A stretch of 64,000 nt of DNA from Eledone cirrhosa (Eukaryota): positions 311,736,001 through 311,800,000 of the forward strand of contig OZ024743.1 of NCBI GenBank assembly GCA_964016885.1, written 5' to 3'. The position numbers and the translations under genes were made by a program. Positions 1 through 64,000 of this stretch are shown in pieces (the first letter of the stretch is position 1; every line of letters starts with the position of its first letter). Under the pieces are notes generated by a model. It saw only the letters and a list, made by a program, of their open reading frames with translations. It ran no database searches and was not told the DNA's origin.

Positions 1-31
1 AATGGAGCTCTGCCGTCGGGATCCTGACTCT

Positions 32-77
<46 letters not shown>

Positions 78-131
78 CGTTTCTGAATTTGTTTACAAAG
101 ATTCTTTATCTGAAGACGTGTGTTGAAACCG

Positions 132-962
132 ATATTGTTATGCTTTGGGAGGGTCATGTTGCCAATAAGAAACACACGCACCAGTAGCTTTCATTCCAAT
201 TTATTATACATTAAATTTATAAATCTAAGAATTTATTTATAAATTTCCGGGCGGCTGTTCATATATTGTCAAAGTTCTTTCGTCACACATTTTGTGACCT
301 CTTCAGTGACTGGGGATTCTTTTCTTTGTTTTGTGCCTCTTCTTTGTTCTGTCCTACGCCATCTTGTTTTTGTGTGTGTTGTGTGCTTAGTTTGCGCATG
401 TGTTACATCCGGGCGTCTCTGTGTGTTTTTATTTGTTTATTTATTTGTTTATTTACATGTTACTGGTTGGTTGTTTATTTTACGTTTGTGTTTTCCTTTT
501 GTCCTTAATTGTAAGTTGTGATGTTGCTATTCCATTCATGAAGGGAATAGCAACATCACAATTAAGGACAAAATGAAAACACACACACACATAAAACAAA
601 CAACCAACCAGTAACATGTAAATAAACAAATAAATAAACAAATAAAAACACACAGACACCCGGATGTAACACATGCGCAAACTAAGCACACAACACACAC
701 AAAAACAAGATGGCGTAGGACAGAACAAAGGAGAGGCACAAAACAAAGAAAAGAATCCCCAGTCACTGAAGAGGTCACAGAATGTGTGACGAAAGAACTT
801 TGACAATATATGAACAGCCGTCCGGTTATTGAACCAACCAACCAGCCGGAAATTTATGAATAAATTCTTAGATTTATAAATTTAATGTATAATAAATTGG
901 AATAAAAGCAACTGGTGCGTGTGTTTCTTATTGGCAACATGACCCTCCCAAAGCATAACAAT
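132..962. repeat. ~830-bp imperfect palindrome, probably an inverted pair of PLE 3' tails, flanked by (TA)n
   Basis: 132-~530 is the reverse complement of ~545-962 (mirror ORFs 266..508+ and 480..806-). The centre is TTGTGATGTTGCTATTCC/GGAATAGCAACATCACAA. Confidence 0.75.
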
Positions 963-975
963 ATATATATATATT

Positions 976-2900
976 TGTCGAGCCGCTTACCAACTTAAAT
1001 GGGTGACCGCCATCAACAGCGCCACAGAAAATAACAGCGGCCACGCAACCCACCCCAAGTTCCCCACTTACCACCCCGACAACCCACTCCACCCCCACCC
1101 ACCAACCACGAACTCGACACTAAACTCATCAGGCTAAAACACTCCATCTCGGATATACTTCACAAACACACACACACACGCATAACACATAACCTCACCA
1201 AATCTCAACTCACCACTCTCTCCAACCTAAAATCGAAGAACCTCATCTATCTCCCCTCCGATAAGGGAAAAGAATTCTGCGTCATCAGCAGAGAGGCCTA
1301 CAACACCCTGGCTCTCCAACACCTTGACGATGACAACCTCTACTCCAAGGTCACGGGAATCACTCCCGCGCAGATAGAAGAGCACATCAACGCCGCCTGG
1401 ACCAACATCTGCGACCGGCAGAAGCTCCCGAAGAAGCTGAGATACAACCTCCTCACGAGGAACAGCAGACTACCCGCCTTCTACCACCTCGTGAAAACAC
1501 ACAAACAGGGACCCGACCTGAAGATCAAGCCCATCGTATCGAGCGTGGAGAGACCACTCTACAAAATTTCATGGCTCCTAGCCAGAATACTCAAACCCAT
1601 CTTAGACACCTTGCCGGGACACGTTAACAGCTCCGAGGAGGTGTTGAAGCGCCTGCATCAAATGGATCCCGGCACCAGAAGGAATAACAGATATGCCTTC
1701 AGCCTTGATGTAGTCGCTCTCTACACCTCGGTCCCGGCACTCCCGGCCGTCAATATACTGATGGAACGCGTCCAATCCACCGACCTACACTGCTTCGGGC
1801 TCACCACCACTGACATCAACCAACTCCTATCCATCGTCGTCGACAACACCTACTTCGGATTCCTTGACCAAACATACCAACAAACCTCGGGATTGCCCAT
1901 GGGATCAAGCCTATCAGGTGTGCTAGCGATCTCTTACATGGACAACCTTGAACGCAAGGCACTCAACGCCTGCCACCCCAACGCCGTAGCCTTTTTCTCA
2001 AGGTACGTGGACGATATCCTCATCCTCACATCTTCCCAAAACACGGCGAACAGAATCTATGAGACGTTCAACAACACGGACGAGAACATTGACTTCAGTG
2101 TTGAACACCCCAACGAAGACGGGTCACTTGCCCTCCTCGACTTCCGAATCAACATCACGGAACAGAGAAGGATCCACTACAACTTCTACCGAAAGGCAGC
2201 CTGCAGGGACCCGTTCGTTCACTACAAGTCCGCCCTCCCTAACAGTGCCAAAAGAGGATACATCACGAACGAGATCGCGCGAATCAAAAACAGATGCAGC
2301 GATCCCGCGAGTGGTGTCACTCATACCAAGCGATTCCTCGAGGTGCTGGAGACGAACGGGTACCCTACCTCGATCACAGACAGAATAGGAGACACCAGAC
2401 GCAAGAGACAGAGAGGCACCCAAGGCAAGTGCTTCCTTAAAATGCCACACCTGGGCGAGAATACCACCAACGCTTTCCGCAAGGCTATACGGAGGGAGGG
2501 CCTCGACATCCACCTGGCCCACTCGGGCCCCTCCCTGCGAAGATGCCTCTCCAGGAAACCCGGGAAATCTACTGACGCATGCTCCCTCAGAGACTGCCCG
2601 ATACGCCATGCGAACTGTTGCCTACGCACATACGTCGTGTAGAAGATAGAATGTGACAGGTGCAACCAATACTACATAGGTAGCACAATCCGACCTTTGC
2701 ACATCCGGATCAAGGAACACACTAAAACCAGGGCCTCGTCTTTCCGGAAACACATAGACAGAAGGCCCATTGTCACAATTCTAGCGACTGAAAGAAACGT
2801 CGGTACGTTACGTATCAAGGAAGCGCTTTTTATAAAACGCCTGCAACCGCAAATAAACAACCGATCAGAGAGAAGCGAAATGAGAAGCGAAATAAGCTAA
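976..2900 (+). pseudogene. Penelope-like element RT + GIY-YIG endonuclease, 5'-truncated, premature TAG at 2640-2642
   Basis: Motifs PSDKG, FYHLVKTHK..PIVS, SLDVVALYT, GLPMGS, RYVDD, FYRK, Cys linker, then VV*KIECDRC..YIGST.RPLHIRIKEH..KEALFIK..PQIN in one frame. Confidence 0.93.
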
Positions 2901-3572
2901 CAAACGATGCAGCAACACACGCGCACACACACAAACGAGACAACTACACACACACACGCACACACACACAGTAGCATTCCACCATACGAACATACTACAC
3001 TGCCAATACAGAGGAACAAGGCAACAACACACGCTCACACACACACACTCAAGCGAGACAACTACACACGCACACACACACACAGTAACATTTAACAAAC
3101 AGGCAGAGAATGGACTGACAGCTAGCGCCACCCCACTCCCTCATTCGGCCGCTGACCTCTGCCCGACCGGCCCCATTTCACGCGCACGCGCGCTCTGCCG
3201 AATACCTCAGATATTCAAAACAACAAACAGCGGAGGACGCGTTTCGCACTTGTCCGACAGACAACCTTTCCCCCACTCCGGAAAAACCCCCAGTTGATGG
3301 ATGTGAATCCGAAATATATAGGGACTATTAAATCTCTCCCAAGGTAACTCTCTCTCGTGTTGTTATTTTATTTTATCCTTTATACTCTTTCCTTCATTCT
3401 TCTACACATCTCATACACACCACGCTTCTCAACATACACCTACTTACATCTCTCTCTCCACCACCGGATCTTGTTACCCGGAGATTTACCCATTTGCATT
3501 GTCGAGGCTTCCAAACGACTTAAAGATATTTACTTATTATTCCACAATGCTTCAAGCAAACTTCAATACTCT

Positions 3573-3575
<3 letters not shown>
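976..3575 (+). mobile_element. Penelope-like retroelement (ORF plus 3' UTR with degenerate HHR at 3287-3323) between (TA)n tracts
   Basis: PLE ORF followed by CCC-CAGTTGAT-GGAT gtga ATCC-GAAA-TATA-TA-GGG. (TA)n lies on both sides. Confidence 0.85.
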
Positions 3576-3623
<48 letters not shown>

Positions 3624-3681
3624 TATAAAAATTATAAAAAATAAACCAAAGAAGCCTTCAATACATCAAAACTCTTTATTA

Positions 3682-3719
3682 GCCAACAATGTTTCGTCCT
3701 ATTAAGGACTCATCAGGGC
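3682..3719 (-). ncRNA. Type I hammerhead ribozyme motif at the end of a probable PLE 3' UTR (~3640-5190, minus)
   Basis: Minus strand: GCC CTGATGA GTCC ttaata GGAC GAAA CATTG TT GGC. Confidence 0.75.
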
Positions 3720-5229
3720 AAGTAAAGCTACAAGAAGCACTATCGGCCAATACAAGCCAAAAACTCAGAAGAATATGGAGTATACATCTCTTAAAGCTTA
3801 GGAAAGATATCAAGGAAAAGTTGGATTAAGAGTGAGCAGGAAGTGATTAACATGTTGGACCCACATTGCAAATATTGTTTAATGCAAAAATTTGAAACAC
3901 AAATGGTAATATAATGCGAGAATTACAGTACGATATAGAATATAATATAATATAATAGATGGTGATAATAAAAAGCTTAATATATGTATATATATATATA
4001 TCTATACATATACACATTAGTACAAACACAAACTAACACTTATTAAGTATTTAAATATATATATATATATATTATTTACAGTATAATATAATAAAGATAA
4101 AAATAAGAATAAAGATAAAAATAAAAATAAAATATAATATATAATTCCCTGTCAGTGTGCATAAACAATATAAAAAAAACATTATAATAACATTATAATA
4201 ACAATATTATAATATATTGGCATCAAAAGATATACAAAATTACATCATACATATAATTCAAGGTTAACAAATAGTATAAAGTTTTACACATGGTAAGAAA
4301 AAAATCATATAGAACTAAATTGTGTTGAAAAAATTGTGTTGAAAAAATATCTATACCATTGTAACAAATACACGGAGGTCAAGTCATTTTACATTGGCAT
4401 AAATATTACCAAAATATCACAAAATATTACAAAATATAACAGAACAGTACCTCAAATAACAGACATATATTAAAATCTATAATACGATTACATAAAAATG
4501 ATATGATATAACAACGTTAATATCAAATAGCAAACAGAGTCTAAGGAAATGCTTAATATATATATTTACGTGGTTGACATACACAGACATATATTAATGA
4601 GATTACATGAATCAGACAGACAGCGTGTGGTAGTAAAAAAAATAAATAAAATAAACCGAAGATCGAAAAACAAAAACAAGTATATTTACTTAGGTGTCAC
4701 AGGCGGTTAAGTAAAAGAAGAAAAAGATAGAAATGTAAACCAGAGAATTGACTAGAAAACCTTTTTAAATTAATTAATATTAAAAGTATTTAAAATACAT
4801 ATTTAGTCACTTCAAAATTGGCTAGTGTTTAAGTCATCAAAATCGTATAAGTTTAAGATATCTCAATAAAATTATCAAGAATAGAGTAAAATATGCTCCG
4901 TTCAGTTGAATAACGTTATCAAATAAAAGGACTCTAAATATAACTATGGTAGACGAATGGGAACAGAAAGAAGAGAGGTTATGGAGGATAGGAAGGAGCA
5001 TAAAAGTAAAATCAATATATTATATAATATCATAAAAAGGAGCATAAAGGTGAAATTTATATATAGTATAATAGAAGGGGCGGATATTAAGTGTGTAGAG
5101 GAGGAGGTTCAAATTACATTGAGCTATATCTTATACTGTCATTTCTATAATATGAAGAGGGTGTTTGACTCCAACACACTCTAGTATTTTAATTCTTCTT
5201 ATTTTAATTCTTATATATATATATATATA

Positions 5230-5392
5230 AAACGGAGGAGTTGTGGGAAGGAACCAGATGGACCATAACGCACCAGAGTACTCAATACCTAGGGTAGTAG
5301 AGTGGGTAATAGGAGAAAGTATGACCCCTTTAGCCCAGAAATAGCCGTCGAAACGGCTTGAGCTCTCCCGTCGGGGTCATACTTTCTCCTAT
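5230..5392. repeat. Inverted PLE-tail family carrying the 3' half of an HHR (also 1-35, 9422-9642, 40085-40476)
   Basis: Shared GAAACGGCTTGAGCTCTGCCGTCGGGGTC motif (one mismatch here) in fold-back arrangements within (TA)n. Confidence 0.65.
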
Positions 5393-5499
5393 GTATATAT
5401 ATATATATATATATACATATATAAATTCATAAGGATATATATGTATATGTTTAGACATAGTCACGGATACATATATGAGTGTGGCTACCTTCCACGGTA

Positions 5500-6062
5500 T
5501 GGCTCCATGAAAAAATTAATTAAGCAAATAATTATTAATCGGAGCTATATAAAATTATAAATTTGAAGAACAGTCAGACAAAATATATCCAATGTTCTTC
5601 TCCTTAGTCCGTAGAAATTAACTAGATAAACGGAGCTAAGTTTAAAATGTAATTTCGAAGAAATAACAGATAAGTGTCACAGACTGTCCGAGGGAGTCTC
5701 TTGAGAAGCTAGAAGCCTCATGGATAATACCAGGATTGGACATATCCACAGAGTACGAGCGAAACTATCGATAGTCTGGACTAGAAGAATTATGGTAAAG
5801 TTTATATACATTTTTTCTTCAAACTTGTATTTTAGACTTAGCTCCGTTTAATTGATTATTTGTCTAGTTAATTTCTACGGGCTAAGAGGAAAGATTAGGT
5901 AAGTTTTATCTGACTGTTGCTCACTAGGGATAGTCTGTGACATTTATCTGTTATTTCTTCGAAATTACATTTAAAATGATTATTTATCTAGTTAATTTCT
6001 ACGGTCTAAGGAGAAGAAACATTGGATATATTTTGTCTGACTATTCTTCAAACTTATAATTT

Positions 6063-6066
<4 letters not shown>
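5500..6066. repeat. Degenerate inverted repeat with internal duplications
   Basis: 5530-5680 is mirrored in pieces at 5825-6065 (CGGAGCTA, GAAATTAACTAGA, TTCGAAGAAATAACAGATAA). Confidence 0.6.
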
Positions 6067-6150
<84 letters not shown>

Positions 6151-6221
6151 AAGAAAAAAATATGAAATCGAAAATGCAACTAGAGTGTTATTTTTTAAAA
6201 TATATATATATTTATTTGGTT

Positions 6222-6259
6222 CCTTTACCGGTTTAGCGGTTCTTCTGCTTTTCAAAAGT
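6222..6259 (-). ncRNA. Degenerate U3-A8 variant HHR in a short dispersed repeat tail (paralogue at 27046-27083+)
   Basis: Minus strand: CTT TTGAAAA GCAG aagaa CCGC TAAA CCGG TA AAG. Confidence 0.5.
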
Positions 6260-6319
6260 AGAGTTGAGATGAAAGGCCTGTGGTTTTTCTCACATATATA
6301 TAGATAACACAATTAACTC

Positions 6320-7874
<1,555 letters not shown>

Positions 7875-7954
7875 GTTAGATCGTGACGCTAATCCCTGCC
7901 CTACTTATAGCTAAAATAGCATACTAAGTGTTGTTAGTTTTCTGACAAACCTTG

Positions 7955-8018
<64 letters not shown>

Positions 8019-8156
8019 AAACGAACTAGTTTTATTCAATATATTAATGTAATAATGTAATTATGTCCATTGACAAATTAAATAAGATTACTTCCTTTTC
8101 GTCAAATAATATATCCTGTTTGAATTTCTCTCCACCCCCCCCACCCACTCTCTCTC

Positions 8157-8196
<40 letters not shown>

Positions 8197-8688
8197 AAAG
8201 TTTTATTTAAAATTGTTGGGTTACAACGAGTAAATATTTTATAACTGATATAAAGCACTCAACAAGTTTTGGAGTAGATATACGATATTAAACAAATGGA
8301 AACTATATTTATAAAACCATATTTATTTCATTATACATATTTCAGGGATACCATATTAAAAATATGGCATGCCTTCTTCAGATAAAATACAATATATAAG
8401 CAGTTTTATAAATAAATTTGACGTACCATAAATATTGATCAACTTCCATTTGAGAAGTTGGTTTGGTAGTGAAATGTTTATAAATATTTAGTGTTAAGCA
8501 CAGTTAGAAAGAAAGACGGAGAAAAGGAAGAAATGTATGTAAAGAAAAACAAAGAGAGATAGAGAGAGATATGGGAGAGAGAAATAGTGAGGAGGTGAAA
8601 AATGAGAGGCAGCTGAGGCAACAGATGAATAATAATAATTCATCATACAAATTGAGAGATTTAGGAGGGAGGGAGTACTGTAATTATT

Positions 8689-8738
<50 letters not shown>

Positions 8739-8743
8739 TATAC

Positions 8744-9381
8744 CACTGATGATGGATAGTCCTGGCTTCTATTTCTAATTCTTTATTATATATATCATAT
8801 ATGCAACAACACAGCTCGCCATTTTTCATTCATATATGCTTTCCCCTTCGCTGTGACCTGTCTTTTTCTCTTCCTTTACTGCTATCCTCTTTCTCTCTCC
8901 CCCTTCTCTCGCCTTCTCACTCTTACTTTCACTCACCCCCTCGGCTAGCCTCTTCCTCACACTTTCACTCACTCACTCTCTGTTACTCACCCTCTCTCTC
9001 ACTTCCTCTATCGTCCCACACCGTACGAAATTCTCTCCTCGCTCACATTCGCACGGCCAAGATGTATCTTTTGCCTTCTCGTCAATATTCGCACGTTCTT
9101 ATGTTCAAAATGAATCATTGACTTGATTTTCTCATTTTTTCCTCTTTTTACGTTGCCTCACCATTCGTGTTTGTTTACCTGTCTCTCTTTCTCCACCCAA
9201 CTCTTTTTATCCCAATAACTTAATTTAGTTATTGTATTGCCCTAGCCGGAGGTATATGGTCTGTAATGCGAAGAAATACCTATGATGGCTAGTAGACCAC
9301 TGATGATGGATAGTCCTGGCTTCTATTTCTAATTCTTTATTATATATATCTTATTTGCAACAACACAGCTCGCGATTTTTC

Positions 9382-9385
<4 letters not shown>
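8744..9385 (+). repeat. pLTR-like unit with ~85-bp terminal direct repeat (8744-8832 / 9296-9385) in (TA)n
   Basis: ACCACTGATGATGGATAGTCCTGGCTTC...CAACAACACAGCTCGC occurs at both ends. Confidence 0.65.
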
Positions 9386-9424
<39 letters not shown>

Positions 9425-9673
9425 AAAATGTTCAATACCCCGGTCAAGAAATGGTCAGGTAAAGCTCAAGCCGTTTCGACGGCTATTTCTAGACTAGAAT
9501 TTAGTCTAGAAATAGCCGTCGAAACGGCTTGAGCTCTGCCGTCGGGGTCTTCAACATCTTCCTATTACCCACTCTACTACCCAAAGTATTGAGTACGCTG
9601 GTGCGTTATGGTCCATTTGGTTCCTTACCACACTTCCTTCGTTATATATATATATATATATATATATATTTTT

Positions 9674-9721
<48 letters not shown>

Positions 9722-9763
9722 ACGTGTGTGTGTGTTTGTGCATAGAACAATAAAAAAACAAAA

Positions 9764-9950
9764 GTCAGGTGTAGGTAGATAGTTACTTCATTGTTTTACG
9801 ATCGTTTCAGAAGGTCGATTGAACGATAGAGATGGATGTGTCGACTAACATGGTAATGGTTAAGTTACTACCTATTTCAAGTCTCAAAATCCCTGTTCAA
9901 TCGATCGTCTTCCTTAAAAACAATGAAGTAACTATCTACCTACACCTGAC
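9764..9950. repeat. Fold-back PLE-tail element with degenerate minus-strand HHR
   Basis: ~33-bp inverted arms. Minus strand reads ..GAAGA..TCGATTGAAC..GTTCAATCGA..GAAA CGATCG TA AAACAATGAAG. Confidence 0.5.
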
Positions 9951-11194
9951 TCCTGTTTTATTTTATTTTTGTTTTTTGGTTATTATTGTTCTATGCAGCA
10001 CTCTAAAGTTGTTAACACTTATTTAATAATGCAAATGGCTGCGATGTTGTGAGCGTTTCTGTTTTTCTGTTTTTGATTTGTCGTTGATAATTCATGTCGG
10101 TTGATAGTGTAGTGTAACATATGGGAAAACGTGACATACAGTGGTCATACTTCTCCCTACTGTTGTAAGTAGGGAGGTGTTTCAAGGACCCAAGATTCCA
10201 TATTTCTAACACTATCTTTTATTATTGTGTGGTATTCTTCTCTAAGATAGAAATCAATGACTTCTAACATTGGTATAATGTTGGATCACCATCGGTTTCG
10301 ACGATGATTGCTTCAATTGTTCGATCAACGGTACAGCTTGTTCATGAAATCAACGTGCAAATGACGGCATTCTGCAGATATGTGTACTCTTAATGTGATT
10401 CGCAGGGAGATTCAGCGTGAAACAGATTTTTCAAGCTTAGTGGAATGAAGCAATGTGAACTAAAGAATCTTGCTCAAGGATCGACAGGCCGCCCGGTCAC
10501 GCTTTCTTTCAAAACAGTTAGATTATCTTTATTGTTTTCTTTAGAATGACTCTGATGTATAAGTTCTTTAACAATTTGATTGTCTTAATGTTAATCCTCT
10601 TACGTAAACCAGGAATTATCTTGTACAATATAATATCAATGTACAACAAAAATACTAAATATCTAATTTTATTAATCCGCACATATAATATAATTTCATC
10701 ATAGATATCGATGCAATGAAAATGTACCTAAAGTGCAATTGCTAATGCAGGCAGTCTTAATGTAACTAGATATCGATCGCCAAACTTGATTGTTTACAAT
10801 ATTCTCAATGGGAAAAATTAGAACATCAGGAAAGATAAAAACATAAAATAAAGACATTAGATTCCAATGAAAAGTTATAGTGTTTTCTCAACGATCATTG
10901 TAGTAGACGTGAGAATATCATAACTATTTTTTATGTTTATATTGTCTGTGTGTTGTGTTGTTTGTATTGTTTGTCATTCATTCGCATGTTAGTTGTTGTA
11001 AGGGGCGATATAGCCATGAGACAGAAACAGATGTCAGCAGAGAAGCTCTCCTTTATCTAAACTTACACACCACTAAATGGTCAGGTAAACATTCCTGATA
11101 AGATAATACGTTAAACACTTACCTTAACGAGGAAGATTCATTTCTCTATACCTAATCCATTTACCTTATATTATTATATTGTTTTTTTATTTAG

Positions 11195-11418
11195 GGCGGT
11201 AGAGCGACAGAGTCGTTAGGGCTTCTGACAATATGCTTTGCGGTATAGATTTACGTCGCTGTGCGTTCTGAGTTCAAATTTCACCGAGGTTAGCTTTGTC
11301 TTTCATTATTACGGAGTCGATAAATTAAAGTACCAGTAAGGCACTGGTGTCGATTTAATCGACTTTCCCCTCCCCCAAAAAATGGTTGGACTTGTGCCTA
11401 AATCAGAAACTATTATAT
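11195..11418 (+). mobile_element. tRNA-derived SINE (cephalopod-like family)
   Basis: B-box-like GAGTTCAAAT, core CCGAGGT..CTTT..CTTTCAT..GTCGATAAA..AAGTACCAG, and an ATT-repeat tail. Many copies in the window. Confidence 0.8.
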
Positions 11419-11735
11419 TGATTTTATTTGCTTTTGCTTTGTTTTTGTGTGGAGTAGTGGAAATAGTAGAAGGAATGGGTCCTTTTTAGGTTTTTGTTTA
11501 ACATGGTAATAGAGACATTTCTTATGTAATTGATTTAGTTTCAACACAGTCTTAGATCAAGTCACTTGTCCGACATGGACAACTGTGGCTAAAATGACTC
11601 TTCCATGGAGTAATTGCTTTATTTTCAAACACAATATGGTCTCACATCAAGTCCCTTGCTAGACATGTGCAACTGTGGTTGAAGTAGCTCATTCATCTTT
11701 GATGTTGAATCCTATCATTTTAATTTCTCTCTCTC

Positions 11736-12087
<352 letters not shown>

Positions 12088-12088
<1 letters not shown>

Positions 12089-12277
12089 AATAATAAACAA
12101 GAAAGAGGGTTTTATTTGTACATCCCTATTCATTTTGTTATACGTATTTCAAAGTTGCCCTACGTGTTCTCTTCAGACAAAACTCCACAGTTATACAACT
12201 GCCTTACGTTTTGAAATACGTATAACAAAATAAATAGGGATGTACAAATGAAACCGTCTTTCTTGTTTATTATTATG
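12088..12277. repeat. Inverted PLE-tail pair containing a type I HHR (12133-12182, minus)
   Basis: Arms 12088-12153 and 12211-12277. Minus strand: TTTTGT CTGAAGA GAA..TTT GAAA TACGTA TA ACAAAA. Confidence 0.65.
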
Positions 12278-12384
12278 TCAAAACTCCGGATGAACAAAAA
12301 CCGTGGAGTGCTTTACAACTGTTAAGAAAAATCAGCAGATTTTCAATCAACCAACTTTCTTCAATTGAATAAAAAACATTTATG

Positions 12385-12429
<45 letters not shown>

Positions 12430-12440
12430 TAGAATTGGTG

Positions 12441-12562
12441 CTCTCCCCGTGTTTGCTGAAATTAAAGTAAGTGAGTCTGTCACTACTCTAAAACAATAGC
12501 ATAAGGTCTTCAAAATGCTTTTAATTAAGCATAAAGTGTATTGCAAATACACTATATATACA

Positions 12563-12568
<6 letters not shown>
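12441..12568 (+). mobile_element. 3' fragment of retrozyme-like family B
   Basis: Near-identical to 21415-21540 and ends ACATTCA-(TA)n. Confidence 0.75.
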
Positions 12569-12648
<80 letters not shown>

Positions 12649-13261
12649 TATGTGTATATATATATACATATATACATATATATAAATATATATATATATA
12701 TATAAAATATTAAAAAAATAATGAATAAAACAATGAAACAGTTCCTTATATTAAACAAAAAAAGTTCATTATTTAACGATCGTTTCTAGGACATATATGT
12801 GTTAGAATTGGCATGCATATTCAAAAGATCTATGTACAAAATTATACAAACTATCAAAGAGAATATACATACCATCACATATATATGCTGTCTTCAGAAA
12901 TAATGAGGTATATTTATTGATAATAACAACAATTCAAAATTACAGGTCTGTTTGGGAACAGATTTTAAATAGACCAATGAAATACATAAAAATTCATCAA
13001 GAAAATACAGTTAGGTGTGTGTATATATGTAAGTAACTTCGTTCACAGATATGCATAAAAATGAATGTTCACATGCATACGCATGTCGAAAAAGTGTATG
13101 TAAATATAAAAATTCAGGGCTAATGTCTCTGTATGTTTATAATCCACAGACAAAATATACATACATATACATATACATATACACACATATATACACACAT
13201 ATACATACATTCATACACACACGCGCATATACACATAAACACACACATACCTACGAACACA

Positions 13262-13308
<47 letters not shown>

Positions 13309-13877
13309 GGATATATTATTATTATAACTAAATGGATATTGAGGCGCACACATAAACACGGCCACACACACTTACATCTAGATGCAGAATTAAAAGGAGG
13401 TAAGGGAGTAAGTAATTAAGGAGGGTGTCAGACTCAGCATATTTATAAAAATGTATCTATAAATTTAGAAATAAAAAGAAATATAATAAAAGAAATATAA
13501 TAAAAACATAAAAAAACATAAAAGAGAGACATAAAATATACATGCTTATATACATACGCACATATACACATCCATACGTTCGATACATACATACGTACAC
13601 ACACACACATACATATACGTATATATACATACACACATATACCCATGTATATATACACACAACCACACACTCACACACACTCAGACATACATAAATATAG
13701 AGACATACATACACACACATATATATATATATATATACACATATATATATATACATATATATATAAAAAAAATAAATAAATACACACAGTCAGACAATTA
13801 TGCACATATATACACATACATACACACATCTCTACAAATACATATACATACACATACATACATACACATATATATAC

Positions 13878-13946
<69 letters not shown>

Positions 13947-15071
13947 TCATACACACTTATTTACATGCGCACATATGTATTTTTATACTCACATACAAAC
14001 ACACAAACATACATACATACTTACATACACATACATACATCCACGCTTACAAATACGAATAATTATGGGGGGGAGGGGGATTAAAATTATTAGTGGGAAA
14101 TAGTAAATATAGGTTTCAAGGAACATATAATATTAATCTGCATTTAAATCATAATATGTGTTTACATAGTAGTGTCAGTATTAGGAAATGGTATTTGTAA
14201 GAAAGAAGGCTAAATTATGCATTTTAATATAAGTAGACTATTAATTATAGGTTAATTAAAGTAAAAATAGTTAATATATTAATTTCTAAGGTGTATACTA
14301 CTTAGGTTTATAATATTTAAAGCGGAATTTTGAAGTTAAACAGTAGTAGAGTATTAATTATAGCATAACTAAATTAAAAATATTAACATGATGGTATCAA
14401 TTTTAGGAAATGAATTTTGTAATAGGGAAAGCCAAATCAAGTATTTCATCGGTAGTAGAATATTAATTATAGGTTAACTAAATTAAAAATTATATATTAA
14501 TTTCTATAGTATATGTTAATTAGGTTTATAATAATTAAAGCAAAATTTTGTATTTTATATATAGTAGAATATAATTATAGGTTAACTAAATTAAAATTAA
14601 TCTATATATTTATTTGTAAAGAATATATTAATTAGGTATATATTTAAAAGTTTTTCTCAGATTATGATTACATGATATTCTGCAATCCATCTGTATTAGA
14701 ATTTTAATTTTAAGCTAACTAAATTAAAATTATAGGTTAACTAAATTAAAATTAATTTATAAATTAATTTCTAAATTGTATATTAATTAGGTTTATAATA
14801 TTAAAAAGTATTTCTCTGTTATTGATTACACGATATTTTGTTATATTTCATCTGTAAAGGAATTTTAATAAAAGGTTAAATAAACTAAAATTAATCTATA
14901 TATTAATTTCCAAAGTATATATTAATTATGTTAATAATAATTAAAGTTTTTAACAGTTTATGATTACACGATATTTTTTAATTTCATCTGTAGTAGAATT
15001 TTAATTAAATTAAAATTATAGGTTAACTACATTTAAATTAATTTATATATTAATTTCTAAAATATATATTA

Positions 15072-30535: not shown

Positions 30536-31344
30536 CCTCCAGCTTTCTATCATTCATGAACACGACCCTGGGATACTTTAATTTCTCCACCTGCTTCAGT
30601 GGAACGCCATTCAAATGTAGAGTGAACTGCCCAGGCTATCAAATGCAAGTGGGTGATCACTTTCTGTCGATTTAAGTAATACCTTTTTGTTTCGATTGTA
30701 ATCGAAACCTCCGGTGTCCTCGGTCCCCTGACTACCGTTTTCCTCTGCTAAATATAAACGAGGGCATCACTCCTGATGAAGGAGCCCCGAAAGGTGGAAT
30801 CACTGATACAGCTCGTATTATTGGCTGTTCTCCGAAGCAGAAAAAAAAAGCCTCCTCCATTTTGTCGGTGAGTTGCAGCTGATATATATCTTCCAGCCAA
30901 AGGTGTAGTGTTTTCTCTTATCCCATTTCTCCACCCTCCTTTCTTTTTCATCTTTCTTTCTCTCTTTCTGTTTGTGTTTTCCGTGGGTGAGAACAGAAAA
31001 TCCAAGGACAAATTCGGATAACACAAATTCTAGCTACGCTACTGAGGTGGAAGAAGACAAGAAAAAAATCCTAGCGGAAATTGTTCACAAATCTCAAAAG
31101 AAATGGGAAATAAATAAATTGAAGAAAATTAAGAATTAATTTCACAGAAAATTGAATTTTCCTGTTTACGAAGAAAAATCACTGTTCATTTTTCGCTGTA
31201 ATTTTATTATTGTAAATAACATTTTCTGTCGATTCAAATCATTATGAATGCATTGACTTGCTTGGATATTTTTTTTTATTATCATTACCTAACATGTGTA
31301 AAATGTATAGTTGTTACTTATTCTTTCTCATTTCTCTTTTAACC

Positions 31345-31690
31345 CCCATCTTGGCTCGAGGTATAGCATTCCAGGTATGTAACCTCGGTTTTGTTGATGC
31401 TGATTTTTAGTCCAAAGTTATCACACGCTGATGGGAAGCAATCGATTTTTTGTTGCATCTTATGCTGTATACTAGCATTGAGGACACAGTCATGAACGAG
31501 TAATAAGTCTTTGATGACAGTCTCTGTTAACTTTGTGAAAACCTGCAGACGTCGGAGGTTAAATAGCCCACCACCAGCCGTGTATCGGATGTGTATGACA
31601 TCCTGCCAATTGTGGAAGAAAATACCATACTGAAAAGTGTGAACGCCAGAACGCAACTTTGCTTCACACCGTTCGTCCAGATTTGAAAGT
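31345..31690 (-). mobile_element. RTE-clade LINE RT fragment, truncated at the Gypsy insertion
   Basis: NGVKQSCVLAFTLFSMVFS; IRY..GGLFNLRRL..IKDLL..DC.L..ACDNFGLKISINKTEV. Confidence 0.85.
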
Positions 31691-32689
31691 GTTGTAGTGG
31701 CCCCTTACGGCTGTGACTCAGCACGTATAGCAGTTACGTCCCTTTGCAACGGGCACGACTCCCAGCGGCAGAGTCATGTACTAAACGGAGTTGCGTCCCC
31801 CTGGGGACTATATAGTCGAGGATAATCAAACCATAAGACACACTACTCCTGAACTTCGAAGGGACAAGAACACCTGAGACATTGTCAAGAGATGACTCCT
31901 GTTTCACTTCCTTCGCACCCAAGAAGAAGAACACCGACAGCCTAAAGAAACACTTGAACCTTACCAAGAGAAGATATTCTGTTCTCCTCCACACACTCCA
32001 CTCTGGGAGTTGTGACCACCTGAACATCAACATGTGGTAACAATTCTTTATAACAATTTATTTGACTTCTGTGAAGTAAAACCATGTCACAACTCTCACC
32101 TGCATTTATTGTCATTCTTGATAATATTTTTATACACTGATACTAATTTCCTAAATTGGTGACCTGACATTTTTAAAATAAAAAAAAAAAAAGAATGGGA
32201 AACGGTACCATGTGTATATAAAAAATAAAAAAATTAAAAAAAAATTTAATACAGAACAACACACTTGATTCTCATATGGTTGTATTGACCGAGCTAAACA
32301 TATGTGCAAAACGAACACCCAAAGTTATTTACACACAAACAAACAGCAATTGTACGAATGTTTTTTCTATTTTCTCCTTTTCTCCTTTTCTCTGGCTAAA
32401 GATTTTGACGATGACAAGATGGCGGCTTTCTTCTTCATCAATAGTGTTTTGGGCGCGAAATAGTCCGCCATGTTGGTTTTAGTTTTAAATTCCCTGCCTC
32501 TACCTTATTAATGACATCGCTCGGTTAGTCGCTCCTTTGCATATTGTCTCGGATGCATTCTTTTTCCTGTCCAGTTGTTTGATAAAGAAAAATAAGCGAC
32601 TTTGTATTCCTTTTCTGTTGTGTTGGAGACATTTTTCCAAATGGAGACGATTTGGGGGGAGGGGGGGGGCAAATTACCTACGGTATAAC

Positions 32690-32933
32690 AATGGCATCTC
32701 ATTCAGCCATTATGGCGATGCAGGATTCCATTCAGGAACTCACCCTGGAGCTCCAGAAGATGAAGGTCTTGTGTGGTGCCCGTTCGCGCCCCCGCAGCCG
32801 CGGGAGATCTCAATCTTTTAGACGCCGTTCCAAATCACCAGCTTCATCTTTATGCTGGTACCATGAGCGATTCGCTGAGAGAGCGAACCACTGCGTGCAA
32901 CCTTGCTCGTTTCATAAGGCGGGAGACGCCTAA
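32690..32933 (+). pseudogene. gag C-terminal remnant (most of gag deleted)
   Basis: RSRS-rich tract and CWYHERFAERANHCVQPC. Lacks the N-terminal part seen in the paralogue at 56100. Confidence 0.75.
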
Positions 32934-32944
32934 GAGGTCCGCTG

Positions 32945-35900
32945 ATGGGGTCAGTTGACCTCAACATATAGCCACCAAACCGCCATTTCTTCATTAAGGA
33001 CCTTATGTCGGGAAGAGGTTTCCTCGTGGATACAGGAGCCTCCTGTAGTATTTGGCCGGTCCATTGCCTGAAAGATACCCCCGAAGAGTCATCCGTTACT
33101 CTGCAGGCAGTTAATCACTCGTCTAAAAAGGCGTATGGGCAAATCTCGCTCCCTCTCAATTCCTAAATCTTCGGGGGGATATTAAGTGGATATTTACGGT
33201 TGCCGATTTGCCATACCCTATCTTAGGAGCGGACTTCCTCCACAACTTCTCTTTGACTGTGGACGTCCGTGGCCAACGCCTGGTGGATGACATCACTGGT
33301 TTTTCAATTCGTGGGCAGAAAGCTAATTTTCCAACGGTTAGCCCGACCTTTTTCATCGCTAATGCTGGGAATCCCTATCATGCATTGTTGAATTCTTTCC
33401 CACAGCTTACTCAGGGAAATTTTCGAGTTGTCGAACCGACTCACACAACGGAGCATTTTATCTCTACAACTGGCGCCCCAGTGTTCTCACGTCCACGCCG
33501 CTTACCGGCGGACAAATTAAAGGCAGCACGGTCCGAGGTCGACCATATGCTGCAGCTGGGCATTATTCGCCCATCTACGAGTCCTTGGACTTCACCGTTA
33601 CACATGGTGCCCAAGACTTCCGGCGACTGGAGACCCACTGGGGATTATAGGAGGTTAAATGCTATGAACGTCCCGGATAGGTATCCCATTCCCCATCTCC
33701 ACGATTTCGCATCTTCATTTCAGGGGTGTAAGATTTTCTCAAAACTAGATTTAGTGCGAGCCTACCACCAAACTCCGGTCAGGAAGGAGGATATTCCGAA
33801 AATGGCGATTACAACTCCTTTCGGATCCTTCAAATTTTTTACCATGCCTTTTGGACTCAGGAACGCCGCTAGCACTTTTCAGCGGTTCATAGACGAAGTC
33901 ACTCGTGGTCTGGACTTTGTTTATGCTTACATAGACGATATTCTCGTCGCTAGTTCCTCTCCGTAAGAGCATATGCGCCACATGCATCTCTTATTTCGGC
34001 GACTTCAGGATTACCGCGTTCGTGGGAATCCTGCAAAGTATGTTTACGGTTCCACTTCGCTAAATTTTTTAGGCCACCTCATCGATGCCGAAGGTATTAG
34101 GCCACTCCCTCAGCGAGTTCAAGCCATACAGGATTTACCTCCGCCTACTACACTTCACCAGTTGCGTCACTTCTTAGGCCTTATCAATTTCTATAGGCGT
34201 TTCATTCCTCATTGTGCTAATGTGCTGTCTTCCCTTACTGACATTTTGAAAAATCGTCGTAAGAAGAATGAGGATATTTCCTTGACACAAGGACAGCTTC
34301 AAGACTTCCAGACTGCCAAGACAGCACTCGCTAGTTCATCTTTGCTAGCCCACCCGGTACCAGAGCCCAAGCTTTCGCTTTGTGTTGATGCATCTGATAT
34401 CGCTGTGGGAGCAGTTTTACAGCAGTTCAACTCTGGAAACCAACAACCTTTGGCATTTTTCTCGAGGAAGCTGAAACCAGCAGAAACGCGTTACAGCACG
34501 TTTGGGCGGGAATTATTAACCATATATCTGTCGGTGAAACATTTCTCTCATATTCTTGAGGGGAGAAATGTTACTGTTTTAACCGACCACAAACCTCTGA
34601 CCTTCGCTTTGAGGGCTAAAGCCGACAGATATTCGCCCAGAGAGACAAGGCACCTGGACTACATTTCGCAATTTACAAATGATATCCAGCACATTGCTGG
34701 CTCGCATAACATAGCTGCAGACGCATTGTCACGTTTGCCAATCAGCTCCATCTCGTCATCCCAGGAGATCGACTTAGGTCGTTTAGCTTCAGACCAACCA
34801 GCACTCCAATCGTTGGATACTCTTTCTGCCGAATTTGCGACTTGCATCTTCAAATATCTGCCCTTGTCGACCACCGACAAGCAGATTCTATGTGATGTAT
34901 CTACGGATTAACCACGACCATTTGTTCCTGAGACACACCGTCGAATTGTGTTCCTTGCTTTGCACAGCATTTCTCACCCAGGAATTTCTGCCTCAGTAAA
35001 GCTTATAACGGCTAGATTTTTCTGGCCCAATATGAGGCGAGAAATTACTGTCTGGTGCCGTTCCTGCACACAGTGTCAAAAATCTAAAGTCCACAGACAC
35101 ATCCGGACTCCACTTGGTACATTCAGTACTCCAGATGCTCGGTTTCAACACATCCACATTGACATCGTTGGACCTTGGCCATTCAGCAGTGGATATTCGT
35201 ACCTCTTGACCTGCATCGATCGTTTTTCGCGATGGCCTGAAGCCATCCCCTTACAAGATATAACTGCCGAGACTAGCGCGTGCCCTGGTATCAGGGTGGA
35301 TTACCCGCTTTGGGGTACCAACTACAGTCACCACAGACCGTGGTAGACAATTTGAGTCTCATCTTTTCTCTGAGCTCACAAAGATCATTGGCGCTCAACG
35401 GATTCGGACCACAGCCTATCATCCTGCTTCAAACGGAATGGTGGAACGATTCCACCGCCAATTAAAGGCCGCTCTTCGCGCCTATCCAGACTCTCAACGT
35501 TGGAGCGAGTACCTTCCTAGTGTGTTGTTAGGAATTCGGTCATCAATAAAGGAGGACCTTGGGTTCTCCCCGGCCGAATTACTGTATGGTGCTCCTCTAG
35601 CGTTGCCTGGGCAAATGCTTTCCCCCTGTTGATCTTGCTTTCCAGGACCCTGTTTCCTACGTATCTCGTTTGCGCTCCTATTTTCAGGACTTACCGCCCA
35701 TGAATACTAGGAAACAAACTATTAAAGCTGCAGTCCCGAGAGATATTGCCTCGTGCACCCATGTGTTCGTAAGAAACGATGCCGTGAGACCACCTCTCAC
35801 ACAACCGTACTCTGGACCCTACCATGTATTAGCTCGTTCTGATAAACATTTCACTGTAGACATTAAGGGATCCAGAGAGACCATTGCGGTTGATAGACTT

Positions 35901-36010
35901 AAACGGGCCCACACAGATGCTCACACACCTGAGCCACATACACCCCCATCTTTCTCTTTTGCACACACACCTGTTTCTTTGCCCCCCCCCCCCCCCCATT
36001 ACCAAGATAC
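32945..36010 (+). pseudogene. Gypsy pol (protease, RT, RNase H, integrase) with stops and frameshifts
   Basis: [55 protein letters not shown]. Confidence 0.95.
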
Positions 36011-36924
36011 AAGACCACGACCCGTTCCGGTCGAAGAGTCCACTGACCCAAGGAACTCCTCCAAACTGTTATCATATGAACTGGCCACTGGAGCCTTTTT
36101 GGAAACAAACTCTGCCAAAATGTTTTCATGTGAACTGGCCACTGGAGCCTTTTTTTGTTTTTCTCTTTATTGTATTACTGTGTACCCTTTCTTTACCATT
36201 TCATGCCTGATTACATGTACCCCTTGCGTTGATATTTCATGCCTGTGCTGGGAGCCCATGCTTGTGGGTTCGCTACAGTTACCTTCGAGCTTTTCGCCTA
36301 GCGTCTGGAGGAGGGTACTGTAGCGGCCCCTTACGGCTGTGACTCAGCACGTATAGGAGTTACGTCCCTTTGCGACGGGCGCGACTCCCAGCGGCAGAGT
36401 CATGTACTAAACGGATTTGCGTCCGCTTGGGGACTATATAGTCGAGGACAATCAAGCCATAAGACACACTCTACTCCTGAATTTTGAAGGGACAAGAACA
36501 CCTGAGACCTTGTCAAGAGATGACTCCTGTTTCACTTCCTTCGCACCCAAGAAGAAGAACACCGACAGCCTAAAGAAACACTTGAACCTTACCAAGAGAA
36601 GATTTTCTGTTCTCCTCCACACACTCCAGTCTGGGAGTTGTAACCACCTGAACATCAACATGTGGTAACAATTCTTTATAACAATTTATTTGACTTCTGT
36701 GAAGTAAAACCATTTCACAACTCTCACATGCATTTATTGTCATTCTTGATAATATTTATATACACTGATACTAATTTCCTAAAGTGTTATACTCCACACT
36801 TGAAATAATGTTTCTCTAAATCATTTCACTTTAAGAAACATTAAGTAACATTAAGTAACGGTAAATACGGTGTTAAAATAACACTTCTTTCTTCAAATAA
36901 ATAGCAGGCGTCCGGTTTATAAAT

Positions 36925-37112
36925 AATTGTTTCTACTTTTGGCACAAGGCCCAGCAATTATCCCAGTGCATTACTGGTACTTTAATTTATCGACCCTGTT
37001 ATGAAGAAAGGCAAAGTTAACCTCGGCGAGATTTGAACTCAGATCATAAAGGGGCATAACTCTGTGTTGCAAAGCATAGCGTCCTCCCCTCTACCGATAC
37101 TGCTAATTCACC
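36925..37112 (-). mobile_element. tRNA-derived SINE
   Basis: Reverse complement of the 11195/42925 family. Confidence 0.8.
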
Positions 37113-37419
37113 GGTCTTTTTGATCCTGCGTAATTGTATGTCCGGTATTGCAATAACGCTTCTTCAAAACACTTCATTCTATTTTCAAATAAACTTTAGA
37201 TAACGTTATGTCCAATATTGAAATAACGTTTAATCAAATCTATTTTCAAATGAACATTAGATAAGGCTATATCCAGTATTGAAATAACCTTTCTTTAAAT
37301 TGTTTCATTCTACTTTCAAAGAGACAATGAGTAACAGTGCATCAGGTTTTGAAATAATATTTCATTATACCCTAGATAACTGTACATCCGATGTTGAAAT
37401 AATCTTTCTACAAATCTAA

Positions 37420-37740
37420 TTATTATCAGCTTGTCGCACAGCATTTGTTGGTGGTGGTGTAATATTGGTGCCACCTGTCCTCAACCAGTGGGCTGAGGTG
37501 GCACCTTCAATTATCAAGCACTTTTCAAAGTATCCTAGCAGTTCCAAGGAATGTTGTTTCCTGTAAAGGCCTCACCCTGAGTTCGCCCCAATGGTTTTTA
37601 AAATAGCTTTCAATTCTGGTGCTCACGGTACCAAGCACCCGATACAACTGGGGTCACCTCAACATTTTTCATTGCCCACGAATGTGTTACTCCCATGCTA
37701 GTGGTTCGTATCTCTCAACCTTCTTCAATTCTTTATCCAG
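37420..37740 (-). mobile_element. R4/Dong-like non-LTR retrotransposon 3' fragment (RLE domain)
   Basis: KELKKVERYEPL..MKNVEVTPVV..LGTV..LQ....LGTARI, read across frameshifts. Confidence 0.6.
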
Positions 37741-37754
37741 TTATTAATATTATT

Positions 37755-38876
37755 ATTGGCAGTATCGGTAGAGCGTCAGACACCATGCTTTACGATATAG
37801 AGTTACGGCCCTTTACGTTCTAAGTTCAAACCCCACCGATAAAATAAATAGCTTTTCATTCTTATGAGGTCAATAAAATAAAGTACCAGTAATGCACTGA
37901 GGTTGATTTAATCGATCTACCCCTCCCCCCAAATTACTGGCCTTGTGCCTAAATCAGAAACCATTATTATCACTATTATTCGATGGAGCGTCGGACACCA
38001 TTGCTTCGTGGCATATAGTTACGTCCCTTTGCGTTCTTATTTCAAATCCCGCCGAAGTTAGCTTTTGCATTTCATCCTTACGGTTGTCGATAAAATAAAG
38101 CACCAGTAAGGCACTGGCGTTGATTTCATCGACTTTCCTTCTTCTTCAAATTGCTGGCCTTGTATCTAAATCAGAAACCATTATTACTGGAGGATAGCGG
38201 AAGATTGGTAGAATCGTTATAGTGTTGAATAAAATGTTTTACTGTGTTTGTTTAAACTCTTTATGTTCTGAGTTCAAATCCTTGCCTAAAGCAAATCTAC
38301 CATTCATCCTTCCCTCCTATCAGATGGGATTGGCGGGAGGTGTGCAGTGTAATACCAAGCGGCTAACATAAAAATAATAAATAATTTGTAATGTTATTCA
38401 TACAACGGGTCTAAAAACATCTGACTGATAAAATGACAAGTCAGTCAATCATATGGTGTCGGCAAAATATAGTACAACTCGTACTGAAGTCAATTTTATT
38501 GCCTACTCCTCACCCTTTAAAATTGCTGGCCTTAGAATCTAGTACCAGTAATACACTGGAATAATTGCTGGCCTTGTGCCAAAAGTAGAAACAATTATTA
38601 TAAATAATATTAGAGTTACGGCCCTTTCCATTCTGAGTTCAAATCCCGCCGAGGTCAACTTTGCCTTTCATCCTTACGGGGTCGATAAAATAAAGTACCA
38701 ATAATGTACTGGGTATTTGCTGGCCTTGTGCCAAAAGTAGAAACAATTTTAAATAAATAATTGTTTCTACTTTCGGCACAAGGCCAGCAATTACCCAGTG
38801 TGTTTCTGGTACTTTATTTTATCGACCCCGTAAGGATGAAAGGCAAAGTTAACCTCGGCGGGATTTGAACTCAGAA
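37755..38876. mobile_element. Cluster of about six SINE copies, last pair tail-to-tail (38610-38750 + / 38757-38876 -)
   Basis: Repeated GTTCAAATCCCGCCGAGG..GTCGATAAAATAAAGTACCA cores. Confidence 0.85.
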
Positions 38877-39554
38877 TATTTTCTGTTTACACTTGCTTGG
38901 AAATTTGTTTTTCTCTTCAATTTATTATTTTGTTATTTCATTTAACCAGTGGGAAATAAGAAATATATTTTTAATCCGTGAAAACATTCAAAACATTAAG
39001 GATTAGTGTGAAGAAGATTGGTTAATATTCTTGTTGATATCGTAGGTGTTTTGTAAGATATGTGAATAGAACACAAAGGATGGGGTTTCGTGTAACAATT
39101 CCGAAGCGAAATTGTCTGCATGCAATATAATATATAATATGTAAGCACGCATACAATATATATTAATGTCTATTTCAAAGTTACTTTCGTTGTAAATTGT
39201 AAGTCTTTATATTTCTCCTGGGTTTAACTCTATACATATTTGTTTGTCATGTTTTCCCTGCATTTTATTTTAATAGATTTCTTGTCCTGTATAAATATGT
39301 ACATTTTTTGTCATGTCAAAAGACTTATACTGTTGTTTTGTTATCTCGAACAGTTCTCTTTAAACGGTATTCAGACAAAGGGAAGAATAGTACTGTCGTA
39401 GTATACCGAAACTTTAGAATACACATTAACAATCTGATGAGCGGGAAATCTCCATGTGACCGTCTTCTCAGCTTTTCTGTGTCATTCGTTTGTTCCTTGT
39501 GTTGTCCCTTACGTAGCACTGGGGAGATAAAGTTAATATAAAGAGTGGTGTGCA

Positions 39555-39765
39555 CATGTGTGGAGATGCTATAAAATAGCTTTTAAAATAGGGTGAAGAC
39601 CTTTAAAGACGGAAAAAGAGGTTGTCATCAGCCGCTACAAGGAATCGAACCCCATGGGAAATGCGGGCTCCGATTCCTTGTAGCGGCGGATGACAACTTC
39701 TGTTTACGTCTTTAAGGGTCTTCGCCCTATTTTAGAAGCTATTTTATAGCATCAACACACATGAG
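39555..39765. repeat. ~200-bp palindrome (fold-back element)
   Basis: GATGCTATAAAATAGC..CCGCTACAAGGAATCG / CGATTCCTTGTAGCGG..GCTATTTTATAGCATC. Confidence 0.8.
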
Positions 39766-39769
39766 CGCG

Positions 39770-39834
<65 letters not shown>

Positions 39835-39884
39835 GAAGGGGACAAAAAACAGAGGCACAAAAAGTCTTATTAGTTTCACGCTTC

Positions 39885-39948
<64 letters not shown>

Positions 39949-40047
39949 CTGTACATACACCGACACTTAGATACATATACACATACATTTATATAGATAT
40001 ATAGATATATATACATATACACATATATATATTTATATATACATATA

Positions 40048-40083
<36 letters not shown>

Positions 40084-40084
40084 A

Positions 40085-40324
40085 CAAAGAAATTGTGGTA
40101 AGGAACCAGGTGGACCATAACGCACCAGAGTACTCAATACTTAAGGTAGTAGAGTGGGAAATAGGAAAAAGTATGACCCCGACGGCAGAGCTCAAGCCGT
40201 TTCGACGGCTATTTCTGTGTCCAGAAGAAGAAGAGGAAGAAGGGTAGACGTACGAACAATAGCACACACACACACACACACATATATATTCAAATGTGAT
40301 TATGTGTGTGTGTCTGTGTCTGTG

Positions 40325-40365
<41 letters not shown>

Positions 40366-40565
40366 AAAAAGTATGACCCCGACGGCAGAGCTCAAGCCGT
40401 TTCGACGGGTATTTCTATGTCCAGAAATAACCGTCGAAACGGCTTGAGCTCTGCCGTCGGGGTCATACCTTTTCCTATATATATAACACAGACACAGACA
40501 CACACACAATCACATTTGAATATATATGTGTGTTTGTGTCTGTGTGCTTGATTGTTCGTACGTGT
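40085..40565. repeat. Nested fold-back PLE-tail copies
   Basis: 40247-40410 is mirrored by 40420-40562. The GACCCCGACGGCAGAGCTCAAGCCGTTTCGAC motif occurs three times (one inverted). Confidence 0.75.
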
Positions 40566-40672
40566 ATGTGTAAGAGCACACGCGCCATTGACTGTGACGT
40601 CCAGTAAGACAAATGACTTGTATGAAATATGAGAGAAATGTACTTTAGCCGTTCGCACTTAGTTGACCCCTG

Positions 40673-40754
40673 GAAGAAGAAGAAGAAGAAGAAGAAGAAG
40701 AAGAAGAAGAAGAAGAAGAAGAAGAAGAAGACGAAGAAGAAGAAGAAGAAGAAG
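40673..40754 (+). repeat. (GAA)n microsatellite
   Basis: Direct inspection. Confidence 0.97.
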
Positions 40755-41141
40755 CTAGACAGACGTGCCAGTTGCTAGACAGACGAAAAGCCATTGATCA
40801 TAGTTTTTACATGATTGGGATTGAGACGAGACTAAACACCAATAACAATGTAAAGAAAGGATGAGAAAGTTTAGGAAATGTTTTCAAAGGTTTTTCCTAT
40901 TGCTAATACCCGATAGACGAGGGATCATTTCGTCAGAGCCGGTAAGTTGATATTTTAATCAGATAAGGTGTGATACAGGGTACAGGTGAAATAAGTAAAT
41001 AAATAAATAAATAAATCCCTACAGTTAAATGGATATCAAATAACCTAACCCCGAAATTTACTGATAAAAAAGTAAAAATATACTGTTCAATCAAACCTTA
41101 CAGTATGTATGTATGTATATATATTTATCTAAACATCTATT

Positions 41142-41211
<70 letters not shown>

Positions 41212-42049
41212 AATTTCGTTAAAGCGCGTGTGTTCAGCTCACAATCGTAAGGTCGTGAGTTCGATTCCCGATTGAGCTGTGTTTCCTTCGGGGATACACA
41301 ATATTTTTTCATGTCCCAGTCCACTCAGCTGACAAAAATACAGCTTGACACCATGCATACTCTATATATAGTGTATATATAATCTATATATACATTATAT
41401 ATACACTATATATACTCTATATATGGTGTTGTCTAAAGAGAAGTTAAAAATTGATACCGCTTGGCACCAGTGACGTCGTAACTCATATATACACTGAGAG
41501 ATGGAGAAGGCTGGAGAGACGGAGGTGGTGACTGTGGGAATTTGGTTCCTCTGTGTTCGGACCTGGTGTACATCTGTGTGTGACTGATTTTTCTCTTTCA
41601 TTCATGTCTCTATATTCACAAGCAAATAAATGAAACTTAAAGACATGTGATTCAGAGCATGTTTAATTTGTATTTATATACTATCTGTACACTTTAGTTT
41701 TTACGGTAAATGTATAACTATTAAGAATCAGAGTACATTAAAATACAAAACAAATGTTGGTTCAAGTATTATAGCCCGATTGTACAGGGGGAGGAAAAAA
41801 GAAAATGAAAAGGAGAAAAAAATAGAATCAAGTAACGAAAGAAAGGGAGAGTAGAGGACAATCACTACACCCCAGTTTGAGTGGTGACGTCAAAAGCGTT
41901 ATCGCGGAGAATGGCTAGAGAAACTCGCTGCAACTGCTCTCCACCTCACGGGATACATTTATCTACACTATAGATGATGTTGTCCATGAGAAAGGCAAAA
42001 TAAACGATACAGCTAACCACCAGTGACGTTATAATTTATATATACACTC

Positions 42050-42395
42050 TAAAAGGGTAAAGAACCCTTCGATCACAAATGACCATGGAATTTGCACCTA
42101 GAGAGTTTCTCTCCGAGGTTTAAGTACGGGCAAGGCTGTTTGTGGAAGATCAGCAATCGCCCATGCATACCAGCTTCCCCCTCTCCAAGCTACCGATGTT
42201 GTCCTAGGGAAAGGCAAAGGCTGATACAGTATGACACCAGTGACATCGCAACTCATTTCTACAGCTGGGTAAATTGGAGCAACACGAAATAAAATGTCTT
42301 GCTCAAGAACACAACGTATGACACGGTCCGAGAATCGAACTCACAACCTCTCGATTGCAAGCTCACTGCTCGAACCGCTAAGCCATGCGCCTTCA
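42050..42395 (-). mobile_element. Second tRNA-derived SINE family (partial copies at 41222-41355 and 42430-42555)
   Basis: Minus strand head GGCGCATGGCTTAGCGGTT..GAGTTCGATTC with A- and B-box-like motifs. Confidence 0.75.
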
Positions 42396-42734
42396 TATTA
42401 TACATAGTATACACTATATATACACTATAGGTGATTTTGTCCAGGAGAAAAGCAAAATCTGAAACAGCTTAGCACCAGTGACGTCACAACTCGTTGTGTA
42501 ACAGCTGAGGGGGCTAGAGCAACGTGAAATAAAGAATCTTGCTCAAAGACACGACGTTCCATTAAGTTAAGGGACCTACAACAGTGATTAATTGTAATTT
42601 CCTTAAAGGACAAGCTGGTTTGTTTGTTGTTTTGTTCGATTATTTCTCCTGACTAATTTGAAACGTACCTTATGTAAACATACACACACACACACACACA
42701 CACCATCCACACACATACCTATATACATAGGTAT

Positions 42735-42776
<42 letters not shown>

Positions 42777-42923
42777 CTCACATGAAGTCGTTTCCCTCAC
42801 TGATTAACTGTGCACTCTAACCGGTTGAATTGGAATTTTAACAGTAGGTACTTAATTGGTTATTGGGTGAGTGGGGGAACGACCTTGGCTATGTCCATTC
42901 TGTTCGACAAGTTTCGTCTCATA

Positions 42924-43107
42924 ATGGTGGATTGGCAGTATCGGTAGAGGGTCGGACGCCATGCTTTCCAGCATAGTTACGTCCCTTTACGATCTGAGTT
43001 CAAATCCTGCCGAGGTTGACTTTGCCTTTCATCCTTACGGGGTCGATAAAATAAAGTACCAGTAATGCACTGGGTAATTGCTGGCCTTGTGCCTAAAGTA
43101 GAAACAA

Positions 43108-43112
<5 letters not shown>
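42924..43112 (+). mobile_element. tRNA-derived SINE
   Basis: Same family as 11195. Confidence 0.82.
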
Positions 43113-43142
<30 letters not shown>

Positions 43143-43702
43143 GAAAGGTATAGAAATTGTTTTAGCGATAAGCTAACAGTATTCCATAACATATATGCGA
43201 CTATGTCGTCAAGATGGGAAAAATAGTTAACGTAAGATGTAGGAAAAATAATTCAAACTCATCTCAAAAGAGAATCAGGATATAAATTCATCCACAGAAT
43301 TTAGTGAAATCCAGGGAAAAATCAATAGAGCCTTAACTCATGATAAAATAAAGTCTAAAATACTTATCCTTCAATTTGGAAAAACATCAAATGCTCTGTA
43401 TAGTCTTGAAGACTATTTCATGAAAACTTTCAGTGGAGATGTATATAGATAGATAGATAGATAGATAGATAAATTTCTATTTATTTGCCACGAGGGCACA
43501 AAGAAGGGGACATTTACACAGTGGGGGAGTTTACATAAATCGAGTAAAGAAAAAAGGAATAACAATAATAATATAATAATAAAAAGTCCTCAAAAGGGAG
43601 GGGGCGTGTTCGGGATTGCACATACCCCCGAAAAGTGTGCAACCCTTTTCGCGGGGGAAGCCCAGAGAGGAGGCGCTCCCCCTTTCCTCTTCACTTCTTC
43701 AC

Positions 43703-46700
43703 CTACAGAACAATGTAGAGAGAAGGCCCATTTACACGAGCCATTCTCGCTTCTTTCACCCACCTTTCATAAAACTGTCTGGGGCCAAGCACTTCTCTCT
43801 CCATCCTGATCCTTCTTCCGAAGTGGTATCGGAAGAAGTAAACCAGGTGATGGCCGGAGAGAAAGTCACCCGACCTCAGACCTTTCAGGCGCGTCCACCA
43901 CACAACCTCTTTCATCATGGCTATTACGCACAGAAAGACCGCCTCTGCTTCGTTTCTGAAGGGAGGCGGCGGCTTGATGTTCACCACAGACTCGGCGGTT
44001 AATCGAATCGGCGCCACACGCGACAGCAGTCGTTCGACGTAGCCCCACAGATCGGCAACGCCCGGGCAGTGTACCAGTGCATGCGCAACGGTTTCCTCGT
44101 CGCGCACGCATCTGGGACAGATCTTTTTCGCTGGATCCCTGCCCGGGCGCCCGTGTCTGTAGAGCTTTTCTCGAACGGGCAGAGCCCCCCGGTAACACTG
44201 CCAGGCTAGGGACCTCTGGAAGTTGTCCATGGGTCCCGGGCCGAAAGTTCTACCGAACAGGCTGGCCAGTTCGTCCTCCTCCATGCCTAGCGACTCTCCA
44301 AGGGTGTCGTCGCCCCTGCTAGCCACCAGCCCTCTATAGAATGTCGAGGTGGATTCTCCACTGACAGTCGGGTCCGCTTGCCAGATAGCCGTGAGCGCCT
44401 GGGCACACTCGGTGTGCCAGTTGCCCAGTTTTCTCGGTCTTTGCTTCACCCAGGATTGCAGCTCGGTGAGCGAGACGAGCTGTGGGAAGGCTCGCCTCAC
44501 AAACGGGGCCCACACCGGCTGACCGGTGAGGAATACCTGTAGATGCCGTAGCCTCAATGCGTGCCTACGCATCAACAGCCACGGCATACCCAGCCCTCCT
44601 TTCGAAGGGTGCTGGCAGCAGATGGATCTCCTCACCATGGGAGGCCGCTTCTTCCAGAGGAACTGGAAGAGCATGCGTTCCATGATGGTGATCTTTTCCT
44701 TGGGGCAAGGCACGACGGTCAGGCGGTAGCAGATGACGGACGCTATGTAAGCGTTCGTCACCTCCGCCCGACCTTTCAGTGATAGTTTGCACTTGGCCCA
44801 CTTCTGGGTCAGCGCAAACACCCTGCTCGTCACCTCGCCCCAATTCTTCTCCACCTGGAGGTCCGGTCCGAACCAGACCCCGAGCAGCTTCACCGGGCCC
44901 TCCGTCCACCGCCCGACGACACCGTCTAACGGCATCGGTTTGCCCCTCCACGTTCCGAGTTGCAAACCGAAGACTTGTCCCGGTTCAGCCTAGCCCCCGT
45001 CAGCCTTTCGTATTCCTCCAGTAGGGTGGCGATCGCCCCGATTTCCGAGGCGTCCGCCACCATTACTGTTACGTCGTCGGCATAGGCCGAGACCGCTTTG
45101 TGCAATCCCGGTTCCAGGGGTATGCCCCGCAGCAACTCCAACTTCCGCAGCAGTGGCTCGAGAGTCAATACGTACAGAAGGGAGGAGAGGGGGCACCCCT
45201 GTCTGATGGACCGGGTGATTTGAAACGGCTCCGAGAGGTAGCCGTTTACTTTAATCCTAGAGTAGATGTTGCCACTGTGCATGGCAGAAATCCAGCCCCT
45301 GAAAATCGGTCCGAAGCCCGCCGCCGCTAGCACCGCATCCAGGTAACCATGGTCGACCCTATCGAACGCCTTAGATTGATCCAAGTTGATCAGGGCCCCA
45401 CCAAAGCCGGGTTCGTTGCCAACCCTCTCTATGATGTATCGCATGAGGTGGAGGTTGTCGTGAATGGACCTGGACGGGATAGCGCATGTCTGCGCGTCTC
45501 CCACCAAACCACCCACCACAAGCGCCAACCTCTTCGCCAACACCTTGGCCAAAATCTGTAACTCTGCATTCAGCAGAGTTATGGGCCTAAAGTTACTTAA
45601 GTCGTCCCCCTTGCTCTCGTCCTTCCTCACTAGCGTGACCACGCCCTTGGTCACAGAACAGGAAATTCTCCCGTTCTGTTGCCAGTTGCAATAGACAGCC
45701 TCGAGGAGTTCGGAGAACAAGACCGGCATAGCTAAATAAAGTTCGTATGGTAGACCATCGAGACCCGGAGATTTGCGTCTGCTGCATTGGCTGAGCGCTT
45801 CCCCGATTTCAGTGGCTGTGATTGGCCTTTCGCAGCACTCCGCTTCGCCGCTCGAAAGACGCGGTAGACCGTCGAGGTATGGACCGAAGTCCACATCCCC
45901 GTCCGGCCCCCCCCGCCCGCTCCGAACAGTCGAGCAAAGTGCCTTTGAAAGGCCTCGCACATCCGCTCAGGTTCAAGGATCACCCGTCCATCCTGGTCTC
46001 GCAAAGACCGAATGGTGGATTTAATCCCACTCTTGGCTTCTGTCACGCGGGCCCAGCTAACAGCTTTGGTCCCCTCGTTTCCTAAAGCACGTATTTTACT
46101 TCGGACAACGCAGCCTTCGTGCTTCGCGTCAAAGAACTGGCTCAACGCCGTTCTCGCCGCTAACACTCTGGCTACGTCTCCGCTCCTAATCGCCTCTTCT
46201 AGTTTATCTGTTAACTCCCTTTCCTTCCTATTTCTATTCGCCGCTAGTTCCTTACTGTAACCTATCGAACTTACTCTAATCTCTCTCTTTAGAGATACCC
46301 ACCACCTACTGTTGACAATCGCTCCCCTCAACCGCATCTTAACTAAGCTACTAATCCGGTTCCTGTAATCTTTCTTTGCCGGCAAGGACAAGTTCATCTT
46401 CCAGTAACCGGGACCCTGTCTATGCCTTCTATCAAGGTTGACCACGCAGGTCACTAATTTGTGATCTGAATAGCCAACCATGATCAATTCTGGACAACTA
46501 AATACGTCCCTATCCTTACTCCTAACCAAAAACCTATCTAGGTACGATCTAGATTGTCCACTGCGGTTTGCCCAGGTCCAGGTTGGCGCAGTTGGACAAT
46601 CTAGTCGAAATCTATCGACCAGGTCGAATCGATCGAGTAACCCCTTGAGGCTGCTACACCCCCCTCTATCGGGACATGCCCCTGCATAGTCCCAACGCGC

Positions 46701-47138
46701 ATCTAGGATTCCATTCCAGTCCCCCACTAAAAGCAGGGAACGCGACGTTCCTAGAAAAGTCTCCAGACGCTGGAAGAAGTCGGCTCTCTCAGCCCCGAAG
46801 GGGGCATAAAGACCGACCAGTCTGAAAGCCCCGCCTTCACCGCCTCCGACGTCCAGCACCAGTATTCGACCCCCCGGGTCCGAGTGAACAATCTGTACGT
46901 CGAGAGCCAGACGTTTATCCAGCAGTACGGCAACTTCCCCCCCCCCCCCGCCTCCGGGTTGACAGAGAGATGCGTGCATCTCAAAGTCATCGAAGGCGGG
47001 AGCCAGCTGTCGCACGCTGCTGATCCGACTCTCGCAAACAACCATCACATCTATACTTCGTGACCTGAGGTCACTTAGTAGCTTTGCTTGCTTCCAAGCT
47101 GAGCCCAGGCCACGCGCGTTCAAACAGCCAACTCTCAA
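43703..47138 (-). pseudogene. LINE ORF2: APE endonuclease, RT and CCHC domain, two frameshifts (~45905, ~44960)
   Basis: CLNARGL, GDWN, SYLDRF, SDH, GPGYWKMN, KSPGLDG, FRPITLLN, DQSKAFDRV, IRQGCPLS, YADD, C..C..ET..H..C. Confidence 0.95.
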
Positions 47139-47143
47139 TTGAT

Positions 47144-48936
47144 CTATTTTGGTGTTGAAAGTGAAGAAAGAAAAGCACTTACCTCTCCGGGTTGTGTAAT
47201 TTCCATGGCGTCAGGTGTGTTGGGTGGAGGGATGTTTTGTGGTGGTGTGGGGGTGCCCGAGTGTGGTTGGGTTGGGGTGTTTGGAGTTGTGTCAGGGAGA
47301 GGGGAGGTTATGGGGAAATCTTTCAAGAGGACGCGATTTAACGGTTTTAAACAGGGGGGGCTCACGTCCTGTCTAAATTGTTCTTTTAAGGAACGATAAA
47401 GGTCCAGAGGGACCTTTATCATTTTTAAATGGGTGAAGTTCTCTGTTGAGATAAAGTTTGGCCCTTCGGTCTGCACCAAAGGGCTAGTGTTTATTAATTT
47501 AAACAGTTTTTGTTTTCTTTATTTATATATGTGTATTGCAATGTCTTTTTTTTTGATGCTGTCAATGTTTCGGAGAGGGGAGGCGCAGATTTATTTTTGT
47601 TTGTTGAGGGTGGGGTGTTTTTTATTGGAGTTGGTGTTTGTGTGTGGGTTATTTGTGGTGTGCTGGGTGTGTGCTTTCTTTTTTTTCTTTTAACTTGTCT
47701 GAAGGCTTCTCCTCCTTCTTCTTCAGAAGTTGGGGGAAACTCTTCAGCGCTAGGTGGGAGGGACGTCGTGTCTGGTTGTTTTTTTTTGCGGGAGGGGTAG
47801 ATTTGTTGCTGTTTTTTTTATTATTTGTTTGGAATGCGTTTTGTGGTGGTGGGGGTGCTGTTTGTGTCGTGCTTGTGGTTGGTAATGGTGGTGATGATTT
47901 TTGTGTCGAGCTTGTGTTTGCTGCTGGTGGTGGTGATGTGCTTGGTGGTGTTTGTATTTTGTTTGCTGTGTGTGGTATTAGTGTATTTTTGGAGGTGGGT
48001 GGTGTTGGTGTACTGTTTGTGGTGGGTGTGGGCAATAGTCCTTTTTGGGGGACACGTTTCGGGCAGTTAGCCTTAATGTGTCCCCTTTCCATGCATAAAT
48101 AGCATGCTGGTCTTCTCCCCTCTACAATTATATCTATTGGGGTGAGCTCATCCAGCCAGATGCGATCCGGGATTTGTGCTATTCTTTCGGGCCTCATTTG
48201 GACTAGTAGGTCGAGGCCCATTCCCAGGAACGCATCTCCGGATGCCTTCCCCATTGACAGCACTGTGTCCTCGCCCATGTCTATGAAGCCAGCAATAGCC
48301 CACCAGAAGTCCATTGTGGGCAGCATTGTTTGTATTTTTACTCTCTGTGTTCTTCTACCCATGTAGGAGGGATAGAAGCTGTATGTTGTCGATGAGAGTG
48401 GGCTTATGGAAAGCTTCTCCGCCGTTTCCTTGTCTTTTGTTAGGACCGAAATGCTGCCATAGAGTCGGTCCTTTCGTATGAAGAGAATATTCTTCATATA
48501 GTCTTTTAGGACCAACTCTATCTCCATTTGGCTGGGCTGTGCTGGCTTTCTTGTTTGGTTTAGGATTGTTCTGAAGAGAACTGTGTTCTCTGTTCTCGCT
48601 TTCTTGAATTCTGGGGGGGGGGCGGTTAATGGAAAACATTCCATTCTCCCCCAAAACAATGTGTTTCTTTGCTTCGGCCAGTTTTTCTCTGGCGGCCGTT
48701 AGGTCAATTGGTGTGTATGTAATGGATTGTTTTGTTTTCTGGGCGAAAGTTGCCCTGTTGTTATTTGTATTATTTTCTGTTTGTTTGTTTTCCGTTTGCT
48801 CATTTTCCTTAACATTTGTTTTTTCATTTTCTTTGTTTGTTTCGTTGTCTAATTTTGTTGTAATTATTTTTTGTTCTTCAGACTTGGGGGGCGTGGCAGA
48901 GCTAATGGCAGACATGTCTGCCATCTTTTCCGCCAT
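47144..48936 (-). pseudogene. LINE ORF1 with zinc knuckle, frameshifted
   Basis: CYLCMERGHIKANC. Split across ORFs 48355..48963, 47649..48659 and 47144..47479, with breaks near homopolymer runs. Confidence 0.8.
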
Positions 48937-49303
48937 GCTGCCAAGAACGAAATTTTTCGGCAAAATTAGATATTTATTTTACCCCCTAAAAAGGGGGTAA
49001 ATGCAAAAATGTTTCCCTAAATAACAGGGGTTAGTGTTCCAAATGTGTTGCACTGAAAAATTTATCCGCTACTTACAATAGTAAGGGTAAATCCCGATGG
49101 AATAGCGGAGCCGATGTGAAGCGTGTCTTACTCTATCAAGATAAATAGATAGATAGGGGTGTGTATGATTGTGTATAGAAGATTATATTAATAAAAGGAA
49201 TTCCAACTTTGTCTGATTTACTCGTTTTATTTACAATCCTTTAAAATTTATAATGGTATTAGAATGAAATAGTATGGTAGAATATTAAATGTTAAGTGTT
49301 AAT

Positions 49304-49342
49304 TGAACAAGTACTTTCATGCTTTCGCAATCTTCAGGTTCA
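49304..49342 (-). ncRNA. Type I HHR motif in inverted PLE tail
   Basis: Minus strand: TGAAC CTGAAGA TTGC gaaa GCAT GAAA GTAC TT GTTCA. Confidence 0.7.
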
Positions 49343-49344
49343 TA

Positions 49345-50465
49345 ATGTGTGGTGACAGTCAAGTTTGCATATGTCTGTTAAAACAGAAAGGAGTCCCACA
49401 TAAGATCTCTTAGAAAATACTTGAACGATCCAGTCCTTACACCAACGGCACTAAGAAATGCCGTATCTGTCTGAGTGAGAAATTTAGGATATTACAAGGT
49501 TTGTCATCTTCGAATAATATTTGTTTGAACTCAAAGAGCGACATTTTTAGAGGCCTAACTGCTTGCTCAGTGAAAATATTCAACAAATTCGACTGATTTT
49601 CAACCACCATAATTTGATTTATATGCTTCCGTTATATCTTTTCTTTAACTTTCTTTTTCCACACTTACATAATACAAAACACTTTCTATACTACTCTACT
49701 CCATACCTTAATAAATATTACCATCTCTATATTACAATCTACCACATAATACAATACTTCTGCTACAGTATAAGAACAAAAACATGGATAATCTGAAATT
49801 TCTAACATCTTGGAGTTATTTCTCTTTGTTATAATACTTTTTTCGTTAACACGCATTTTAGCACGCTTTACTTCTAACGGTATCTTCTAAACTTGAATAA
49901 GCACATGAAGAAAGGTCATTAATGTGATGCCTCTTGTATCTGGATGTATAGTCAAATTTGGCCTTGAAACTTTGGGTAGCGCTTGTGTTCCGTGTATGAA
50001 TATAAACAAATATCATAACAATTCTGATCTCTTCCCGATTGAGCACTGCCTTCCTTTTTCCTTTTCTCACCTACGGGTATTGCTACATACACATATTGCT
50101 TCTACATGAAATTTTTGCACAGACCTTCGGATTTTATTTCGACTGACTTATATATTTCTGAATGTTTATTTTAACACTATTTGGACATTTGGATATGTTT
50201 ATCACTACACATACACATGTAAAGGACATTAAATCATTCAAATCCACTAAGAATGTTTTTGTATTTTCGGATAAAACAAAACATTTGTACCAACTTAATA
50301 AGGAAAAAATATAACAACAGTATACTTTAGAGCATAACAAATAAATACCGAAAAGTCAAACCTACCACCTATAATAAGATTAATGGTCAGACCAAAGATA
50401 TTGCCACAAATTTTAAAATAGACAATAGAGTTGAACGCTTAGCGGAAAGTGATGCCTTCATTTTC
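49345..50465 (+). mobile_element. Degenerate PLE fragments (GIY-YIG C-terminus 49345-49560; N-terminal ORF piece ~50230-50465)
   Basis: KILERSSPYTNGTKKCRICLSEK..LNSKSDIF; FSDKTKHLY..KIDNRVERLAE. Confidence 0.6.
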
Positions 50466-51009
50466 TTCCAGCCTCCTCTTTCTCCTATTTTTTCTTTCCT
50501 AATGAAGGACTAACGTCTGATACGTTGAGATATTGTTTTTCCTCTTCTTTTAAACGTGAAAATAATAAGACTTTGTGTAACTGTATCTCTGTATTTGACT
50601 TTTTTTTCAATTTTGAACTAGATAATATATGTCACTTGTAAGATGGTGAAAAAAAAATGGAGATTTGGCTAGTATTTATAGCAGGTTAACGAACTACGTA
50701 GAAAATCCTTCCCGCTGGCTCACAGAATGGTATTTCATAAAGTTACATAATTTTGGAATTTTCTTATATTTGATTAATGTTTTTACGATATATCTTTCCC
50801 GAAAATTTGTATCAATGCATACTGATATAATTTGGAGATTTAGTAAAATTCTGTAGGGTTTTTTTCTCTTCTTTTCAATATAATGTCCAGCATCGATACT
50901 TGTATCCGAGCAGCAGCCGAGGAGATATGCAACGTCAAGTTTGACAACATAGGGTGGCAACAGGACACTTTACCTGTCAGGTATGGTAACTTAGCCTCCG
51001 GTCCCTGAT

Positions 51010-51870
51010 CTCAATAACTTTGCCAGCGTATCTTTCGTCAGTAACCTCGTGTCGCGTCCTCGTCAGCAGGGTTCTTCAAAACACAACAGAACCCTCTGTG
51101 TTCGGAGAACGTGAGGCCGCTTGTGAGACGTGGGACCGGCTGGGACTTAGCCCAGTAGATGTCCCTCCTCCTTCTCCCCCTGTTGACTTCAAGTCCCCCC
51201 AACGCACTTGGGATGCCATCCAGTGCAGCCTGGCCTCAGACAGGCAAACGCGCCAGCTCAACCAACACCGCCTTGCTTGTTTTCGTGCGGCCTCCAAACC
51301 CCACAGTGGTGCCTGGCTCCATGCCATTCCCTCCTTCTCCACTGGCACACAGCTAGACAACCATAGCCTGCGCATCAGCGTTTCCCTGAGGCTCGGCCTC
51401 CAGATCTGCCAGCCACACCAATGTCGCTGCGGTTCCACCGTGGACTCTCTTTCGGCCTCCACCCGTTTTTCTGTCACCACAGTGCCGGCCGCATTCTACG
51501 CCATACTGCCCTCAACGAGGTCATTAAGCATGGCTTGGGCGCTGCAGGCTTCCCTTCCCAGCTCGAGCCGGTGAGGCTGGATCGAGCGGACGGCAAAAGG
51601 CCAGATGGCATGACCATCTTCCCGTTCCGCGGTGGCAAACCCCTCGTCTAATGCCACTTGCACCGACACTTTCTGCAGCCGCAACCTGGTGCAATCTGCG
51701 ACTGACCCAGGTTCTGCTGCACGTCGGGCTGAGGGGGCCAAACTCCTCAAATACCGGTCGCTCTCCGACAGTTTAGCTGTCGTACCCCTGGCAGTGGAGA
51801 CTTCTAGTGTCCTCGGTCCCAGGGCTACCTCCTTACTCACCACCATGGGCGCTGAGCTGGAGAGCCGCCT
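51010..51870 (+). mobile_element. CRE-like (RLE-encoding) non-LTR retrotransposon 3' fragment
   Basis: SGAWL.A.P..LRLG..C.CG..RH.ALN..EP..DGKRPDG..ATCTDT..AE..K..KY..PLAVET. Confidence 0.8.
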
Positions 51871-52470
51871 GCGACTGCTGGACTAGAAGACAGGCGAGAA
51901 TATATACTTTTCTCGTCTGTGTAAATGAGGTGATTAATCTCATTTGCATATGAAGCTGCATAAGTTGGCTCAACTTATAATAAAAAAGAAATAGGATTTC
52001 GCTTCAAGCATAGCTTTATACAATATGTATAAATATTTCGTATCTCCAAAGAAATACGGTTTTAGGAAGCCGTAGCTATGCAAACACCGGGGGGGTTAAT
52101 GCCCTCTGGTGATGTCCAGCAGAAGCAAGGGGGACAACCGTCTATGCATTTCAGGCTTAACTGGCCTTCGTCAGGACGGTCCCTCCCACCGCTTGCGACT
52201 GCTGGACTAGAAGACAGGCGAGAATATATACTTTTCTCGTCTGTGTAAATGAGGTGATTAATCTCATTTGCATATGAAGCTGCATAAGTTGGCTCAACTT
52301 ATAATAGAAAAAGTAATAGGATTTCGCTTCAAGCATAGCTTTATACAATATGTATAAATATTTCGTATCTCCAAAGAAATATGGCTTCCTTAAACCGTAT
52401 TTCTTTGGAGATACGAAATATTTATACATATTGTATAAAGCTATGCTTGAAGCGAAATTCTATTTCTTTG
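51871..52470. mobile_element. Retrozyme-like family C: 324-bp unit, ~1.6 tandem copies plus inverted partial copy; HHR 52137-52180 (-)
   Basis: GCGACTGCTGGACTAG at 51871 and 52195. Minus strand: ACCGTC CTGACGA AGGC cagttaa GCCT GAAA TGCA TA GACGGT. Inversion at ~52383. Confidence 0.8.
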
Positions 52471-52504
52471 TTATATATATACAGGAAAGATATATATATA
52501 TATA

Positions 52505-53238
52505 TATCAAAGGTATATATTGAGTTAGAAACTCAAAATAGTCTCTTACAATAAAATAGCTGTAGGAAAGAGATTTTTCCGAGCCGTATATTATAATTGA
52601 TTTATTCTTAAATTGAGTCTGGCAAACCCTATTGTCTATAGTTAGTATTCTTTTCACCTTAGCGAATCTGGTCCCTTACGATTTGAATACATATATGTAT
52701 ATATCTGTGTTTGTTTTTCTTTTATATTCAATTATAGTATACGGCTCAGAAAAATCTCTTTCCTAGAGCTATTATATTGTAAGAGACTATTTTTAGTTTC
52801 TAACTCAATATATACCTTTGATACATTCGGCTCCGTTAATTTGTTAAGCTAATTCAAATGTCGAGTAAACCTGGCTGCTATTTTTAGTAGTGTGAGTTTG
52901 TGAGACACGCTAAGTTCAGATACCATGTGTGTTATTATATATACGCACACTATTCAATTTTTTAATATACTTAGAAGCGACCAGGATACTAATTCTTCAT
53001 CCACTGATGAGCAAGAATCGGTATTCCTCTTCACAATTAATTTTGCAAAACAGTATCGCCAAACGCTGTTTGGGTGATTGGTAGTTACACAATTCCGGTT
53101 TGTATTTAATTTCTTGATTTATTCTTAAATTGAGTCTGGCAAATCCTATTGTCTATAGTTAATATTCTTTTCACCTTAGCGAATCTGGTCCCTTACGATT
53201 TGAACACATATATGTATATATCTGTGTTTGTTTTTCTT
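52505..53238 (+). mobile_element. PLE pLTR-like unit with terminal direct repeat, inverted piece and degenerate HHR (52997-53077)
   Basis: 52597-52720 repeats at 53115-53238, and 52506-52588 is inverted at 52740-52823. TCATCCA CTGATGA GCAAGA..TTTTGC AAAA CAG..CTG TT TGGGTGA. Confidence 0.65.
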
Positions 53239-53284
53239 ATATATATATATATATATATATAGTTTTCTCTACCACAGAAGGTGG

Positions 53285-54146
53285 GGTGTCTACGCGCGGG
53301 GAAAACTATTCCCCCAGTACGAAAAAAAGAAATAGACGAATATCTAATTCCTACTTTAATCCATCTTACAACTCGGATGTATCAACCAGTATACCAAAGG
53401 CATTCTTTTCGATCTTGGAAAAGACCCCCCCACCCCCACCCCCGGTAGTAAATACCATAGTATCATTAATAAAAACACAATTAAACTATCATTCTCCACC
53501 ACTCCAAATCTAGCTCGTCACCTAACCATAACGAACAACAAAAAAATTAGAAAGGGTTTCGATACCATTGCATCTGCGGGACACCCGCAGCTACTAGACG
53601 GACCGGATGCGGCGTTACCCAGCAGTATGATCCACACATCCGATGTACGGTTGCCAAATCTAGAACGTACGGAAAACCAAACATCTCCTGTACCGCGGAG
53701 TGACATACACCGCAAATGTAACTGCAGACGAAAGGCTGAGTGCCCCCTGAAGGGGCTATGCCTTATAAACAATATTGTCTACGCTTGTGAAGTTACAACT
53801 CGGACCTCTTCCAAAACATATATAGAGTCTACATCGACCTCCTTTAAGACTAGATACAACTCCCATCGCTATACATTTAGAGATGATAGACTTAAGAATA
53901 CCACATCCCTAGCTAGTTACATATCCCTCCTGAAGAACACTGATATTCAATACAAGCTTGATTAGAGAATCATCATTAAATCATCGCAGTACAGACCCCC
54001 TAGCAAGACCTGTGACCTTTGTCTCTCTGAATCACACGCCATAATATACTCCAAACTGAACCTGCTAAATAAGAAATCGGATATATTCTCTTCTTGCCCG
54101 CACATAAATCTTAGCTCCTTCTATTACTTTAGACCAATTAGCTAAC
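53285..54146 (+). pseudogene. PLE GIY-YIG endonuclease region, degenerate
   Basis: YFNPSYN..CNCRRKAECPLKGLCLINNIVYAC..TYIE..FKTRYNSH..CDLCLSE..LLNKKSDI. Confidence 0.88.
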
Positions 54147-56099
54147 GCTGTAGCACTTACACACCTCCCTCCTGTCAAGCGTACGTAAAACCGCGCCACA
54201 TGGTTCCTGGTTCCTCTGTAACCTTAACTGCCCATCAAGTGTATATGGGCTATTCTTCTATTTCATTTCTCTCTTCCCCTCTCACTTACTTTTTTCTTCC
54301 TCTCTTCCCTAGTTCATCTTATTACCACTAACCAATAACACATAGGGTACAACCTTCTTAAGGCTTTTCCCTATACCTAGCTCAGCTTGACCCTATGCAG
54401 GCACCTACCCACACTAACCATAATGATACGGTTTATAAACGCACCCATTGTGCGCTAACTGATAGCACAGCCTAATAGTCTCTCGAAAGACCAGCAAACT
54501 CCGCCGCAGCTATAAAGCGGATGGTTTGGGCAACCGGGGTCCGGATAGCCTTGACCCTAATATAGTTTAGTGAAATAAGGGAGCAAATCGTGTGGGCTGG
54601 GTGCCCCAGAATCGATCAAGCCCCGGGGGGAAGGAGTGATTGGTCGCCGAGGGGTTTGATTCGAACAAATGACTTGCCCTAAGCGTCCCGTGGATATCTA
54701 ATGAATCCGCCCTTTATGACACGAATTGCCTCCCATACTTTTCATAAGCACACTACGACTTCCTGTATTTATATTCTGACAACCGTTGTGTTTTACTAGT
54801 GAGAAGCTAACCTCTGAAATTTTGAAATTGCTGAATATGAATTGTGCTGCAAATATGATGAATGATAGAACCACACTCAAGGCAGTGTGCGACAGTAGAT
54901 ATTGACTTCCGGTCGACCCAGGAGGGGTCACACCCGACTGTGAATAGATTACAATCTCCGGATTCGGTAATCTACACGAAAACCACGTGGCGGACATGTA
55001 AATAACTTAGTTGTCATAGATAGTTTTAGCCGTGAGCTTTCTATATTTTCTACAGAAATTTGCACCCCCACTCTAATAAACCCGCTTATTATTGTAACCA
55101 CATCTGCTTTTCCTTCACTCTGCCATTGGTAATTCTGGAAGCGGAGTTCTCTGTACACACCTTCTGTATGTGACGGAATAGCCATCACGATTTACATTTA
55201 CAGCGGTATAATTGTATACGGTATGACAACTTGTTTCGATGCCGATTCGGCCTTACAGTGAATTTCACTTGGGACGTTGGCTTGACTGACCGAACGTGAG
55301 GACTTTGGAAGATTGCAGTTGTAGAAGATCACCCCATCTAGCGTCGACTGTGAAGGCAGTCGATTAACTGCCCTTAGTTCTGACGTCACGTTCTGACGTC
55401 AGTAGCTGCGACAATAGCTCTTGGACGATGAGGACTCGGAGACAATAGACGTGCTATCTCTATGCAGTGATCCAAAGGATGATATCACACCATGCGGCAA
55501 TATATGACGACTAAAATATATCCCAGCCTAGGAGCACTAAAGTATTTGAATATATTCTGTAATTGCTCCTATTAAAAAATGTTTCTATAACATAAAATTG
55601 AGGTATGTTCCTTATTCCTTGTTTGACTATGTGCCAGTCAACAATATCCAATTAGACGGGATGACTGACGACAACCCCGCCTAAAGTGGTGACCCTCGAC
55701 GATTAAGTATGAAAATGAAGCCTACTTAATTTCGCTATTCCTTTTAAATTGAAAATTGTTCGTCTTATACAAAAAAAAAGAAAATGTTTTTTTTCAAAAT
55801 GGCTGACTGGCCAGCTAACATTCCCGCACATTGTCTTTCTTCTTCAAATGCAGCCATCTGATTGGCTTAGCCTCGTCACACGACCATATTCTTGTTTGGG
55901 AAAAGAAAGGCGACGCCATCTTGTTTGTTAATGGCTATCTTGTTCCATAGATTCCACCTTTCGGATTTTCGCTGCTATTTCTTGTACTGTGACTGAATTT
56001 CTTTTGCTTGCGGCAACTTTATGGATGTTGAGGGAAAATTGTGCTGTTTTCCCGTCGTTTTGAACATTACTTACTTTTATTCGTCCATGTGGAAATAGA

Positions 56100-56889
56100 T
56101 TGACGATGAGTGGTCCTGGTTTGCCTGCGTTCTCAGGTGATACTAAGCTATGGTTTGCGCAGCTCGACGCTTATTTCGCTGCCAACGAAGTGAAAAACCG
56201 AGCAAAAGCTCAACTTTTTAATAAGTGGTATTCCTTCTTCACTCGCTATATCAGAGAAAGATTTGATTACGAACCCGTCGGCCAGTATTTCCTATGATTC
56301 GTTGCCGGAAGAAATTTTTATAAGGAACAGTCGTTCTGCTGAAAGCAGATTTCGTTCATTGCTGGAGGACGAGTGTCTAGGCGATAGGTCGCCGTCCGAA
56401 TGTTTGCGCCACATTAGGGACCTCAGTGAATCGCCTGAACAGGATAATTCCTTTATTAAAAAATTATTTTTCTCTCGCCTGCCAAACAACGTCCAAATTA
56501 TTTTGGCAAATATAGTGGACACCAGCTCTTTGGAGCAAATTGCTGCCTCCGCGGATCGAATCGTGGAATTTTCTAAAAAGGCTACCACCTCGGACTCGCG
56601 TGTCGCTTCCTCTTATTAAAACCAGCCCGTCTCGACACGCGAGGATGCCATGTTGAAGGCTATTGACGCTTTGACGCAGCAAGTCGCTCGATTATGCAGG
56701 GAGAATAGGCCGTATTCCCGGCGGCTTAGGAGTCGTTCGCGTTCTTTCGCGACTCCACGTTGGCGTACTACTTCGCCCGCCAGCAACCCATCATTGTGCT
56801 GGTATCATGCTACCTTCGCGGATAAGGCAAATCATTGCCGGCCGCCGTGTAATTATTCAGCCTCGGGAAATGTGGACCAGAGTCACTAA
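56100..56889 (+). pseudogene. gag (disrupted)
   Basis: LPAF..LWFAQL..F, LGDRSPS..LR, LF..RLP, ADRI, CWYHATFADKANHCRPPC. Confidence 0.85.
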
Positions 56890-59800
56890 AGGCGGCAAGT
56901 GAACTCTGCGAGACAAAACGGAACCGCCATTTCTTCATTGAGGACTTCCTGTCTGGAAGAGCCTTCCTAGTGGACACAGGAGCTTCGTGCAGTATTTGGC
57001 CTGTTAATACTATGACAGTAACTCCTCCTGAGTCGTCGATCGAATTGCAAGCTGTCAACCAGTCAACAATCAGAACTTTGGAACAGATCTCGCTTCCTCT
57101 TCAGTTCCGAAATCTTCGTCGAGACTTCAAATGGGTGTTCACTGTTGCTGATCTGCCATACCCGATTTTGGGCGCGGACTTCCTGCACCATTTTTCTTTG
57201 ACGGTGGACGTTCGTCACCAACGCCTAATCGACGATATTACTGGTTTTTCTCTTTGTGGCAGGACGACAGAATTTTCTACAATTAGCCCGACTTTCTTTA
57301 TTGCTAACTCTGGAAACTCATATCATGGACTGTTGAAATCGTTCCCGCAACTGACTCATGAAATTTTTAGAGTCACTGATCCAGGGCACGCCACGGAGCA
57401 TTTTATTACTACAACTGGCGCTCCGGTTTTTTCGCGTCTCCGTCGATTGCCAGCGGACAAACTGAAAACAGCATGGTCCGAGTTCGGTCATATGCTACAG
57501 CTCGGAATTATTCGTCCTTCCACGAGCCCGTGGCCATCTCCATTACATATGGTGCCAAAATCTTCTGGCGATTGGAGACCCACTGGAGATTATAGAAGAT
57601 TGAACTCGATGACCGCACCGGATCGGTATCCTATCCCTCATTTGCAGGATTTTGCATCCTCGTTGCAAGGTTGCAACATTTTTTCGAAGCTCCATTTGAT
57701 ACGAGCCTACAACCAGATTCCTGTCAACAGAGATGACATCCTGAAAACGGCTATAATTACGCCATTTGGATCTTTCGAATTTCTCACCATGCCTTTCGGG
57801 TTAAGGAATGCTGCTAGCACCTTCCAGCGATTTATGGATGAGGTCACTCGTGGCCTCGACTTTGTATACACCTACATTGATGACCTTCTTGTTGCGAGCT
57901 CTTCTCCAGAGCAGCATTTGCGCCATCTGGAACTTCTATTTTGTCGTTTGAAGAATTACAATGTTCTGATTAATCCATCAAAATGTGTTTTTGGTTCCGA
58001 ATCTTTAAGTTTGTTGGGTCACGTCACTGACGCTGACGGTATTCGACCTATTCCTGAGAGAGTTAAAGCTATAGAGGATTTGCCTCCACCAACCTCACTT
58101 CGTCAGTTGCGCCAATTCTTGGGGCTGATTAATTTTTATAGGCGGTTTGTGACTAATTGTGCTAAGCTACGGAATTTTGAAAAATTGCCGAAAGAAAAAT
58201 AGAGACATTTCTTTGAATGAAACTCAGCTCCAGGATTTTGAGAGTGCGAAAATTGCTCTAGCCAATGCATCTTTGCTAGCTCACCCAGTGTCCAACGCCA
58301 AGCTTCCGCTTTGTGTTGATGCGTCGGATACTGCCGTGGGCGCAGTTTTGCAGTAAAGTAGGAACGATCAACAGCAACCGTTGGAATTTTTCTCCAGGAA
58401 GCTGAAACCTGCCGAAACCCGCTACAGCATCTTTGGACGGGAGTTGCTAGCTATATATTTATCAGTGAAACATTTTTCGCACATGCTTGAGGGAAGAACG
58501 TTTACTATCTTCACGGACCACAAGCCGTTGACATTCGCCTTGCAAGCAAAGGCAGACAAATACTCGCCTAGAGAAACTAGACATCTTGACCTCATCTCTC
58601 ACAAATGATATTCAACATATTTCGGGTTATATGAATACAGCGGCCGACGCCCTGTCTCGTTTACCGATTACTTCGATCTCGTCGTCGGATGACATAGATT
58701 TGAATCGCTTGGCAGCCGATCAGCCTACCCTCGAATCGTTGGATGTTACATCACCGGAATTTGTAAATTGCAGGATGAAATACCTACCTTTACCGACCGC
58801 AGACGGACGGATCGTCTGCGACGTCTCTTTGGATACGCCACGCCCTTTTGTTCCGTTGAACCATCGTCGAACTCTGTTTCTTGATTTGCACGGCATTTCA
58901 CATTCTGGATCTTCTGCCACATTTCACATCCTGGATCTTCTGCCTCTTAACAGCTAGATTCTTCTGGCCAAATATGAGACGTGAAATTACTGTCTGGTGC
59001 CGTTCCTGTGTTGCTTGCCAGAAATCGAAAGTTCATAGACATATTAAGACTCCTCTTGGTACTTTTAGTAACCCGGACGCCCAGTTTCGCCACATTCATG
59101 TGGACATCGTGAGACCTTGGCCCATCAGCGGTGGTTACAATTACTTATTGACGGTAATCGATCGTTTTTCGCGATGGCCTGAAGCCATCTCCTTGAGGGA
59201 TATCACTGCTGAGACCACAGCGCGTGCCCTTGTGTCTGGATGGATCGCTCGATATGGAGTGCCAACGTCAATTACCACGGACCGTGGAAGGCAGTTTGAA
59301 TCGAACCTCTTCCATGAATTGACGAAGATCATCGGCGCTAAACGCATACGAACTACTGCATATCATCCTGCCTCTAATGGAATGGTGCAGCGCTTCCACC
59401 GACAACTGAAAGCCGCTCTACGGACTTCTCCTGACTCTACGCGCTGGAGCGAGTACCTCCCTATTGTGTTGTTGGGGATTCGGTCAACAATAAAGGAGGA
59501 CCTTGGGTTCACCCCGGCCGAATTGTTATATTGTGCTCCTCTAGCGTAACCTGGGCAAATGCTTGTCCCTGTCGATCTTGCTGAACAAGATCCGCTTTCC
59601 TACGTATCCCGTCTGCGTTCTTATTTTCAGGACCTGCCGCCGATGGATACGAGGAAGCAAACTGTACAATTTGCAGTCTCGAGGGATATTGCCTCGTGGA
59701 CCCATGTGTTTGTGAGAAACGATGCTGTAAAACCACCTCTCACACAACCATACTCTGGACCCTACCGTGTGTTAGCTCGTTCAGAGAAACATTTCACTAT

Positions 59801-59951
59801 AGACATTAAGGGTTCCAGAGAGACGCTTTCGATTGATATACTCAAACGAGCACATTTGGATACAGATGCTATCGCACCTGAGCCACAAACGCCCCCGTAT
59901 TTTTCTTTCGCACACACACCTGCTTCTTCGCCCCCCATCACCAAGATATAA
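56890..59951 (+). pseudogene. Gypsy pol with stops and frameshifts
   Basis: [38 protein letters not shown]. Confidence 0.95.
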
Positions 59952-61302
59952 GACTCGACCCGTTCCGGTCGGAGGGTTCATTGGCCCAAAAAACTGTGTA
60001 GCACGGTATATTTTTAAACTGCTATTGTGCGGTGCTTTAATCCTGTAGTGACTTTTGGAACTTTTAGGAAATTGTATTTACATTTTATTACATTTGTTTT
60101 TTCCTTTCACGTTCTTGCCTGTTCTTGCACGTTCTTGCTTTTTTAATATGTATTTTTGAAATGTTTTGTGCCCTTCATGCTCGGTTGGGCTGATTGCTCC
60201 TTGGTTTGGGATTTTTGCTGGTTGCTAATCGGTTTTTCTACATACATGATTCGATGAACCGATTTTTATTTAATGTTCTAAAAATTTGGTGGGAGGTCAT
60301 GTAAAGATCACGCCATCTAGCGTCGACTGTGAAGGCAGTCGATTAACTGCCCGTAGTTCTGACGTCACGTTCTGACGTCAGTAGCTGAGACAATAGCTCT
60401 TGGACGATGTGGACTCGGAGACAATAGACGTGCTATCGCTATGCAGTGATCCAAAGGATGATATCACACCATGCGACAGTATATGACGACTAAAATATAT
60501 CCCAACCTAGGAGCACTAATGTATTTGAATATATTCTGTAATTGCTCCTATTAAAAAATGTTTCTATAACATAAATTGAGGTATGTTCCTTATTCCTTGT
60601 TTGACTATGTGCCAGTAAACAATATCCAATTAGACGAGATGACTGACGACCACCCCGCCTAAACAGTTATTGCGGACCTGTCGTATTTTCAATTTCCTCA
60701 CTGGAGTGCCGGATGTACAGATACCCTACTTTTCTTCAACTCATCGTACTTTATTTTATTTTACATTTAGGGGTTTATCGCTGACTGCCTATCCGGATAA
60801 ATCCCCGGAGTATATGTTTTGAAAACATAGTGTTACTTCACCTAACGATCGGAACTGGAACCAATGGATGTTGTCCGTAGTGTGCTGATAAGATACGGAG
60901 GATCGACCTATTACATGGCGGTATAACCTTCCTATAGACAATCCTACATGTAAAGCTGCACCAACTATCCTTCTCACAGACTCATGCTTGCAAGATTTCT
61001 TAATCTGCCTGTACATCCTGTATTGTGCTTTGATGTATCTATGCCTTGATGTTTGTTTCTTTTGGTGTTTCTTATTGTTTTTTTTATGTTTTTATTGTTT
61101 TTGATCATGCTGAGTAACACCTTCACTCATTCCTTGCTACCCTCCCCCACCCTCCGTGTCATCTATTGCACCATGTAAATGATAAATTTTTGATGTGATC
61201 TCTGATGTAATTTTTTATGACATTTTTTTATGACATTTTATGACAGTATATGCGTCATGAATTGTGTCTGTTTCTATATAGCGCTGGCCTCAGGACCCCC
61301 TG

Positions 61303-61471
61303 TATATATAGTGTATTTTGCAATACACTGTATGCTTAATTAAAAACATTTCGAAGACCTTATACTATTGTTTTAGAGTAGTGACAGTCTCACTTACTTT
61401 AAATTTTTAACAAACAGGGGAGATAAAGCTGACAGAGCTCTGTTTCGTACTTTTTGGTACTTATCAAAGCT
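61303..61471 (-). mobile_element. Retrozyme-like family B partial copy with intact U3-A8 HHR (61427-61471)
   Basis: Minus strand: AGCT TTGATAA GTAC caaaaa GTAC GAAA CAGAGCTCTG TC AGCT. Confidence 0.8.
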
Positions 61472-61484
61472 ATATATATATATA

Positions 61485-64000
61485 TATGAATATAGACATA
61501 GAATATTCGAAAATATTCTGTATGTTTATAATAAACATTTTGAAGACCTAATCGCTATAGAATAGAATACGTCACGTATTACAATTAGATTCTCGATAAA
61601 AGCAAGGGAAGTAATCTACGCGTTTCATTCTCGTTAGAACTCATCAGGACTACATATCCAGTGCTTTTATCGAGAATGACACAGCTAGAGACTTATAGAA
61701 TACTTAGCTGTGTACAGGAACTGGTTTGAAAGAGCGGTTGCCGGTCCGGCAGAAATTAGAAATTGGAATAAATGCTCTGAAATAGCGATATATATGTGAA
61801 TATAGACATAGAATATTCGAAAATATTCTGTATGTTTATAATAAACATTTTGAAGACCTAATCGCTATAGAATAGAATACGTCACGTATTACAATTAGAT
61901 TCTCGATAAAAGCAAGGGAAGTAATCTACGCGTTTCATTCTCGTTAGAACTCATCAGGACTACATATCCAGTGCTTTTATCGAGAATGACACAGCTAGAG
62001 ACTTATAGAATACTTAGCTGTGTACAGGAACTGGTTTGAAAGAGCGGTTGCCGGTCCGGCAGAAATTAGAAATTGGAATAAATGCTCTGAAATAGCGATA
62101 TATATGTGAATATAGACATAGAATATTCGAAAATATTCTGTATGTTTATAATAAACATTTTGAAGACCTAATCGCTATAGAATAGAATACGTCACGTATT
62201 ACAATTAGATTCTCGATAAAAGCAAGGGAAGTAATCTACGCGTTTCATTCTCGTTAGAACTCATCAGGACTACATATCCAGTGCTTTTATCGAGAATGAC
62301 ACAGCTAGAGACTTATAGAATACTTAGCTGTGTACAGGAACTGGTTTGAAAGAGCGGTTGCCGGTCCGGCAGAAATTAGAAATTGGAATAAATGCTCTGA
62401 AATAGCGATATATATGTGAATATAGACATAGAATATTCGAAAATATTCTGTATGTTTATAATAAACATTTTGAAGACCTAATCGCTATAGAATAGAATAC
62501 GTCACGTATTACAATTAGATTCTCGATAAAAGCAAGGGAAGTAATCTACGCGTTTCATTCTCGTTAGAACTCATCAGGACTACATATCCAGTGCTTTTAT
62601 CGAGAATGACACAGCTAGAGACTTATAGAATACTTAGCTGTGTACAGGAACTGGTTTGAAAGAGCGGTTGCCGGTCCGGCAGAAATTAGAAATTGGAATA
62701 AATGCTCTGAAATAGCGATATATATGTGAATATAGACATAGAATATTCGAAAATATTCTGTATGTTTATAATAAACATTTTGAAGACCTAATCGCTATAG
62801 AATAGAATACGTCACGTATTACAATTAGATTCTCGATAAAAGCAAGGGAAGTAATCTACGCGTTTCATTCTCGTTAGAACTCATCAGGACTACATATCCA
62901 GTGCTTTTATCGAGAATGACACAGCTAGAGACTTATAGAATACTTAGCTGTGTACAGGAACTGGTTTGAAAGAGCGGTTGCCGGTCCGGCAGAAATTAGA
63001 AATTGGAATAAATGCTCTGAAATAGCGATATATATGTGAATATAGACATAGAATATTCGAAAATATTCTGTATGTTTATAATAAACATTTTGAAGACCTA
63101 ATCGCTATAGAATAGAATACGTCACGTATTACAATTAGATTCTCGATAAAAGCAAGGGAAGTAATCTACGCGTTTCATTCTCGTTAGAACTCATCAGGAC
63201 TACATATCCAGTGCTTTTATCGAGAATGACACAGCTAGAGACTTATAGAATACTTAGCTGTGTACAGGAACTGGTTTGAAAGAGCGGTTGCCGGTCCGGC
63301 AGAAATTAGAAATTGGAATAAATGCTCTGAAATAGCGATATATATGTGAATATAGACATAGAATATTCGAAAATATTCTGTATGTTTATAATAAACATTT
63401 TGAAGACCTAATCGCTATAGAATAGAATACGTCACGTATTACAATTAGATTCTCGATAAAAGCAAGGGAAGTAATCTACGCGTTTCATTCTCGTTAGAAC
63501 TCATCAGGACTACATATCCAGTGCTTTTATCGAGAATGACACAGCTAGAGACTTATAGAATACTTAGCTGTGTACAGGAACTGGTTTGAAAGAGCGGTTG
63601 CCGGTCCGGCAGAAATTAGAAATTGGAATAAATGCTCTGAAATAGCGATATATATGTGAATATAGACATAGAATATTCGAAAATATTCTGTATGTTTATA
63701 ATAAACATTTTGAAGACCTAATCGCTATAGAATAGAATACGTCACGTATTACAATTAGATTCTCGATAAAAGCAAGGGAAGTAATCTACGCGTTTCATTC
63801 TCGTTAGAACTCATCAGGACTACATATCCAGTGCTTTTATCGAGAATGACACAGCTAGAGACTTATAGAATACTTAGCTGTGTACAGGAACTGGTTTGAA
63901 AGAGCGGTTGCCGGTCCGGCAGAAATTAGAAATTGGAATAAATGCTCTGAAATAGCGATATATATGTGAATATAGACATAGAATATTCGAAAATATTCTG
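61485..64000 (-). mobile_element. Retrozyme-like family A tandem array, at least 8 x 310 bp, runs off the window end
   Basis: Period 310 (GAATATTCGA at 61501, 61811 ... 63981). HHRs at 61611-61653 + n*310, last at 63781-63823: GTAGTC CTGATGA GTTCT aacg AGAAT GAAA CGCG TA GATTAC. Confidence 0.92.

What the first reader, a model, noticed from the sequence alone, without database searches (positions are those of the whole stretch)
51871..52470. Third, unrelated 324-bp hammerhead repeat (family C) truncating a CRE-like LINE
Seen: 324-bp period and a canonical HHR, ACCGUC CUGACGA AGGC..GCCU GAAA UGCA UA GACGGU, with palindromic stem III. It is enclosed by TCCAGCAG/CTGCTGGA pairing, with further hairpins (GGCGAGAA/TTCTCGTC, AATGAG/CTCATT, ATAAGTTG/CAACTTAT, TTTATACA/TGTATAAA, CACCGGGGGG/CCCTCTGGTG) and an inverted partial copy. 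No obvious sequence similarity to A or B, yet the size is similar. Inference: independent lineages converge on ~310-325 nt.
Basis: partly seen in the sequence, partly recalled or inferred. Interest (0 to 1): 0.72.

Follow-up and report, generated by a model that had tools for sequence, protein, structure and literature searches.

The report
Penelope-mobilised hammerhead retrozyme, damaged copy
This is one damaged copy of a 324-base non-coding mobile repeat that carries a self-cutting-RNA motif and sits at hundreds of places in this animal genome as two opposed arms ending at two fixed sites, which likely records a Penelope-type jumping-gene enzyme copying one RNA from both sides of a DNA break.

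Summary
In detail: 324-bp period, a type I hammerhead on the minus strand, and the hairpins. Compensatory changes against a 342-nt sister family (C2) support the ribozyme fold. Family C is a dispersed non-LTR retrozyme: 424 exact core matches, about 800 hammerheads estimated, and one free array of about 11 units. It was not the pLTR of an ORF in 59 unselected loci.

Copies carry the Penelope footprint. 85 of 97 outer 3' ends fall at two sites about 47 nt apart, mostly in (TA)n. In 30 of 31 two-armed insertions with both ends canonical, each arm uses a different site. Arms share private variants, and fold-back copying cannot explain 15 of 30. This points to priming from both ends of one break on one RNA.

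Family C is a distant relative of family A, so the similar size is likely inherited. The LINE junction looks like a microhomology deletion. This copy has one hammerhead and is probably dead.

The scan noted the two-armed pattern before in other families of this genome. New member of a known kind; no RNA evidence; driver element unidentified.

The parts
50893..51864 (+). 5'-truncated, frameshifted CRE/SLACS-like LINE fragment; its last ~45 codons and 3' UTR are missing
51865..51868 (.). LINE/family C junction with 3-4 bp microhomology; no (TA)n; non-canonical end at unit position 278
51865..52387 (-). Long arm of the insertion, 523 nt: unit positions 81-324 then 1-278 (numbered from the predicted cleavage site)
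52137..52180 (-). Type I hammerhead: 6-bp stem I, 4-bp stem II with 7-nt loop, 1-bp stem III with palindromic loop; predicted cut between 52143 and 52142; predicted to be active only as a double hammerhead
52115..52207 (-). Helices enclosing the ribozyme (52115-52123 with 52199-52207, plus an inner 5-bp helix)
52015..52033 (-). Hairpin whose loop holds family end site S1 (unit ~120, window ~52023)
51960..51980 (-). Family end site S2 (unit ~167, window ~51976) at the 5' foot of a hairpin
52380..52387 (.). Head-to-head junction of the two arms, 8-bp overlap at the self-complementary stem of unit 68-88
52380..52479 (+). Short inverted arm, unit 69-167, ending at S2; no ribozyme
52480..52508 (.). 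Interrupted (TA)n run, remnant of the inferred target site

Best explanation
This is a damaged copy of a dispersed, protein-free hammerhead repeat (a non-LTR retrozyme) that is likely inserted by the enzyme of a Penelope-like element copying one RNA from both ends of a break in (TA)n DNA. Shown by sequence: unit, ribozyme motif, dispersal, two opposed arms, two fixed outer ends S1 and S2, (TA)n flanks, variable inner ends joined by microhomology. Inferred: copies with two hammerheads in tandem are transcribed and cut as a double hammerhead into 324-nt monomers, probably circularised; a PLE protein, probably a dimer and most likely of the Hydra clade, cuts both strands of (TA)n; one 3' end primes at S1 and the other at S2; both cDNAs run through the cleavage site, stop at variable points and anneal. 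At this locus the S2 arm is intact. The other arm likely lost its outer end (at least 166 nt, including a second hammerhead, if it began at S1) together with the LINE's 3' end in a microhomology-mediated deletion. Odds within this model: circular template about 0.55, uncleaved linear multimer about 0.35, other 0.1.
For: Ends: 85 of 97 outer 3' ends in 59 unselected loci lie in two windows covering 10.8% of the unit; 64 of those 85 abut (TA)4 against 1 of 12 other ends, background 7%. Pairing: 23 of 24 simple two-armed insertions with both ends canonical in the unselected set, and 7 of 7 in 25 further loci, are S1+S2; none is S1+S1 (30 of 31, p 1.5e-8 against 0.5). Shared template: rare variants shared within an insertion, 0.34 (between arms) and 0.38 (between passes) per 100 sites, against 0.06 (max 0.125, 300 resamplings) with other loci. 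Fold-back excluded: in 15 of 30 S1+S2 insertions neither arm is contained in the other. Read-through: of 29 arms whose partner alone carried the search pattern, 24 reached the cleavage site and 2 stopped there. Arm junctions overlap by 1-19 bp in 24 of 34. An autonomous Hydra family here also shows two fixed ends about 95 nt apart, downstream of its hammerhead, running into (TA)n. Hydra motifs (RW, DKT, CxCx5C, CxxC, CxH) and (TA)n targeting match PMC8557442 section 11. Two internal start sites, extension of both DNA strands and a predicted dimer are reported for an anole PLE (PMC11167929). Two hammerhead segments co-fold into the double-hammerhead form, -39.7 against 2 x -18.0 kcal/mol.
Against: No cleavage, transcript or circle was observed here. 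No driver element was identified: none of four Hydra families inspected has a pLTR homologous to C or C2. The S1 and S2 windows were drawn after seeing the end distribution, and exact starts are blurred by AT microhomology. Shared variants could also come from one source locus or from gene conversion between nearby arms. Divergence between passes of one arm equals that between arms (median 5.2% each), which fits a circle but also a homogeneous linear array. The strand opposite the ribozyme folds better (z -10.2 against -6.3; lower energy in 19 of 20 members), which this model does not explain. 20 of 59 loci are single-armed and 5 are complex. In the anole PLE, ribozyme cleavage was not needed for insertion in vitro. 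8 of 9 Xenopus retrozyme dimers did not cleave in vitro. Covariation rests on two lineages; control (a) for the number of covarying pairs was not significant (77 of 500 shuffles).
Confidence: 0.78

Rival explanations
1. Family C is only the pLTR/5' UTR of an ORF-bearing PLE, and the copies are 5'-truncated insertions of that element.
For: PLE pLTRs carry hammerheads and show the same inverted structure (PMC3846280, PMC8557442). One locus, L152, has 1.5 units of C fused in the same orientation to a broken Hydra ORF. Only 150 of 45,936 PLE candidates were scored, so many families are unseen.
Against: Arms continue head-to-tail into the next unit rather than into an ORF; an array of about 11 units has no PLE hit in its flanks (L093). 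In 59 loci, 13 had a PLE protein hit within 4 kb; 8 were inspected and only L152 was contiguous. 19 other copies of that Hydra family show no C sequence, and the copies read far enough carry a different hammerhead. In 123 PLE loci C appears at 3 distinct places, each as a separate insertion.
Confidence: 0.07
2. Same element, but the inverted arm arises by self-priming or fold-back (possibly on an antisense template, as proposed for Penelope) and the second fixed end by endonuclease resolution.
For: Proposed in PMC3846280; the tail was ascribed to EN-mediated resolution in PMC8557442. The antisense strand folds better. Fold-back would explain shared variants.
Against: Neither arm contains the other in 15 of 30 S1+S2 insertions. 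Fixed ends are 3' and ragged ends 5' in the ribozyme sense, the same polarity as in an ORF-bearing Hydra family. The antisense strand has no hammerhead core.
Confidence: 0.08
3. DNA-level repeat (satellite, MITE-like or recombination-spread) in which the hammerhead is a passenger.
For: The L093 array has heterogeneous (84-92%), mosaic units suggesting unequal crossing over. Most copies cannot release a monomer: 8 of 59 loci have two hammerheads in one arm.
Against: Fixed 3' ends with ragged 5' ends, (TA)n targeting and S1+S2 pairing are marks of reverse transcription; the ribozyme stems covary. The L093-specific stem I variant is seen in 1 of 61 cores of the loci (loci chosen by likeness to the window copy), so that array is not the source of most copies.
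Confidence: 0.04
4. The adjacent CRE-like LINE mobilises family C, or C is part of that LINE's 3' end.
For: Direct fusion at 51864/51865; a C2 copy also flanks a LINE copy in L035.
Against: The two are in opposite orientation here; 11 of 11 other LINE copies examined end normally without family C joined in this way; in L035 the LINE interrupts the C2 element.
Confidence: 0.02

Closest known systems
Metazoan non-LTR retrozymes (Cervera and de la Pena 2020, PMC7229834: passages and part 4 of 6 read; Li, Clavereau and Pollet 2026, bioRxiv 10.64898/2026.07.22.740005: parts 1-3 of 5 read, supplements not seen)
   Same: About 300-nt non-coding unit, GC below 50%, type I hammerhead, monomers to multimers, no LTR/PBS/PPT; both papers propose PLEs as the driver.
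   Different: In the parts read, neither describes two opposed arms, two fixed start sites or (TA)n targeting; Li et al. rest the PLE link on co-occurrence and pLTR homology, which was not found for family C. Circles are shown there, not here.
Penelope-like elements: inverted pLTR plus tail (PMC3846280 and PMC8557442, passages; section 11 for Hydra) and anole Poseidon in vitro (PMC11167929, parts 1-2 of 4)
   Same: Inverted 5'-truncated copy, tail at one end only, two internal RT start sites, AT-rich target; Hydra clade inserts in (TA)n and has canonical hammerheads.
   Different: Family C has no ORF; its tail is about 47 nt rather than 30-40; both start sites are AT-rich and could pair with the target, unlike the non-homologous anole site.
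Newt satellite 2 / axolotl HHR_Amex1-type double hammerheads (as described in PMC7229834 and PMC4209133, passages)
   Same: One-pair stem III capped by a palindromic tetraloop, predicted to need two ribozymes.
   Different: Family C has A-U rather than the usual G10.1-C11.1 at the base of stem II (C2 has G-C); mostly dispersed short copies rather than long satellite.
Family A of the same window (310 nt)
   Same: Colinear from the cleavage site, about 59% identity, similar predicted fold, two-armed insertion in (TA)n with two different outer ends.
   Different: A copies here are 99-100% identical long arrays; C copies are about 4% from the majority sequence and mostly 1-3 units.

Membership tests
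Non-LTR retrozyme | Type I hammerhead in each repeat unit | tested here: met
   Core and stems present; core positions 93-99% conserved in a set partly selected on the core; covariation with C2
Non-LTR retrozyme | Head-to-tail tandem units of about 150-1000 nt, non-coding | tested here: met
   324-nt unit; array of about 11 units at L093; the 99-aa frame over the unit has no Pfam match
Non-LTR retrozyme | At least two consecutive complete hammerheads ('active' by Li et al.) | tested here: inconclusive
   Met by the family (8 of 59 loci, plus L093) but not by this locus, which has one
Non-LTR retrozyme | Self-cleavage of the transcript | not testable with these tools
   Only a co-fold prediction
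Non-LTR retrozyme | Accumulation as circular RNA | not tested
   No RNA holder listed; no reads were laid
PLE-mobilised non-autonomous element | Inverted 5'-truncated arm and two fixed 3' ends (tail) | tested here: met
PLE-mobilised non-autonomous element | Target bias matching a resident PLE clade ((TA)n, Hydra) | tested here: met
   64 of 85 canonical ends; Hydra-type ORFs abundant
PLE-mobilised non-autonomous element | Sequence homology to the pLTR of an autonomous partner | tested here: inconclusive
   None with four Hydra families; only a short post hoc motif near S1 resembles two of them; most PLE families unsurveyed
Autonomous PLE (pLTR of) | RT plus GIY-YIG ORF framed by the repeat | tested here: not met
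   0 of 59 loci; one fusion to a broken ORF (L152) whose family has another pLTR
CRE/SLACS-clade LINE (neighbour) | RT followed by a C-terminal restriction-like endonuclease, similar to SLACS/CRE | tested here: inconclusive
   45% to a protein named SLACS; no tree was built; the C-terminal motif assignment is recalled

The most novel reading that the evidence does not exclude
A dimeric Penelope enzyme loads on one small circular ribozyme RNA at two start sites 47 nt apart and copies it from both ends of a (TA)n break, one site per DNA end. The 30-of-31 S1+S2 rule, the shared private variants and the exclusion of fold-back would then be a genomic read-out of the unsolved step that makes PLE inverted repeats and tails. 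Families A, C and C2 would be one old lineage of viroid-like circles that kept its fold while diverging to about 60% identity.
Probability: 0.45. Interest if true: 0.66.

Novelty: new member of a known kind. Interest (0 to 1): 0.42.

Why it matters
The class is known and its link to Penelope-like elements is already proposed in print. What this family adds is countable evidence on how the copying works: a near-strict one-site-per-end rule and a test that rules out simple fold-back, on a 324-nt RNA small enough for the published in vitro PLE assay. It also shows that hammerhead repeats in this genome that look unrelated can be diverged relatives, with natural compensatory variants. The locus itself is a dead fragment, and similar two-armed families were already noted by this scan.

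Tried and rejected
Rfam at gathering thresholds: no match. RNA evidence: no RNA holder listed; four contig-only runs of one study hold the stretch; no reads were laid, so expression and circularity are open. My first label for the autonomous PLEs, Neptune, was wrong; motifs match Hydra. L152 as proof of the driver: one case, no microhomology, equally a deletion; not used. Search for a parent pLTR: four Hydra families, negative; two searches returned only family C copies. A-to-I editing scars: none, A>G 7.5 against T>C 6.8 per 1000. Pile-up of 5' ends at the cleavage site: none, 6 of 103 in a 20-nt window against about 6 expected (set selected on the core). Length difference between S1 and S2 arms: none (medians 280 and 282). 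Shared start motif: 2 hits in 743 kb of flanks, both a second C copy, but the motif was defined post hoc and is only a lead. Literature searches listed no paper on cephalopod retrozymes or on twin priming of PLEs by title or abstract start; subscription papers and supplements were not seen. No earlier scan note matched this sequence.

Full report
Observation. The window is part of a 3.0-Gb animal genome. 51865-52062 repeats at 52189-52387 with an offset of 324, and 52380-52479 is an inverted partial copy. One type I hammerhead lies on the minus strand, predicted to cut between 52143 and 52142. I number the unit from that site. The locus is a 523-nt minus arm (unit 81-324, then 1-278) and a 100-nt plus arm (unit 69-167), joined head to head with an 8-bp overlap. 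The unit folds at z -6.3. Two ribozyme segments co-fold into the double-hammerhead form through the palindromic stem III, the arrangement described for metazoan type I motifs in PMC4209133 (passages).

Family size and layout. A 31-nt core pattern has 424 exact matches against 0 for the reversed control. 21 of 39 cores not needed for selection match exactly, giving about 790 hammerheads; first-look candidate counts were 1811-2285 and may include relatives. I took the first 59 distinct loci listed on contig C1 without further choice, with 4 kb each side. 34 are simple two-armed, 20 single-armed and 5 complex. Arms are 25-633 nt. 8 of 59 hold two complete hammerheads in one arm; the window copy holds one. 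Among the 40 best-scored candidates for a 2.7-unit query only one longer array appeared: L093, about 11 units, 84-92% alike, with no PLE hit in its flanks.

Is it a pLTR? 13 of 59 loci have a PLE protein hit within 4 kb; 8 were inspected. Only L152 is contiguous, C being fused to a Hydra ORF broken before its endonuclease. 19 other copies of that family show no C sequence, and the copies read far enough carry their own hammerhead. In 123 PLE loci (485 kb) C occurs at 3 distinct places as separate insertions. The survey covers four families; one search scored 150 of 45,936 candidates. A parent pLTR is therefore not found, not excluded.

Insertion footprint. 85 of 97 outer 3' ends fall at S1 (unit 113-128) or S2 (154-172); the windows were set after seeing the data. 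64 of 85 abut (TA)4, against 1 of 12 other ends and a 7% background. Among simple two-armed insertions with both ends canonical, 23 of 24 in the C1 set and 7 of 7 in 25 further loci (5 of 30 dropped as duplicates) pair S1 with S2; 10 and 9 insertions had a non-canonical end and were not counted, nor were complex loci. Passes within an insertion share rare variants about six times more often than passes from other loci. In 15 of 30 S1+S2 insertions neither arm fits inside the other, which a fold-back copy would require. Of 29 arms not needed for selection, 24 reached the cleavage site and 2 ended there, so the template was not a cut linear monomer.

Link to PLEs. The intact PLEs fetched carry the motifs given for the Hydra clade, which inserts in (TA)n (PMC8557442 section 11). 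One family shows two fixed ends about 95 nt apart downstream of its hammerhead (2 loci read by eye). Published work describes an inverted 5'-truncated copy with a tail often at one end only (PMC8557442 and PMC3846280, passages) and, in vitro, two internal start sites, extension of both strands and a predicted dimer (PMC11167929, parts 1-2 of 4). PMC7229834 (passages and part 4 of 6) and bioRxiv 10.64898/2026.07.22.740005 (parts 1-3 of 5; supplements not seen) propose PLEs as the driver of animal retrozymes. The model inferred from this is priming from both ends of a (TA)n break on one RNA, one start site per end. Whether the RNA is a circle or an uncleaved multimer is not settled.

Relatives. 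A 342-nt sister family C2 is 86% identical to C. In an alignment of 11 C and 9 C2 stretches, 3 of 4 stem II pairs, 1 of 6 stem I pairs and 1 pair of another hairpin change on both sides between the families. Cells paired and the covariation score beat all 500 shuffles, the count of covarying pairs did not (77 of 500), and the changes are few independent events. C2 bridges C to family A: blastn E 2e-5 at the equivalent position; global z 7.8 (C2-A) and 6.6 (C-A), above all shuffles and rotations. With the ribozyme region removed, z is 5.5 and 3.6; C-A was beaten by the best of 200 shuffles but by none of 500 random flanks; PLE UTR and antisense controls gave z -0.9 to 2.0. Common descent is the likelier cause of the similar size.

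The LINE junction. The neighbour is CRE/SLACS-like. 11 other copies continue for about 45 codons and a short UTR past the junction; that remainder is absent from the window. The join has 3-4 bp of microhomology and no (TA)n. Since the right arm ends at S2, the family rule predicts a left end at S1, at least 166 nt further out and including a second hammerhead.

Against and unexplained. The opposite strand folds better (z -10.2; 19 of 20 members), because several hairpins have A-C mismatches on the ribozyme strand; some of these are kept in C2. No antisense hammerhead and no editing asymmetry were seen. No RNA data bear on the finding. 8 of 9 Xenopus dimers failed to cleave in the preprint, so activity cannot be assumed.

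Earlier notes. The scan had reported two-armed, two-site insertions for other retrozyme families of this genome and nothing on this sequence. I had the inverted pairs and the two end sites before that look-up; the pairing test and the Hydra label followed it and were tested here. Those notes name the host as a cephalopod, which fits the Octopus names among the protein hits but was not tested.

Verdict. Real feature, new member of a known kind, locus probably inactive. Interest 0.42; the mechanistic reading would merit about 0.66 if confirmed.

Noticed in passing
window 8340-8381 (minus): The hammerhead-like motif here matches the pLTR hammerhead of an ORF-bearing Hydra PLE family (L174-L192), so it is probably a truncated PLE end rather than a free retrozyme.
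   Followed up: partly
window 52502-52826 and 53114-53244: Inverted pair of another element ending in (TA)n, with a hairpin motif like that next to the fixed ends of Hydra 5' UTRs; no hammerhead found in it.
   Followed up: partly
window 53290-54140 (+): 3' part of a Hydra-type PLE ORF with GIY-YIG domain; close relatives are numerous.
   Followed up: yes
window 22376-24440: Family A insertion is also two-armed in (TA)n, and its two outer ends differ by about 34 nt.
   Followed up: partly
window 12378-12662, 20982-21636, 61332-61471; L073:1270-1830: Copies of a further family with 80% local likeness to family A, suggesting a wider A/C/C2 lineage.
   Followed up: no
L093 (G000:C2:83920630-83923935): Array of about 11 C units, 84-92% alike and mosaic; all 8 aligned units share one stem I change that is rare elsewhere.
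   Followed up: partly
L152:3600-4462: 1.5 units of C fused in sense to a Hydra ORF cut before its endonuclease: template switch or deletion.
   Followed up: partly
window 43703-48978 (minus): LINE with endonuclease and RT domains, frameshifted.
   Followed up: no
window 55377-60380: LTR-retrotransposon-like element with protease, RT and integrase matches, broken into several frames.
   Followed up: no
L013:2745-3330 (minus): C-terminal fragment of a PLE of a different type from the Hydra families; its clade was not tested.
   Followed up: no
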